Below, one piece after another: positions 1 to 64,000 of a stretch of DNA of 64,000 nt; position 1 is the stretch's first letter, and each line of letters begins with the position of its first letter. The notes beneath the pieces were generated by a model. The model was not told the origin of the DNA, made no database searches, and was given only the letters and a program-made list of their open reading frames with translations. This DNA is from Myxococcota bacterium. GTDB taxonomy: Bacteria; Myxococcota_A; Polyangia; Nannocystales; Nannocystaceae. The DNA lies in assembly GCA_039028615.1 (NCBI GenBank), contig JBCCHT010000055.1:19945-83944 (forward strand). Direction: 5' to 3'. Both the position numbers and the translations under genes were made by a program.

Positions 1-621
1 GGGCCCGTAGAACGCCGACGCGTACTTGGCCGTGTACGAGAGGATCGAGACCTCGGTGAAGCCCTCGTCGTCGAGCGCGTCCCGGATGGCGCTGACCCGG
101 CCGTCCATCATGTCGCTGGGCGCGATGATGTCGGCCCCGGCTCGCGCCTGGGAGACCGCCTGCTTGCACAGCACCTCGACCGTCTCGTCGTTGAGGATCT
201 TGCCGTCGGAGACAATGCCGTCGTGCCCGTCCGACGAGTAGGGATCGAGCGCGACGTCGGTCACCAGCATCAGGTCTGGCCAGCGATCCTTCACCGCCTC
301 GAGCGTGCGCGGGATCAGCCCGTTGTCGTTGTACGACTCGGTTCCCGTGGAGTCCTTGAGCGCGTCGTCGATGGCAGGGAACAAGGCGATCATTCGCACC
401 CCGACGTCGTAGGCCCGCTCGATCTCTGCGAGCAGCCCCTTTCGGCCGTGGCGATGGCAGCCCGGCATCGCCCCGATCGGCACGTCGCCCTCGTCCTCGT
501 GCACGAAGAGCGGATAGATGAAGTGCTCGGGGCCGACGACCGTCTCGCGCACCGCGTTGCGAATGGCGGCAGACTTGCGATTACGGCGGGGCCGCTCGGG
601 GAGGATGATCCGGCTCTTCAT
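1..621 (-). CDS. hemB: Porphobilinogen synthase (ALA dehydratase), 5' part; runs off the window edge
   Basis: Manual minus-strand translation from ATG at 621: MKSRIILPERPRRNRKSAAIRNAVRET...TDVALDPYSSDGHDG...GADIIAPSDMMDGRV...ILSYTAKYASAFYGP, all HemB motifs. Not in the ORF track because there is no stop in the window. Confidence 0.95.
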   Translation of the reverse strand, partial: MKSRIILPERPRRNRKSAAIRNAVRETVVGPEHFIYPLFVHEDEGDVPIGAMPGCHRHGRKGLLAEIERAYDVGVRMIALFPAIDDALKDSTGTESYNDNGLIPRTLEAVKDRWPDLMLVTDVALDPYSSDGHDGIVSDGKILNDETVEVLCKQAVSQARAGADIIAPSDMMDGRVSAIRDALDDEGFTEVSILSYTAKYASAFYGP

Positions 622-667
622 GGTCGGCGGTGACGCTAACAGCTCGCGCCGCCCGCCGCACCTCGCA

Positions 668-1308
668 TCACGACCCGCCCGCGTGGGCTGGCCCGAGCGT
701 CGATTCGAGCTTCTTGCGATGGGTCACCCAGGTCGAGTCGGCATCGGCAAAGCGCCAGGGCAGCTCGCGGTGCTCGGGGTCCGCGAAGTCGATGCCGATG
801 CGAGGCCCCACCGCGATCGTGGCGGGCGGGGTGCCAGCGTGCATCGTCAGACCGCCGGGGCGGCACAGGTCGTGTCCCGACCACTCGGTGTCGATGGCCA
901 AGGCCTGGCCGATCTTGCCGGGCCCTGCCAGCAGCACCGGACCCGACTTGCCCCCGCGGCGCTCGGCGATGGTCGCCAGCCCCTCCACGGGTTCACACGC
1001 CCGGATGAGCACCGCCTGCGCGTCGCCGTCCTCGCCGGTCGACACGTTGAGCATCTGGTGGATGCCGTAGCAGACGTAGACATAGGCGCGCCCGGGTGGG
1101 CCCCAGATCGCGTCGTTGCGCTCGGTTCGGCCGGAGCGAGCGTGGCACGCGGTATCCCCCGGCCAGCGGTAGGCCTCCACCTCGGTGATGCGCAGGACTA
1201 CGTCGTCTCGCCGGATCCACTGCCCGACGAGCGCGGGCGCGACCTCGAGGACGTCGCGACTGAAGAACGACGATGGAAGCGGCGGGGGCACGGAGGGTCG
1301 AGCCATCG

Positions 1309-1312
<4 letters not shown>
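668..1312 (-). CDS. DNA-3-methyladenine glycosylase (MPG/AAG family)
   Basis: RITEVEAY, GRAYVYVCYGIH, AVLIRACEP, GPGKIGQAL and GPRIGI motifs. Confidence 0.92.
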
Positions 1313-4038
<2,726 letters not shown>

Positions 4039-4217
4039 GGCACCCCGGTCTCCAAACAGAACCGGCCGACCCTAACACTCGACTCCGGCCCGTGTCGGTA
4101 GGCAAACCGGGGCGCCTGTACCGCTCGAGGGCCCGGGGCAATGCGCCTCGAAGTCCCGTCGTGGTGCGCGTTTCCGGCCGGCGAGGCCAGTCCTTCGAGG
4201 GCCGGGCCCGCACCGCC

Positions 4218-4937
4218 TCAGATCATGATGCCCAACTCGTAACGTCGGTACAGCGCTGATTTACGCCGATCGGTTCGCATCGACGTTCGGTTGATGTCCG
4301 TGATGGAAAAGGGCGCGGCCTCCCGAGCCAGACCGACCTTGCGTTCCATCGTCCAGTCGGCCATCGGCTCGAGCTCGTCACGCGTCAGACCGAACAGCTG
4401 CAAAAAGAGCACGGTGCCGTGCGGTGTGTCGATCTTCCCTAGCTGTGGGTCCGGCACGCAGACCACGCCCACGAGGGCGCTGGCCCGGGTCGTGCCCGTC
4501 TCGGGGTCGGCGTCGGTCGGCCCGAGCGGCCCTCCCAAGTCGATCACGTGACCGCTGTCGAAGGGGCCATGCCCGGACAGCACGTAGTGCCCCAGCATCT
4601 GCAGCAGCTGCACCGCCCACATCGGCGGACGTTCCTGCTCGGGCGTCCGCGGGATCCGAAAGGTGAGCTCGTACCCGAAGCCGCTCTGCTCTGGATCGGG
4701 CGAGCTCTTTTCGAATAACTCCGTCAGCCCGTAGCCCACCAAGTGCCAGTGATCGGGCCCCCTACCCTCGTGGGCCACCACGGCGGGCAAGGGGCTACGA
4801 CCCTCGAGGTCGTAGGGCTTTTGGCTGGTGAGCTGGTGCGGCGTCTGGCCGGGATGGATCGTCGCCAAGGCGCGATCGATCGCCGCCCAGCCGGGCGCGT
4901 GCACGGGATACCGCGGATCGTCCTTCGCGTCGCTCAT
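4218..4937 (-). CDS. Suppressor-of-fused (SUFU) domain protein
   Basis: PGWAAID, DHWHLVGYGLTEL, SGFGYELTFR, IDTPHGTVLFLQLFGLT; ATG at 4937 overlaps the serC stop (ATGA). Confidence 0.85.
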   Translation of the reverse strand: MSDAKDDPRYPVHAPGWAAIDRALATIHPGQTPHQLTSQKPYDLEGRSPLPAVVAHEGRGPDHWHLVGYGLTELFEKSSPDPEQSGFGYELTFRIPRTPEQERPPMWAVQLLQMLGHYVLSGHGPFDSGHVIDLGGPLGPTDADPETGTTRASALVGVVCVPDPQLGKIDTPHGTVLFLQLFGLTRDELEPMADWTMERKVGLAREAAPFSITDINRTSMRTDRRKSALYRRYELGIMI

Positions 4938-6058
4938 CCCTTGCGCTCGAACTCCCGCATGAACTCGCACAGCACGTCGACGCCCGCCTCGGGGAAGGCG
5001 TTGTAGATCGACGCGCGGCAGCCCCCGACGGAGCGGTGACCCTTGAGCCCGGAAAGCCCGGCCGCGGCCGCGTCGGCGATGAAGGTCTTGGTGCGCGCAT
5101 CGGCATCGTCGCCCGCGAGCGTCCAGGTGACGTTCATGGTGGAGCGGCTGCCCGCCTTGGCGTGCGGCTGGTACAGGCTGCTCTCATCGAGCACCGAGTA
5201 GAGCTTGTCGGCCTTGCGGCGGTTGACCGCGCCCACGGCCTCGACCCCACCCTTACCCTTGACCCAGTCGAGCACGTTGCGGAGCACCATGATCCCGAAG
5301 GTGTTGGGCGTGTTGAACAGGCTGTTCTTCTCCGAGTGCGTCGTGTAGCGCAGCATCGTGGGCACGTAGGCCGCGGCCTCTTTTTCGAGCAGCTCGCGGC
5401 GCATGAACACCAGCGTCACCCCGGAGGGGCCGAGGTTCTTCTGCGCGCCCGCGTAGCCGAGCGAGATGTTCTCGAGGGCCATCTTCCGCGACCCGATGTT
5501 GCTCGACAGGTCGACGACGAGCGGCGTGTCCCCGGCGTCGGGGATCTCGGCCAGCTCGGTGCCGTAGATGGTGTTGTTACTCGTCAGGTGCAGGTAGCTC
5601 GCACCCGAGTAGCGATCGGCCGCGGGCAGCTGCGGGACGTGGTCGTAGCCGCTGTCGGCCGAGCTGGCGATGACCTCGGTCGCGCCCAGGCCCTTGCTCT
5701 CCTTGATCGCCTTCTTCGACCACACGCCGGTGTCGACGTAGGCGGCCGGCTTGTCGGCGACGCGAAGGTTGTAGGGCACCATCGCGAACTGGAGGCTCGC
5801 GCCGCCCTGGAGCAGCAGCACCTCGTAGTCCTTGGGCACGCCGAGCACGTCGTGCACCAGCGCCTTCGCCTCCTCGTGGATGGCGTCATAGGTCTTGCTG
5901 CGATGGGAGATCTCGAGGATCGAGAGCCGGGACTCGAGCGAGTCGTCGCCGGGCACGTCGAGCGAGCGCACGGCGGCCGCCGTACGCTCGAAGACCTCGG
6001 GCGGGAGGATCGCGGGACCGGCCGAGAAGTTGAAGGGGCGCTCCGTCATGGAGGCCAT
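4934..6058 (-). CDS. serC: Phosphoserine aminotransferase
   Basis: FNFSAGPA, LQGGASLQF, NNTIYG, YAGAQKNLGPSG, FNTP, KGHRSVGGCRASIYNA; start at 6058 or 6049. Confidence 0.95.
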   Translation of the reverse strand: MASMTERPFNFSAGPAILPPEVFERTAAAVRSLDVPGDDSLESRLSILEISHRSKTYDAIHEEAKALVHDVLGVPKDYEVLLLQGGASLQFAMVPYNLRVADKPAAYVDTGVWSKKAIKESKGLGATEVIASSADSGYDHVPQLPAADRYSGASYLHLTSNNTIYGTELAEIPDAGDTPLVVDLSSNIGSRKMALENISLGYAGAQKNLGPSGVTLVFMRRELLEKEAAAYVPTMLRYTTHSEKNSLFNTPNTFGIMVLRNVLDWVKGKGGVEAVGAVNRRKADKLYSVLDESSLYQPHAKAGSRSTMNVTWTLAGDDADARTKTFIADAAAAGLSGLKGHRSVGGCRASIYNAFPEAGVDVLCEFMREFERKG

Positions 6059-6221
6059 TGGCTCGGATTTCGGAGGCGAAGTCAAAAGCGAACCCCGACA
6101 TCCGCGACTCTCCCGTCCCAATTGGGCGTGAGGTGAATCGCACCCCGCCCACCGGGCATTTCATCGCGCGGCGACGGTGCCTTTTGAAGCGCGTGTCGCC
6201 ACGGTGTAGCGTCCGGGCATC

Positions 6222-6782
<561 letters not shown>

Positions 6783-6820
6783 GCCCCCCGTGCGCGGGTC
6801 CCCTCGCCCGGGGCCCGGCC

Positions 6821-8221
6821 TCAGCCTTCGATCTCGGCGACGATCTGCGCTCGGATGGCCAAGACCTCCGAGCGCAGGGTCGCCACCTCTGCGCGCCACT
6901 CGGTCACGTCCCCGAGGTCGGGGTCGGCCATGATCGCGGGCTCGATCTGCCCCGCGATGGTGTCGATGCGCTCGTCGATGGCCTCGAGCGTCCACAGGTT
7001 ATCCAGCAGGTCGTGCGACGCCGCCGTGTAGTCGCTCCACATCGAGGTCACCAGGCCTTCGATGATCGGGTCGCAGGTCGCCGCCCGGCGCCCGACGGCG
7101 CCGTCACCGATGGGGCGCGGCTCGCAATCGGCCGACAGATCGGACCAGTGCGGCTGGTCGAAGAACTCCTTGAACGGGTTGGGGTCATCGAAGCTGTTGT
7201 CGAGGTCCCAGGGGATCAGCCACACCCGCTGGGTCTGAGTCTCCTCGTACCAGTAGTAGTTGTGGTTGCCGCAGCCCCAGTCCCCGCACCAAAACCCCAG
7301 CGCGCCGTCCCAGTTCTCCACCATGCGATCGACGGCCAAGAGCCGAGCGAGCGCGGCTCGGTCCATCCATCGATCGATCACCTCGTCCATGGCCTCGGGC
7401 GTGGACGACTGGAGCTCCTGCGCGAACAAGACCATGTCGAGTGCGTCGGGAGACTCGTCGCGGTTGGTCTTGAGCGCGTCGAGGTAGGGCCCTTCGCCGA
7501 AGTGCATGGGCCACACTTCTTTGTACAGGTTGCCCTCTCCGTCCTCGGGGAAATTCACCCGAGTGAAGCGCCCGTCCACCTGCTCGACCAGCGCGTATAG
7601 CCCCATCAGCTCCCCGTTGATGACGAGCTGGGCATGGACCGCCCGAGACGCGGGCACACCGAAGTCGCGGAACAAGGCGTAGCCGAGCCGCTCGGTGATC
7701 TTCGACGGGTCGGCCTTCATCGAGTGGAAGTTCAGGCGCTTGAGCCCATCGAGAAGCTGGTCCTCGACATACTCGTCGAAGCGAATCTTCATCGACAGCT
7801 TGTCGCAGACCAACATGCCGCCCTCGAAGCAGTTCGCCAGCGAGCCCACGTTGCCCTTGTAGCGAATGGCCACGTTCTCCAGCCGCTGCCCATCGACCTC
7901 GACCGCGGCGGGGACATACTCCTCCGCCTGCGGGTCCGCGTTGATGCGCTCCAGGTCCTCGGGCGCAATCTCGACGGAGTAGGTGCGGAGCTGGGTGGGA
8001 TCGAAGACCCAGTCGCCGTGGTCGGCCCCGGCCGGGTCTCCGCCCGTCGAAGAATCCGCCCCCGTGGTCGGCTCGCCCGCCGTGCCCAACTCCGAGCCCG
8101 TGCCCGTCGCGGTGGCGTCCTCCGCCTCCGACGACAGGCCCGCATCACACGACCACGATGCGAGCGTGGCCCCCAACACGGGGACGAGACGAGCCCTCTT
8201 CAACATCCCCATCCAATCCAT
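6821..8221 (-). CDS. CotH kinase family lipoprotein
   Basis: IRYKGN, KLSMKIRFD, GLYALVEQVD, NWDG...HNYYWY...IPWDLDNSF; lipobox-like LASWSC; start approximate. Confidence 0.85.
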   Translation of the reverse strand: MDWMGMLKRARLVPVLGATLASWSCDAGLSSEAEDATATGTGSELGTAGEPTTGADSSTGGDPAGADHGDWVFDPTQLRTYSVEIAPEDLERINADPQAEEYVPAAVEVDGQRLENVAIRYKGNVGSLANCFEGGMLVCDKLSMKIRFDEYVEDQLLDGLKRLNFHSMKADPSKITERLGYALFRDFGVPASRAVHAQLVINGELMGLYALVEQVDGRFTRVNFPEDGEGNLYKEVWPMHFGEGPYLDALKTNRDESPDALDMVLFAQELQSSTPEAMDEVIDRWMDRAALARLLAVDRMVENWDGALGFWCGDWGCGNHNYYWYEETQTQRVWLIPWDLDNSFDDPNPFKEFFDQPHWSDLSADCEPRPIGDGAVGRRAATCDPIIEGLVTSMWSDYTAASHDLLDNLWTLEAIDERIDTIAGQIEPAIMADPDLGDVTEWRAEVATLRSEVLAIRAQIVAEIEG

Positions 8222-8432
8222 CGATGCCAGTGTGCCAGGCCGCACCGCACCGTGTCACCGGGAACGAACCATGCCGCTGGCGGTGGATTCGCGAGGACGA
8301 ACGAAGGGCTGAAGTGGCAAGTTCCGCATGCTCATCCAGCCCGGCGAGTGCAACCCGGCCCGATCGGAACACCAGGCTCCGATGGCCGAGTCGAAGCGGA
8401 TCGACTCGACCATCGGCCGTGCTCGATGAGCA

Positions 8433-10571
8433 TCACCCACCGCGGCAGTCGACGTTGCGTTCGGCTTGATCGAGCAACACTGCGGCCAGGGTGTCGGAGA
8501 TGGGCAGGCCCGGGTCGCGGTCGAGCCAGAAGAACTCGCCGACCGGGTTGACCTCGAGGAACACGTGGCGCCCATCGGGCGTGACGATGAAGTCGGCCGC
8601 GCCGTAGTTGAGGCCGAGCTTGCGCTGCAGGGCGAGCAAACCCGTCTCGACGTCCTTGGGCAGCGAATAGGGCTGCCAGTCGTTGATGAGACCCAGGCCG
8701 TCGCGACGCCAGTCGACTTCGGTCTGCGCGCGACGAGCGGAGTCGATGGATGCCGACATGACCTTCGTGCCGGCCACCGTGACCCGTAGCTCGACCACCT
8801 TGGTCAGCTCCTCCTGGAAGGTCATGGGACACAGGGAGAGCCCATCGAGTTCTTGGAGGTCCTGCTCCTTCACGCGCGTGGTGTAGACCACGTTCTCCCG
8901 GCCTTCGCGGTAGATGGCGAAGGAGTGCTGCATCTTGGTGACGACCCGGCCTTCGAGGCGTCGCCAGAAGTCGCGGGCATCCTCGGCTCGGTTGGTCACC
9001 AGCGTGCGCGGCACCTCGAGCCCGACCTCGGACGCGAGGCGAAGCTGGAGTTCCTTGTGGTGCGTGCGGGTGACCGAGGCGAGCCGATCGAGCTGGAAGC
9101 ACTCCAAGTTCGCGATGGTGCCGAACAGGGTGCGACGGGTCTCGCCCACCGCCGCCTCTCGGGTATCACCCATGGAGCGCGGCAGGCCGCCCCCCGCGGC
9201 GAAGCGCCGATACCAGACCGCCTGCAGCGACTCGAGGGCATAGCCCTTGCCGTCGACCACCACCAAGCCGGTCCCGCCGCGACTGCGCACGGTCGACAGG
9301 CCCACCTCCTGCGGATAGCGGTCGGTGTTCATGCGGATCGGCACGCCGCCCCGCTGCTCGATGGCTGCGCTGACCGTCTCGATGCACTCGTTGTCGCCGC
9401 TGTGGGTGATGATGAGCACCGTCGGTTTCGACGAGTCGGCGGTGACCACCGCGGGGGCTTGCCGAGGCGTCTCGGCCGGTTCGGTCGTGACTCCGGGCAA
9501 CGTCGCCCGAGCCTCGGCCGCCGGTCGGGGCACGACCTCGACCGGCTCGAGCACCCGCGCTTCGCTCGGCGCCCGCTCGGGCTGCCCCGTGGCGTCGACC
9601 AGCCACTGCCCGATCGCATCGGCGATGGGTAGCTCGAGGTCTCGCTCGAGCCACCCCCACTCGCCCGCGGGGTTGAGCTCGAGGAACACGTGCTCTCCCT
9701 CGGGCGTCACGATGAAGTCCATCACCCCGAAGGACAGACCCAGGCGATCGAGCAGCTGCCGCGCCTGCGCTCGCAAGGCATCGGGCACGGTGGCGTGCTC
9801 CCACGGCGGCCCCTCGTCGGCCCGAAGCCGCCGCCAGTCGACCTCACCGCGCGTGGTTCCCCGGGTATCGATCGCGCCGGCAAAGCACTGGTCTCCCACC
9901 AGCACGACCCGGAGCTCTCGCCCCTTGGGTATCTCGGGCTGGAAGATCTGCGGAACCCAGCGCAGGTCTTCGGCCTGCTGCAGGTCGTCGCTCGAGACCC
10001 GGCTGGTGTACATGAAGTCGCCGCGACCGCCCTTCATGTCGTAGCTGATGGGCGTCATCAGCTTGGTGACCACCGCCGATTCCTGCTGCGCCGCGAAGCC
10101 CCGCACCTCCCCCGGATGGTTGCTGAACAGGGTGTCGGGCACGGTCATGCCCACCCGCGCCGCCTCGATCAGCTGCCGGGGTTTGGACTCGGCCGCGAGC
10201 TGCAGATCGATGCGGTCGAGCCACCCCGCGCCATCGAGCAGGGGCAACAGCTGGGTCATGGCCACGCGGGCGTGATGGCTGGCGATGCCCCGCCACCGCG
10301 GCGCCAAGCCATCGAGGCCGCTTGCGGTCCACAGGCGGCGCATCCACACCGCCCCGACCCGCGACAGATCGACCGCGCGACCATCCGCATGGAGGACCCC
10401 TTGCACCGTGCCCTGCTGGGCACGCACCGACAGCGACAGCTCGGCGGGAAAACGATCGGTGTCGACACGGAGTGCTTCCACTCCGCGCCGAGCCACCGCC
10501 GCCTGCACGCGATCGATGGTGAAGAAGTCCCCGCGGTGGGTCAGGAGAAGGACGAGCGTGTCGTCGGCCAA
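8433..10571 (-). CDS. Tandem (fused) microviridin-type ATP-grasp peptide maturase: MdnB/MvdC-like N-domain plus MdnC/MvdD-like C-domain
   Basis: Two full ATP-grasp units: LLLTHRGDFFTIDRV...FQPEIPKGRELR...FLELNPAGEWGWLE and VLIITHSGDNECI...FQEELTKVVELR...FLEVNPVGEFFWLD, joined by a ~55-aa Pro/Ala/Glu/Thr linker. Confidence 0.9.
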   Translation of the reverse strand: MADDTLVLLLTHRGDFFTIDRVQAAVARRGVEALRVDTDRFPAELSLSVRAQQGTVQGVLHADGRAVDLSRVGAVWMRRLWTASGLDGLAPRWRGIASHHARVAMTQLLPLLDGAGWLDRIDLQLAAESKPRQLIEAARVGMTVPDTLFSNHPGEVRGFAAQQESAVVTKLMTPISYDMKGGRGDFMYTSRVSSDDLQQAEDLRWVPQIFQPEIPKGRELRVVLVGDQCFAGAIDTRGTTRGEVDWRRLRADEGPPWEHATVPDALRAQARQLLDRLGLSFGVMDFIVTPEGEHVFLELNPAGEWGWLERDLELPIADAIGQWLVDATGQPERAPSEARVLEPVEVVPRPAAEARATLPGVTTEPAETPRQAPAVVTADSSKPTVLIITHSGDNECIETVSAAIEQRGGVPIRMNTDRYPQEVGLSTVRSRGGTGLVVVDGKGYALESLQAVWYRRFAAGGGLPRSMGDTREAAVGETRRTLFGTIANLECFQLDRLASVTRTHHKELQLRLASEVGLEVPRTLVTNRAEDARDFWRRLEGRVVTKMQHSFAIYREGRENVVYTTRVKEQDLQELDGLSLCPMTFQEELTKVVELRVTVAGTKVMSASIDSARRAQTEVDWRRDGLGLINDWQPYSLPKDVETGLLALQRKLGLNYGAADFIVTPDGRHVFLEVNPVGEFFWLDRDPGLPISDTLAAVLLDQAERNVDCRGG

Positions 10572-10578
10572 GGCTCGA

Positions 10579-11739
10579 CTACCCCGCCCCGCCGTCTTCC
10601 CAATCGGACGGGTACTTGAGCGTCACCGGGCCGCCACCGCCGTCTTCTTCGTCCGACGGGTACTTCTCGGTGACCGGGCCTTCCTCGTGATCGGACGGAT
10701 ACTTGCGCGTCACCGGACCGTCCTCTTCGTCCGATGGGTACTTCCGCGTCACCGGACCGCCGCCGCCGTCCTCTTCGTCCGACGGGTACTTGCGCGTCAC
10801 CGGGCCGCCGCCGTCCTCCTCGTCCGATGGGTACTTGCGCGTCACCGGGCCGCCACTGCCATCTTCCTCGTCCGACGGATACTTGCGCGTCACCGGGCCG
10901 CCGCCGTCCTCGTGATCGGACGGGTACTTGCGCGTCACCGGACCACCGCCGTCCTCTTCGTCGGAGGGGTACTTGAGCGTCACCGGGCCGCCGCCGCCGT
11001 CCTCGTGATCGGACGGGTACTTCTTGGTCACCGGTCCGCCGTCTTCTTCGTCGGACGGGTACTTCTGGGTGACCGGTCCGCCGCCGCCGTCCTCGTGATC
11101 GGACGGGTACTTCTTGGTGACCGGTCCGCCACCGCCGTCCTCGGCGTCGGAGGGGTACTTCAAGGTCACCGGGCCATCCTCGTGATCGGAGGGGTGCTTG
11201 CGGGTGACGGGACCCTCCTCTTCGTCGGACGGGTACTTGAGCGTCTGCAGATCGGAATCGCCGCCCTGCTGATCCTCGAGGAAGCGGGCGAAGAAGGGTT
11301 GGTCGCGGACGCGCGTGGGCTCGACCTTCTCCATCAGGCGCGCCGCTCGACGACCCGCCAGACGAGCGCGACGCATCAGCGACTCGGCGTGGTCGCGCAT
11401 CTCCTTGACGCGATCGTCATGGGCGTCCTGCCAGGTCTTCGCGGCTTCGCGTTGACCGGCCTCGACCAAGGTCCGGGCCACGTCGCGCATGCGCTCGAGC
11501 ACGGTCGCTTGGCTCTCGGGTTCGTCGGACGCGGCCGCGAGTGCTTCGTGCGCTCGGTTGACGGCCTCGGCTGCCGCCTCGTTCCCGGCCGCACCTCCCG
11601 CATCACCAGAGGCCGCACGCGTGCGAGCTTTGGCGGCCTTCTTGGCGACTTTCTTCGCTACTTTTTTCGCGACCTTTTTGGTCGCTTTCTTTGCAGCTTT
11701 CTTAGCAGTGGTTTTCTTGCGCGGTCGTCGTGTTGCCAT
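10579..11739 (-). CDS. Microviridin-type graspetide precursor with 15 core repeats and a Lys-rich N-terminal extension
   Basis: PFFARFL motif (nt 11278-11298); 15 x TxK(Y/H)PSDxE(D/E) separated by G(n)PV linkers; 7 nt upstream of the ATP-grasp gene. Confidence 0.93.
   Translation of the reverse strand: MATRRPRKKTTAKKAAKKATKKVAKKVAKKVAKKAAKARTRAASGDAGGAAGNEAAAEAVNRAHEALAAASDEPESQATVLERMRDVARTLVEAGQREAAKTWQDAHDDRVKEMRDHAESLMRRARLAGRRAARLMEKVEPTRVRDQPFFARFLEDQQGGDSDLQTLKYPSDEEEGPVTRKHPSDHEDGPVTLKYPSDAEDGGGGPVTKKYPSDHEDGGGGPVTQKYPSDEEDGGPVTKKYPSDHEDGGGGPVTLKYPSDEEDGGGPVTRKYPSDHEDGGGPVTRKYPSDEEDGSGGPVTRKYPSDEEDGGGPVTRKYPSDEEDGGGGPVTRKYPSDEEDGPVTRKYPSDHEEGPVTEKYPSDEEDGGGGPVTLKYPSDWEDGGAG
10582..11244 (-). 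repeat. Coding imperfect tandem repeat, 15 units of about 39-48 nt, encoding the graspetide cores
   Basis: Recurrent gtcacc...aagtacccgtccgac...gaggacggc units (minus-strand reading) with synonymous variation and variable Gly runs. Confidence 0.92.
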
Positions 11740-11923
11740 GTTGGGGGCTCGCTTCGTTGCAGGTGCAAAATGCTAGCACCGCGCTACGGGATACCTGTGG
11801 CCCGTTGGGGGACCTTGGATCGATCGTTCCTGGGTCCAGCACGAAATGCGATCGGCGTCACAGCTGCAACGCGGGTGATCCGTGGCATGGGCCATCACGT
11901 GTGGCCCTGCTAGCCTGAGCGCC

Positions 11924-12394
11924 GTGAAGACCCCAGTCCGCACGATCATGCTCGGCCTGATGCTCGGAAGCACGATGGTAGCCACCGGCTGCTACGGCAA
12001 CGTCGACGCCTTCATCGAGAAGAAAGCCAAGCTGGACTGCAAGCGCGTCGAAGAGTGCGACCGCTCCACGTTCGAAAACGCCTACAACGGGGACCAAGAC
12101 CGCTGCCGCAGCGACACGGAGACGCTCCTCCACGGGCTCAACGACATCTTCGACGCCGCCGGTTGCGAGTACGACCCCGACGAGGGCCGCCTGTGCATCA
12201 AGACCTCCCGGCAGCTCAAGAAGACCTGCGGCAGCGATGCCGACCAAGACATCGTCGACGACTGCGAAGAAGTCCTGCGCTGCGGCGCGGGCCTGGGGCT
12301 CGATCCTGAGGACGAGTGGGACGAGCTGTCCCCCGAGCAGCTCGTTTCCGAACCCGAAGACGAGCCCGTCTCCGAGGACGAGCCCGAGGCCTAG
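11924..12394 (+). CDS. Small Cys-rich lipoprotein with an acidic tail, function unknown
   Basis: Signal peptide ending ATGC, several Cys, E/D/P-rich C-terminus; GTG start 7 nt after a TAGCCT -10 box. Confidence 0.7.
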   Translation: MKTPVRTIMLGLMLGSTMVATGCYGNVDAFIEKKAKLDCKRVEECDRSTFENAYNGDQDRCRSDTETLLHGLNDIFDAAGCEYDPDEGRLCIKTSRQLKKTCGSDADQDIVDDCEEVLRCGAGLGLDPEDEWDELSPEQLVSEPEDEPVSEDEPEA

Positions 12395-13626
12395 CCGGCC
12401 CGGTCTGTGCCCCAGCGCAGCTGCACGCGCGCGCCTCCGCTCGGTCCGTTTTCGAGCACCAGCGTGCCGCCGTGCAGCTCGGCCACCATCGTGGCGACCA
12501 CGAGCCCGAGGCCACTGCCCTCGGGATGGTCGCTGCGACCCAGTCCCGCGCGGGCCGCCTCGCTGAAGCCGGGCCCGGAGTCCTGCACCCATAGGCCCTG
12601 CGCGTCGGCGCCGATGCGAACGCCCGCCCCGCGCTCGGCCCCCGCGTGGCGCTCGGCGTTGTGCAACAGGTTCGCCACGACGACCGACAGCAGCGCCCCG
12701 TCGACGTGCGCGGTGACGTCCTCGCCCTCGTACTGCGCCTCGGGAAAGTCCTCGCAGGCGCGCTCGATGAGCAGATCGACGCGGACTCGCTCGAGCCGCA
12801 GGTCCTGCTCCCCCGAAGACAGCCTCGCGTACCACAACAGCGTGTCGACATGCCGTCCCGCGGTGCAGGTGACGGCCGCCACCCGACCGAGCGCCGCCAT
12901 CGGATCTTCGTCGCCCGCTTGGCCCGACTCGGCGACCGCCCGCAACGTCGACAGCGGCGTGCGCAGCTCGTGCGCGGCGGCGGCGATGAACCGAGCGCGA
13001 CTACGAAATAGGCGCTCGAGCGGCGCGACGCTCATCGAGCTGAGTCGCCGCGCCATGAGGATGCCCAGTACGGCCAGGCCCATGAACACGCCGAGCAGCC
13101 CGCCGGAGAAGCTCCATTGCGCCCAGCGAAGCTCGTCCAGATCGCGAGAGACCACCGCCAGTCCCCGGATGTCGAGGCTCTCGTCGGCAAAGATCGGCAG
13201 CACGTGGACCCGGTTGCCCGCCACGTCACCGAGCCAGCGCTCGGACTCGCCGGTCGCGACCTCTTCGAGCGCGGGCTGGAGCTCGCCGCGTAGCTTCGGG
13301 TCGAGCGGCTCGCCCCACAGCTGCGGATGCTCCTCGCTCGCCGCGAGCACGCGCATGGGAAACTCGGGGTCTTCGGCCCAGGGCTCGCGCTCGAGCAGCT
13401 CGGCGTGAATGGCCCCCGACTCGTCGATCCACGACAGCCCGTAGATCACGGTGGCGCGGAGCTGGAGCTCGGTGTCGAGCTGCTCGAGTCGTCGCTCGCT
13501 GCCCTCGAGCAGAGCCACCGCCAGCAGGATGCCCAGCCCCGCAAACCACGACAGCGCGTACCAGCCCGCGATCTGGCGGCGGAGCCGAGGCAGGTGCGCC
13601 GAGCCGAGCTCGGGACGCTCACCCAC
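12391..13626 (-). CDS. Two-component sensor histidine kinase
   Basis: Two TM segments, H-box AAHELRTPL, N-box NLLHNAERH, DSGPG and GSGLGL. Confidence 0.9.
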   Translation of the reverse strand: MGERPELGSAHLPRLRRQIAGWYALSWFAGLGILLAVALLEGSERRLEQLDTELQLRATVIYGLSWIDESGAIHAELLEREPWAEDPEFPMRVLAASEEHPQLWGEPLDPKLRGELQPALEEVATGESERWLGDVAGNRVHVLPIFADESLDIRGLAVVSRDLDELRWAQWSFSGGLLGVFMGLAVLGILMARRLSSMSVAPLERLFRSRARFIAAAAHELRTPLSTLRAVAESGQAGDEDPMAALGRVAAVTCTAGRHVDTLLWYARLSSGEQDLRLERVRVDLLIERACEDFPEAQYEGEDVTAHVDGALLSVVVANLLHNAERHAGAERGAGVRIGADAQGLWVQDSGPGFSEAARAGLGRSDHPEGSGLGLVVATMVAELHGGTLVLENGPSGGARVQLRWGTDRAG

Positions 13627-14284
13627 GCGACGACTCCACGATGTAGCCGAGCCCTCGGCGGGTATGGATGAGCGGCGGTCGACCGAGCTTGCGACGCAGG
13701 CTGGCGACCGTGGCCTCTTCGACGTTCGACTTCGCGTCGAGGTCCCCCCAGCAGTGCTGCCTCAGCTCGGCCCGCGACACGACTCGCCCCTGGCGGCGGA
13801 CGAGCAGCTCGAGCACCGCATACTCCTTGACCCGCAGCGGGAGCAGCACGCCGTCGCGCCGGACCTCGCGTCGCGCCAGATCGACCTGGAGATCGTCGAC
13901 CTGAAGCTCGAGCATGGGACGGGTGGCACCCCGGCGACCGAGCGCAGCGATGCGCGCGAGCAGCTCGGCCATGGCGAAAGGCTTGCCCAGGTAGTCGTCG
14001 GCCCCGTGTGCGAGGCCCTCGACTCGGTCGTGGACCTCGCTGCGAGCAGTGAGCACCAGCACCGGGACGCCGAAGCCCCCGGCCCGCCACGTGGCCAGGG
14101 ACTGCAGGGCATCGCCGTCGGGCAAGCCACGGTCGAGCACCACCACGTCGAGCTCGGCCTCGTGAGTCCATGCCTCGGCCTCGGCCAGGGTGCCCGCGAT
14201 CTCGCACACATCGCCCTGCGCCGTGCAACGACGCGCAATCGCCTCGGCCATCTCGGCCTCGTCTTCGACGATCAGGATGCGCAC
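13619..14284 (-). CDS. OmpR-family response regulator
   Basis: RILIVEDE, LDRGLPDGD, GADDYLGKPF, winged-helix end LRRKLG..IHTRRGLGY. Confidence 0.93.
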   Translation of the reverse strand: MRILIVEDEAEMAEAIARRCTAQGDVCEIAGTLAEAEAWTHEAELDVVVLDRGLPDGDALQSLATWRAGGFGVPVLVLTARSEVHDRVEGLAHGADDYLGKPFAMAELLARIAALGRRGATRPMLELQVDDLQVDLARREVRRDGVLLPLRVKEYAVLELLVRRQGRVVSRAELRQHCWGDLDAKSNVEEATVASLRRKLGRPPLIHTRRGLGYIVESSRG

Positions 14285-14296
14285 GGCCCCATCATC

Positions 14297-15463
14297 CTAC
14301 AGGGGCTGATCGTTGGTCACGCAGTGAATGCCGCCACCGTCCACCCACAGGTCGCGAACGTCGACCATGTAGATGGTGCGCTCGGGGAACCACTGCTGGA
14401 GCTGGGCTTGCGCCGCCGCATCGGCCTGCGCGTTCCCGAAGGCCCCCGAGATCACGTAGCCGTTGCCCACCAGCCAGTTCATGTAGTCGGTGTCCGCGGG
14501 GAAGGGCATGCGGATGATGGTGAGGTCGGGTCGCTGCGCGGCGATCTGCCCCGCGACGTTCTCGAAGAGGTCGGCAAAGACCGGGTCGAAGTCGGGGTTG
14601 CTGATCTGCCCCACCACCACCTCGTCCTCGGAGATGAAGCGCGCGAGCCCGTCGACGTGACCCGTGGTGCCGTCCTCGGGGTGGAAGCCCTCGAGGTAGA
14701 TCACCGAGCTGACGCCGAACGCCGACTCGAAGATGGCGGTGGCCTGGGCCTCGCTGAGGTCGGGGTTGCGATCGGTGACCACCGACCAGTTCACCATCAC
14801 CGTGTCCAGGCCGTTGAACTCGAGGTCGCCGCGCTCGTGCACCATGTCGACGGTCTCGACCGGCAGCCCGAGGTAGTCCGCGATCACGGGCGGCACTCGG
14901 TTGTCGTCCTCGTAGGGGATGTCGGCCCCGAAGTTGCCGCCCCAGCCGTCGAAGCCCCAGTCCTGCACCACCATCTGGTCGTCGACCATCACGTAGCGGG
15001 GCCCGTTGTCCCGCATCCACGCGTTGTCGGTGGGGATGATGTGCCAGGTGATGCCGTCGCTCGACACCCCCGCGTCCGCCAGCATGTTCGTGGCGCGGTC
15101 TCGCATCGAGCCGTTCGCCGCGACGAGGTGGACCGGCTGGTGCTGGCGGGCGATGGCGATGACCTCGACGAAGGTCTCCTCGAAGTGTCGCTCCCACTCG
15201 CCGGGCCACTGCATCCACAGCGCCGCCTGGGGTTCCCACTCCGCGGGCACGCGTCGGGTCGCGGTGGGGTCCAGCCCCGAGTCTCCGCCCACGCCGCTGG
15301 TCGAGTCGTCGGCGCCCGCCGATGACCCCTCACCGCCCGAGCCTTCGCCCGAGCCCTCGCCCGGGGCGGCCGTGGCTCCATCCAGCGAAGAGCCGGTCGA
15401 CGCCGGAGCCGCACACGCGAGCACGGGGAGCAGCAGAGCCGACGAAATCCAAGGTTGCTTCAT
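14297..15463 (-). CDS. Agmatine deiminase / PPAD-family lipoprotein
   Basis: PAEWEPQ, WMRDNGP, GHVDG, DYMNWL, GGGIHCVT; likely start MKQPW at 15463 with lipobox PVLAC. Confidence 0.88.
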   Translation of the reverse strand: MKQPWISSALLLPVLACAAPASTGSSLDGATAAPGEGSGEGSGGEGSSAGADDSTSGVGGDSGLDPTATRRVPAEWEPQAALWMQWPGEWERHFEETFVEVIAIARQHQPVHLVAANGSMRDRATNMLADAGVSSDGITWHIIPTDNAWMRDNGPRYVMVDDQMVVQDWGFDGWGGNFGADIPYEDDNRVPPVIADYLGLPVETVDMVHERGDLEFNGLDTVMVNWSVVTDRNPDLSEAQATAIFESAFGVSSVIYLEGFHPEDGTTGHVDGLARFISEDEVVVGQISNPDFDPVFADLFENVAGQIAAQRPDLTIIRMPFPADTDYMNWLVGNGYVISGAFGNAQADAAAQAQLQQWFPERTIYMVDVRDLWVDGGGIHCVTNDQPL

Positions 15464-15486
15464 GGATTTGGGTATGCGCAGGCAAC

Positions 15487-15504
15487 CTGAAATCCGACTG
15501 AAAT
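15487..15504 (-). promoter_or_regulatory. Direct repeat ATTTCAG-N4-ATTTCAG, candidate OmpR-family binding box
   Basis: Perfect 7-mer repeat with 11-bp period, 24-41 nt upstream of the deiminase-RR-HK run. Confidence 0.45.
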
Positions 15505-15571
15505 TGCGCAGAAGCGACGTTGGCGGCCGATCCGAGCCTGCCGCCCCTAGCGCACGAGTACACTTCCGCGG

Positions 15572-16777
15572 ATGACCTACACCCACTACGGCTGGCCCTC
15601 GTCTCCGTACTCCGCCAAGTCCCGGGCCGCGCTGCGAGCCTCGGGATTGCCGTGGACGGAAGCGCAGCCCCATGCCCTGAGCCTCGCATGGTTGCAGGCA
15701 CACGTGGGGCGCAAGGTCATCCCGGTCATGCGCACGCCGAGCGGGCAGTTCGTTCAGGACAGCTCGCGCATCGTCGATACGCTCACCGAGGCCAGCGGTC
15801 GGCCCCTCGTGCCGGAGCCGGGCCTCGCCCGCGTGCTCGCCTCTTGGGTCGAGGTCTTTGCCGACGAGTGGATGATCTACCCCGCGATGTATTTTCGCTG
15901 GCGCTACCACGGCGGCGACTTCGACTACATGGTTCGCGACTTCGGCCGCTGTGCCCTGCCCGGCCTCCCCGGCGTGGTCCAGCGCCGCGGCGGTCTCGAG
16001 GTCGCCAAGGCCATGAGCCGCTACCTGCCCATCATGGGCATCGACAAGCACACCGGGCCCGCCATCGAGACCCTGACCCTGGAGCTGCTCGATCGACTCG
16101 AGGCCCGTCTCGACGAGAGTGCCTACGTCTTCGGCGAGACGCCCTGCGTGGCCGACTTTGCCCTCTACGGCCCCTTGGGCGCGCATGTCGGCCGAGACCC
16201 GTGGTCGGCCGGGGTCATCGATGCGCGACCGTCCGTGCGCCGATGGCTCGAGGCCCTCGACGAAGGACGCGACGAGGCGGCGCCGCTTTCGGTGGACGAG
16301 GCGCTGCCGCCCGCGCTGGCGTCTTTGCTGCGACTGATGTTCGAGATTGCCGCGCCCGCGTGGGTGCAGGCGCACGGGTTCGCCACCGAGCAATGGGAGG
16401 GCCCCGGCTCGAGCATGCATCGACGCGTCGGGACCTTCGACGCGCAGCTGCCCGCCGCCGATGGCATCACGCACTCGATGAAGCTCACCGCGGTCACCGT
16501 ATGGAAGATGCATCGGCCCCTGCGCGCGCGACTGGAGCTTCCCGAGGCACAGGCTCGCGCGGCGGGTGAAGTCCTCGAGTCGTTGGGGGCGAGCGGGCTG
16601 CTCGATCTGCCGTTGCTCGACGGGTTCGATCTCGACTCGATCGCGTGGCGCAAGGATCAGACCTCGTTCGGCCCGCTGGGCAAGCTGCTCGACAGCCTCA
16701 CGCCTGCGTTGAAGCGCGCGCCCGCGTGGCGTCCGTTACATCCGCTACGCCGCGGACCGGTGCGTGCGCTCGGCTGA
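15572..16777 (+). CDS. Glutathione S-transferase family protein
   Basis: SPYSAKSRAAL, IPVM...VQDSSRI, FADEW, YVFGETPCVADFALYG. Confidence 0.85.
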   Translation: MTYTHYGWPSSPYSAKSRAALRASGLPWTEAQPHALSLAWLQAHVGRKVIPVMRTPSGQFVQDSSRIVDTLTEASGRPLVPEPGLARVLASWVEVFADEWMIYPAMYFRWRYHGGDFDYMVRDFGRCALPGLPGVVQRRGGLEVAKAMSRYLPIMGIDKHTGPAIETLTLELLDRLEARLDESAYVFGETPCVADFALYGPLGAHVGRDPWSAGVIDARPSVRRWLEALDEGRDEAAPLSVDEALPPALASLLRLMFEIAAPAWVQAHGFATEQWEGPGSSMHRRVGTFDAQLPAADGITHSMKLTAVTVWKMHRPLRARLELPEAQARAAGEVLESLGASGLLDLPLLDGFDLDSIAWRKDQTSFGPLGKLLDSLTPALKRAPAWRPLHPLRRGPVRALG

Positions 16778-16859
16778 GCCCGCGTCGGCGATGCTCCGGG
16801 CCGGAGTTCATCCCCGGGGTTTTGCCGCGTGGCAACAGCGGGCCTATGCTCCGCCGCTC

Positions 16860-17792
16860 ATGCCCTCGTCCTACTGGCTTACGAAGACGCTCGTTCCCCT
16901 CGGCATCCTCATCGCGGCATGTGGACCGAGCCTGGGCGAGAGCGAGGCAGATACGAACGGCGCGACCACGGACCTCGCGACCACCACCGACGCGAGCGCG
17001 AGCGGGGCCGCGTCCGAAGGCGCAGGTACGACTACCGGGGGAGCCTCCGTGCCCAGCACGTCGTCGGGCGCCGACGAAACGGGCAACGGCTCGTCGAGCG
17101 GTTCCGATGACGGCCCGCCGCCCGAAGGCGACTGCGACACGTTCCTCCAGGATTGCCCCGAAGGCCGCAAGTGCATGCCCTGGGCCGACGATGGCCAGGG
17201 GGTCTACAACGCCCTTCGTTGCTCGATCTTGCCCGAGATTCAGCGCCAAGAGGGAGAGCCCTGCACCGTCGAAGGCCCGCGAACGTCGGGCGTGGACGAC
17301 TGCGGCATCGGCCTGATGTGCTTCGAGGTCGAAGAGGGCTCCAACGACGGGGTGTGCCGCCGGTTTTGCGATCTCGAAGAGCCCAACGCCCCCTGCCCCA
17401 ACCCGGAGACGAGCTGCGCCGCGTGGAACGACGGCCTGTTCGGCCTGTGCTCCTCGGTCTGCAATCCCTTCGATGATGCTTGCCCGAGCGGCACGTACTG
17501 TTACGGAACACCGGAGTTCGACTGCAGCTACGGGTCCTGCGGCTATCTCACTGGGGCCGGTCAGCAAGCCGCACCATGCGTACTGTCGACCGATTGCGAC
17601 GAGGGGTTCCAGTGCACCGAAGGCTCGAGCGTCCCCGATTGCGACTTCGAGCAGTGCTGCACCTTGCTGTGCTCAGCCGCGGAGCCCGATTCATGCGCCA
17701 CGCTCGAAGGGACCGAATGCCGCCCCTTCACCAAGCGGGGCGGGTGCTTCGACCAGGACATCGCCGGAGCCTGCGTCCTTCCCGGCGCGTAG
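16860..17792 (+). CDS. Myxobacterial Cys-rich lipoprotein with a Ser/Thr/Gly linker
   Basis: Lipobox IAAC, low-complexity linker, CDTFLQDCPEGRKCMPW...CCTLLC Cys-rich domain. Confidence 0.75.
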   Translation: MPSSYWLTKTLVPLGILIAACGPSLGESEADTNGATTDLATTTDASASGAASEGAGTTTGGASVPSTSSGADETGNGSSSGSDDGPPPEGDCDTFLQDCPEGRKCMPWADDGQGVYNALRCSILPEIQRQEGEPCTVEGPRTSGVDDCGIGLMCFEVEEGSNDGVCRRFCDLEEPNAPCPNPETSCAAWNDGLFGLCSSVCNPFDDACPSGTYCYGTPEFDCSYGSCGYLTGAGQQAAPCVLSTDCDEGFQCTEGSSVPDCDFEQCCTLLCSAAEPDSCATLEGTECRPFTKRGGCFDQDIAGACVLPGA

Positions 17793-18838
17793 GTCGAAAA
17801 CGCCAGCTGGAGCTGCACCAGTGTCCGATGACTCGACACACCCGCCCGGTGCACGTCGATGTCGGTCGCGTGCGCCAGCTGTAGCTTTGCGTGCCCCCGT
17901 GCCAGGAACACGCTGAGCCCAGCCTCCAGCGGGATGTTCGGGCCCCCGTTGGCCGAGAACGCCCCCGACCGGACCGCGAGGCTCAGCCGTCGCTCGATGA
18001 CCATCGCGCAGAGCTGCCCGTAGGCTCCCCACTCCAACGGGCGGGCGCCCACCTCGAGAGTGCGGATGAACCCCTCGGCGTTCGCCGCCAGGGGCCCTCC
18101 AGACACGGTGAGATCGAACGAAGCGCCCGTCTGCCGATTTCGTGTGCCGCCGGTCGACCCCATAGAGTCGAGTTCGGACCGTCGCTCGACCGTGTACGCG
18201 CTCGCCCCCACGGCCCAGCGCAGGTCCGTCGGCCCCCGCACGTAGGGTTCCTGGGTGTAGGCCACCGCGCCGAGCGGCGCGACCACGATGCGTGCGGTGT
18301 AGAGCGGACCGCCGTCGACCCGCAGCGAGCCCGCGCCCCCGCCGTTCATGACGCCCGCGTAGTACTCCAAGCGCCCGTCTGCCGGGCGACCGAACACCGT
18401 GATTCCGACATCCCGGTCGACGCGAAACCGATCGACGACTGCGCCGCGGCCGGGGAGCGGCAGCACGTTGAGTCCCGTTCGGAAGCCGCGGCTGAGCCAC
18501 GGCCGAAACTGACCGAGCTGGATGGCCAGCGCATCGTGGACGCGGACGGTGGCGGTCGCATCGAGCAGCCTCGGCTCGCCCGCCAGCTCCGGCATGACCC
18601 GCGCCGTGACCCGCCCCCGCAGAAGCTCCAGACCGACGATGGGCCGGGCGAGACGAAGACCGAAGCCGTGTCCGACTCCGTGGGCGTCGGCTCGGGTCTC
18701 GTAGCGCAGCTGACCGAGAAACCCGAACGAGACCTGGACCGCCGCCTCCTCACCAGCATCCGAGGCCGGTACCTCGGGAACGACCGGTGGCTCCGCGATG
18801 CCGAGCCCCACGCCGACCAGTAGCGCCAACAACCCCAT
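17561..18838 (-). CDS. Putative outer-membrane porin (OprO/P-like); probable natural end at about 17795
   Basis: Signal peptide, GQLRYE, LGQFRP, DRDVG, YYAGVMNG; beta-signal-like LVQLQLAF followed by apparent read-through. Confidence 0.65.
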   Translation of the reverse strand: MGLLALLVGVGLGIAEPPVVPEVPASDAGEEAAVQVSFGFLGQLRYETRADAHGVGHGFGLRLARPIVGLELLRGRVTARVMPELAGEPRLLDATATVRVHDALAIQLGQFRPWLSRGFRTGLNVLPLPGRGAVVDRFRVDRDVGITVFGRPADGRLEYYAGVMNGGGAGSLRVDGGPLYTARIVVAPLGAVAYTQEPYVRGPTDLRWAVGASAYTVERRSELDSMGSTGGTRNRQTGASFDLTVSGGPLAANAEGFIRTLEVGARPLEWGAYGQLCAMVIERRLSLAVRSGAFSANGGPNIPLEAGLSVFLARGHAKLQLAHATDIDVHRAGVSSHRTLVQLQLAFSTYAPGRTQAPAMSWSKHPPRLVKGRHSVPSSVAHESGSAAEHSKVQHCSKSQSGTLEPSVHWNPSSQSVDSTHGAAC

Positions 18839-18851
18839 CGGTCCGTCCCCC

Positions 18852-20515
<1,664 letters not shown>

Positions 20516-20519
<4 letters not shown>

Positions 20520-20941
20520 CGTGCGTCTCCGTGGTGTTGGCCCCACGAGAACACCGCCATGCCGAACACCATCGCGACGGTGAACACCAGGGCGCTGCGG
20601 CCCAGGCCCGCTGCGCTCACCAGCGCGGGCCCGGGACAGAACCCGCCGAGCCCCCAGCCGGCACCGAAGAGCAACGCGCCCACGACGAGCCGAGCATCGA
20701 TGTCACGCCGCGTGGGCAGGTGGAACCGCGGGCCGAGGTGCGGCGCACTCCTGCGCGTGACGAGCCGATACGCGGGGGCGTAGACCGCGATTGCGCCGGC
20801 CATGACGAAGGCCAGCGAGGGGTCCCAGTCTCCGGTGACGTCCAGAAAAGAGAGGACCTTGGCCGGGTTGGTCATGCCGGCGAGGCCGAGCCCGAGGCCG
20901 AAGACGACCCCGCATAAAAGAGCAGTGCTCGTTGGTTTCAT
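20516..20941 (-). CDS. YeeE/YedE-family sulfur transporter half-protein
   Basis: [31 protein letters not shown]. Confidence 0.9.
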
Positions 20942-20948
20942 GGTCGAG

Positions 20949-21380
20949 TCATCCCGCGAGGTGTCGGGTCCAGTAGACGGTGGCGGCCGCCGTACTCATG
21001 AAGATGGCGGTGGCGACGAGCGAGCGAACAGAGAGCCGGGAGAGGCCGCAGACTCCGTGTCCGCTGGTGCAGCCGCTGCCGATGCGCGTGCCGAGCCCCA
21101 CCGTGAGGCCAGCGAGGGCGAGCCACGGCCACGAGCGCGGGGACCCTCCACCGAACACGTCGGGCGTAGCGACCGAGAGGATGAGTCCGGCGATCATCAG
21201 CCCCCCGACGAATGCGATCCGCCAGGAGCGGTCGTCCCGAGCCCCCGGGGTCATCAGCCCGCCGACGATTCCGCTGATGCCGGCGATGCGGCCATTGAAC
21301 GAGAGCATGGCCACCGACGCGAGGCCGATCACGACGCCCCCGAGCGTCGAAGACAGAGGAGTGAATTCAGTCATGGTCAT
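20949..21380 (-). CDS. YeeE/YedE-family sulfur transporter half-protein
   Basis: [32 protein letters not shown]. Confidence 0.9.
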
Positions 21381-21511
21381 CGTGGTCCGGCCACATCGAA
21401 GTCAGAGCCGGAAGAGCGCAGGTGAAAGTGCGGAAGGTCGGGCGCACGAAAGGCTCACCGCGGCCACAATGGCCGCAGGAATGGCTCGCATGGACATTTG
21501 CCGCCCTGAAA

Positions 21512-21527
21512 AGCAAGCCACGTGCCA
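21512..21527 (-). promoter_or_regulatory. Sigma54 (-24/-12) promoter of the YeeE/YedE-SulP-porin operon
   Basis: Minus strand reads TGGCACGTGGCTTGCT, an exact match to TGGCACG-N4-TTGC(A/T). Confidence 0.75.
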
Positions 21528-21621
21528 GCGCCAATCGGCCCTCGTAGGCGTCAGGACGCTCCGAACCCGCCCTCGTGTTTCACGAGGGTCGCAACGCGTT
21601 TCACCTGCGGTGGACGTGCCC

Positions 21622-22107
21622 TCAGGTCAGGACTTGCGGGGCCACCAGCACCCCGTCCGCGTCGGCGTAGACCCAGTGTCCGGGCTCGAAACGAGCGCCG
21701 CCGAACTCGACCGCGATCCCCTTTTGCCCTTCGCCACGCTTTTGTGTCTTGCACGGCGTCGTGCCCAGGCAGTGAATCCCGAAATCCATGCCGTCGATCA
21801 CCGCGCGGTCGCGAATGCACCCGTACACCAGCGCCCCCGCCCAGCCGTTGTCGATGGCCAGCTGCACGAGCCGATCCCCGATGAGCGCCCGCCGCATCGA
21901 GCCGCCGCCGTCGATGACCAACACGCGACCCTCTCCCCGCTGACCGAAGGCCTCTCGCACCAGAGAGTTGTCTTCGTAGACCTTCACCGTGAACGCCGGG
22001 CCATGGAACGACGCGCGCTGGCCGACATGCACCCACTGGATCTGGGGCGACTGCACGGTGGCAGCGTGGTCGTCGTAGAGGTCGGCCGTCGCGAAGTCGT
22101 TGGTCAT
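21622..22107 (-). CDS. rraA: RraA family protein (RNase E regulator / HMG aldolase-like)
   Basis: ATADLYD, TVKVYEDNSLV, VLVIDGGGSMRRALIGD, GCIRD, YADADGVLV. Confidence 0.92.
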   Translation of the reverse strand: MTNDFATADLYDDHAATVQSPQIQWVHVGQRASFHGPAFTVKVYEDNSLVREAFGQRGEGRVLVIDGGGSMRRALIGDRLVQLAIDNGWAGALVYGCIRDRAVIDGMDFGIHCLGTTPCKTQKRGEGQKGIAVEFGGARFEPGHWVYADADGVLVAPQVLT

Positions 22108-22139
22108 GGGCGGCGCCATGATAGACGACGCCCCGTCCC

Positions 22140-24404
22140 TCACACGAGCTGCCAGACATCGGCCGTGCGGTGGGCGACGCCGAAGAGGCTCTCGCCGCAG
22201 GCGACCAGCTGGTCCATCGGCCCGCCCACGGGCAGCGAAGCAGAGCCCGCCCCCCGCACCACGCGGTCCCGCCCCGGCAGCAGCCGGTACAGGTGCTCGC
22301 GGGTCACCACCACCTCGGCCGCGGCCTCGGTCGCCCGCGTCCACTCGTCGGGCTGTCGCTCCCAACGCCAGACCTCGCCCGTGCCCGGCCTGGTGGCAAA
22401 CAACCCGCGCGGGCCCGCGTGTAGAGCCGTCGCCGGGCCCCCGATGGCCTCCCACTCGTCGCCTTCGACGTGCTGCTCCACCCGCTCCCGCGACGAGGAC
22501 ACGCGGAACAACTCGACATCGGTCACGGCGAAGTCCGCCCCGGGCCCCGCGATGCGCTCCCAGGCCCCGGTGTCGTCGTGCAGGCGCAGCAGCTCTCCCG
22601 TGCCCGCCGATTCCATGAACACCCCGAGCCCGCCCGCATGAAGCCGCCGCGCGGGACCACCGAGCTCCGTCCAGTGCTCACCATCGAAGCGAAGCACCCG
22701 GCCGTCTCGTTCGCTCAGCCCGAACAACGCATCGGCCGTGCTCACAAAGCCATGGCCGCCGTCCCCCACCCGCGTCCACCGATGAGGCTGGCCTTCCCAG
22801 CGCCACAGATCCCGGCCCCCACTTCGGGTGGCGAACAAGCCGAAGGGGCCCCCGTAGATCTCGCGCACCGGTCCGCCGATCTGCACTCGCGAGCTACGGA
22901 ACGCCAAGGGCCCGAGTCGGACCTCGGCCCCGCTCCCGCGCAGGTGCATCAGCACGTGGTGGTCGAGGCGACAGCGGCCCACGTGGGCGCCGATCCAGGC
23001 GCTGCCCGGCCACGCCACGCCCGTCAGCGTTCCACCTTCGATTCGTGCGTTGTGCCAGGTCGTCCCCCGCAGGTCGGCGAAGCTGAAGTCGACGTCGATC
23101 AGCGTCGCGTTGTTGAAGCTGGCGTCACGCAGGTCGGCGCCCACGAAGCGGCCGCCCCGAATGGTGGCCCGCGAAAAGTCGGCCCCGCGTAGGCAGGCGC
23201 CCCCCTCGAACCCCACCTCGGTCAGGTGAGCATCGGCAAAGCTCACCGCGGGCGCGTCGACGTCGGTGAACTCGGTGTCTTCGATGCGAGCCCCCCGGAA
23301 GCGAGCCCGGCACAGGCGGCTGCGGCGAAAGTCACAGCCGCCGAAGCTCGCCTCGCGGAAGCTGGCGTCGTCGAGCACGGCCTCGAGGAACTCGTCACCG
23401 ACGAAGCGCGCCGCATTGGCGATGAGCCCTTCGCCCGCGTCGATCCGGCGAAAGCGGGCGCCACCACATCGCGCGCCGCGGAGGTTCGCCCCCGACATCT
23501 TCGAACGATCGAAGGTGCTCTCGCCCAGGTCGGCCCCGCTGAAGACCGCATCACGCAGGTCGCAATCTCGCAGGTCGCAGCGGGTCAGGGTCGCGCCCTC
23601 GAACAGCGCCCCTCGAGCGTCCACGCTCTGCAGGTCACGCCCCCCGAGCCCCGCGTGCTCGCGCAGGTCGGCGCCCACCAGACACAGGTTCTGCAAGTCG
23701 ACCCCCGGCGGCTCCCACTGTCGAAGATCACGGTGCGAGAGGTCTTCGACGGGTCCGCCCGGGGGCCGCAGCGTGGGGACCACGGGCGTGTACCCGCGAT
23801 CGAGAAACCACGCGTCGTACTCGGCTCGGCTCTGCACCGTCTCGACCCCGTGAACCCAGCCTCCGCCCTCGTTCTTCCACCGCAGGGTCACCCACGCGCC
23901 GGGATGATTGGGGTCGTAGAGGATGAGGGTGGCCGGCCCTTCGTAGCCGATGGCGAGCACCTGGTGACCGCAGCCGCGCTGTCGGTCCAATAGCCCCAGA
24001 GGCACGGGACGATCGGCATCGAGGGCACTGACCAGCTCGGCAAACGCTTGGCCGTGCGGATGGCAGGCCGCCGCCAGCTGCTCGGCGACACCGCCGACCC
24101 GGGCCGCCATGACCAGCTCCGCCGCGACCCCGGCCGACGCGTCGTGCTGACGCCGTGCGAGCAGCGCGGCCAGGACATCCCCCGGTGGCGGGCACTCGGC
24201 CTCGGCGGGGAACCCCTCGCCGTCCACGTGCCACCAATCGAGCGCCGCGTAGACCATCCCGCCCGCGCGCCCGTCGATGGTCACCGTCCAGGGCTCGGGC
24301 TGCGCCCCGGAGACCCGTGTGTCGTCGAACGCGTTGGCGAAACGAAACCCGTGCTGCGAGGGCACGAAGCCCACGCTCTTGGTCACGGATTCCGACTCGC
24401 TCAT
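22140..24404 (-). CDS. Multidomain protein: papain-like peptidase-fold N-domain, pentapeptide repeats, C-terminal beta-propeller/tectonin-like repeats
   Basis: HGFRFAN, GGMVYAALD, HQVLAIGY, YDPNHP; A(D/N)Lxx repeats; W..IGGP repeats. Confidence 0.75.
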   Translation of the reverse strand: MSESESVTKSVGFVPSQHGFRFANAFDDTRVSGAQPEPWTVTIDGRAGGMVYAALDWWHVDGEGFPAEAECPPPGDVLAALLARRQHDASAGVAAELVMAARVGGVAEQLAAACHPHGQAFAELVSALDADRPVPLGLLDRQRGCGHQVLAIGYEGPATLILYDPNHPGAWVTLRWKNEGGGWVHGVETVQSRAEYDAWFLDRGYTPVVPTLRPPGGPVEDLSHRDLRQWEPPGVDLQNLCLVGADLREHAGLGGRDLQSVDARGALFEGATLTRCDLRDCDLRDAVFSGADLGESTFDRSKMSGANLRGARCGGARFRRIDAGEGLIANAARFVGDEFLEAVLDDASFREASFGGCDFRRSRLCRARFRGARIEDTEFTDVDAPAVSFADAHLTEVGFEGGACLRGADFSRATIRGGRFVGADLRDASFNNATLIDVDFSFADLRGTTWHNARIEGGTLTGVAWPGSAWIGAHVGRCRLDHHVLMHLRGSGAEVRLGPLAFRSSRVQIGGPVREIYGGPFGLFATRSGGRDLWRWEGQPHRWTRVGDGGHGFVSTADALFGLSERDGRVLRFDGEHWTELGGPARRLHAGGLGVFMESAGTGELLRLHDDTGAWERIAGPGADFAVTDVELFRVSSSRERVEQHVEGDEWEAIGGPATALHAGPRGLFATRPGTGEVWRWERQPDEWTRATEAAAEVVVTREHLYRLLPGRDRVVRGAGSASLPVGGPMDQLVACGESLFGVAHRTADVWQLV

Positions 24405-24481
24405 CCGCACCAAGCTTTCACCGTCTGCGCCCGCTTGTCACGTCGGTGGCCTCGGGCCGCAGACCGGGTCGGCGGCCGGCC

Positions 24482-25591
24482 TCAACCGTCGGCGATCGTG
24501 GCCCGCAACAGCGCCTCGTAGCGCGGCAGGACCTGCGAGTCCGCATGCGGCCGGGTCATCGCTCGCCGGTCCGCCCGCAAGGCTCCCCCCTCGCACCACG
24601 CCCGACACTGCTCGCCGAGGCGTCGCACGAGGTCGTCGTCGGAATCGTAGCGGTACTCGGCGGCAAACAGCTCCGGGTACGAGAGACGATCGGGGACCAG
24701 GGGGTACGCCCCGGCGTGCGCCGCCTCGAGCATCGCGATGCCGAAGAACTCGTGGTCTGCGGTCGAGACCGCGATGTGAGCCCGACCGAGCACCTCGCGA
24801 TAGGCCTCGCCCGTCTCGCAGTAGCCCCAATGCACGACCCGATCGCCCAGCCACTTTTGGGCCTGCTCGAACACGGGCGGCACCCGACGATAACGCTGCC
24901 CGCACACCGCCACTCGAAACGGCACCTCGGCGTCGAGCAACGCTCGCAGCGCAGCGAAGAATCGGTCGGGTCGCTTGTCGTGCTCCCACCGATGGTTCCA
25001 CAGGATCACCGGGCCCGACGCGCGGCTCGGGTCGTCCGGGGGGCACTCGGGCCGCGGCGCTTCGTCGGGCAACGGGACGGGCACGCCGAGCACCTCACTG
25101 CGAGCTGCGATCCGGTCGATCCACCCCCGCGGCACCGCGTCGGGCATCTTGGCCAGCAGGGCTGCCCCCGCCTCGAGGAAGCCGTCGCGGTTGTGCGCCG
25201 AGTTGAACACGCAGCGGGTCGCCGCCAGCGCGGAGACGAGCTGGGTGAAGCCGAAGTGGTGATCGCGAGCCTTGGTCTCGCCGCCCTGGTCGGGGTACGT
25301 GAGCTGATTTTCGTGGAAGTACAGCACCGTCGGCCGCCGCGCGAGCGTGGGGCACAGCCCGATGAGCTCGGCCAAGGGCACGTAGCTGCTGGCGAAGAGC
25401 AGATCGTGGTCCCCTTCGAGCACCTCGCGGTGCTCCAGCGCCGCCCATGCCGCAAACCCGCGCATGCGCCATTTCCAGTGGCGTCCGGGCAGGGTCAGGG
25501 TCGTCCATCGCGCCTCGATGCCGCCCGTCAGGGACCGCGTGAAACTCGCGTGTGATCCGCCCTCGAAGGGTTCGACGTAGAGGATACGCAT
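24482..25591 (-). CDS. DUF3524 / QTMAN(GTDC1)-like GT4 glycosyltransferase
   Basis: EPFEGGSH, LPGRHWKWRMRG, YFHENQLTYP, WNHRWEHDK, HEFFGIAMLEA, RLSYPEL. Confidence 0.9.
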   Translation of the reverse strand: MRILYVEPFEGGSHASFTRSLTGGIEARWTTLTLPGRHWKWRMRGFAAWAALEHREVLEGDHDLLFASSYVPLAELIGLCPTLARRPTVLYFHENQLTYPDQGGETKARDHHFGFTQLVSALAATRCVFNSAHNRDGFLEAGAALLAKMPDAVPRGWIDRIAARSEVLGVPVPLPDEAPRPECPPDDPSRASGPVILWNHRWEHDKRPDRFFAALRALLDAEVPFRVAVCGQRYRRVPPVFEQAQKWLGDRVVHWGYCETGEAYREVLGRAHIAVSTADHEFFGIAMLEAAHAGAYPLVPDRLSYPELFAAEYRYDSDDDLVRRLGEQCRAWCEGGALRADRRAMTRPHADSQVLPRYEALLRATIADG

Positions 25592-25681
25592 GCAGTAACC
25601 GCCGTTGGCGCCCGTGCATACCCCAAGTACGCGCCAAGTGGTGGCCCCGATGTCATCATGGCCCACAGGAGCGAAGCGAAG

Positions 25682-26395
25682 ATGGACGACGAACAAGGAC
25701 CCGATCTCCTCCGCAAGATCCGCCGACGCGAGCTCCTCATGCGAGCCGCGACCGGCTCGGTCGTCACCGCCCTGGGCGGCGGCCTCTACTACCTCTCCGA
25801 TTCCCTGACCCGCGAAGCCAAGGCCCAAAGCCGCGACGACGGCCGCCCTCGCCTGCCCCCCGGGCAGCGAGTCATCGAGCGCCTCAAGCCCATGGGGGGC
25901 CAGCCCGGCGATCCCAGCCGCGCCAACTTCCGCCTCAAGGTGCACGGCGAGGTCGACAACCCCCTCGACCTCAACTTCGCCGACCTGCTCAAGCTCGGCC
26001 CCTCCACCGTACGGGCCGACGTGCACTGCGTGACCGGCTGGAGCCTGCTCGGCGCGAGCTGGACCGGCGTCACCATCAAGAAGCTGGCCGAGACCGCGGG
26101 CATTCGCGACACGGCTCGCCACGTGATCTTCGAGGCGGCCGGAGGCTACACCGCCAACGTGCGCCTGCGCGAGGCGATGGGCGACGACGTCATGGTCACC
26201 TGGGAGCACGAGGGTCGACCCCTGCGGCGCCCCAACGGTGCACCCGTCCGCTCGCTCGTTCCCGACCTGTACTTCTGGAAGAGCTCCAAGTGGCTGACCG
26301 GCGTGCGCTTCACTCGACGCGACCACCCGGGCTACTGGGAGATGCGCGGCTATCACAACCACGCCGACCCGTGGAAGGAAGAGCGATATGGCTGA
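25682..26395 (+). CDS. Molybdopterin-dependent oxidoreductase (sulfite oxidase/MsrP-like) with Tat-like signal
   Basis: RRRELL signal, RLPPGQ, DVHCVTGWS, YFWKSSKWL, GYWEMRGYH. Confidence 0.88.
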   Translation: MDDEQGPDLLRKIRRRELLMRAATGSVVTALGGGLYYLSDSLTREAKAQSRDDGRPRLPPGQRVIERLKPMGGQPGDPSRANFRLKVHGEVDNPLDLNFADLLKLGPSTVRADVHCVTGWSLLGASWTGVTIKKLAETAGIRDTARHVIFEAAGGYTANVRLREAMGDDVMVTWEHEGRPLRRPNGAPVRSLVPDLYFWKSSKWLTGVRFTRRDHPGYWEMRGYHNHADPWKEERYG

Positions 26396-26999
26396 AGAGC
26401 GCGCCGACGCGGCGCCTCGGAAAAAGCCCTCTCGACGCATCGGCAACCGGCTCCGCAAGTGGCTGCGAGCCCTCCACCGCGACTTCGGCTACATCGCGGT
26501 GGGCCTGACCTTCATCTATGCGCTCAGCGGCTTGGCGGTCAATCACATCGCCGACTGGGATCCCAACTTCGAGAACTACGAGCGCGAGTTCACCGTCGAG
26601 GCTCCCCTGCCCGACGACGACGAGCAAGCCGCGGCCATCGTGCAGAAGGCGGCCGGGGTGCAAGGCGAGCCCCTCGACATCTACCGGGTCACCGACGACC
26701 TGCTCGAGGTCACCTACGACGACCGCACACTGCACGTGACCATGAGCAGCGGCCGCGTATTCGAAGAGGGGCAAGAGCCGCGCTTTTTCATTCGCGCCGC
26801 CAACTGGTTGCACCTCAATCGCGGCAAGAAGGCCTGGACCTGGTTCGCCGACGGCTACGCCATCGTGCTGCTGTTCCTCGCCACCTCGGGCATCTTCATG
26901 CTGCCCGGACGCAAGGGCCTGGTCGGTCGCGGCGCCGTGCTCATCGGCTTGGGGATCGCCGTACCACTCATCTACCTGACCTACGTCGGTAGCCCGTAG
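26388..26999 (+). CDS. PepSY-associated TM helix protein
   Basis: LRALHRDFGY, YALSGLAVNH, NWLHLNRG..WTWFAD, ATSG. Confidence 0.85.
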   Translation: MAEERADAAPRKKPSRRIGNRLRKWLRALHRDFGYIAVGLTFIYALSGLAVNHIADWDPNFENYEREFTVEAPLPDDDEQAAAIVQKAAGVQGEPLDIYRVTDDLLEVTYDDRTLHVTMSSGRVFEEGQEPRFFIRAANWLHLNRGKKAWTWFADGYAIVLLFLATSGIFMLPGRKGLVGRGAVLIGLGIAVPLIYLTYVGSP

Positions 27000-27025
27000 C
27001 CGCGAACCGTGCCATCGTCGATGCG

Positions 27026-27913
27026 ATGGCAGACAGCCGGGTGACTCGACGACGCGCTCTGGCGGCCATGGCTGCGGCGGGCACCGCCCCCATGCTGTGG
27101 CTGCCCGGCTGCCAGCAGGACCCCTACGGCAGCCGGCCGCAGCCCAGCCCGCCGCCGCCCGCCGTGCCCTCGCGCGGGAGCGAAGCCAGCATCGTCCAGC
27201 GGATCCAGGCCCGCGCCACCAAAGACGGCCAGGACGCCACGCTCTCCCGCGTGTTCCCCTCGCCCCAGCTGCGCAACCTCGACCCCTTCGTCCTGCTCGA
27301 CGACTTCGACGTGCGGGTGCCCGCCGGTTTTCCCGATCATCCGCACCGAGGCTTCGAGGCGTTCACCTACATGATCGAGGGCGCGTTTCATCACCGCGAC
27401 AACCTCGGCAACGACTCCACCATCTCCGCAGGCGGGACCCAGCGCTTCAACTCGGGCTCGGGCGCACGCCACTCCGAGATGCCGGGCACCCGCGGCAGCA
27501 ACCGCGGCCTGCAGCTATGGGTGAACCTGCCGCGGGCCAAAAAATCGATGACGCCCGAGTACCAAGGGGTGCAAAGCGACGACATGCCCGTCGACGAGCG
27601 CGAGGGGCAGCGTGTCCACACCATCGTGGGGCCGACCTCTCCGGTCGCGCTGCATACCGATGTCGAGTACCTCGACGTCACGCTGCTGGCGGACGGTCGC
27701 TTCGGGCGCGTGATCCCGGCCGACGCCAGCACGCTGCTTTACGTGCTCGACGGCTCGGTGCAGGTGGGCGAGACGGTCGTGCCGCGCGGACACGGGCTGG
27801 TACTCGGCGAGGGCGAGCTCGAGGCCAAGGGCAAGGCGGGGACACGCTTCGCGTGGCTTCGCGGCGCGCCACACCACGAGCCCATCCGCCACCGCGGTCC
27901 CTTCGTCGACTAG
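27026..27913 (+). CDS. Pirin family protein with Tat-lipoprotein signal
   Basis: DPFVLLD, FPDHPHRGFE, HSEMP, LQLWVNLP, GPFV; N-terminal TRRRAL...LPGC. Confidence 0.9.
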   Translation: MADSRVTRRRALAAMAAAGTAPMLWLPGCQQDPYGSRPQPSPPPPAVPSRGSEASIVQRIQARATKDGQDATLSRVFPSPQLRNLDPFVLLDDFDVRVPAGFPDHPHRGFEAFTYMIEGAFHHRDNLGNDSTISAGGTQRFNSGSGARHSEMPGTRGSNRGLQLWVNLPRAKKSMTPEYQGVQSDDMPVDEREGQRVHTIVGPTSPVALHTDVEYLDVTLLADGRFGRVIPADASTLLYVLDGSVQVGETVVPRGHGLVLGEGELEAKGKAGTRFAWLRGAPHHEPIRHRGPFVD

Positions 27914-28254
27914 GCCGCAGTGCCCCGCATCTGCGGGTGCCCGAGCAAGCGCCCAGCTGAAGGCTTCGGAATGAACGTTGCCGCCAGGTTCGTTCGCCAT
28001 GGCTGACACATCGCCGATGGGCCGACGGGTTCGATCGCCCAGGTTCGGGGGTCGCGACTCGTGTATGTCCAAACACCGACAGTGCGGACCCCGCTACGCC
28101 ATGCGTGACATCCGTAGCGTTACCCACCGTGGCGTCGCCCCGCGATGTCGATTGTGGTCCATTCCGTCGTCGAACCGTCGTTGCACGAGGATAGAGTGAC
28201 GCACCGCTTCGGGGGCCGTTCATGGTTCCCTACGCCACCTCCCCGGCCACGCCC

Positions 28255-28344
28255 ATGACCAACCCGATCACGATCTCTCTCGCGTTGATGTGTTGCGCGT
28301 TCCTGGTCGCCGTCGCCTACGTTGCGATCGACGAGCGCGTCTGA
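28255..28344 (+). CDS. Candidate 29-aa single-TM small protein (alternative start 28222)
   Basis: MTNPITISLALMCCAFLVAVAYVAIDERV*, in a 635-nt gap. Confidence 0.3.
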   Translation: MTNPITISLALMCCAFLVAVAYVAIDERV

Positions 28345-28548
28345 GCGGGTCTCGCCTCGATCGACACGGTGAGACCACGCCGACACTCCGGTGGCGAGCC
28401 ATGCCCCTGGAGCCGGGGAGGGCGTTGTCTGCGCTAGCGCTCGAGTGCGCGTGCTCGTCCTTCGTACCGGCCGTAGGCAGTCGTACGGGCCCCCCAGAGC
28501 CATCTCACGGGCGCTCGGGCGACCAGGCGCTACTCTTCGCGCACTACT

Positions 28549-30213
28549 GTGAATGCTTGGCTTCGTTGGGGGTGTGCAGCCCTGCTGCTGGCGAGTTGCC
28601 GGGATGCCGAGGAGGTCGCCAACTCGGCCGACTCGGACGGTCCAGATGGGGGCTCGTCGACGACCGGCGAGACTCCCGAGCACGATCCACCGTCGGCGGC
28701 TGAGCCCAAGGCAGGCCGGCTCACCCATCTGCAGTACCGCTACGCCGTGCTCGATGTGCTGGGCGTCGAGATGACCGACGATGAAATCGACGCGCTTCCC
28801 CGGGACATCCCGACGGGGCGTGACTACTCGACCACCATCGGTCCGCAGTCCTTCAACTCCAGCTACGTCCTCGCGTACGCACAGATCGCGCGCTCCGTCA
28901 CGGAGCGTCTCGATCTCGACCAGCTCGTGGCTGAGGTCGCCGGTTGCGACGGCATCGATCCCAGCTGCCGCCCCGCGCTGGTGGAGCGTCTGGGACTGCA
29001 GATGTACCGACGTCCGCTCACCCCCGACGAGCAAGAGCGCTACCTGGATCTGGCCACCGCCATCGCGGCCGCGTCCGAGACGACGGAGCACGATGTCGTC
29101 CGCGGCATCGTCCAGGCGATGATGCAGGCGCCGTCGTTCCTGTACCGGATCGAAAACGAGATCGAGGGGGAGCCCGGCACGGTGCACGTCGTCGACGGCT
29201 ACGAGTTGGCGACCCGGCTGTCGTTCTTCCTGTGGCAGTCGGCCCCCGACGAGGAACTGCTCGAGTTCGCGGCAGGACCCGAGGGCGACGGTGAGTTCGA
29301 TCCCGACGCTGTCTCCGAGCAGATCGACCGCATGCTGGCCGACCCGAGGTTCGCCCGCTCGCGTTCGCTGTTCTGGGGCGACTATACGCTGGCGTCGCGG
29401 TCGGCCTTCGGCACCTCGGACACTGCCCTCGCCGACGAGCTGCGCAACAGCCTGGTGGCGACGCTGGAGCGGATCTCGGGAGCATCGGGCAGCGAAGAGC
29501 CCCTATCGGCCCTCTTCGACGGGCGCGAGCTGGTCATGACCCCCGCGGTGGCCGAGCTCGCGGGGGCAACCGTTCAGGGAGAGGGCCTGCAGGTCTACGA
29601 CGTGGCCGACATGGACGAGCGCCTCGGCGTCGTCACGCATCCCGCCATGCTCGCTTCGATGGGCACGACCTCCTTCGTGGGCCGCGGCTTGTTCTTGAGC
29701 GAGCGGCTTTTGTGCCAACGGGTCGCCACGCCGCCCGACGAAGTCAGCGAGGACATCGAGAATACGGCCCAGGCCACGGAAGACATGACCCCGCGAGAGG
29801 CCAGCGAGTTCCGCTTCGGGCTGGAGCCGGTCTGCCTCAGCTGCCACACCCAGTTCGAGCCCATCGCCTACGCGTTCGAGCGCTACGACATCACCGGGCA
29901 CTTCTCCACCGTCGACGAGCACGGCCGTGCCTTGTTCTCCCACGGCGTGCTGCCCCCCAACGGCGACCGCCCCGAGATTGCCTTTGCCGACGCGCCCGAG
30001 CTGCTCAGCCAACTGGCGCAGGACCAGACGGTCTACCGCTGCCTCGTGGACAACATGACGGAGTTCGGCACCGGTCAGCCCCCGAGCGCGCTGGGCAACT
30101 TCCTCGACCTGGCCACGGTGGCCTTCCTTCGAGACGGACTGACCTTCGAGCAGCTCGTCCGGGCCGTGGCGACCAACGAGCAACGAACCCTCACGAGGGT
30201 GGTGGAGCCATGA
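28549..30213 (+). CDS. DUF1592/DUF1595/DUF1588 lipoprotein with a CxxCH motif
   Basis: Lipobox LASC, RLTHLQY, YRRPLT, PSFLYRIE, YELATRLSFFLW..PD, RG...LLC, CLSCH. Confidence 0.9.
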   Translation: MNAWLRWGCAALLLASCRDAEEVANSADSDGPDGGSSTTGETPEHDPPSAAEPKAGRLTHLQYRYAVLDVLGVEMTDDEIDALPRDIPTGRDYSTTIGPQSFNSSYVLAYAQIARSVTERLDLDQLVAEVAGCDGIDPSCRPALVERLGLQMYRRPLTPDEQERYLDLATAIAAASETTEHDVVRGIVQAMMQAPSFLYRIENEIEGEPGTVHVVDGYELATRLSFFLWQSAPDEELLEFAAGPEGDGEFDPDAVSEQIDRMLADPRFARSRSLFWGDYTLASRSAFGTSDTALADELRNSLVATLERISGASGSEEPLSALFDGRELVMTPAVAELAGATVQGEGLQVYDVADMDERLGVVTHPAMLASMGTTSFVGRGLFLSERLLCQRVATPPDEVSEDIENTAQATEDMTPREASEFRFGLEPVCLSCHTQFEPIAYAFERYDITGHFSTVDEHGRALFSHGVLPPNGDRPEIAFADAPELLSQLAQDQTVYRCLVDNMTEFGTGQPPSALGNFLDLATVAFLRDGLTFEQLVRAVATNEQRTLTRVVEP

Positions 30214-31640
30214 GCCGAACGAAGCCACGCGGGTTGACGCGCCGTGCCCTGCTCCGCGGGGCAGGCGGGGCGGCCATCGCCCTCCCGCTACTGCCCGAGC
30301 TGTTGCCCCGCGCCCGGGCGGCGAGCGATGACGCGATCCCGTGTCGCTTGTTCACCATGAGCTTCGGTCTGGGACTGTCGACCGCGATGCAGGCGGAGCG
30401 CTTCGAAGGTCCGCTCGAGCCGCTGTCGCCGTTCGCCAGCAAGGCTGCGCTGTTCACCAGTATCGACAACGAGCCGCTGTCGGGGAGCGGGACACCGCAC
30501 TACCGCATGGCCGCCGCGTTGTTCACCGGAGTCCCGCAGCAGGGCGCGCCCTCGTACACCGCCAATGGACCGAGCATGGAGCAGGTGATGAAGCGGGCGC
30601 TTCATCCCAGCGGCGTGCCGAACGTGGCCATTCCCGAGCTGTCGGCGGGGTTGTGGTCGAACACGGGGTGCGTGGCCGCGTTCACGCGCCACTGGAACGA
30701 CGACGGCTCGCCGGGGCGGCGACCCGAGCGGAGGCCCTCGGAGGTCTTCGAGACGCTCTTTGGTGGTCTGCCCCCTCCAGACTCTCCCGGTGGGCCAACG
30801 CCTGCGGACATCGCCGCCCGTCACGTGCACCGTAGCGTGCTCGACACGGTGCTCGACGACTACGCCGCGATGGTCGGGCCCAACTCGCCGCTGGGGGCGG
30901 AGTCCAAGGCCCGCATCGACAACCATCTGTCGGCCATCCGCGACGTCGAGAAGCAGCTCGTGCGCCCCCTGGACTCGGATCCTCCGCGTGAATGCCCGGG
31001 GGAGGTCCCCGACGATGTCAGCGACCCGGAGCCCTACTCGTTTTACGACGCCAAGACGGGCGTCGCGGGCAACGGCGCGCCGCAGATCGACTGGCAGGTG
31101 GCCGATGCCGCGATGCAGCTCATCGGCCGGCTCGTGGCTCTGGGGGCGGCCTGCGACCAGCTTCGCTTCGGCAGTCTAGTTTCCCTCGCGGCGGGGGAGT
31201 ACCTGCGCTTCGCCGGAGACTACTCGGCACTCGGCGAAACGGTCGACTTCAGCCAGCTGTTTTCGGTCAGCACGGCCCACGACGCGATCTTCCACGCCTA
31301 CAACCCGGCCGCGGTCCGCATGCACCAGCACCTCTCCCTGTCCATGCTGGCCCATACGCTCACGGAGATGGACGCCATCGTGGAGCCCAACGGGCAGACC
31401 CTGCTGGACAACTCGCTGGTGCTGTTGGCCACCGAGTACGGGGAAAACCACATCGCCGAGCCGGCCTTCCACGCCGTCTTGGGCGGCGGCGAGCGCTTCA
31501 ACCCGGGGTGGTACGAGCAGCCGCTCTTGCCGTCGGACGTCTACCATCAGGCCATGGCCGCCTATGAGATCGACTCTGGCATCCCCACGCGCTGGCCTGC
31601 CTACGTGGAGACGGAGATCCCAGGGTTCCGCAATCAATAG
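30210..31640 (+). CDS. DUF1552 family Tat-exported protein
   Basis: TRRALLRGAGGAAIALPLL, RSVLDTV, HLSAIRDVEKQL, GQTLLDNSLVL; ATGA overlap with its DUF1592 partner. Confidence 0.88.
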   Translation: MSRTKPRGLTRRALLRGAGGAAIALPLLPELLPRARAASDDAIPCRLFTMSFGLGLSTAMQAERFEGPLEPLSPFASKAALFTSIDNEPLSGSGTPHYRMAAALFTGVPQQGAPSYTANGPSMEQVMKRALHPSGVPNVAIPELSAGLWSNTGCVAAFTRHWNDDGSPGRRPERRPSEVFETLFGGLPPPDSPGGPTPADIAARHVHRSVLDTVLDDYAAMVGPNSPLGAESKARIDNHLSAIRDVEKQLVRPLDSDPPRECPGEVPDDVSDPEPYSFYDAKTGVAGNGAPQIDWQVADAAMQLIGRLVALGAACDQLRFGSLVSLAAGEYLRFAGDYSALGETVDFSQLFSVSTAHDAIFHAYNPAAVRMHQHLSLSMLAHTLTEMDAIVEPNGQTLLDNSLVLLATEYGENHIAEPAFHAVLGGGERFNPGWYEQPLLPSDVYHQAMAAYEIDSGIPTRWPAYVETEIPGFRNQ

Positions 31641-31650
31641 GTCCACCACG

Positions 31651-31801
31651 TAGCGGCAGCGACCTTCGCCGATGGCGTAGGGCTGGCGATGCTCTGCAGC
31701 AGCATGCCCATGCCGACCTGGCGATGATCGGGCTGGTAGTACTCGGGCTCCTCGTAGCCCCCGAAGCTCCACGAGCTGACCCACACCCGAGTGAGCGCCT
31801 C
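31651..31801 (-). pseudogene. Deleted remnant of a paralog of the PPDK_N lipoprotein gene at 33438-35687
   Basis: Three collinear pieces match 33439-33473 (QPY.IGEGRCR), about 33592-33608 (LLQ.IA) and 33871-33970 (ALTRVW..WSF..YEE.EYYQ.DHRQVGMGML). Confidence 0.8.
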
Positions 31802-32022
31802 TTCGATGAACCAGGCGACCGGATGCCACGGACGGGCCACTGCCGTCGACCATGGTTCCATCCGGCACTCGAATTACGAAAGCGAGCCGGGCGCCCCCAT
31901 ACGAGGGTGCTTGCATCGGCGCCGAGTGCCCATCGCGATGCGGTCGCCGACGGTGGAAGGATCACGGCGACCGACGAGCACCCTTGCCAGCCACGATGCG
32001 CAGGGCCAAAGTGGATGGCTGT

Positions 32023-33312
32023 ATGGTTGTGTCGCTCCGCTCGCGTTCACTCATCGGCACGCTGGTGCTCGGTGGAGCATGCGGTCCATCGGCGGCGCCG
32101 AGCGATGGTGGTGCCAGCGGTTCCACGACGGCAACCTCGGGGACCTCGAGCGGCGCGCTTTCGGCCGAGGCCTCCGGCACCACGGAGAGTGCCACCGACT
32201 GCCCCGAGTCCGATCTTCCCGAGCCGTTCTGCCACGTATTCTGGCCTCACGAGACACTGAGCATTCCCACGGCCCTGCTGTCGAACGTGCGTGACGGCGT
32301 GCGCCCGAGCGTCGTGTACGACCGGGACCAATCGAGATTGTTGCTGGTCAACCCGCTCGACCCAACCGAGGTATTCGTCGAAGGCCCGCCCACCGTCGAG
32401 CTCCCCCCGAGCTTCACCCCGACGGTCGGGGACATCGATGGGGATGGAGCGGAGGATCTCGCGTACTACGCCGGGAACGACCCGCAGGAAGTCGCGGTGT
32501 ACCACGGCGACAGTCTCGACTACTGGACCACGGTACCCGCTGGAACCGGGTTCGCACGGATGGTCGGGACCGTCGATGTGGACGGCGACGATGCGGCCGA
32601 ACTCCTCGTCGCCGAGATCGACGACGACGGCATGACCTTCAATGCGTTCGGCGCCGACGGGGCCGAACTGCAGCTCGAACAGTCCGCGCAGACCGGGGTC
32701 GGATGCATCGTCGGGGCCCCCGCGCAAGCGGACTTCAATGGGGACGGGCGCACCGATTTACTCTTCGCGTGGCCCGAAGGTTGCGAGCCGTATCTGGAGG
32801 CGTCCAACACTCCCCGACAGGTGACGACCGTGCTCGCGGCCAGCGAGCCCTCGCCCGAGATGGTCTTCAGCCATTCGCCGCAACCGGTGTGGGCTCGCGA
32901 CGTCGAGGTTGCGGATCTCGACGGCGACCGCGACGCCGAGCTGATCATCGTCGAGAGCATGGACGTCATCGTCGTCATGAACTGGCGCGATGGTGCCTTC
33001 GTCGAACAAGAGCGGCTGAGCGTCCCCGCTGGATATCACGACGTCACCCTCGACCAAGTCGTGGCGGGGAACTTCGCCAACCGAGGCCTCGGCAGCGGCG
33101 TGTTCGTGGCCCCTCTCCTTCCCGACCACGAGGATTTCGTGCCCGGGGAGGGCTCCTTTGGCGTCCTCTTCCGCGCCGATGTCTCACCGCAGTTCATGGA
33201 AGTCGCGTGGACCGGGGTGTTTTACGGCACCGATCTGAACGACGACGGAGCCGCCGACTTCTTTGCCCGGCGGGATGGCACGCCCGGAGTATTCGTTTCG
33301 ACGTCACAGTAG
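32023..33312 (+). CDS. FG-GAP/VCBS repeat lipoprotein
   Basis: Lipobox GGAC, S/T linker, GDIDGDG, DVDGDD, ADFNGDGRTDL, ADLDGD, DLNDDG; start approximate. Confidence 0.8.
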   Translation: MVVSLRSRSLIGTLVLGGACGPSAAPSDGGASGSTTATSGTSSGALSAEASGTTESATDCPESDLPEPFCHVFWPHETLSIPTALLSNVRDGVRPSVVYDRDQSRLLLVNPLDPTEVFVEGPPTVELPPSFTPTVGDIDGDGAEDLAYYAGNDPQEVAVYHGDSLDYWTTVPAGTGFARMVGTVDVDGDDAAELLVAEIDDDGMTFNAFGADGAELQLEQSAQTGVGCIVGAPAQADFNGDGRTDLLFAWPEGCEPYLEASNTPRQVTTVLAASEPSPEMVFSHSPQPVWARDVEVADLDGDRDAELIIVESMDVIVVMNWRDGAFVEQERLSVPAGYHDVTLDQVVAGNFANRGLGSGVFVAPLLPDHEDFVPGEGSFGVLFRADVSPQFMEVAWTGVFYGTDLNDDGAADFFARRDGTPGVFVSTSQ

Positions 33313-33329
33313 CCCGACCCACCGATAGA

Positions 33330-33353
33330 ACCCGATGTCGCTATCGGGTCTTT
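33330..33353 (+). terminator. Possible intrinsic terminator after the FG-GAP gene
   Basis: ACCCGAT-gtcgct-ATCGGGT hairpin followed by CTTT. Confidence 0.3.
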
Positions 33354-33437
33354 CGCCATTGCTTCGAGAACGACGAACCAATGACATCACGACGATTGTG
33401 CGCCCGCGTCCTTGCGCTCGTTCGAGAGGCAGAGATT

Positions 33438-35687
33438 CTAGCGGCAGCGGCCTTCGCCGATCTCGTAGGGCTGCGCGGCGAAGGGGCGAACCTGCTTGAG
33501 CATGAGCCTGCCCTCGGCCGTGATCTTGAACTCGAGGTCGAGCATGACCTTGGTGTCCTCGGGCGGCTCGGCATCGACGGGATAGACGTCGGCGATGTTC
33601 TGCAGCAGCGTGCCCAGCTCCAGCAGCTGGGCGTCGTCGAGCACGACCCCGCCTTCGGGCACCAGCGACGACTGCACGACCCGGTCGACCGAGACGGTGC
33701 CGTCCCCGACCCGTATGCGATTGAGCTCCGCCACCAAGCCCGGCGTGGAGCTGACCACGGGCACCTCGCCGCGCTGGACGTTGATGGTGTAGCGCGGGTC
33801 CTCGAGCTCGGTGGGGTTGCCGGTCAGGGCCACGCCGTTGGCAAGTTCATCGACGAAGCGTGGATTGGCCAGCATGCCCATACCCACCTGGCGGTGGTCG
33901 AGCTGGTAGTACTCGCGCTCCTCGTAGGCCCCGAAGCTCCAGAGGCTGGCCCATACCCGGGTGAGCGCCTCGGACATCGGCTTCGACCGGCGCCCCGCCT
34001 CGCAGGCCGACTCGGCGTCGGTGGGCGCATCGAGGGCACAGCCGGAGACCGACTGATAAAGGCCCGCCCCGTTGAAGCTCAGGCTGTCCTCGGCGTTCGA
34101 GGAGGAACGAAAGCGAACCATGGTGGTCGCATCGCCGAACTCGGCTTCGATCTGGGTTCGCAAGCTCTCGAGCAACGCGGGGTCGACCACGCCGTGGGTC
34201 TCGATCTCCTCGCGCAATGCGGTCAGCCACTGCTCGCGGCGCTCGGCGTCGGAGCGGAAGATGGCGTCGTCGAGCCAGCGCTCGAGCGTCGCGGCGTAGG
34301 TCAACCGCTCGACCCCGCCCTCGACCGGAACCTCCCACTCGTTGGCCTCCATGAAGGCAAAGTACGCGCCCATCGGCACGCCAAAGCCACGCACGACGTG
34401 CTCGGTGTCACCGACCGAGCGCAGCACGGCCAAGCCGGTCGCCTTGGCGCCGTAGCGGGAGACGGCCGCGGTACGCTCGGCCGCGGTGGCCACGGGGATG
34501 GCATCGAGCGAAGTGGGCTCGGTGCCGTCGCGATCGGGGGGAGCATTGAGCTCAGCGCGCGGGCGTTGCTGCGCCCAGTGAGCCTCGGCCTCCTCGACCG
34601 TCGCCTCGCGCACGGAGTACTCGGTGGGCAAGACCTCGAGGCGAACGAGCTGCCCCTCGAAGGGCTCGAACACGTCGAGGGCATTGGCGACGTGCACGTT
34701 GGGCGTGCCCCGCAGGGCCGACAGCACGTTGAGGTGAGTGAGGATGTCCTGGCGCGCCCCGGTGACCGCCGCCGCCATCACTCCTTCGAGAGTCACGGGC
34801 GGCTCGTCGACGACCACGATGTCCTGCCAGCCGAAGGGGCCGATGCGTCCGTCGACCAGGTCGTCGTCGGTGAAGCGGCGCACCCGACCAAAGGCCAGCC
34901 CGGGCGTATAGGCTTCGTACTGCGGGCCGGGAGCCTCGGCGACGATGGTCACCGGGAAGGGCGGGTCGTCCCAGGTCTCGGCCTGCTCGACGTGCAGCGG
35001 CGAGTCGGGGTGGTAGCTGAGTTCGCCCGCCCCGAAGCGGTCTTGGAGCTGACGATAGACGCCGTAGATCTGCTCCTGGCTCAGCCACTCGTCCTCGTCG
35101 CCGAGGATCTCGACGGTGAAGATGAAGCGCTCGCCTTGCGGCCCGGGCACGCTCAGCTCGGAGATGGTGCCGCCGTAGTACTCGCGGGTCTCACGGGCCA
35201 GGATGAGCGCCTGGTAGTCCTCGTAGGTGACGCCGGGGAACAACGGCTCGAACGCCTCGGCGAGCACGCAGAAGTGCGTGCGGTACCAGTTGGTGTCGGC
35301 GATGAGGATGGGCAAGCGCGGGTCGGGCACCGCGGGCACGAAGTACTTGGCCCCGCGGCTGAACGAGGCGTGGTTGCCGTGGCCGATGGAGAGCCGTCGC
35401 CACGTGTCTTCGTCGGGGAGGTCGTGGGTGCAGGCGGAATGTCCCACTCGCTGCTCCGCCTGCGCACATACGTCGGGATGCGGCTCGCACCCCGCGACCG
35501 GGTCGCCCCAGGTGCCGGGATCGCAATAACAACGATCGATCACCGGATCGCAGGTCGCATGCTCCCCGCAGGTCTGCGCGCATTCGTCCGCGGCAGCGTC
35601 GTCGCCTGTCTCCGTGCGACAGCCCGCGGCCCATACCAGCGCCGCACCGGCCAACCACGGCACGACCATGTTCCACCCATAAGCCAA
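33438..35687 (-). CDS. Lipoprotein with EGF-like domain and PEP/pyruvate-binding (PPDK_N, ATP-grasp) domain
   Basis: Lipobox AAGC, EGF-like Cys cluster, HLNVLS..RGTPN, YGAKATGL, RFRSSSNAED...FNGAGLY, VWASLW, NGVALT, DLEFK...KQVRP. Confidence 0.85.
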   Translation of the reverse strand: MAYGWNMVVPWLAGAALVWAAGCRTETGDDAAADECAQTCGEHATCDPVIDRCYCDPGTWGDPVAGCEPHPDVCAQAEQRVGHSACTHDLPDEDTWRRLSIGHGNHASFSRGAKYFVPAVPDPRLPILIADTNWYRTHFCVLAEAFEPLFPGVTYEDYQALILARETREYYGGTISELSVPGPQGERFIFTVEILGDEDEWLSQEQIYGVYRQLQDRFGAGELSYHPDSPLHVEQAETWDDPPFPVTIVAEAPGPQYEAYTPGLAFGRVRRFTDDDLVDGRIGPFGWQDIVVVDEPPVTLEGVMAAAVTGARQDILTHLNVLSALRGTPNVHVANALDVFEPFEGQLVRLEVLPTEYSVREATVEEAEAHWAQQRPRAELNAPPDRDGTEPTSLDAIPVATAAERTAAVSRYGAKATGLAVLRSVGDTEHVVRGFGVPMGAYFAFMEANEWEVPVEGGVERLTYAATLERWLDDAIFRSDAERREQWLTALREEIETHGVVDPALLESLRTQIEAEFGDATTMVRFRSSSNAEDSLSFNGAGLYQSVSGCALDAPTDAESACEAGRRSKPMSEALTRVWASLWSFGAYEEREYYQLDHRQVGMGMLANPRFVDELANGVALTGNPTELEDPRYTINVQRGEVPVVSSTPGLVAELNRIRVGDGTVSVDRVVQSSLVPEGGVVLDDAQLLELGTLLQNIADVYPVDAEPPEDTKVMLDLEFKITAEGRLMLKQVRPFAAQPYEIGEGRCR

Positions 35688-35839
35688 GGACTTCAGTATA
35701 GCCGGTCCTCGGCGTTTGCCAGGTTCGACCCTCGCGACGTCGACCCCCTGACACCAAAGTCATACCGCGGCCTCTACGCGAAGCATGACGTCTCGGGCCG
35801 AGGTTTGGACACTCGTCGACCCGGTGTTAGGTTCAACGC

Positions 35840-36232
35840 ATGACCATGATTTCTAGACTGACCTTGGCGTGCATCCTCGGCATGTGTGCCGTGCCCAGCT
35901 TGGCCCACGCCACGACCGGCGCCGGAACGGCAGGACCGGGCGGCGACACGGGGCCAGGCAACGGCGAGACCAGCGAGCCCAGTGACGAGAGCACGGGCGA
36001 CACTGGGGGCGACAGCGGTACGGCGGGCGACGGCACGGCCGGCATTCCGGGCTCGACGAGCTTCGGTGGCGAAGAATCGGGCAGCACTTCGGGTGCAACC
36101 ACGGCCGGCGACGACGGTGGCAGCGACGACGGAAGCGACGACGGTGGCTGCTCCATTGGTTCCCGCGACGCGGCGCCCGGCGTGATGGCGCTCGGCCTGC
36201 TCGGCTTGTTCGCGATGCGTCGCCGTCGCTGA
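35840..36232 (+). CDS. Small MYXO-CTERM surface protein
   Basis: Signal peptide, G/S/T/D-rich body, GGCSIG...TM...RRRR sorting signal. Confidence 0.85.
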   Translation: MTMISRLTLACILGMCAVPSLAHATTGAGTAGPGGDTGPGNGETSEPSDESTGDTGGDSGTAGDGTAGIPGSTSFGGEESGSTSGATTAGDDGGSDDGSDDGGCSIGSRDAAPGVMALGLLGLFAMRRRR

Positions 36233-36255
36233 TTCGATGCCCTCCCCCAACGAAA

Positions 36256-36291
36256 GGCCCCGCCCTCGACCAATGGTCGAGACGCGGGGCC
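36256..36291. terminator. Hairpin between convergent genes, probable terminator
   Basis: GGCCCCGC..CTCGACC-aat-GGTCGAG..GCGGGGCC stem flanked by A/T runs. Confidence 0.6.
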
Positions 36292-36324
36292 AAAACTTTT
36301 GGTCGGGAGCGAACGAGCGTGGGC

Positions 36325-36636
36325 TCAGGCGGCAGCCGGCAGCGCGCGCTTGTTGAGACCCGACTGCACCACGGCCATCCCGATGGGACCGAGGAACGCG
36401 ATGAGGATGAAGGCCAAGGCCCCGCCGGTCTCGCCTCCGGTCGCCGTCTCGACACCCGAGGACCACTTCCACAGCCACAGCAGGTTGAGGATCGGAATGA
36501 TCAGCATCCACGCGGTGGGGATCTGGGCGCCCACGGAGTTCATCTCGGTCTTGGTCGAGACCAGCCAGATGAGGGGATAGATCCCCAAGGTGAACATTCC
36601 CAGGAGTAGAACGACGACGGGCGAGCGGGCGGTCAT
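36325..36636 (-). CDS. Small membrane protein (DUF4234-like)
   Basis: RSPVVVLLLGMFTLGIYPLIW...EMN...Q..LN. Confidence 0.7.
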   Translation of the reverse strand: MTARSPVVVLLLGMFTLGIYPLIWLVSTKTEMNSVGAQIPTAWMLIIPILNLLWLWKWSSGVETATGGETGGALAFILIAFLGPIGMAVVQSGLNKRALPAAA

Positions 36637-36770
36637 GGTGGTTTTCCTTGCATCCCGATAGACGGAAGACCGAGCCGGCCGTCGCACGTTCGTGGCAAAG
36701 AAAACGCATCAATTGACCATGGCCGCTCCGCGGGCCGCTGCCTAGCTTGTTCGCGGAGGTCGTGCGACCG

Positions 36771-37781
36771 ATGGTGGAAGTCTCGGCGTGGGCTGCAATG
36801 GCGGCCGGAGCATCGCTTCAGCGGCACCGAGTGACCCTCCCTTCGTTGGGGGATTCACAGGTCGAGGTCGAGGTCACCCACTGTGGGATCTGCCGCAGCG
36901 ACGTGCACCTGGTCGACGATGACTGGGGCTCGAGCCAATACCCGGTCATCCCCGGACACGAGATCGTCGGGGTCGTGCGGGACCATGGCGAGCGGGTCAT
37001 GGGCCTTGCCCCCGGCACTCGGGTCGGCGTGGGCTGGCAATCGGACTCCTGTCAGGTTTGCCCCTCGTGCATCGAAGGGCACGACAACCTGTGCCGACGA
37101 CAGCAGCGAACCTGCGTCGGTCGTAGCGGAGGGTTCGCCCGACGGGTCCGTGTGGACGGCCGCTTCGTCTACCCGCTCCCCGAGGCGCTCCCGAGTGAAG
37201 AAGCCGCGCCATTGCTCTGCGCGGGCGCGACCGTGTTCGCGCCCCTGCGGCGCTTCGGCATCAGCCCGGGCGCACGCGTCGGTGTGATCGGACTGGGGGG
37301 CTTGGGTCACCTCGCGGTGCAGTTCGCCCGGCAGTTCGGAGCCGAGGTCACCGTGTTCACCAGCGACCCGGACAAGGGAGCGCTGGCCAAGGAGCTGGGG
37401 GCCAGCCGCGTGGTCGCATCGGCCGATCGAGACGCACTCAAAGGCGAACGCAACCGCCACGACCTGATCGTCTCCACGGTGCACGTCGAGCTGCCGTGGT
37501 CGAGGTACGTGGGCGCGCTGGCGCCTCGAGGCACGCTGTGCCTGCTGGGCATGCCGCCCAAGCCGATCTCCGTTCACGCCGGGCTCCTGGTCGAAGGGCA
37601 GCGCAACCTGACGGGCAGCGTGGTGGCGTCGCGCTCGATGATCCGCCAGATGCTCGCGGTCGCAGCGGAGCGCCGCGTTCGACCGATGGTGGAGACCATG
37701 GCCATGGAAGACGCGGAGCGGGGGCTCCAACGCGTTCGTGATGGCCAGGCTCGCTTCCGGGTGGTGCTGGCGGCCTCATGA
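36771..37781 (+). CDS. Zn-dependent NAD(P)H alcohol dehydrogenase / aldehyde reductase (CAD/Ahr family)
   Basis: CGICRSD, PGHE, CxxCxxC-x7-C, PLLCAG, GLGGLGH. Confidence 0.92.
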   Translation: MVEVSAWAAMAAGASLQRHRVTLPSLGDSQVEVEVTHCGICRSDVHLVDDDWGSSQYPVIPGHEIVGVVRDHGERVMGLAPGTRVGVGWQSDSCQVCPSCIEGHDNLCRRQQRTCVGRSGGFARRVRVDGRFVYPLPEALPSEEAAPLLCAGATVFAPLRRFGISPGARVGVIGLGGLGHLAVQFARQFGAEVTVFTSDPDKGALAKELGASRVVASADRDALKGERNRHDLIVSTVHVELPWSRYVGALAPRGTLCLLGMPPKPISVHAGLLVEGQRNLTGSVVASRSMIRQMLAVAAERRVRPMVETMAMEDAERGLQRVRDGQARFRVVLAAS

Positions 37782-38755
37782 TGTTGGGCACCCACATCCT
37801 GGGCTCGGGCAGCGTGCTTCCGGGGCGACTGGTGCCCACGTCAGAGGTCTGCGCTAAGGCCTATCCCCACCGCACGCCGCAGCAGCTCGAGGAGCGCACG
37901 GGGATCGCCAGCCGCTGGTGGGCGCATCCGGGCACGACGCGGGCCGAGGTCTCCGCCCAGGCGCTGGACAAGGCCCTGGCCCAGGCGAAGCTGCCCGCGG
38001 GGAAGCTCGAGCGCATCATCTACGTGGACTCGACGGGCGGCGACCGTCGACTGCCCGCCACGAGCAACGCGGTGGCCGAGGCCCTGGGCCTCGAGGGTAG
38101 CTGCGACTGCATCGACCTCAACAACGCCTGCGTCGGCTTCCTCTCCGCGATGGACTGGGCGGCCCGCTGCACCGCGACCGGCCTCGGCCCCGTGGCGGTC
38201 GTGACCACCGAGCTGTGGTCGCACGTCATCGATCCCTCCGAGCGTCGCACCTATGCCGTGTTCGGAGACGCCTCGGTCGCCACCATCTTCGGGCCCGCCC
38301 GCGGCAACTCGGGAGTCGTCGCCAGCTGGCTGCGCAACGACGGTCGCCTGCAGGGCAGCGTCAGCTGCCGCCACGCGGGGAGCACCTGCGTCCCGGAGTT
38401 CGTCCGCTTCCAGGTCAGCGGCTCGCAGATCGGCGAAGAAGCCACCGACGCCATCGTTCGCAGCATGCACGAGGTGCTCGACCGCGCCGCGATCACCTTC
38501 GACGAGGTGCGCTGGGTCCTGCCGCATCAACCCAACGGCCGCATGCTCACCACCATCCTCGAGCGCATCGGCCTCGACCCCTCTCGCACGCTCCCCTTGG
38601 TCCGCGAGGTGGGCAGCGTGGGCGCAGCCTCGGTGCCGCTGGCCCTCGATCGCCTCATCGAGCGCGGCGACCTGAACGCGGGCGACCTCGTGCTGCTCTC
38701 CGCGGTGGGAGCCGGGATCGGCTTCGGCTCCATCCTCTACCGGGCGGGCGAGTGA
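37778..38755 (+). CDS. 3-oxoacyl-ACP synthase III (FabH-like)
   Basis: RTGI..R, NNACVGF, FGDA, PHQPN, GSVGAASVP. Confidence 0.88.
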   Translation: MMLGTHILGSGSVLPGRLVPTSEVCAKAYPHRTPQQLEERTGIASRWWAHPGTTRAEVSAQALDKALAQAKLPAGKLERIIYVDSTGGDRRLPATSNAVAEALGLEGSCDCIDLNNACVGFLSAMDWAARCTATGLGPVAVVTTELWSHVIDPSERRTYAVFGDASVATIFGPARGNSGVVASWLRNDGRLQGSVSCRHAGSTCVPEFVRFQVSGSQIGEEATDAIVRSMHEVLDRAAITFDEVRWVLPHQPNGRMLTTILERIGLDPSRTLPLVREVGSVGAASVPLALDRLIERGDLNAGDLVLLSAVGAGIGFGSILYRAGE

Positions 38756-39543
38756 TGCCGACGTCCTCGCTGGCCATGGCGCACTGGCTCGCGACCATGA
38801 AGCGGTGGCGTCGGTACTTTCGCTATCGAGTCGAGGGCTTCGAGCACCTGGCCAGCCACGACTGCCACGTGGTGGTCGGCTACCACGGCCGTCCCCTCGC
38901 CTACGACCTGTTCATGCTCGGCGCGCACGTGCACGACGAACTCGGCTACCTGCCGGTCGCGCTCGTGCACCGCGGGTTCCTGCGCAATGCGTACCTGCGC
39001 TGGCTGACCGAGGGGCTCGAGTGGGCGACCGGCCGCGGGCCACAGCTCGAAGACGCCGTCGCCCGCGGCCGCCACATCATCATCGCGCCGGGGGGCGACC
39101 GCGAGGGGCTGAGGCCAGGATGGGTGCGCTACCGCGTCGACTGGGGCGACCACCTCGGCTACCTGCGCTTCGCCATCTCGCGGCGCCTGCCCATCGTGCC
39201 GGTCGCCGCCAGCGGGGTCGACGATGCCTACTTCGGGCTCGTCGACGGCCATCGCCTGGCCGGCAAGTCGTGGCTGCGGCAAGCCCTGCCGCCGTGGATC
39301 GGGGTGGGCCCGCTCGGCCCCTGGCCCTTGTCGCCGCCCTTCCCCGCCAAAGTCCACCAAGTCATCGGTTCCCCCATCACTCCCACGGAGTACGGCGAGC
39401 TGTCACGGGACGACCGCGACGGTCTGCTCGCCCTGCACCGTGACGTGCAGTCCCGAGTCCAGCGTCTACTCGACCGGGCTCGGTCCGCGACCTCTTCTTC
39501 CAGCAAGCGAGCATCCCATGCCAAGCACTCCTTCCATCGATGA
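38755..39543 (+). CDS. PlsC/DGAT2-like lipid acyltransferase
   Basis: YRVEGFEHL, GYHG..LAYD, IAPGGDREG, YRVDW...GYLRFA...PIVPV. Confidence 0.8.
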   Translation: MPTSSLAMAHWLATMKRWRRYFRYRVEGFEHLASHDCHVVVGYHGRPLAYDLFMLGAHVHDELGYLPVALVHRGFLRNAYLRWLTEGLEWATGRGPQLEDAVARGRHIIIAPGGDREGLRPGWVRYRVDWGDHLGYLRFAISRRLPIVPVAASGVDDAYFGLVDGHRLAGKSWLRQALPPWIGVGPLGPWPLSPPFPAKVHQVIGSPITPTEYGELSRDDRDGLLALHRDVQSRVQRLLDRARSATSSSSKRASHAKHSFHR

Positions 39544-40381
39544 ACGGTGGGTCCTCATTCTCGGCGGGACCTTCGGCGCGGGCGCAGCCATTGCCGGCGC
39601 CTTGGCCCGAGATCCGGGCCTGAACGTCCTGGCCTTCCACCGCGGCAACCATCCCGAGGGCGCGGACGAAGTACGGCAAGCGGTGGAGGCCGCCGGGCGC
39701 CGCGTGATCTTCATCGAAGCCGACGCCGGGCGACCGCCCGTGATCGAAGAGCTCTCCGACCGGGTGCTGGAGGCGATCGGCACGGGGAAGATTCACATGT
39801 TCGTGCACTCGATCGCCGACGCCTCGGTGGGGCAGCTGTGCACGGGCGAGCGCTGGCTGCACCCCAAGCAGTTCCTCAAGACCTTCGACAGCATGGCGCA
39901 CTCGTTCGTCTACTGGACGCAGCAGATGCTCCGCAAAGACCTGCTGACCCCGGGAGCACGCCTGCTCGCCCTGGACAACGCGATCAACGAGTCGCTGCTG
40001 GTCAACCTGCCCGTCATCGCGGCCGCCAAGGCCTCACTCGAGGTCTACGTCCGGCACCTCGCGCTCGAGCTGGGGCCGCAGGGCTACCGCGTCAACGCGC
40101 TCAAGTTCGGTACCGTGGAGACGGCCGCCCTCAAGTGGATCTTCCCCGCCGAGGTCTGGGAAGAGGTCAAGGCGGTGCACCATCGGATGCACCCGGCGGG
40201 GCGGATGATCACGTTGCCGGAGGTCGCTCGCTTCGTCTCGGTGCTCGCCTCGGAGCCCGGCGCCTGGTTCAACAGCGCCATCATCGATTTCACGGGCGGC
40301 CAGATGCACGGCGTGTATCAGCACCTGATGGACTACGTCATCGACCGCACGCAGACGCCGCTGCCATGCGACGCGGAGTAG
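39518..40381 (+). CDS. FabL/FabI-like SDR (enoyl reductase-like)
   Basis: ILGGTFGAG, FVHSIA, AAAKASLEVYVRHLALELG, RVNAL.FG.VET.AL. Confidence 0.82.
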   Translation: MPSTPSIDERWVLILGGTFGAGAAIAGALARDPGLNVLAFHRGNHPEGADEVRQAVEAAGRRVIFIEADAGRPPVIEELSDRVLEAIGTGKIHMFVHSIADASVGQLCTGERWLHPKQFLKTFDSMAHSFVYWTQQMLRKDLLTPGARLLALDNAINESLLVNLPVIAAAKASLEVYVRHLALELGPQGYRVNALKFGTVETAALKWIFPAEVWEEVKAVHHRMHPAGRMITLPEVARFVSVLASEPGAWFNSAIIDFTGGQMHGVYQHLMDYVIDRTQTPLPCDAE

Positions 40382-41226
40382 CCCTGGTCACGGGCGCGTC
40401 TCGGGGCCTCGGCCTCGCGACCGCCGTGGCCTTGGTGCGCCGTGGTTTTCGAGTCTTGGCCACCATGCGGAACCCCGCCCGGGCCGAAGCGCTGCGCGAG
40501 GCGGTAGCGCGCCATCACTTCGACCCCGACGATCGGAGGTCGTTGCAGGTCCTCCGCCTCGATGTCGACGACGCCGAAGCCACGGCCGAGTTCAGCGAGC
40601 GAATGCTCGTCGAGCACGGGGCGGTGGACGTGCTGGTGAACAACGCGGGCATCATGGCCGAAGGCTTCGCCGAGGAGTTCGACGAGGCGGAGCTGCGTCG
40701 ACTCTTCGAGACCAACTTCTTCGCCGCCACTCGCCTCACCCGCGCCTTCGTCCCGGCCATGCGTGAGCGGCGACGCGGCTGGGTCATCAACGTGTCGAGC
40801 ATCGGGGGGCGCTTCGCCGTGCCGAGCCATGCGGGCTACCACGCCTCGAAGTTCGCCCTCGAGGGCTGGTCCGAGGCCCTCCGCTACGAGCTGCGCCCGT
40901 TCAACGTGTTCGTGACGCTGGTCGAGCCCGGGGTCTTCGATACCGAGATCTTCGGCACCTCGCTGCGTCGGGTGGGAGACGGCGCGAACGGTCGCGGCCC
41001 CTATGCTCGACTCGCGCAGCAGCTCCGTACCGCTTCCGATCGTGTGCGACGACGCTGGGCGGGCGTACCGAGCGAGGTGGGCGAACGCATCGCGAGCATC
41101 GCGGTCACGCCCAAGCCGCGACTGCGGTATCCCGTGGGGCTCGACGCGTGGGCGAGTCATGCCGCGGGCTCGGGAATGGTCACTCGGCTGTGGGAGCGCA
41201 CGGTCTCGCAATGGTCGAAGGGATGA
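40366..41226 (+). CDS. Classical SDR oxidoreductase (17beta-HSD-like)
   Basis: TGASRGLG, NNAG, SSIGG, YHASK, VEPG, PRLRY.VG. Confidence 0.9.
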   Translation: MRRGVALVTGASRGLGLATAVALVRRGFRVLATMRNPARAEALREAVARHHFDPDDRRSLQVLRLDVDDAEATAEFSERMLVEHGAVDVLVNNAGIMAEGFAEEFDEAELRRLFETNFFAATRLTRAFVPAMRERRRGWVINVSSIGGRFAVPSHAGYHASKFALEGWSEALRYELRPFNVFVTLVEPGVFDTEIFGTSLRRVGDGANGRGPYARLAQQLRTASDRVRRRWAGVPSEVGERIASIAVTPKPRLRYPVGLDAWASHAAGSGMVTRLWERTVSQWSKG

Positions 41227-43847
41227 CCGAAACGGTGAAGTTCGAGGAGATCCTGGGCTTCCTCGAGCATGTGCCGGCCCTGCGAGGGCTCGACCCGGCG
41301 CTGCGCCGACGGCTGGCGGAAGGGCTCGAGCTGAAGCGTCACGGCGACGATGCGTCGCTGCAGCGCGGCCGACCGACTCACGCGGCGGATCCCCTTCGCT
41401 TCATCGTCCACGGGCATCTACTCCGAGGGACCGCGCTGTCGGCCGAACGAGCGGGAGGCCGCATCGCCACCGCCGGCTCGCTCGTCGGGTTGCTGGCGGT
41501 GGATGCTTGGGCACGCGCGCGCGGCCTCTTTGCTGGGGCTCGGCATGGGACCCAGGCCCGACGAGACCTGCGATGTCACGGAGCGGTGTGGGCCCTGGAG
41601 CTGCCCGCGGCGCGCTTCGACGATGTCCTCGGTTCACCGGACGCCACCGAGCTTCGCGAGCACCTGCTGCGGCTCGTCCCCGCCGATGTTCATGCGCCCC
41701 GGATCGTGGAACAACTGCGACGACAGCCCGCCTATCGTCGCGCCGATCCCCGGGCTCTCCTGCGCGTCGTGGAGCGGTCGCCATCGCGGTCTTGGCGGAG
41801 CGGAGACTCGCAGCCGGTCGATGCGGGGCACCTGCACTACGTCATCGCGGGTGCCCTGGACATCGCTGGAGACCGATACGAGCACCTGGTCGCGGGAGAG
41901 CTCGAATCCGAGGGCGCCGTGCCGAACGACGAACGAGGCCGACCTATGGAAGCGGCCGCGGGCACGATGACGGTGGACATCCCGCGCGAGGATCTCGAGC
42001 GGGTCCGCCGAGGGAGCCGCCCCGCACGGCTCCCTCATGCCACCGATCCCCGCGCCTTGCCGATGGTGGTCGTGCTCCACGACCCGGACTGCGCCCCCGA
42101 TGAATGGGCGACCGAAGCGGGACACCGGGCCTTGGTCGACGCCATGGCGCAGCCCTTCGAGGAGCGGGTCGCTTCACTGCGCGTGGTCTGGTCGACGTCA
42201 CCGACGGAGGTCCCCCACCCGCTGCAGCCGCCCACGCTGCTGTCGTTGGATCCGAATGAAGCGCTCGAGCACCAGCTCGCCCGGGGGCTCATGGCGTTCG
42301 CCCGAGATTGGGGCCCCTTTTTCGATCGCGTGGTCGTCGATACGGGTGCCATCGCCGAGACCCGACGAGCCTGCGCCGCCGTCTGGCGAACCGTCGCGAC
42401 GCTGCAGTGCCCCGCCACGCTGGCCTACGTCATCGACTTCGCCCGAGCCTGGGCCGAGCTCCCGCGCCGACTCGGCCTGCTCCCCCCCGTCGAGCTCGTC
42501 CCCACCGTCGTGCTGACGACACCGACCTCAGCCCCGCGACCCGACGAGCCTCCCACCCCCTCCGACAGCGCTCGAGCGCTCGGTCGGTGGCTCGCCCGAT
42601 GCACGACTCGACGCCCGGAGGCCACGCCCCCGACCCCGACCACTCCCCCGTGGCCGCTCGACGCCGTCCGGCTCTCCCCCGCCGACCTGACCCGTGCCCA
42701 ACGCTGGGCCCGAGCGCTGACCTCCCGTCGCGTTGGGCTCGCCATCGGAGGCTCGGGCATCCAGTCCCTCGTCGCGCTGCCCTTGATCCGCGGCTTGGCC
42801 CAACGCGGCATCCCCATCGACCACTACGCGGGCACCAGCGTGGGCGCCTTCATCGGCGTGCTGCATGCGGCCCGGGGTGAGGCCGGACTCGAGCCCGTCG
42901 AGCACGACTGGCCGGGACTCCAGCTGGCCGTCCTCCACGGCTATCGACGCGGCGACGCCCTCCGACGATGGCTCGCCGAGGCCACGCACGACATCGACCT
43001 GAGCGCCCTGCCCTCGCCCGCCATCGTGGTGTCGACCCGGGCGGAGACCCTCGAAGCCCACCTCCACACCTCGGGGCCCGCCGCGTGGGCCTGCCTGGCC
43101 AGCGGCTCCATGCCACCGATGGCCCCGACCTTCATCGGCGGCCGCCGATTCGTCGACGGAGTGGTGGCCGCCGACCTCCCCGCCGCGGCCTTGCGCTCGG
43201 CCGGGGCCGCCCTGGTGCTCGGCGTCCAGGCCATGCCCCCCGTGAGCCGCGAGCCGGCGTGGGCGACCGCCGTGCAGTCGCGCCGCGGCGGTCCATGGGC
43301 CCCGCTCGCCCCCGCCCGCCGCTTCTGGGACTTCGCCCGCTCGTACCTCGCGTTCGCCCGCCGAGCTGCGCAGAGCGAGACCCCCCACGCCGACCTCGTG
43401 CTCCACGGCTCCATCGAGCACACCCTGGCCGGCTTCTTCTGGCAGGGCGCTCGCATCGTCGACGACACCACCCGCCACGAAGACCTCGAACACACGCTGA
43501 ACGCGGCCGAGGCCCACTGGCGCGCCCTGACTCGCCGCAGCCCCCGACGGGTCGACATCGAGCCCGATACGGGGCGTGTGCGCACGGGCGAAGCGATCGA
43601 CCTGAGCCTGAGCTCGGGTGTCGAACCTCGGCCCAGCGCCGATGCTCACGCACTGCTCGCCCGCCTGCACCGCTGGCTCGAACATCGCCCCGATCTCCGC
43701 CTACGCGTCACGCTCGAGCTCGATGCCGACGCCGATCCGGCAGCGTACGAACGAGCCTTGGAGACGCTGGCCCCCAACGCCGAACGAACCATCGAGCGCG
43801 GATCCGGCCGCGCCCGCCTGCGCCTCGCCGTGGAGGCCGCCCCGTAA
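41223..43847 (+). CDS. Patatin-like phospholipase with degenerate N-terminal cNMP-like domains
   Basis: GLAIGGSG, GTSVG nucleophile elbow, FVDGV; N-terminus FLEHVPAL..L...L is cNMP-like. Confidence 0.72.
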   Translation: MTETVKFEEILGFLEHVPALRGLDPALRRRLAEGLELKRHGDDASLQRGRPTHAADPLRFIVHGHLLRGTALSAERAGGRIATAGSLVGLLAVDAWARARGLFAGARHGTQARRDLRCHGAVWALELPAARFDDVLGSPDATELREHLLRLVPADVHAPRIVEQLRRQPAYRRADPRALLRVVERSPSRSWRSGDSQPVDAGHLHYVIAGALDIAGDRYEHLVAGELESEGAVPNDERGRPMEAAAGTMTVDIPREDLERVRRGSRPARLPHATDPRALPMVVVLHDPDCAPDEWATEAGHRALVDAMAQPFEERVASLRVVWSTSPTEVPHPLQPPTLLSLDPNEALEHQLARGLMAFARDWGPFFDRVVVDTGAIAETRRACAAVWRTVATLQCPATLAYVIDFARAWAELPRRLGLLPPVELVPTVVLTTPTSAPRPDEPPTPSDSARALGRWLARCTTRRPEATPPTPTTPPWPLDAVRLSPADLTRAQRWARALTSRRVGLAIGGSGIQSLVALPLIRGLAQRGIPIDHYAGTSVGAFIGVLHAARGEAGLEPVEHDWPGLQLAVLHGYRRGDALRRWLAEATHDIDLSALPSPAIVVSTRAETLEAHLHTSGPAAWACLASGSMPPMAPTFIGGRRFVDGVVAADLPAAALRSAGAALVLGVQAMPPVSREPAWATAVQSRRGGPWAPLAPARRFWDFARSYLAFARRAAQSETPHADLVLHGSIEHTLAGFFWQGARIVDDTTRHEDLEHTLNAAEAHWRALTRRSPRRVDIEPDTGRVRTGEAIDLSLSSGVEPRPSADAHALLARLHRWLEHRPDLRLRVTLELDADADPAAYERALETLAPNAERTIERGSGRARLRLAVEAAP

Positions 43848-45193
43848 TGCACCGCGCCCTGACCACCATCGAGCGCAGCTTCTTGGCCATGGCCGAGCGC
43901 ATGGTGATGAACCCCGTCGTCATGGTGCGCTGCCGCGGCACGCTGCCCCCCGATGCCCTGCGCAGCGCCATCGAACGCGTTCAGGCGCGACACGACGCGC
44001 TCCGCGTTCGAATCGTGCGCGATGCCTCCCCCTGGTTTTCGCCGCGGGGGGTGGGCGTCGCTCCGCTCCGCATCGTGAACCGTCGCGACGAGCATCACTG
44101 GCAGCAGGTCGTCCGCGAAGAACTCAACGACCCCTTCGACGTCGAGCGGGGGCCGCTGGTGCGCTTCGTGCTGGTGCAGGGCGCCGACGCGTGCGAGCTG
44201 CTGTGCGTCACCGACCACGTCAACGCCGACGGCCGCTCGGGCCTGTTCGTCCTGCGTGACGTCTTGCGACTCGTGGACGACCCGTCCCGACGCTTGGTGC
44301 CGCTGCCGGACGCGGGCTGCCTCGACGAGCGCCTCCCCGGCGGCGTCTTCGACCTCGGCCGGGTGCCTCGGGCCCTCCGCGGCATCATGGGTGACCGTTC
44401 GCGCTGGCTGACCCAGGCGCGCGCGGCCTACCGAGACGAGCGACGACGACTCCAGGGAGTCCCGCCGCCGCCCGCGACCGCCCGTCCGCGCATCGACTTC
44501 GTGCATCACCCCCTCGACCCGGAGCGCACGCGAGCGCTGGTCCAGGCCTGCCGCGCCCACGACAACACCGTCCAGGGCGCGCTCACCATCGCCTGCGCCC
44601 ACGCCCTGGCCCACGTCCGCGGTCACCTGGTTCGGCGCCGCCGTCCGAAGATCGGCCGCATCAGCCCCATCGACATTCGTTCCGCGCTCGAGCCCTCGGT
44701 CGGCGAACACTTCGGGATCTTCGCCTGGGCTCCGACCTCGGTTCATCGCCCCCACGTGGGCGCGGACTTCTGGGACCTGGCCTCGGCCGCCAGGGCTTCC
44801 CTCGCGCGAGCGCGTCGCCCGTGGGCGCTGGCCGGGCTGCGGCGCGTCATCGATGCGGTCGAGATGCTCGACCTGCCCCTCGATGGCTCGTCTCGCTGGC
44901 CTCACGCGATGTTCGACGCCTCGATGGTCGTCAGCAACCTCGGTCGCATCGAAATCCCGCGGCGGGTCAGCGCCACCGAGATCCGCTCCTTCGGCTTCTT
45001 CGCCATGATCCCCAACGTCGACTTCGTGCTCGGCGTGCAGACCCTCGACCAGCTCGAGCTCGATTTTTCCTACTGCCCCGAGCGCATCGACGCCGCCGCG
45101 GTGAAGCGCATCGCCGTCGAGGTCGAGGCCATCCTCGACGCCGCCATCGGGGGGACCCCGCGGGGCTGCGCCCGGCAGCTCGGCTTTCGCTGA
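43847..45193 (+). CDS. Stand-alone condensation-domain / PapA5-like acyltransferase
   Basis: RHDALRVRI, ELNDPFDVERGPLVR, DHVNADG (HxxxDG), VSNLG. Confidence 0.82.
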   Translation: MHRALTTIERSFLAMAERMVMNPVVMVRCRGTLPPDALRSAIERVQARHDALRVRIVRDASPWFSPRGVGVAPLRIVNRRDEHHWQQVVREELNDPFDVERGPLVRFVLVQGADACELLCVTDHVNADGRSGLFVLRDVLRLVDDPSRRLVPLPDAGCLDERLPGGVFDLGRVPRALRGIMGDRSRWLTQARAAYRDERRRLQGVPPPPATARPRIDFVHHPLDPERTRALVQACRAHDNTVQGALTIACAHALAHVRGHLVRRRRPKIGRISPIDIRSALEPSVGEHFGIFAWAPTSVHRPHVGADFWDLASAARASLARARRPWALAGLRRVIDAVEMLDLPLDGSSRWPHAMFDASMVVSNLGRIEIPRRVSATEIRSFGFFAMIPNVDFVLGVQTLDQLELDFSYCPERIDAAAVKRIAVEVEAILDAAIGGTPRGCARQLGFR

Positions 45194-45804
45194 ACCTCGA
45201 ACAGCTCGGCGACGAGCTCTTCCCGCGTCGTCACCCCCCGCTTGCGATACAGCGCCGCCAGCTGGTTGGCGACCGTGCGCTGCGAGGTCGATCGCGTCGT
45301 CGCGATCTCGGCATTGGAGTGCCCCTCGAGGACCAACGCGAGCACCTGGCGCTCCGCGGGCGTGAAGCACTCGGGCAGCGACGGCAGGGGCGCAGAGACG
45401 ATCCACGCCTCCATGCCCAGCACCACGATCGGCTGGAACTCGACGTCCTCCTCCGAGGGGTTGGCGGCCGCACGCAGCCGCACCGAGACCTCGATCAGCG
45501 AGGCACGGGAGCTCACCCCCAGCTTGTCCATCGCGCCTCGCAGCACCCGGCTGAAGGTCGACGGCGACTCGCCCACTTCGGCCGCCCCGACCTTGTTCGA
45601 CATGCCCGCCGCAGCCCGCCCGATCACCCGATGCTCGCGGGGCGTCAGCGCCAGCGCCCGGGTCCGTCGCGGCGATGCCCGCACGATGGCCAAGCGCCTG
45701 CGCTCACGGCCCCGCGGCGGGGACGCCAGCCACCACTGCCCCGACAGCAACGCACGCCACGGGCACGCGTCCTCCCAAACCCTCGACCTGGACTCCAGCT
45801 CCAC
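45070..45804 (-). CDS. Regulator with two LuxR-type HTH domains
   Basis: LTPRE...GMSNK...KLGVSSR and FTPAERQV...GHSNAEIA...TVANQLAALYRK.GV; both ends uncertain. Confidence 0.75.
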   Translation of the reverse strand: MELESRSRVWEDACPWRALLSGQWWLASPPRGRERRRLAIVRASPRRTRALALTPREHRVIGRAAAGMSNKVGAAEVGESPSTFSRVLRGAMDKLGVSSRASLIEVSVRLRAAANPSEEDVEFQPIVVLGMEAWIVSAPLPSLPECFTPAERQVLALVLEGHSNAEIATTRSTSQRTVANQLAALYRKRGVTTREELVAELFEVQRKPSCRAQPRGVPPMAASRMASTSTAMRFTAAASMRSGQ

Positions 45805-45898
45805 ATTCGAAGACGTTCCTGGACCGAGGCGATCGGATCACGACAATCCGAGAGCCGGGCCCAACCCGCCGAGCTGAAGTGTTTTTCTTACAACGGAG

Positions 45899-47302
45899 CT
45901 ACTCGCGCGTCCCCGCGCCCAGCCCCAGCCGCGCCCACTCGACGAAGCGATCCGGGCTGGTGGGATCGAGACTCACGATGGAGATCGTGTTCTCGCCCGG
46001 ATTCGAGACATAGGCCTGCGCGCGCTGATCGTCGACGACGACCTCGTAGGCGCCTTCGCCCACCGGGATCGACGCGAGGACCCGAAAGCTGCCCAGGCCG
46101 ATCACCGACAGCCGGCCATCGGTCGCACAGGTCACCAGCGCGAGCGACTCCCCCGGGGTCGCGTCCTCGTCGCCCACGGGGGGCACGGGGCGATGCACGG
46201 CCAGGACGTTCGGGTTGTCGCACAGCGGGATCGCGCCGATGATCGTGTTGGCCAGATCTCCATCGTCGTCGACGCTGGTGTCGACCCGCAGCAGACCGGG
46301 CGGCGTGGTCTGGACGACGAGCAGGCGATCGCCCGTGTCGTCCTCGAACGCCATGTCCCCCATGTACGGCCGCCCCTCCACGACCTGCGGGTTGATGGTC
46401 TGCAGCGCGATCTCTTCTCCGGGCAGGATGAGATCCAACCCCTCCGCGACGGTCAGCTGCCGCATCCCGGGAAAGTAGCGATGCGCGGCATAGGCGACCG
46501 GTCGACTGCAGTCGACGCTCGTGTCTGGCGCCCGCTCGGGATCGCAGGGCCGCACGGCCACGCTGAAGCCCCCGAACAGCTCCTCTTCTTCGAAGGGCGC
46601 CGCGCGAAAGAAGCCCCCTTCGACGTCGGCGAGCTCGGGCCCGTTGTCCCCGTCGAGCGCGATCAAGGCCAAGGCCTCGCCGAGCACCTGGGGCGCATAG
46701 GCGAAGCGCGCTCCGTTGGTGTCCACCGAGATGCGAGACAGCTCGTTGGGCATGCGGGCGTTGGCCGAGCGGGTGATCTCGTGGGTCACCCCGCAACGCC
46801 CGGCATCGTCCTGGCCGCAGTCGAGGGTCACCCCGTCTTCGCCCGGCAGCACGTCGACCCACGTGACCGACACGGGGCTGCGCGTGGGCATCAGCAGCCG
46901 CAGCGGGCCCTCGGGGCCGCCCGGTCGATCGATGGCGATGTTGGCCGCCCCCGTGCCCAGCCGCACCGTGGTCTGGGCGTCGATGAACGCGGAAGGATTG
47001 CACTCGATGGTGGGGTCGTCGGCCGAGACCCTTCGACAAGGACGGCCGCCGTCGCCCGCGTCGGCCGGGTCGGCGAGCGCCATGAACAGCGCATCGAGGT
47101 CGACGGCCATCAGCGTGCCGTCTTCCTGCTGGCGATCCCAGTTGCCGTTGGTCACGAAGAGCACGGGCCCGGTGGGGCTCACCGCGAGCCCGGAGGGCTG
47201 CCGCAAAGCGTCGAGCGAGGGCAGCTGCCCCGGGTCGGGCTGGCACGCCGCCGCGACGAGCACGACGCTCGTCGACAGCACACGCAAGAGCCGAGGCACC
47301 AC
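45899..47302 (-). CDS. YncE-like beta-propeller lipoprotein
   Basis: Lipobox VAAAC, PSGLAVSP..LFVTNGNWD, IPVGEG, YVSN..ENTISIV; start at GTG 47302 inferred. Confidence 0.75.
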   Translation of the reverse strand: MVPRLLRVLSTSVVLVAAACQPDPGQLPSLDALRQPSGLAVSPTGPVLFVTNGNWDRQQEDGTLMAVDLDALFMALADPADAGDGGRPCRRVSADDPTIECNPSAFIDAQTTVRLGTGAANIAIDRPGGPEGPLRLLMPTRSPVSVTWVDVLPGEDGVTLDCGQDDAGRCGVTHEITRSANARMPNELSRISVDTNGARFAYAPQVLGEALALIALDGDNGPELADVEGGFFRAAPFEEEELFGGFSVAVRPCDPERAPDTSVDCSRPVAYAAHRYFPGMRQLTVAEGLDLILPGEEIALQTINPQVVEGRPYMGDMAFEDDTGDRLLVVQTTPPGLLRVDTSVDDDGDLANTIIGAIPLCDNPNVLAVHRPVPPVGDEDATPGESLALVTCATDGRLSVIGLGSFRVLASIPVGEGAYEVVVDDQRAQAYVSNPGENTISIVSLDPTSPDRFVEWARLGLGAGTRE

Positions 47303-47403
47303 CCGTCGAGCATGGCATGCACAGCCGCACGAGTGCGAATGACGAGCCGTCGCGGCCCCGGATCGGCCCGCACGAGCCGCCTGAGTCCAAGCCCACGCCC
47401 CGG

Positions 47404-48105
47404 CTACGAATCGAGCCCCAGCGCCCGCGCGGCCCAGATCGCGTCGTAGGCCGCCCACGAGGCCCCCGTCGCCACGAGCGCCCCGGCCACCCGCAGCCAG
47501 GGCCCGACCGCGTCACCGATCCCGGCCAGGCTGCCTCGACCCGCCACGCGAGCGACGAGCTCCGCCAACGCCCCGACGAGCAGCGCGGGCGTGGCCAGGG
47601 TGAGGGCGAGCAGCGCCAAGCCGTGGGCGAGGCGAGCGACGGAGACCTGCGAGCTCGCGTGGAGCCACGCCGCCGGATCGCCGACCGGCCACGCCGCGGT
47701 CAGAGCCTGCGCGCCGAGCAGCAAGGGTCGATGCAGGCCCAGCGACAAGGCGGTCGCCGCCACCACGCTCAACGTCAGTGCACGCCACGACGCGGGCCGA
47801 GCCTCGAGCACCGTGGCGCTCGCTTGGGCCGCGCCCAACAGCGCATAGCCGGGCAGCGCCACGACCAGCCCGAGCAGTGCACCCAGCATCAGCTCGGCCG
47901 CGGCGGCCAGCACCGGATCGACCCCGACCGCCGCCGTCGCGACGGCTCCGTCGGCGGAGGCGAGCACCACCGCGAGCACCCCGGCCACCACCAGCCAGAC
48001 CCAGCCCACCGTGGCGCGCCACAGCACCTGCACGGACAACAGCGCCCACCAGCGCAGCGCCAGGAGTCCCACGCCGAGCAGGCTGCCGATGGTCTCTTCG
48101 GCCAC
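47404..48105 (-). CDS. fliR: Degenerate FliR/SctT-like export-gate membrane protein
   Basis: Multi-TM, ELMLGALLG, LGLH..LL, ALTLATP motifs; position after the fliP/fliQ-like genes. Confidence 0.6.
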   Translation of the reverse strand: MAEETIGSLLGVGLLALRWWALLSVQVLWRATVGWVWLVVAGVLAVVLASADGAVATAAVGVDPVLAAAAELMLGALLGLVVALPGYALLGAAQASATVLEARPASWRALTLSVVAATALSLGLHRPLLLGAQALTAAWPVGDPAAWLHASSQVSVARLAHGLALLALTLATPALLVGALAELVARVAGRGSLAGIGDAVGPWLRVAGALVATGASWAAYDAIWAARALGLDS

Positions 48106-48106
48106 G

Positions 48107-48379
48107 TCAGCGCTCCGTCGTGCCCACGGCCGACAGCCGCGACCACGTGTCGGCGGTCATGGTCTGCGCCGTCTCGGCCCAGTCCCCGACCACGAAGGCC
48201 AACGCGCCCAGCACGGCCAGCCCTCGCAAGACGCCCGCCGCCACCGGATCACTCAGCCCGATGCGCGCCGCGAGCCAACCCGCGACCAGGCTGCCCAGCA
48301 CCCCCGCCAGCAACAGCGGCAGCACCACCGTCACGGCCAGACCCAGCCCCTCGAGCACCAGCCCGGGCAAGTCGGTCAT
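48107..48379 (-). CDS. fliQ: Degenerate FliQ/SctS-like protein
   Basis: 90 aa, two hydrophobic helices, EGL...LPLLLAGVLGSLV; position between P and R. Confidence 0.6.
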   Translation of the reverse strand: MTDLPGLVLEGLGLAVTVVLPLLLAGVLGSLVAGWLAARIGLSDPVAAGVLRGLAVLGALAFVVGDWAETAQTMTADTWSRLSAVGTTER

Positions 48380-48981
48380 GCGTAGTAGCCCTCCACCAAG
48401 CCGCCGATCACCACGTCCCAGCCGCCGACGGCGAGGAAGAGCAGGAGCTTGAGCGGCAGGGTCACCAGGCGTCCGGGCGCCGACGACAAGCCGAGCAGGG
48501 TCAGCGCCTGGGCGACCACCAGGTCCACCAGCACCAAGGGCAGCAGCACCAGCACCGCCATGTGCAGGGCCTCGGTCAGCTCGGTCACCAGGAACCCGGG
48601 CACCAACACCCGCGGGTCGTCCACGGGCAGCCCCTGCAGCTCACCGAAAAAGGCGAGCTCCTCCGCCGCGGCATGACGCTCCACGAACGCGCGCAGCGGC
48701 TCGAAGACGGGGATCCAGACGTCCCAGCCCGCGCTCGACAGCGCCGCCCAGCCTCCCGCTGCGTTGGCGGCCTCGAAGGTCTCCACCGCCACGGGGGCCA
48801 TGACCACGCCGGTCACCACCAGCGCCAGGGCCAGCATCGCCGACCAGGGCAGCAGGGCCTCGGCGCCCAAGCCCACCCGCAGAGCCCCCAGGACCACGCT
48901 GCTCTTGGCGAACGCGGTCGCGATGGCCAGCACCAGGGGCACCCCGGCCAAGACCAGCCAGGGGACGATCTCAGGCTCCAT
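48376..48981 (-). CDS. fliP: FliP/SctR-like export-gate protein
   Basis: TAFAKSSVVL..LR..LG, VMAPV, PLRAF, LVPGFLVTELTEA, DLVVA, LPLKLLLFLAVGGW. Confidence 0.85.
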   Translation of the reverse strand: MEPEIVPWLVLAGVPLVLAIATAFAKSSVVLGALRVGLGAEALLPWSAMLALALVVTGVVMAPVAVETFEAANAAGGWAALSSAGWDVWIPVFEPLRAFVERHAAAEELAFFGELQGLPVDDPRVLVPGFLVTELTEALHMAVLVLLPLVLVDLVVAQALTLLGLSSAPGRLVTLPLKLLLFLAVGGWDVVIGGLVEGYYA

Positions 48982-49270
48982 GGGCCTCCACGGATGCCTC
49001 GGCCTCGGCCGGCGTCGGGACCTCGGCCAGCGGCGCCAGCTCGGTCATCAGCCGCGGTGCCGCGCCCGGCCCGGTGCCCACCACCAGCCGCCGCCCCTCG
49101 AGTTCGACCACGTGCAGCGCATGCTGGCCGCCCAGGGAGATCGTGCGCCGCGTGGCACCAGAGGCCTCCGTACGCCGCTTTTGCGCCCACAGGCCCAGCA
49201 GGGCCAACCCCGCGAGCAACAGGCCCAGCGTGGTCAACGACGAGGCTCCAGCCAGGGCGAGCATCGGCAC
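48971..49270 (-). CDS. fliO: FliO-like protein
   Basis: N-terminal TM then RTISLGGQHALHVVELEGRRLVVG, a FliO-type beta domain; first gene of the operon. Confidence 0.65.
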   Translation of the reverse strand: MPMLALAGASSLTTLGLLLAGLALLGLWAQKRRTEASGATRRTISLGGQHALHVVELEGRRLVVGTGPGAAPRLMTELAPLAEVPTPAEAEASVEAHGA

Positions 49271-49337
49271 GCCACCGACGGTAGGGAATCGAGGCCCGCC
49301 GACGCCAAAAAGCGGCGAAAAACGGCCGTAAACGCAG

Positions 49338-49372
49338 CGAGGCGCCCAACCGCGGCTGCGGTGGACGCCTCG
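49338..49372 (-). terminator. Hairpin after rplQ, likely end of the ribosomal operon
   Basis: CGAGGCG..ACCGC-loop-GCGGT..CGCCTCG stem with T runs shortly downstream on the minus strand. Confidence 0.55.
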
Positions 49373-49395
49373 AAGACTCGAGCGATGCGGGCGGC

Positions 49396-49806
49396 TTACT
49401 CGCCGACGAGCTCGATGATCGCCATGCGGGCGGCGTCGCCAACCCGCGGGGCGGTCTTGATGATGCGGGTGTAGCCACCCGCGCGCTTCTCGTAGCGAGG
49501 CCCGATCTCCGTGAAGAGCTTGTTGAGCACCTCGCGGTCGCGAACCAGGCGGCCCGCCATGCGGTAGGCGTGCACGATGCGGGCTTTTTCGTCCTGCGTG
49601 CGGCTGTCGGCCGGCTTGGCCAGCAGCTCTTGGACGCCCTTGCTGCGCGTGATGGTCTTCTCGGCGAAGCGACGCAACTCCTTGGCCTTGGCCTCGGTAG
49701 TGGTGATGCGCCCGTGCTCCAGCAGCGAGGTCACCATGTTGCGGTACATGGCCTTACGGTGGGACGAGGTGCGCCCCAGGGGGCGCCCAGACTTGCGATG
49801 ACGCAT
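49396..49806 (-). CDS. rplQ: 50S ribosomal protein L17
   Basis: [27 protein letters not shown]. Confidence 0.97.
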
Positions 49807-49838
49807 GGCGGTCGGTCCTTACTAAATCTTGCGGAGGA

Positions 49839-50846
<1,008 letters not shown>

Positions 50847-50875
50847 GATGCGTGACGCCTCCGCGGACGATGGGT

Positions 50876-51505
50876 TTACTTGGAGTACAGCTCGACGATG
50901 AGCTGCTCGTCGATCTCGGCCGCAATGTCCGAGCGGGAGGGCAGGGCCGAAACCTTACCCTTGAAGTGGTCCTTGTCGACCTCGAGCCAAGCGGGGCGGG
51001 GTCCGCGGTCGCTCTTGGCGAGCGCCTCACCGACCTTGGCCACCTTGCGGCTCTTCTCGCGGACCTCGATCACGTCGCCGACGCGGACGAGGTAGGAGGG
51101 GATGTCGACGCGCTTGCCGTTGACCATGAAGTGGCCGTGGCGAGCGAGCTGGCGGGCCTCGGCGTGGCTGGCCGCGAAGCCGCAGCGCAGGACCACGTTG
51201 TCGAGACGACGCTCGAGCAGCTGCAGCAGGTTCTCACCGGTGACGCCCTTCATGCGGGTGGCACGGTGGTAGTAGCCGCGGAACTGCTTCTCCATCAGCC
51301 CGTACATGCGCTTGACCTTCTGCTTCTCGCGAAGCTGCTGGCCATAGTCACTCGGGCGACGGCGACGGCCCTGGCCGTGCTGGCCGGGGGGATAAGGGCG
51401 GCGCTCGTAGCCGCACTTCGTCGAGAAGCAGCGATCGCCCTTGAGGTGCAGTCGGGTGTCTTCCCGACGGCAGAGGCGACAAACGGGACCGGTATAGCGA
51501 GCCAT
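50876..51505 (-). CDS. rpsD: 30S ribosomal protein S4 (Cys-motif form)
   Basis: [30 protein letters not shown]. Confidence 0.98.
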
Positions 51506-51511
51506 GGTGGG

Positions 51512-51898
51512 TCAGACCCTGCGCCGCTTGGGAGGGCGGCAGCCGTTGTGGGGGATGGGAGTGACGTCTTTGATTGCGGTCACGCGCATGCCCGAGGACT
51601 GAACCCCGCGCAGCGCCGACTCGCGACCCGCTCCGGGGCCGCTGATGCGAATCATGACGGTCTGCATGCCGTGGTCCTGGGCCCGACGACACGCCTCGTC
51701 CGCAGCCAGCTGGGCCGCGAAGGGCGTGGACTTCCGGGAGCCCCGAAAACCACGCACCCCGGCCGAGGCCCATGCGATCACGTTGCCGTTGACATCGCTG
51801 ACGCTGACCAGGGTGTTGTTGAAGGTAGAGCGAATGTGAACGATCCCCGTGGAGATGTTCTTCTTGACGCGCTTCTTGCCGTGCTTGCTCGTAGCCAT
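51512..51898 (-). CDS. rpsK: 30S ribosomal protein S11
   Basis: [30 protein letters not shown]. Confidence 0.98.
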
Positions 51899-51918
51899 TT
51901 ACGAAACTCGCTCCCGCG

Positions 51919-52290
51919 CTAGCGCTTCTTCTGCGACACGGTGGCCCGCTTGGGACCCTTGCGCGTGCGGGCGTTGGTATGGGTTCGCTGACCTCGAACC
52001 GGCAGGCCACGACGATGTCGTAGCCCTCGGTAGCAACCGAGGTCCATGAGCCGCTTGACGCTCATCTGGACGTCGCGACGGAGGTCACCCTCGACGCGAT
52101 AGCCCTGCTCGATGACCTGACGGATCGCACTGACTTGCTCGTCGGTGAGGTCGTCGGTCCGAACCGAGGGACCGACCCCCGACTCGCTCAGAATCTTCGT
52201 GGCAGTGGAGGTGCCCACTCCGTAGATATAGGTGAGGGCAATCTCGATCCGCTTGTTACGCGGAAGGTCTACACCGGCGATGCGTGCCAT
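51919..52290 (-). CDS. rpsM: 30S ribosomal protein S13
   Basis: [29 protein letters not shown]. Confidence 0.98.
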
Positions 52291-52293
52291 GTC

Positions 52294-52407
52294 TTAGCCT
52301 TGCCTCTGCTTGTGCTTGGGGTTCTCGCAGATGACGCGCACGACACCGCGCCTGCGGATCACCTTGCACTTTTCACAGATCTTCTTGACGCTCGCTCTGA
52401 CTTTCAT
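52294..52407 (-). CDS. rpmJ: 50S ribosomal protein L36
   Basis: [37 protein letters not shown]. Confidence 0.98.
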
Positions 52408-52463
52408 GGCGGATGAACCTGCGTCGCTCGATAAAGGGTGGGTCGGGTGGGAAGCTTGGGAGG

Positions 52464-52685
52464 TCAGGCTTCGACGATCGCGACAATGGTGCCGCGGCTT
52501 GGGTCGAGGCGTGCTCGGCGAACGCGGACGCGGTTGCCGGTGCGAATCGGACGGGCGAGCCGACCGAGTTCCTCCGAAGGCCCGGCGACTACCACGGTTC
52601 CATCGGAGAATTGAAGCCTGAAAAGTCTTTGAGGTAGCTCGGCCGTGACGGTCGCTTCGACCGCTTGCTGGGCCGCGGAGTGCAT
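52464..52685 (-). CDS. Divergent translation initiation factor IF-1-like OB-fold protein
   Basis: 73 aa at the infA position; [23 protein letters not shown] skeleton. Confidence 0.65.
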
Positions 52686-52773
52686 GCTTTTCCCTCTCCC
52701 GGGGCTCGGGAGCGGCGGAGCATGCCACCGCGCATCTCGTTCGTCTACCCGGGTGCGGGGTGATCAATTCTCA

Positions 52774-52787
52774 ATGAGTTAACTCAT
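52774..52787. promoter_or_regulatory. Perfect 14-bp AT-rich palindrome, candidate operator
   Basis: ATGAGTTAACTCAT, about 90 nt upstream of the IF-1-like/rpmJ/rpsM block. Confidence 0.45.
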
Positions 52788-53157
52788 CCCCTAAAATCGC
52801 TCCAATGTCCCGGGATCGCACCAATTCGGGGCTGTTGCCGGCCGCGCACCCAGGCCGAGAAGGGCTCCAGCCGAAGGGAGTCGGCGGATTGTAGCCGCAT
52901 CGCCCGGGGACAGCCGTTTTTCTCGGGTGCGAATCGGGGAGCCGGACCGGGGCCAAGACTCGCTAGATCGCGGTTTTCACGCGTTCTCGAAGGGAACGAG
53001 ACGCTGACCCGACCGGCGAGAATCGGGGCGTCGATCCCGGCATCGATCTCCGTCGGACCCGTCGATCCCATTCCCGCGCTCGAGCGACGGCGACCCCTCT
53101 CCTCCTCGCGAAGAAAAACGACCGCCGTGTGCATCGTCGGTAGTGACTCGATCGACT

Positions 53158-53796
53158 TCAGAGGACTGCCATCACTCGAGTGAAGATCTCGTTCGGATCG
53201 CCGACGCCGTCGACGGCGACCACGATCCCCTTGCCCTGATAGTGGGCGATGACGGGACGAGTCTCGCTGTCGAACTTGTCCAAGCGAGCGCGCACCTTGT
53301 CGGGCTTGTCGTCGGTGCGCTGGTACAGCTCTTCGCCGGTCACGTCGCACACGCCCTCGACCTTCGGGGGGTTGTACTTGATGTGATAGACGTGCCCGCT
53401 CGGTGACATGCGGCGACCGGTGATGCGCTCCTCGATGAGATCGAAGGAGACCTGCAGGTCGACGACCTTGTCGATGGTCACCGCGGCATCGAGCGCATCG
53501 GCCTGCTTCATGGTGCGAGGGAAACCATCGAGCATGAAGCCGGCCTGGGCCTCGGGCGCGGCGAGAGCTTCCTTCAGCAGGTCGATGACCAGGTCGTCGG
53601 GCACGAGCGCGCCCGCGTCCATGAAGCCCTTGGCCTTCTGACCGAGCTCGCTGCCGGCCTTGACCGCGGCACGCAGCAGGTCGCCCGTGCTGATGTGGGC
53701 ATAGCCGAGCTGCTCCTTGAGCTTCTTGGCCTGGGTTCCCTTACCTGAGCCGGGGGCACCGATGAGGATGATGCCCTTTGCACGATCTTCGCTCAT
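53158..53796 (-). CDS. adk: Adenylate kinase
   Basis: GAPGSGKGTQA, HISTGDLLR, LDGFPRT, LID domain. Confidence 0.97.
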   Translation of the reverse strand: MSEDRAKGIILIGAPGSGKGTQAKKLKEQLGYAHISTGDLLRAAVKAGSELGQKAKGFMDAGALVPDDLVIDLLKEALAAPEAQAGFMLDGFPRTMKQADALDAAVTIDKVVDLQVSFDLIEERITGRRMSPSGHVYHIKYNPPKVEGVCDVTGEELYQRTDDKPDKVRARLDKFDSETRPVIAHYQGKGIVVAVDGVGDPNEIFTRVMAVL

Positions 53797-54009
53797 GCCA
53801 AGGCTCATACCATCGGGACGTGTACCGGTTCCATGGTGAACGGGGATGCCCACCCAGGAGCGACCGTGAGCGCTCGGAGGCTCGCTTCGGTCCGGTGATG
53901 CGCCCCTGCCCTTCAACGAAACAGACGCCCCCAGACGCAACGACGGCCGCCTCCTGAACGGAAGCGGCCGCTGGTGCGCTGAGGCTTCGGGCGCTGGCCC
54001 GAGCGCGGC

Positions 54010-55314
<1,305 letters not shown>

Positions 55315-55503
55315 GCCGTATTCCTCGTGGGGCTGCCGACCCGATGGTCGCTACAGCCGCAGGCCGCCCCACTGGGGAAGCGACCATACCCTACGCTGCC
55401 AGGGCTGACATCTGACCGAATCGTCGGCCGGTCGTCAGACGTGGCGAAGGCGCACTAGGTCGTAGCGCGCCTCCCGCAGGTCGTCCACGCAAAGTGGGTT
55501 CGA

Positions 55504-55998
55504 TCAGCCGGCGTCGCTTCCGCCGGCTTCTGCCTCTTCGTCCGCCTTCTTGCGAACGATCAAGTCCACGGTGCCGCCCGCGGCCTCGATCTTGGCCTTC
55601 GCCGAACCGCTGATGCGGTGCAGCTTCACGGTCAGCGCCACCGACACCTCACCGGTGCCGAGCAGCTTGATGACCTTGGCCTTCTTGGGAACGAGGCCCC
55701 GCTCACGAAGGAGCTCGGGGGTGATCTCGGTACCCGCCTCGAGGTTGGCCAACATCGACAGGTTGACCCCGGTCACCGGCACGCGATGGATGTTCACGAA
55801 GCCGCGCTTGGGCACCCGACGGTGGATGGGAAGCTGGCCGCCCTCGAACGCCACCGGCATGGCGGTCGTTCGGTAGAGCTGGCCCTTCATCCCGTGACCA
55901 GAGGTCTTGCCGCGATGCGAGCCGATGCCTCGGCCGATGCGCTTCTTCTTTTTACGAGCCCCCTCGGGGGGCGTCAGAGTATGGAGCGTGGTGCCCAT
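55504..55998 (-). CDS. rplO: 50S ribosomal protein L15
   Basis: RIGRGIGS..GKT, FEGGQ.P..RRVPKRGF. Confidence 0.97.
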   Translation of the reverse strand: MGTTLHTLTPPEGARKKKKRIGRGIGSHRGKTSGHGMKGQLYRTTAMPVAFEGGQLPIHRRVPKRGFVNIHRVPVTGVNLSMLANLEAGTEITPELLRERGLVPKKAKVIKLLGTGEVSVALTVKLHRISGSAKAKIEAAGGTVDLIVRKKADEEAEAGGSDAG

Positions 55999-56014
55999 GA
56001 GTTCTTCGCGCCTT

Positions 56015-56200
56015 TCACTCGGCGGGCTCGACGGCCACCAAGTGCTGAACCTTGCGAATCATGCCGCGAACGGCTCGAGTGTCCTCGAGGATCGCGGAGC
56101 TGTTGAGCTTGCGCAGACCCAGGCCGGTCACCGTACGCTTCTGCGTGAGGGGCCGGTCGATGGTGCTTCGCACCAGGGTCACCTTGAGCTTGTCGGCCAT
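56015..56200 (-). CDS. rpmD: 50S ribosomal protein L30
   Basis: [26 protein letters not shown]. Confidence 0.95.
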
Positions 56201-56228
56201 GATGAAGTCTCCGTCGGACTACGGCGTA

Positions 56229-56732
56229 TCAGCCGTACAGTTGCTCGACGGTCATGCCTCGTCGCAACGCCACCTGCTCGGGGCTACGCAGCTGCTTGAG
56301 GGCATTCATCGTCGCGTGAATGACGTTGAGGTGGTTGTTGGTGCCGAGGCACTTGGACAGCACATCGTGGATGCCCGCGCACTCGACGACCGCGCGGACG
56401 GGGCCGCCCGCGATGACGCCGGTACCCGGCGATGCCGGTCGAAGTAGAACCCGTCCCGCCCCGTGAATCCCGACGATCTCGTGCGGGATGGTGGGACCGG
56501 AAAGCGGCACCTCGAAGATGTTGCGGCGCGCGTACTCGTTGGCCTTACGGATGGCCTCCGGAACCTCGCGAGCCTTGCCGTGGCCCATGCCGACCCAGCC
56601 GTGCTCGTTACCCACCACCACGACGGCGGTGAACGAGAAGTTGCGGCCGCCCTTGACCACCTTGGCCACGCGGTTGATGTAGACGACTCGATCGACGAGG
56701 TCGCCGAGGCTTTCGATATCGACCATGGCCAT
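56229..56732 (-). CDS. rpsE: 30S ribosomal protein S5
   Basis: [24 protein letters not shown]. Confidence 0.97.
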
Positions 56733-56734
56733 AT

Positions 56735-57097
56735 TTAGAACTCCAGCCCTGCTTCACGAGCGGCATCGGCCAGGGCGCTCACCCGGCCATGATAGGCGTA
56801 TCCGTTGCGGTCGAATACGACCTGCTTGATGCCCTTGTCCTGGCAGGCCTTGGCGATGGCCGTGCCCACGACCCCGGCCGCGTCCTTTTTGTTCTTGCTC
56901 TCCAGGTCCCCGGCGAGGGCCTTGGTGAGCGTCGAGGCGGAGGCGAGCGACGAGGCGCTCGAATCGTCCACGACCTGGGCGTAGATGTGTTTGCTGCTGC
57001 GGAACACGGTGAGCCGCGGACGCGCCGCGGTACCGATGACCGTCTTGCGGATCCGCTTCTTGCGGCGGGCCCGGGTATCGCTCTTGTTGGTCGGCAT
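56735..57097 (-). CDS. rplR: 50S ribosomal protein L18
   Basis: [34 protein letters not shown]. Confidence 0.97.
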
Positions 57098-57139
57098 GAC
57101 GGGTACTTCCCTGGTTTGCGTGGCGTGAAGCAGGCGAGC

Positions 57140-57679
57140 CTACTTCTTGCCGCGCTTGCCTTCCTTACGGATGATTCGCTCGTTCTCGTAACGGACACCC
57201 TTGCCCTTGTAGGGCTCGGGGGGCCGGTACCCGCGGATATCGGCCGCGACCTGTCCGAGGACCGCCTTGTCGGCGGCGTCCAGGACGAGCTTGCCTTCCT
57301 TGGTCACCTCGGCCGAGACGCCATCGGGCAGCGGGTAGAGGATGGGGTGGGAGAAGCCGAGGGTCAGGTCGACGTTCTTGCCCTTGACCGCGGCGCGGTA
57401 ACCGACGCCGTTGATCTCGAGGGTCTTCTTGAAGCCCTCGGAGCAGCCCTTGATCATGTTGGCCGTTCGAGCGCGGGCCATGCCGTGCATGGCTCGGTCG
57501 GTGCGGCTATTGCCCCCCCGAGAGAAGCGCAACTCTGCGCCCTCGTGGGTGAACGTGATGCCGTCGGGCACGGTGAAGTCGAGGGTTCCCTTGGGCCCCT
57601 TGACCGAGATGTTCTGCCCCTCGGTCTTGACCGTCACCCCCTTGGGCACGGCGATGGGCGCGTTGCCGATACGTGACAT
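57140..57679 (-). CDS. rplF: 50S ribosomal protein L6
   Basis: MSRIG..PI, GVGYRA, PEPYKGKG. Confidence 0.97.
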   Translation of the reverse strand: MSRIGNAPIAVPKGVTVKTEGQNISVKGPKGTLDFTVPDGITFTHEGAELRFSRGGNSRTDRAMHGMARARTANMIKGCSEGFKKTLEINGVGYRAAVKGKNVDLTLGFSHPILYPLPDGVSAEVTKEGKLVLDAADKAVLGQVAADIRGYRPPEPYKGKGVRYENERIIRKEGKRGKK

Positions 57680-57695
57680 GGTCTCGCTCGCCTTC

Positions 57696-58091
57696 TTACC
57701 AGATGCTGCAGATGAGCTCGCCGCCCACGCCCGCTTTGCGAGCGGCACGGTCGGTCATCATTCCCTTGGAAGTGCTGACGATCATGATGCCCAGGCCGTT
57801 GCGGACCTTGGGAATCTCGCTGCTTCGAGCATATCGGCGCTGCCCCGGTCGGGAGACTCGCTTGAGTCCCTCGATGGCGGGTAGACCGGCGTGCCAACGA
57901 AGTTTCACGGTGATCGTGCCCTGATGGCCCTCGTCGAGGCGCTCATAGCCCTCGATGTAGCCTTCTTGCTTCAGAATCTCGGCGATTCGCAGCTTGACCC
58001 GCGAGGCGGGGAAGCTCAGCGTCTCGTGCCCCGCGATCATCGCGTTGCGAATGCGGGTGAGCATGTCGGAGATGGGATCGGTCATGGACAT
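57696..58091 (-). CDS. rpsH: 30S ribosomal protein S8
   Basis: MTDPISDMLTRIRNA, SRPG.R.Y, GGELIC. Confidence 0.97.
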   Translation of the reverse strand: MSMTDPISDMLTRIRNAMIAGHETLSFPASRVKLRIAEILKQEGYIEGYERLDEGHQGTITVKLRWHAGLPAIEGLKRVSRPGQRRYARSSEIPKVRNGLGIMIVSTSKGMMTDRAARKAGVGGELICSIW

Positions 58092-58106
58092 GGTGCGATG
58101 TCTCCG

Positions 58107-58757
58107 TCAGGCGGCGCGGAACGGAACGCCCAGCTGGGTCAGCAGGGCGCGGCCCTCCTCGTCGGTCTTTGCACTGGTATGAACGCAGATGTTCATGCCC
58201 GGGACCTTGTCCAGCTTGTCGATGTCGATCTCGGGGAAGATCAGCAGTTCGCGAACCCCGAGCGTGTAGTTGCCTCGCCCGTCGAACGCTTTGCGGCTGA
58301 CGCCACGGAAGTCTCGCGTTCGGGGAAGGGCGACGGTGAGGAGGCGATCGAAGAACTCCCACATACGGGGGCCACGCAGGGTGACCATGCAGCCGATCTT
58401 CATGCCCTCGCGAAGCTTGAAGCCGGCGATCGACTTCTTGGCTCGCGTCACCACTGGCCGCTGGCCGGTGATGTTGCCAAGGCTCTCGAACGCTTGCTCG
58501 AGGAGCTTGGGGGTCTTGAGGGCCTCGCCGAGGCCGATGTTGAGAACGATCTTCTCGACGCGCGGCACCTCGAAGGGGTTCGCGTAGCTGAACTCCTTGG
58601 TGAGCGCTGGCCGCACTTGCTCTTCATAGCGGTTGAGCAGGCGGGGACGGTCGCTGGGACCGCGCCGCACGGGCTCTTGCTGGAGCTTGCGGAATTTGAA
58701 CGGGAAGCCCGTTTCCTTTTTCTTCTGGGTCGGGGTCCCGCGCTGTGCCTTTGCCAT
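58107..58757 (-). CDS. rplE: 50S ribosomal protein L5 with N-terminal extension
   Basis: KIVLNIG, FKLREG, FDGRGNY, IFPEI. Confidence 0.96.
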
Positions 58758-58774
58758 GGGTACTTTCCTCCGCC

Positions 58775-59092
58775 CTACTTGTCGATCTGCTCACCCGACT
58801 TCACCGCCACGCGGACGCGCTGGCCAGACTCGAGGGTCTGGATGCGCACGCGGGTCGGCTTCCCGGTGGTGGGATCGGAGAGCATCACGTTCGAGATGTG
58901 AATGGGCGCCTCTTTCTTGACGCGCCCGCCCTGCGGGTTGGCCTGGGTCGGCTTGATGTGCTTGGTGATGACGTTGACGCCCTCGACCAGCACCTTGTCG
59001 GCTCCGGGGAACACCTGGAGAACACGACCGCTCGAGCCCTTGTTCTTGCCCGCGACTACGACGACGGTGTCGTCTTTCTTGACGCGTTGCAT
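58775..59092 (-). CDS. rplX: 50S ribosomal protein L24
   Basis: [29 protein letters not shown]. Confidence 0.97.
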
Positions 59093-59093
59093 T

Positions 59094-59462
59094 TCAAAGA
59101 ACCTCCGGAGCCAGGCTGATGATCTTGAGGAACCGCTTGGCGCGGAGCTCACGAGCAACCGGGCCGAAGATGCGAGTCCCGATCGGCTGCTTCTGGTTGT
59201 CGATCAGCACCGCGCTGTTGTTGTCGAACCGGATCAGGCTTCCGTCGGCACGACGGAGGCCCTTGCGCGAGCGCACGATCACGGCCTTCATGACAGAGCC
59301 CTTCTTCACCTTGGAGTTGGGAAGGGCATCGCGGATGCTCACCACGATGACGTCGCCGACGTTGGCGTAGCGTCGCTTGGAACCGCCCAGCACCTTGATG
59401 CAGGCGACCTTGCGCGCGCCGGAGTTATCGGCGACGTCGAGAACCGACTGAACTTGGATCAT
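59094..59462 (-). CDS. rplN: 50S ribosomal protein L14
   Basis: MIQ...[22 protein letters not shown]. Confidence 0.98.
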
Positions 59463-59755
59463 ACGATCGGCGCCCTTTCCGTGACGGCCTGCAGCCGCCA
59501 GCGCTTGTCGCGAGACAAGGGTCGCGATTCGATGATCCGGACCATGTCACCCACGCGCGCTTCGTTGCGCTCGTCGTGGGCTTTGTACTTGGTCCGCTCG
59601 TTGATGTACTTGCGGTAGCGCGGGTGCCGGTAGCGGCGCATCACCTGCACCACGATGGTCTTGTCCATTTTGTCGGACACGACCTGCCCCACCAACACGC
59701 GGTGGTGCCGCTCGAGGTGGCCGCCATGGGCGGCCTTGGCCTGCTCTTCACTCAT
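59459..59755 (-). CDS. rpsQ: 30S ribosomal protein S17
   Basis: [26 protein letters not shown]. Confidence 0.97.
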
Positions 59756-59994
59756 GCCGTTGCCTCCTCACCTGCGGACTGAGCCGGGGTGTCGCCGCCG
59801 GCCAGGCCGAGCGAGCGCTCGTGCAAGATGGTCTTGATCCGCGCGATGTCCTTGCGGATACGGGGAAACTGAGCCGTGTCGGCGGCCCGCTGCGTAGCGC
59901 GAGCAACCTGAAGCTTGATGACCTTGTCGCGAAGCTCGGCCTCGAGCTCGCGAAGCTCATCGTCGGTCTTGTCTCGTAGCTCTGAGGGCTTCAT
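59752..59994 (-). CDS. rpmC: 50S ribosomal protein L29
   Basis: [18 protein letters not shown]. Confidence 0.95.
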
Positions 59995-60407
59995 GGCCTC
60001 GCCTCACGCTTGATGAAACGGGTGTTGATCGGGAGCTTGTGGTGAGCGCGAAGGAACGCGCTGCGAGCAAGCGTCTCGGGGACGCCCTCGATCTCGTACA
60101 ACACGCGACCGGGACGAATGACGGCGACCCAGTACTCGGGCGCGCCCTTACCCTTACCCATCCGGGTTTCGGCCGGCTTCTTGGAGACCGGCTTGTCGGG
60201 GAAGATGCGAATGTAGAGCTTGCCGCCACGCTTGACGTGTCGGTTGATGGCGATACGAGCGGCCTCGATCTGACGCGAGGTCAGCCAGCCACACGAAGTC
60301 GCCTGAAGCCCGAAGTCGCCGAAGCTGACCCGGTCCCCGCCCTTGGCGCGGCCGGTCATGCGGCCCTTGTGGACCTTGCGGTACTTGACCCTGGATGGAG
60401 AAAGCAT
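59991..60407 (-). CDS. rplP: 50S ribosomal protein L16
   Basis: [22 protein letters not shown]. Confidence 0.97.
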
Positions 60408-60416
60408 GGGACTTCC

Positions 60417-61097
60417 CTATCGCTGCGGCACCGGCCGCGGGAAACGGGCGTCCGAAGCGGCTCCGCCCCGGTGGTCGTAGACCTCGCCCTTGAAGATCCA
60501 GCACTTGACGCCGACGGTACCGGCCGAGGTGCGAGCCTCGAAGAAGCCGTAGTCGATGTCGGCGCGCAGGGTGTGCAGAGGAATCCGGCCCTCGAGGTAC
60601 CACTCGCGACGGCCCATCTCGGCGCCGCCGAGGCGGCCCTGGGCGTTGACGCGGATGCCCTTGGCACCGAACTTCATCGCGGTCTGCACCGCGCGCTTGA
60701 GGGCGCGGCGGTAGGCGATGCGGCGCTCGAGCTGCTGGCAGATGTTCTCCGCCACGAGCTGAGCATTGACCTCCATCTTGCGGACCTCTTGGATGTTCAA
60801 GAAGACCTCGGAGTCGGTCATGCGCTGGACCTTCTTCTTGAGGCCCTCGACGCCCGCGCCGCGCTTACCGATGACGATGCCGGGCCGCGCGGAGAAGATG
60901 TTGATCTTCACCTTGTTGGCGGCACGCTCGATGGTGATCTCGGAGATGCTGGCGTTGAGCAGCTCTCGCTTGAGGAAGCGCCGAAGCTTGAGGTCCTCGT
61001 GGAGCCACTGGCGGTAGCGCTGATCCTCGAACCACTTCGAGTTCCAAGTCTTGACGATGCCGAGCCGAAACCCGATGGGATGCGTCTTTTGACCCAT
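60417..61097 (-). CDS. rpsC: 30S ribosomal protein S3
   Basis: [34 protein letters not shown]. Confidence 0.98.
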
Positions 61098-61127
61098 GTC
61101 GTTCTTTCTCGTCTCTGAAGTGGGCGC

Positions 61128-61466
61128 TCAGGACCCAGCGGCGGGGGCCAGCTCCACGAACACGTGGCTGGTCTTCTTCTGGATGCGAGTCGCGCGGCCT
61201 TGCGCGCGAGGACGCCAGCGCTTGAGGGTGGGACCCTGGTCCACGGTGACGGTGCGAACGACCAGCTCGTCGACATCGTCGGCGCCCTGGTCCTCGGCGT
61301 TGGCCACGGCCGAAACGAGCAGCTTGAAGAACTCGCGCGAGCCGGACTTGTTGAGGAACCGAAGGGAGTTGATGGCCTTGTCCACCTGCTGACCGCGGAT
61401 GAGGTTCGCGATGACCCTCATCTTCCGCGGTGCGATGCGGATGTAGCTCAGCCGTGCGGTGGCCAT
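61128..61466 (-). CDS. rplV: 50S ribosomal protein L22
   Basis: RIAPRK, SAVANAE, PRAQGRA. Confidence 0.97.
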   Translation of the reverse strand: MATARLSYIRIAPRKMRVIANLIRGQQVDKAINSLRFLNKSGSREFFKLLVSAVANAEDQGADDVDELVVRTVTVDQGPTLKRWRPRAQGRATRIQKKTSHVFVELAPAAGS

Positions 61467-61469
61467 GAT

Positions 61470-61745
61470 CTAGCGCCTCCCCTTACGGTCGGCGGCGTGG
61501 CCTCGGAAGGTGCGCGTGGGCGCGAACTCGCCGAGCTTGTGGCCGACCATGTTCTCGGTGACGTAGACCGGGATGAACTTGTTGCCGTTGTGGACCATGA
61601 TGTTGGCCCCCACGAACTGCGGCAGGATGGTCGAGCGACGCGACCAAGTCTTGACGGCACGGCGGCCAGTTTCGGCCAGCGCAGCCTCGACCTTTTCGAC
61701 CAAGTCGGCGTCGACGAACGGGCCCTTCTTTACTGAACGAGGCAT
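61470..61745 (-). CDS. rpsS: 30S ribosomal protein S19
   Basis: [30 protein letters not shown]. Confidence 0.98.
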
Positions 61746-61748
61746 CGG

Positions 61749-62576
61749 TTACTTCCTCCCCCGGCGGTTCACGATGAAGACCTGGGTTCGCTTGTTCTTG
61801 CGGGTGCGAAGACCCTTGGTGGGCTTGCCCCACGGCGTGCGGGGGTGACCGCCACCGGAGGTACGACCCTCACCACCACCCATGGGGTGGTCGACCGGGT
61901 TCATGGTGACGCCGCGGTTGTGCGGGCGGCGACCGAGCCAGCGCTTGCGGCCAGCCTTGCCCAGCTTGATGTTGCCGTGCTCCGAGTTGCTGAGCTGACC
62001 CACCGTCGCGCGGCAGTCGGCGTGCACCCGGCGGACCTCGCCCGAGGGAAGGCGAATCAACGCCCAGTCACCCTCGCGAGCCATCAACCGAGCCACCGCT
62101 CCGGCGGAGCGGACCATCTGACCACCGCGCCCGATCTTGAGCTCGATGTTGTGGATCTCGGTACCGGAGGGCATCGAGCGCAGCGGCAACGAGTTGCCGG
62201 GCATGATGTCCGCGGTGCGGCTGCTGATGATCGTGGTGCCCACCTTCACCCCGGCCGGAGCCAGGATGTAGCGCTTCTCGCCGTCGGCGTAGTGGAGCAG
62301 CGCGATGTAGACGCTTCGGTTGGGGTCGTACTCGACCGTGGCGACCTTGGCCGGCACGTCGTACTTGTCCCGCTTGAAGTCGATGCTTCGGTACAGGCGC
62401 TTGTGCCCGCCGCCACGGAAGCGCAGCGTGATGCGGCCGTGGTTGTTGCGGCCGGCGGGGTTGTGGCGCTTGCTGACCAGCTTCTTGTGGGGCCGCTCGG
62501 CGGTCACGACGTCGCGATCGCTCGCGGTCATGTTCCGGCGACCCGGGGAGGTCGGCTTGTACTTCTTGATGCCCAT
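61749..62576 (-). CDS. rplB: 50S ribosomal protein L2
   Basis: [28 protein letters not shown]. Confidence 0.98.
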
Positions 62577-62590
62577 GACGCGTGTCTCCC

Positions 62591-62881
62591 CTAGTCCTCG
62601 CCGTAAAGGTCGATGGTGTCGTCGGGGTGAAGGGTGACGACCGCCTTCTTCCAGGAGCGTTGCTTGCCCCAGAACTGCCCGACCCGGCGAAGATCACCGC
62701 GGACGACCTGGGTGCGAACCCCGGTGACCCGGACGCCGAAGACCATCTCGATGGCCTTGCGGATCTCGATCTTGTTGGCGGGCTTGGCGACCTCGAAGGC
62801 GTACTGGTTGTTATCGACCTGAAGGTCGGTGCTCTTCTCGGTGACGATCGGTCGCAGGATGACCTGTTGCGGCGTGATCAT
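62591..62881 (-). CDS. rplW: 50S ribosomal protein L23
   Basis: [26 protein letters not shown]. Confidence 0.96.
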
Positions 62882-63534
62882 GCGGCACCTTCCTTGGCGG
62901 CGTCGGCCGAGCCGCCGTTGGTGAGACGAGCCTCGAGCTTGCGAAGGCTGACCTCGGAGATCAGCAGCTTCGGGTAGAGCAGGATGTCGTAGACATTCAG
63001 CCCACCCACGTCGAGGAAGTTGGCGTCCGCGAGGTTGCGGGACGACAGCTGAAGCCAGCGGTTGTCACCGTCGACCAGCAGCGCCTTGGGAGCCTCGAGC
63101 TTGTTCAGAGCCTCGAGCAGCGCCTTGGTCTTCACCTCGGGGCCGTTGAACTCCTTGACGACGATGAGGTCGCCGTTTTGGGCCCGCAGGCTCAGGGCCG
63201 AGCGCAGGGCTCCGGCCATCGCCTTCTTGTTGACGCCGACGTTGTACTTGCGGGGCTGGGGACCGTGGGTCACGCCACCGCCGCGGAACACGTTGGCGCG
63301 GCGCGAACCGTGTCGCGCGTTGCCGGTGCCCTTCTGGCGGTAGAGCTTGGCCTTGGTCCGGGACACGTCGGAGCGTCCCTGGGTGTTGGCCGAGCCCGCG
63401 CGCTTGGCCGCGCGCTGGGACCGGACGACCTCCCACAAGAGGTGTTCCTTGACCTCGGCCGCGAACACGTCGTCCGCAACGTCGAGCTCGCCCACTTGGG
63501 CCCCGGTGAGGTCGATGACGCTCAGCTTCGCCAT
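62878..63534 (-). CDS. rplD: 50S ribosomal protein L4
   Basis: [28 protein letters not shown]. Confidence 0.97.
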
Positions 63535-63544
63535 GGCAGGTCTC

Positions 63545-63856
63545 TCAGCTGGTCTTGATCTCGACGTCCACGCCGGCCGAAAGGTCGAGCTTCATGAGGG
63601 CGTCGAGGGTCTGCTTGTTGGGCTCGAGGATGTCCAGCAACCGGGTGTGGGTGCGGATCTCGAACTGCTCGCGGGACTTCTTGTCGATGAAGGGTCCGCG
63701 AAGCACGGTGTACTTGTTGATCTTGGTGGGCAGCGGGATCGGCCCGGCAACCCTGGCGCCCGTTCGTCGTGCGGTATCGGCGATCTCGCGCGACGACTGG
63801 TCGAGCAGCTTGTGATCGTAGGCTTTGAGCCGGATCCTGATCTTGAGGTTGTCCAC
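63545..63856 (-). CDS. rpsJ: 30S ribosomal protein S10
   Basis: [27 protein letters not shown]. Confidence 0.98.
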
Positions 63857-63864
63857 GGTATCCC

Positions 63865-64000
63865 CTACTCGAAGATTTTGGTGACGATGCCGGCGCCGAC
63901 GGTGCGGCCGCCCTCGCGAATCGCGAACTTCAGCCCGTCCTCACAGGCGATGGTGGTGATCAGCTTCACCTCGAGCTCGACGTTGTCGCCGGGCATCACC
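63865..64000 (-). CDS. tuf: Elongation factor Tu, 3' end
   Basis: Manual translation VMPGDNV...[21 protein letters not shown]. Confidence 0.95.

Follow-up and report, generated by a model that had tools for sequence, protein, structure and literature searches.

Can one leader and one enzyme direct the cross-linking of fifteen consecutive microviridin cores, and would the resulting cages be released or kept together on a single chain? The question is raised by a two-gene locus in the window, by which we mean the whole 64,000-nucleotide stretch of Myxococcota DNA that was analysed. The host genome is 12.27 Mb in size and originates from a marine metagenome. In published systems, class II microviridin precursors carry one leader and up to five cores (PMC13039773, PMC7823629).

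Assignment of the locus to the microviridin family

The precursor gene (10579-11739, minus strand) encodes 386 aa and lies upstream of the ligase gene (8433-10571, minus strand; 712 aa, TTG start), from which its stop is separated by 7 nt (10572-10578). The precursor matched the microviridin/marinostatin family profiles PF12559 and NF033738, the latter with a score of 184.6 bits against a cut-off of 26; a genome-wide PF12559 search missed even this precursor and is therefore uninformative. Using a motif scan, we located the ligase-recognition motif PFFARFL, whose role is described in PMC8939145, at residues 148-154 (11278..11298, minus strand), followed by EDQQGG. The same scan placed 15 cores of the form TxK(Y/H)PSDxE(D/E) at 10594..11244 (minus strand), joined by Gly-Pro-Val linkers of 3-6 residues (type G(1-4)PV). 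All 15 units fit the pattern T.K[YH]PSD..[DE], and there are 11 distinct peptide sequences among them. The leader, the array and the spacing to the ligase gene thereby reproduce the preliminary description.

That description had also claimed a single fused ligase, which the profiles bear out, as each half exceeded its family cut-off. Residues 7-325 (9597..10553, minus strand) constitute an MvdC/MdnB-type half, predicted to form lactams, which is the stretch best matched by TIGR04185 (610 bits against a cut-off of 425) and has 5ig8 (E 3e-81) and 7m4s (AMdnB) as its best structural relatives. Residues 385-701 (8469..9419, minus strand) constitute an MvdD/MdnC-type half, predicted to form esters, best matched by TIGR04184 (647 bits against a cut-off of 475), with 5ig9 as best structural relative (E 1e-83). 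Both halves align full-length with the MdnB and MdnC structures and are joined by a Pro/Ala-rich linker of 55 aa (9426..9590, minus strand); across 13 fused proteins this linker ranges from 31 to 78 aa. An AlphaFold model of the fusion contained two well-formed halves and a disordered linker at a pTM of 0.47, a value at which the model says nothing about how the halves pack. Only these two ATP-grasp domains are present at the locus, with no ligase of a third type.

All 13 fused proteins compared share K130, K170, D285, N300, K506, K546, D571, D660, E673 and N675. At the position of E298, 10 of them have Glu and 3 have Asp; the conserved active-site residues presumably include the metal-binding Glu and Asn. 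K546 and D660 align, as counted on the alignment to the structural relatives, with the Lys/Asp pair of AMdnC, mutation of which kills that enzyme (PMC5934393). Published work on relatives assigns roles to Glu191 and Asp192 of MdnC, of which Glu191 binds the leader. The equivalent of Glu191 in the window ligase is Gln570, which we counted against the proposed pathway, though the position varies freely among the fusions. The PFFARFL leader, the core motif in 15 of 15 units and the pair of MvdD/MdnC-type and MvdC/MdnB-type ligases are features of group 1 graspetides. Judged by the sequences of leader, core and both enzymes, the locus is a system of the microviridin (group 1 graspetide) family, and the earlier assignment is upheld by NF033738, both ligase families and 5ig8/5ig9.

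Constraint on the core array

We asked whether the array could be a product of chance or of assembly. The motif T.K[YHWF]PSD was confined to the precursor ORF when all six frames of the whole 12.27-Mb genome were scanned, and the core DNA pattern gave 13 matches here against 0 for a reversed control, so the array is not a chance occurrence. When the units are compared in pairs over 30 nt, just one pair out of 105 is identical, and at the six core positions that form rings or hold Pro (Thr, Lys, Pro, Ser, Asp7 and Glu9) all changes are synonymous, which together argue that the array is not an assembly echo. The stretch is tiled in full by Logan contigs of sequencing run X1. The seven on-target pieces listed show no differences from it, and their depth is 9.6-17, apart from 25.6 on one 36-nt piece located at the duplicated unit; X1 is possibly the source sample itself and hence not independent, and no single X1 piece spans the array. 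Runs X2 and X3 contained next to nothing matching the stretch. The array is genuine and constrained at the protein level.

Core position 2 (P1) is occupied by five different residues across the array. P1, the residue between Thr and Lys, sets the target protease, with Arg or Lys favouring inhibition of trypsin and Leu that of elastase (PMC7823629). In core order the P1 residues are L,R,L,K,Q,K,L,R,R,R,R,R,R,E,L, that is, nine basic, four Leu, one Gln and one Glu. Every one of the 15 cores retains Lys3 and an acidic position 10, which is occupied by Asp in 13 and by Glu in 2. Thr-Asp and Ser-Glu esters and a Lys-Glu amide had been expected originally; the ring residues for these links are kept, but the amide has to be revised, since with Asp at position 10 in 13 of 15 cores the corresponding 13 lactams would be Lys-Asp. 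One core has His instead of Tyr, and in relatives many cores have Ala or Ser at the same position. The linkers contain GG in 10 of 14 cases and lack it in 4, and GG also follows directly after the leader. The earlier figure of up to 45 crosslinks stands as an arithmetical maximum, at which the net charge of the array would change from -30 to 0 and its mass by -810 Da. Complete modification is only an upper bound, however, as the main species made by AMdnC from the three-core AMdnA had five dehydrations where six esters were possible (PMC5934393).

A recurrent domain upstream of the leader

Approximately 147 residues precede the leader motif in the precursor. They begin with a Lys/Ala-rich basic tail (residues 1-43; 11611..11739, minus strand) with a net charge of +20, and a similar basic tail is present in the sister precursor of locus L001. 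A helical pre-leader domain of about 95 aa follows (residues ~47-139; 11323..11601, minus strand), for which the AlphaFold model predicts three confident helices, with pLDDT of 89-98 per block over most of the domain. No Pfam or NCBIfam family matched it. Foldseek returned a best E of 1.4 in a TPR/MIT-type comparison, among generic helical matches that do not imply a novel fold. VIA-align gave a best Z of 8.9 (rmsd 3.2, 65 aligned), a score that any helical bundle would reach alike, and ESM Atlas feature searches with P0001 45-165 and P0022 20-160 yielded no usable match. A profile of this region built from 31 long-precursor sequences matched 44 of the collected proteins, one protein in a search among those of 514-2000 aa and, within the host genome, the precursor ORF alone. 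A downstream PFFxx(F/Y)L was present in 41 of the 44, a figure that is partly circular because the proteins had been found by queries containing the leader; the remaining 3 are short and apparently truncated. By these profile matches the domain is a recurring part of dozens of long microviridin precursors, where it may act as a scaffold or in ligase docking.

Comparison of core counts among homologues, which the preliminary description had proposed, was carried out on 174 proteins including the window precursor; the homologues had been ordered by similarity to a multi-core query and hence are not a survey. With a loose core motif, [TS]x[KR]xPSD, nine proteins had 15 cores, the window precursor among them, and one each had 14, 13 and 10; P0208 had 16 cores by the loose motif. 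With the canonical motif, 15 cores were found in the window precursor only, the next best having 11. We therefore rejected the view that 15 cores are a one-off, given the 8 other proteins with 15 loose cores and one more with 16. The 15-core group P0022-P0030 consists of proteins of 460-480 aa; in P0055 and P0056 the cores precede 430-547 further residues, and relatives also have them between two other domains. Linker GG is absent from the sister precursor (0 of 8) and from L002 (0 of 3), and is frequent in more distant relatives, for example in 12 of 15 linkers of P0208. The core pattern was found in 6 of 401 genomes of a phylum sample and a profile match in 11 of 401 genomes of a class sample, and neither sample contained giant arrays beyond that of genome G049.

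The ligase fusion and its clade

The 18 matches to the ligase include twelve other proteins of 700-730 aa that align over at least 98% of its length at 48-88% identity, which indicates that the MdnB-MdnC fusion is natural and not an accident. Of 72 further genomes covered from the host's family, only G049, of the same genus, contained a full-length match to the ligase. Fused ligases occur at 2 of 80 genome loci, L001 (titled Myxococcota) and L002 (titled Thermoanaerobaculia), where the same two-gene layout is accompanied by 9 and 4 cores, respectively. G049 and L001 give identical proteins and were counted once. From these relatives, the host is most likely a myxobacterium.

Trees were constructed from all 80 genome loci, 16 family regions, 14 of the 80 metagenome loci and the fused proteins. 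FastTree analyses of each half placed all 14 fusions together with 5-6 pairs of split ligases (support of 100 and 97), and a concatenated IQ-TREE of 36 chosen rows recovered the same 19-row group with support of 100/100. In these trees the window ligase is thus a member of a distinct, well-supported clade that holds all 14 fusions; a single origin of the fusion was neither shown nor rejected (AU p 0.44). Precursors at the clade loci carry 15 (window), 9, 4, 6, 7 and 11 cores. The precursor at L174 has 3 cores in a single frame and further ones beyond a frameshift, and L149 and L186 have no cores within the DNA stretch covered. At the 101 loci outside the clade there are at most 4 cores per precursor, a contrast favoured by our choice of the 14 metagenome loci, which were picked for near-complete ligases or long precursors, and drawn between kin that are not independent. 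Since long precursors also lie beside separate, or apparently separate, ligases (L144, L157, L164), fusion is not required for many cores and appears to be one solution within the ligase clade.

Comparison with described graspetides

The AMdnA/AMdnC system of Anabaena sp. PCC 7120 (PMC5934393) shares with the window the PFFARFL leader, tandem TxKYPSDx(D/E)(E/D) cores and MdnB/MdnC-type ligases. However, AMdnA has 3 cores against 15, and the window locus differs further in its pre-leader residues, its fused ligases and the lack of the adjacent C39 transporter or acetyltransferase of this class II type. The microviridin J/K enzymes (MdnA/B/C, MvdE/C/D; 5ig8, 5ig9) align whole-length with those of the window, and the ring residues and the P1 position are the same. 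Microviridin J/K has a single core, separate enzymes, N-acetylation and a Lys-Glu lactam, whereas the lactams of the window would mostly be Lys-Asp. Myxomiditides, from a Myxococcota metagenome-assembled genome, have in common with the window a Myxococcota host, the microviridin cage and the Lys-Asp lactam, which was demonstrated by NMR for myxomiditide A and is predicted here (PMC12848669). They inhibit elastase and involve four separate ligases and one cage plus KxxE lactams (PMC12848669); the window has no KxxEKxxE motif and no extra ligase. Membership of the myxomiditide class (MyxF) was considered and rejected, as no (KxxE)n precedes the core, the linkers are G(n)PV and only two ATP-grasp domains are present.

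The plesiocin motif consists of TTxxxxEE hairpin bicycles. Plesiocin, a group 2 graspetide of Plesiocystis pacifica, is likewise a marine myxobacterial tandem multi-cage inhibitor on one chain, but it is made with one ligase and four repeats, and its core and leader are unrelated to those of the window precursor (PMC10125368). It remains a chain of four tandem cages and is a better inhibitor than a fragment, and two proteases are inhibited by a version with mixed P1 residues (PMC10125368).

The window precursor has the class II arrangement of one leader and several tandem cores and exceeds its limit of five. The locus falls outside the described limits of class II in its threefold number of cores, its folded domain of no assigned family, the fusion of its ligases and a ligase clade of its own. 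One survey sought precursors of <100 aa (PMC12848669) and another started from proteins of <=150 aa (PMC8939145), which suggests that a branch with long precursors was missed. The consensus file of PMC8939145 does include one long multi-repeat precursor with another motif and an N-terminal extension, so long arrays are not new to graspetides overall; five short strings of the long-precursor family were absent from 11 supplements of that paper. A literature search of titles and abstracts, with several key surveys outside its scope, found no natural MdnB-MdnC fusion and no microviridin precursor with more than five cores. The earlier remark that no such case had been described agrees with this search, but the locus is not a singleton and belongs to a recurring long-precursor family.

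Predicted pathway and fate of the cages

If only the cross-linking chemistry is considered, a two-gene microviridin-type pathway is very probable, as both halves lie above family cut-offs, align full-length with MdnB and MdnC and retain conserved active-site residues. By analogy the chemistry is predictable from relatives, in which the leader helix activates the ligase (PMC8939145), the rings form in the order large ester, small ester and lactam last, and AMdnC processes multiple cores distributively (PMC5934393). Here, the PFFARFL helix would bind and activate the ligase, the C-terminal MdnC-type half would form the Thr1-Asp7 and then the Ser6-Glu9 ester of each core, and the N-terminal MdnB-type half would close the Lys3-Asp/Glu10 lactams. 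Modification would proceed core by core in a distributive manner, and tethering both activities in one chain would help to complete so long a substrate. The cages would most likely remain on one chain, with or without the helical N-terminal domain, each displaying its P1 residue, the nine basic ones to trypsin-like and the four Leu to elastase- or chymotrypsin-like targets. Such a product may counter proteases from competing organisms, prey or grazers, or keep the host's own proteases in check.

We next examined genes that could release the cages. Family profiles detected no peptidase, transporter or acetyltransferase gene among the 7 ORFs flanking the locus in the window, where the C39 peptidase transporter usual in class II clusters is thus absent. 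The C39, ABC and GNAT families were likewise missing from the 24 ORFs that flank 7 clade loci. Other peptidase genes lie near some clade loci (PmbA/TldD at L186; M24 at L002, L164 and L174). The host genome contains 6 M1-peptidase matches and 3 C39-domain genes, the C39 genes all on other contigs than the precursor locus and one of them within a separate plesiocin-type cluster; the L001 and L002 genomes have C39 genes as well. Neither a signal peptide nor an exporter was detected for the precursor product, and no sigma-70 promoter was found at the locus; six terminator-like hits all lie inside the precursor gene, on the opposite strand.

On balance, with confidence a little above even, we favour microviridin chemistry in which the cages are kept on one chain to form a multivalent inhibitor of serine proteases. 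Comparison with relatives tends to favour such a polymer over a library of small products: C39, ABC and GNAT families are missing beside the window locus and the 7 clade loci, GG is lacking from every sister and L002 linker and from 4 of 14 in the window, relatives embed cores in larger proteins, and plesiocin sets a precedent for tandem cages kept on a chain. The most likely end product would therefore be a multivalent trypsin/elastase-inhibitor chain rather than released monomers. A rather unlikely alternative, though one with evidence of its own, is that the same cross-links are made and a protease encoded elsewhere cuts the Gly-rich linkers to give up to 11 different small microviridins, the copies serving yield or variety. 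The GG in 10 of 14 window linkers, after the leader and in many linkers of distant relatives agrees with this, as GG motifs occur in class II precursors, which are often accompanied by C39 transporters, and the LEDQ after the leader appears to resemble the NosP-linked LEEQ/LAEQ (PMC13039773). The C39 and M1 genes elsewhere in the host could act in the way of NosP, a peptidase encoded 0.8 Mb from its cluster (PMC13039773), the L001 and L002 genomes have C39 genes too, and the peptidase genes near some clade loci and the lack of a visible export route also count against the polymer. Release is opposed by the sister precursor, with GG in none of 8 linkers, by the place of one of the three host C39 genes in the plesiocin-type cluster, and by the 3-residue linkers, which once cut would leave almost no N-terminal residues, the loss of which inactivates marinostatin (PMC13039773).

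It is improbable, to a greater degree than release, that only some cores are modified or that only the two esters form, giving marinostatin-like bicycles in a heterogeneous mixture far below 45 links. The five of six esters obtained with AMdnC, the distance of up to about 220 residues between the farthest cores and the sole leader, and the His core with its Ala/Ser counterparts in relatives would fit such an outcome; yet the lactam half is intact and conserved, Lys3 and the acidic position 10 persist in every core, and AMdnC reached an engineered fourth core (PMC5934393). A functionless repeat expansion or assembly product, with the fusion as a read-through accident, is largely refuted and highly improbable. 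The short-read metagenome assembly, the lack of an X1 contig across the array and the tendency of repeats with Gly linkers to slip would speak for it. It is contradicted by the synonymous-site differences between units, the single-copy depth of unique pieces in X1, the 13 other fused ligases and many long precursors, and the recurrence of the two-gene layout at L001 and L002.

Implications for the microviridin family

Fifteen cores per precursor are three times the maximum in print for microviridins, and size-filtered genome mining is suggested to have missed a branch of the family. We tentatively propose, at rather less than even confidence, that this overlooked branch makes protein-sized, cross-linked inhibitor arrays with up to 15-16 tricyclic cages per chain and a folded domain, served by a separate ligase clade in which the enzymes have fused at least once into one tricycle synthetase. 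Two genes suffice for tests of how far one leader reaches distributively over many cores, and the system bears on the coordination of ester and amide formation, a question raised for AMdnB in PMC5934393, and on the polymer or library fate of multi-core precursors. With MdnB and MdnC on a single chain, the enzyme would also lend itself to practical use in making microviridins with one enzyme and in designing multivalent inhibitors. If the branch exists as proposed, its product would be an inhibitor protein with many heads, each built by post-translational chemistry, and not a small-molecule RiPP.

Precursor architectures

Several precursors that carry the helical domain, the recurrent segment of about 95 aa before the PFFARFL leader motif, were found to have additional parts (P0055, P0056, P0059, P0031 and P0208). 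These consist either of several hundred residues beyond the cores or of an insert of about 190 aa that separates the leader from the first core. P0208 contains 16 cores, and it may be a neighbour of the fused ligase P0014, since the longest contig listed for both proteins is 48,820 bases.

A second type of long precursor has a different domain of about 100 aa ahead of the leader, followed by 5-11 cores (P0021, P0037-P0039, P0045, P0046, P0062, P0063 and P0079, together with L164:1098-2204 and a precursor in L174). At L164 and L174, these precursors adjoin separate ligases belonging to the clade of the window ligase. This second domain lies at the C-terminus of eight proteins of 418-512 aa (P0034, P0042, P0047, P0048, P0050, P0051, P0116 and P0131), in which a helical N-terminal part precedes 4-8 microviridin cores placed mid-protein. 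The PFFARFL motif was not found in these eight proteins, which are possibly modified in trans. One-core precursors at loci of the host's family, L116-L124, have two Cys ahead of the core (YHCLDxxCTKKYPSD), which suggests an added disulfide ring.

Peptidase genes were also present at some clade loci. A PmbA/TldD peptidase gene directly precedes the ligases at L186 (2-1192), and an M24 peptidase with a SEC-C motif lies downstream at both L164 (5430-6662) and L174 (9018-10250); all are candidate processing enzymes.

Genomic surroundings

The genes flanking the window locus look unrelated. A CotH-kinase-family gene lies downstream (6821-8245, minus strand). The upstream side (11882-14284) encodes a small protein rich in Cys and a two-component pair; no match to any of these flanking genes was found in the sister locus, L001. 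Elsewhere in the window, a FliP-family gene adjoins a block of housekeeping genes with rpoA, adk and secY (48379-49044 and 49842-55350, minus strand). Outside the window, the host genome has a separate plesiocin-type graspetide cluster (G000:C18:214229-218734). Its short precursor contains the repeat TTLA(I/L)GEE four times, and the cluster also includes a single ATP-grasp gene as well as genes for an HlyD-like protein and a C39-ABC transporter.

Another genome of the host's genus, G047, contains a conventional microviridin cluster with one core and split ligases (L112, 4163-9623). It is preceded by the same three genes that occupy window positions 4218-6782, at 74-79% identity. Its ligases share just 41% and 50% identity with the fused ligase of the window and fall outside that ligase's clade. 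A single genomic site is occupied by two different microviridin cassettes in the two genomes.

Follow-up and report, generated by a model that had tools for sequence, protein, structure and literature searches.

How the two ligases of microviridin biosynthesis coordinate their strict ester-then-amide order, and whether they touch each other, is the question raised by the locus described here. To our knowledge, the first ligase–ligase complex was reported only in 2026. According to the available part of PMC7823629, the MvdD-type (MdnC) ligase closes two lactones and the MvdC-type (MdnB) ligase then closes the lactam; MdnB and MdnC are homodimers, and MdnB, whose leader binding is about tenfold weaker than that of MdnC, is lost without MdnE, for which a scaffold role has been proposed. 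In the window, the whole 64,000-nucleotide stretch of DNA analysed here, which belongs to a genome of 12.3 Mb with 68% GC, one MvdC-clade and one MvdD-clade ligase lie beside a precursor gene as two domains of one protein.

The fused ligase gene and its two units

The translation of the ligase frame contains no internal stop across both ligase units (Table 1), and NCBIfam models locate two full ATP-grasp units at residues 7–325 and 385–701. The first-pass annotation of this DNA had described two such units in one frame, joined by a linker of about 55 residues at about nt 9423–9590, and the 712-residue translation with its single terminal stop and 56-residue linker agrees with this; the four motifs quoted there for the two units are all present. 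The same annotation had likened the N unit to MdnB/MvdC and the C unit to MdnC/MvdD, and profile scores, PDB matches and trees bear out both assignments. The N half alone scores 339.8 bits against TIGR04185 (MvdC) versus 242.4 against TIGR04184 (MvdD), and the C half alone 410.4 bits against TIGR04184 versus 275.9 against TIGR04185. These top-scoring, full-length matches lie below the curated cut-offs of 425 (TIGR04185) and 475 (TIGR04184), and the whole fused protein passes because its score sums both halves; unfused sister ligases also fall under the cut-offs (356 and 367 for TIGR04185, and 408 for TIGR04184 in locus L158). The best PDB matches are MdnB (5IG8) and AMdnB (7M4S) for the N half, and MdnC (5IG9) followed by CdnC (7MGV) for the C half. 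In a FastTree phylogeny of 455 sequences, assigned to the two types by their BLAST scores against the window halves, with profile checks of six unfused proteins, 213 rows form the MvdC side (support 0.87) and 242 the MvdD side (1.0). All 14 N halves of the fused proteins described below are placed on the former and all 14 C halves on the latter, so the tree puts the halves in different clades and never in the same one. A tandem duplication of one ligase is ruled out by this separation and by the 37.7% identity between the two halves.

Table 1. Features of the fused ligase gene and the neighbouring precursor gene (positions in the window)
Feature	Positions	Strand	Description
Fused MvdC-MvdD ATP-grasp ligase gene	8433..10571	-	712 aa, TTG start, one terminal stop
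N unit, MvdC/MdnB-type, predicted lactam (omega-amide) ligase	9597..10553	-	residues 7-325; profile, PDB match, tree
Linker	9423..9590	-	residues 328-383; 56 aa, P/A/E/V/T-rich, predicted disordered
C unit, MvdD/MdnC-type, predicted lactone (omega-ester) ligase	8469..9419	-	residues 385-701; profile, PDB match, tree
Microviridin-type precursor gene	10579..11739	-	386 aa; NF033738, PF12559
Lys/Ala-rich basic N-tail	11617..11739	-	20 K/R and no D/E in 41 residues
Three-helix domain	11305..11601	-	about residues 47-145, before the leader motif
PFFARFL leader (ligase-recognition) motif	11278..11298	-	role from PMC7823629 (available part)
15 tandem TxK(Y/H)PSDxE(D/E) cores	10594..11244	-	all complete

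The linker (P10, A10, E7, V7 and T6) has a GC3 of 0.86, against 0.87 and 0.89 in the two ligase domains, and residues 332–379 have a pLDDT below 50 in an AlphaFold2 model of the whole chain. Among fused homologs the linker is 33–80 aa long, variable in sequence and length, and unconserved.

The precursor and its cores

The precursor (184.6 bits against NF033738, cut-off 26) lies directly upstream of the ligase, and 7 bases separate its stop codon from the start of the ligase; no other microviridin precursor was found in the genome. None of the 15 cores has lost its Thr, Lys, Ser, Asp, Glu or final acidic residue, and the variable residue is Arg in seven, Leu in four, Lys in two, and Gln or Glu in one each; this position sets protease specificity, with Arg/Lys directing the product to trypsin and Leu to elastase (PMC7823629). 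GG occurs in 10 of the 14 inter-core spacers. The core count is that of the assembly, in which short contigs tile the array at a depth of about 17–23, and at 40 in a single bin. The precursor and ligase genes have no acetyltransferase, transporter or peptidase gene beside them, and three C39 peptidase genes are located elsewhere in the genome, none in the cluster. At G000:C18:215960-219000 of this genome, a RimK-like ATP-grasp gene has an HlyD-like gene on one side and a C39 peptidase transporter gene on the other, and this peptidase is a candidate for cutting the GG spacers in trans.

The three-helix domain was modelled with a pLDDT of 86.7 from 4 sequences. It matched no protein family, found no match in the protein search or the ESM Atlas and none in Foldseek at E<=0.001, and its best structural Z of 8.9 corresponds to a generic helical arrangement. 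Among the 73 genomes of the window's family, two match the domain, both being rows of the query alignment. The domain is shared with the precursor of fused locus L001 and matches more weakly in fused locus L002 and unfused locus L145 (E 2e-4 for L145), and basic N-tails like that of the window precursor also occur in L001 and L145. A strict linkage between the fusion and the helical domain, as seen in the three of three fused loci for which DNA is available, was considered and rejected; because L145 has its weak domain match beside an unfused MvdC gene, the stop of which overlaps the next start, the two are at most associated.

More than four cores occur in five of the 128 loci with a precursor (15, 11, 9, 7 and 6 cores); these five lie within the clade that also contains the fusions (L145 being placed by its MvdC). 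Because unfused sister ligases lie beside precursors with 7 (L158), 11 (L165) and 6 (L145) cores and the fused locus L002 has a precursor with only 4, many cores are a trait of the clade and not of the fusion, and the idea that many cores require the fusion is rejected. The earlier suggestion that the fusion may aid processive handling of a long multi-core substrate is not supported by these same loci, and AMdnC, a characterised multi-core ligase, is distributive (PMC5934393, available part).

Other precursor architectures were observed among these loci. The unfused sisters L165 (1098-2204) and L175 (3544-4404) share a precursor N-terminal region of ~130 aa that is 73% identical between them, precedes the leader motif, has no Pfam match and is unlike that of the window; many of the 11 cores of L165 read TxKAPSD, and the L175 precursor is apparently frameshifted in its repeats. 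Loci L115–L123 and L127, from genomes of the window's family, form a separate clade with single-core precursors, PFFAHLL leaders and two cysteines (TYHCLDSxCTKKYPSD), a pattern that suggests a disulfide or an extra ring before the cage.

Possible pairing of the two halves

By a modest balance of probability, the two halves would fold onto one another within the chain, forming a pseudo-heterodimer through the surface that the separate enzymes use for homodimerization. When the two halves were modelled as a complex, the score was 0.69, against 0.00 for the best of three controls; 116 of 157 solved complexes attain that mark, as do 2 of 215 mismatched pairs. The runs had at least 81% of contacts in common with a partner pLDDT of at least 79, and the modelled interface is a helix and strand surface including a long helix region, which may correspond to the long helix region at the dimer centre of PsnB (bioRxiv 2021.03.09.434688, available part). 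Because homodimers of this kind have been solved (5IG8, 5IG9, 7M4S and 7MGV), the model, which covered the hetero-pair of halves only and may have passed by memory of those structures, indicates compatibility and not preference. Pairing of paralogous ligases has a precedent in the MyxD1–MyxD2 pull-down (available part of PMC12848669).

A less probable alternative is that two fused chains associate MvdC half with MvdC half and MvdD half with MvdD half into a four-domain assembly, the linker merely keeping ordinary homodimers close. MdnB and MdnC are themselves homodimers, the disordered, unconserved linker of 33–80 aa suits both architectures equally, and a whole-chain AlphaFold2 model from 13 sequences (pTM 0.47) shows no confident inter-domain packing. 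Nor do the fused proteins carry a signal of interface remodelling beyond unfused control clades: conserved interface positions are substituted in 9 of 48 cases in fused proteins versus 22 of 232 in unfused controls (p=0.06), and two D controls reach p=0.02. Against the tethered homodimers stand the confident pairing of the halves in the complex model and the risk that two independent homodimer surfaces per chain could lead to open-ended polymers. The pseudo-heterodimer put forward in the first-pass annotation is plausible: the halves pair in the complex model, possibly through their likeness to solved homodimers, and the single-chain model does not pack them with confidence.

Active-site residues and probable division of labour

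Eleven ATP-, metal- or core-binding positions were checked per half, and all are unchanged in the window protein. The equivalents of MdnC K166/D281 and D192 come from papers, and the Arg and the DWR from bioRxiv 2021.03.09.434688. K546/D660 of the C half are the equivalents of MdnC K166/D281, which match the essential K165/D280 of AMdnC (PMC5934393), and the D(F/W)R loop is retained in the graspetide ligase halves of the window protein. The leader-contact Asp (MdnC D192) is present in all 14 MvdD-type halves (D571) and in 13 of 14 MvdC-type halves (D196); its neighbours vary, the equivalents of MdnC E191/N195 being Q570 and E574. Across the 14 fused proteins the eleven positions are invariant except for E298D in three N halves (P0005, P0007 and P0010), at a position that is Glu in 199 of 199 unfused MvdC proteins.

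Both halves are very probably active with the usual division of labour, the C unit forming esters and the N unit the amide. These roles fall short of certainty because they are read from clade membership, which does not always predict chemistry: MyxD1 belongs to the MvdD clade yet forms lactams (PMC12848669). It is quite unlikely that one half serves as an activator without catalysis of its own, or has altered chemistry, so that the product would be bicyclic or all rings would come from one active site. Such a change would fit the divergence of both halves below the family cut-offs, the E298D substitution in three of 14 N halves, the varied neighbours Q570 and E574, and the precedent of MyxD2, which requires MyxD1 (PMC12848669), but the window protein retains every checked catalytic position in both halves, the unfused sisters L145 and L158 have equally low profile scores, and the lactam Lys and the terminal acid are present in 15 of 15 cores.

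Distribution and origin of the fusion

A protein search in which the best 8,000 candidates were scored returned 18 matches, of which 13 are full-length fusions of 700–730 aa, namely the window's own protein and 12 others with 48–88% identity to it where measured; a profile search on the same scale (best 8,000 candidates scored) added none. Locus L002 (Thermoanaerobaculia) contributes one more, giving 14 distinct fused proteins in total. One of these fused homologs, from a Myxococcota bacterium, is 68% identical to the window protein, which suggests a myxobacterial host, and one fused member carries the NCBI label 'MvdC/MvdD family ATP grasp protein'. Among 112 loci in which both ligases are nearly whole, counted after removal of 10 duplicates, three are fused (the window, L001 and L002); by source, fused loci make up 2 of 63 GTDB loci and 0 of 32 metagenome loci holding both ligases. 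The fused frame occurs in two of the 73 genomes of the window's family, the window's own and G049, the protein of the latter being among the 14. Seventeen regions analysed from this family comprise one fused, one with MvdD alone and 15 with separate genes, including one with a broken mvdC and two ending at contig ends. No further fused form was found in 400 other genomes of the phylum or in 400 other genomes of the class of genome G469, and none that was new among the best 150 matches, which include one fused representative. The MvdC–MvdD fusion is accordingly a small, rare but real family.

Unfused clusters are mostly ordered precursor-mvdC-mvdD, which matches the fusion, and their stop and start codons often overlap. 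In a tree of concatenated MvdC and MvdD sequences (45 pairs used), the 14 fusions and six unfused pairs form one clade of 20 (SH-aLRT 99), outside which lie the unfused clusters of the window's own family. The trees require 2–3 changes, but a test on 30 of the 123 available pairs does not reject one origin (p-AU 0.31). Taken together, gene order and phylogeny indicate that the fusion derived from the usual neighbouring mvdC and mvdD genes, in one to three events. Recurrent independent fusion is not established, one origin being compatible with the data. Between the GEWG motif and the first MvdD strand lie 57–105 codons in 14 of 14 fusions, compared with 30–32 codons in the five of five unfused sister loci measured and a median of 40 in 92 unfused loci, so that fusions always carry at least ~26 extra linker residues. 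Plain stop loss would therefore be insufficient, and a long tether seems to be required for the fusion.

The linker, examined for a stop or frameshift as a possible sign of error, has neither. One 7,110-base Logan contig from the marine metagenome run X1 spans 8300–10816, including the linker, with 0 differences and 0 gaps, a comparison made with a contig and not raw reads from a run that is possibly the window's own source and thus not independent. The fusion is real and no assembly artefact, because 13 other distinct full-length fused proteins exist. An assembly or sequencing error, or a recent accidental read-through, can practically be dismissed: the adjacent, often overlapping mvdC and mvdD of unfused loci would make read-through easy and run X1 may be the source itself, but the 13 other proteins come from ENA, NCBI, JGI and Logan (one of them 88% identical and of equal length), the GC3 of the linker is coding-like, and the linker is far longer than read-through would yield.

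Proposed mechanism and product

Based on these comparisons, the window is somewhat more probably than otherwise a source of a one-chain, two-active-site microviridin macrocyclase that acts, its halves folded back as a pair, on the neighbouring 15-core precursor. The precursor would dock by its PFFARFL motif, and the C-terminal MvdD-type unit, with ATP, would form two lactones per core, Thr1–Asp7 and then Ser6–Glu9 of TxKxPSDxED, after which the N-terminal MvdC-type unit would close the Lys3–Asp/Glu10 lactam. Full conversion of the 15 cores would introduce up to 45 cross-links. The fusion would likely be of advantage by fixing the ratio of the two units at 1:1 and by passing substrate locally to the lactam ligase, the weaker binder, and not by true processivity. 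Because MdnB binds the leader weakly and depends on MdnE, and because no transporter lies beside the cluster, the tether is a plausible substitute for the MdnE scaffold. The product would probably be a polyvalent serine-protease inhibitor with a bias to trypsin-like targets, either kept as an array or cut at the GG spacers by a peptidase encoded elsewhere.

A further reading, which we regard as rather improbable, extends this macrocyclase to a substrate that is never cut. The single-chain pseudo-heterodimer would hold the leader on its ester half and pass cores across the dimer axis to the amide half, installing up to 45 cross-links in a polyvalent protease-inhibitor protein made of a folded domain and a string of 15 cages. 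In-trans core delivery is reportedly described in the CdnC structure paper. Were this reading true, the fusion would be a Rosetta-stone sign of MvdC–MvdD heterodimers in ordinary clusters too.

Comparison with known systems

The closest systems are MdnB/MvdC (5IG8) and MdnC/MvdD (5IG9), which resemble the window proteins in fold (TM 0.89–0.92 over the target), catalytic residues, PFFARFL leader, TxKxPSD core and the gene order precursor-mvdC-mvdD. In contrast to these two homodimeric proteins, the window encodes one polypeptide, of a non-cyanobacterial clade, so that the two separate ligase proteins that mark microviridin clusters are here a single 712-aa ORF, and unlike systems with the MdnD acetyltransferase and the MdnE transporter, the window has neither beside its genes. 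Class II multi-core microviridins (AMdnA/AMdnB/AMdnC of Anabaena PCC 7120) likewise have one leader, tandem cores and GG-containing spacers. Class II precursors carry up to five cores (available parts of PMC7823629 and PMC13039773), whereas the window precursor has 15, and its basic tail and helical domain place about 145 residues ahead of the leader motif; Class II clusters also usually include a C39 peptidase transporter, whereas here the ligases are fused and the three C39 genes lie outside the cluster.

Within Myxococcota, the myxomiditide (myx) cluster (PMC12848669) is likewise a microviridin pathway with cooperating paralogous ATP-grasp ligases (MyxD1–MyxD2), but it has four separate ligases and a KxxE motif, and MyxD1 and MyxD2 both belong to the MvdD clade. 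Four genomes of the phylum (loci L208/L223, L209, L212/L220 and L213/L221) have runs of at least three consecutive microviridin-type ligases, an arrangement resembling that of the myx cluster. The group 2 graspetide plesiocin (PsnA2/PsnB) shares repeated cores on one chain, and its ligase is an asymmetric dimer with one subunit holding the core (bioRxiv 2021.03.09.434688), but it has a single ligase, TTxxxxEE cores and esters only, and the relationship is distant (E 8e-11).

A natural MvdC–MvdD fusion was not found in the available open-access literature, where 'fused' is applied to engineered fusions with the leader or to unrelated uses in other proteins; the words 'fused', 'fusion' and 'dimer' are absent from the main text of PMC12848669, and no Enhygromyxa, Nannocystis or Plesiocystis is among the entries listed in the supplements of PMC8939145. 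The supplements of PMC12848669 and PMC13097080 could list such proteins, and the fusion is apparently undescribed. The chemistry is probably ordinary; what is new is the architecture together with the 15-core substrate.

Other genes of the genome

A 694-aa ORF of the same genome (G000:C20:109610-111691, minus strand, equal to L239:3611-5692) combines a tyrosinase domain (PF00264) with some 21 repeats of the plesiocin-like form T(T/S)xxxx(E/G)E and lies directly upstream of another ATP-grasp gene. This ORF may be a second precursor composed of a folded domain plus many graspetide cores; two of its first-site copper histidines appear to be replaced. Within the window, a short minus-strand gene run at 45902–49270 adjoins the rpoA/ribosomal-protein operon, includes a FliP-family gene (48379–48981) and possibly represents a reduced type III export set.

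Implications

The natural fusion makes the coordination of the two ligases testable in one construct, and it would offer peptide engineering a tricyclase already encoded by one gene. The window precursor triples the described number of cores, and one ligase clade has moved to long core arrays behind folded N-terminal domains.
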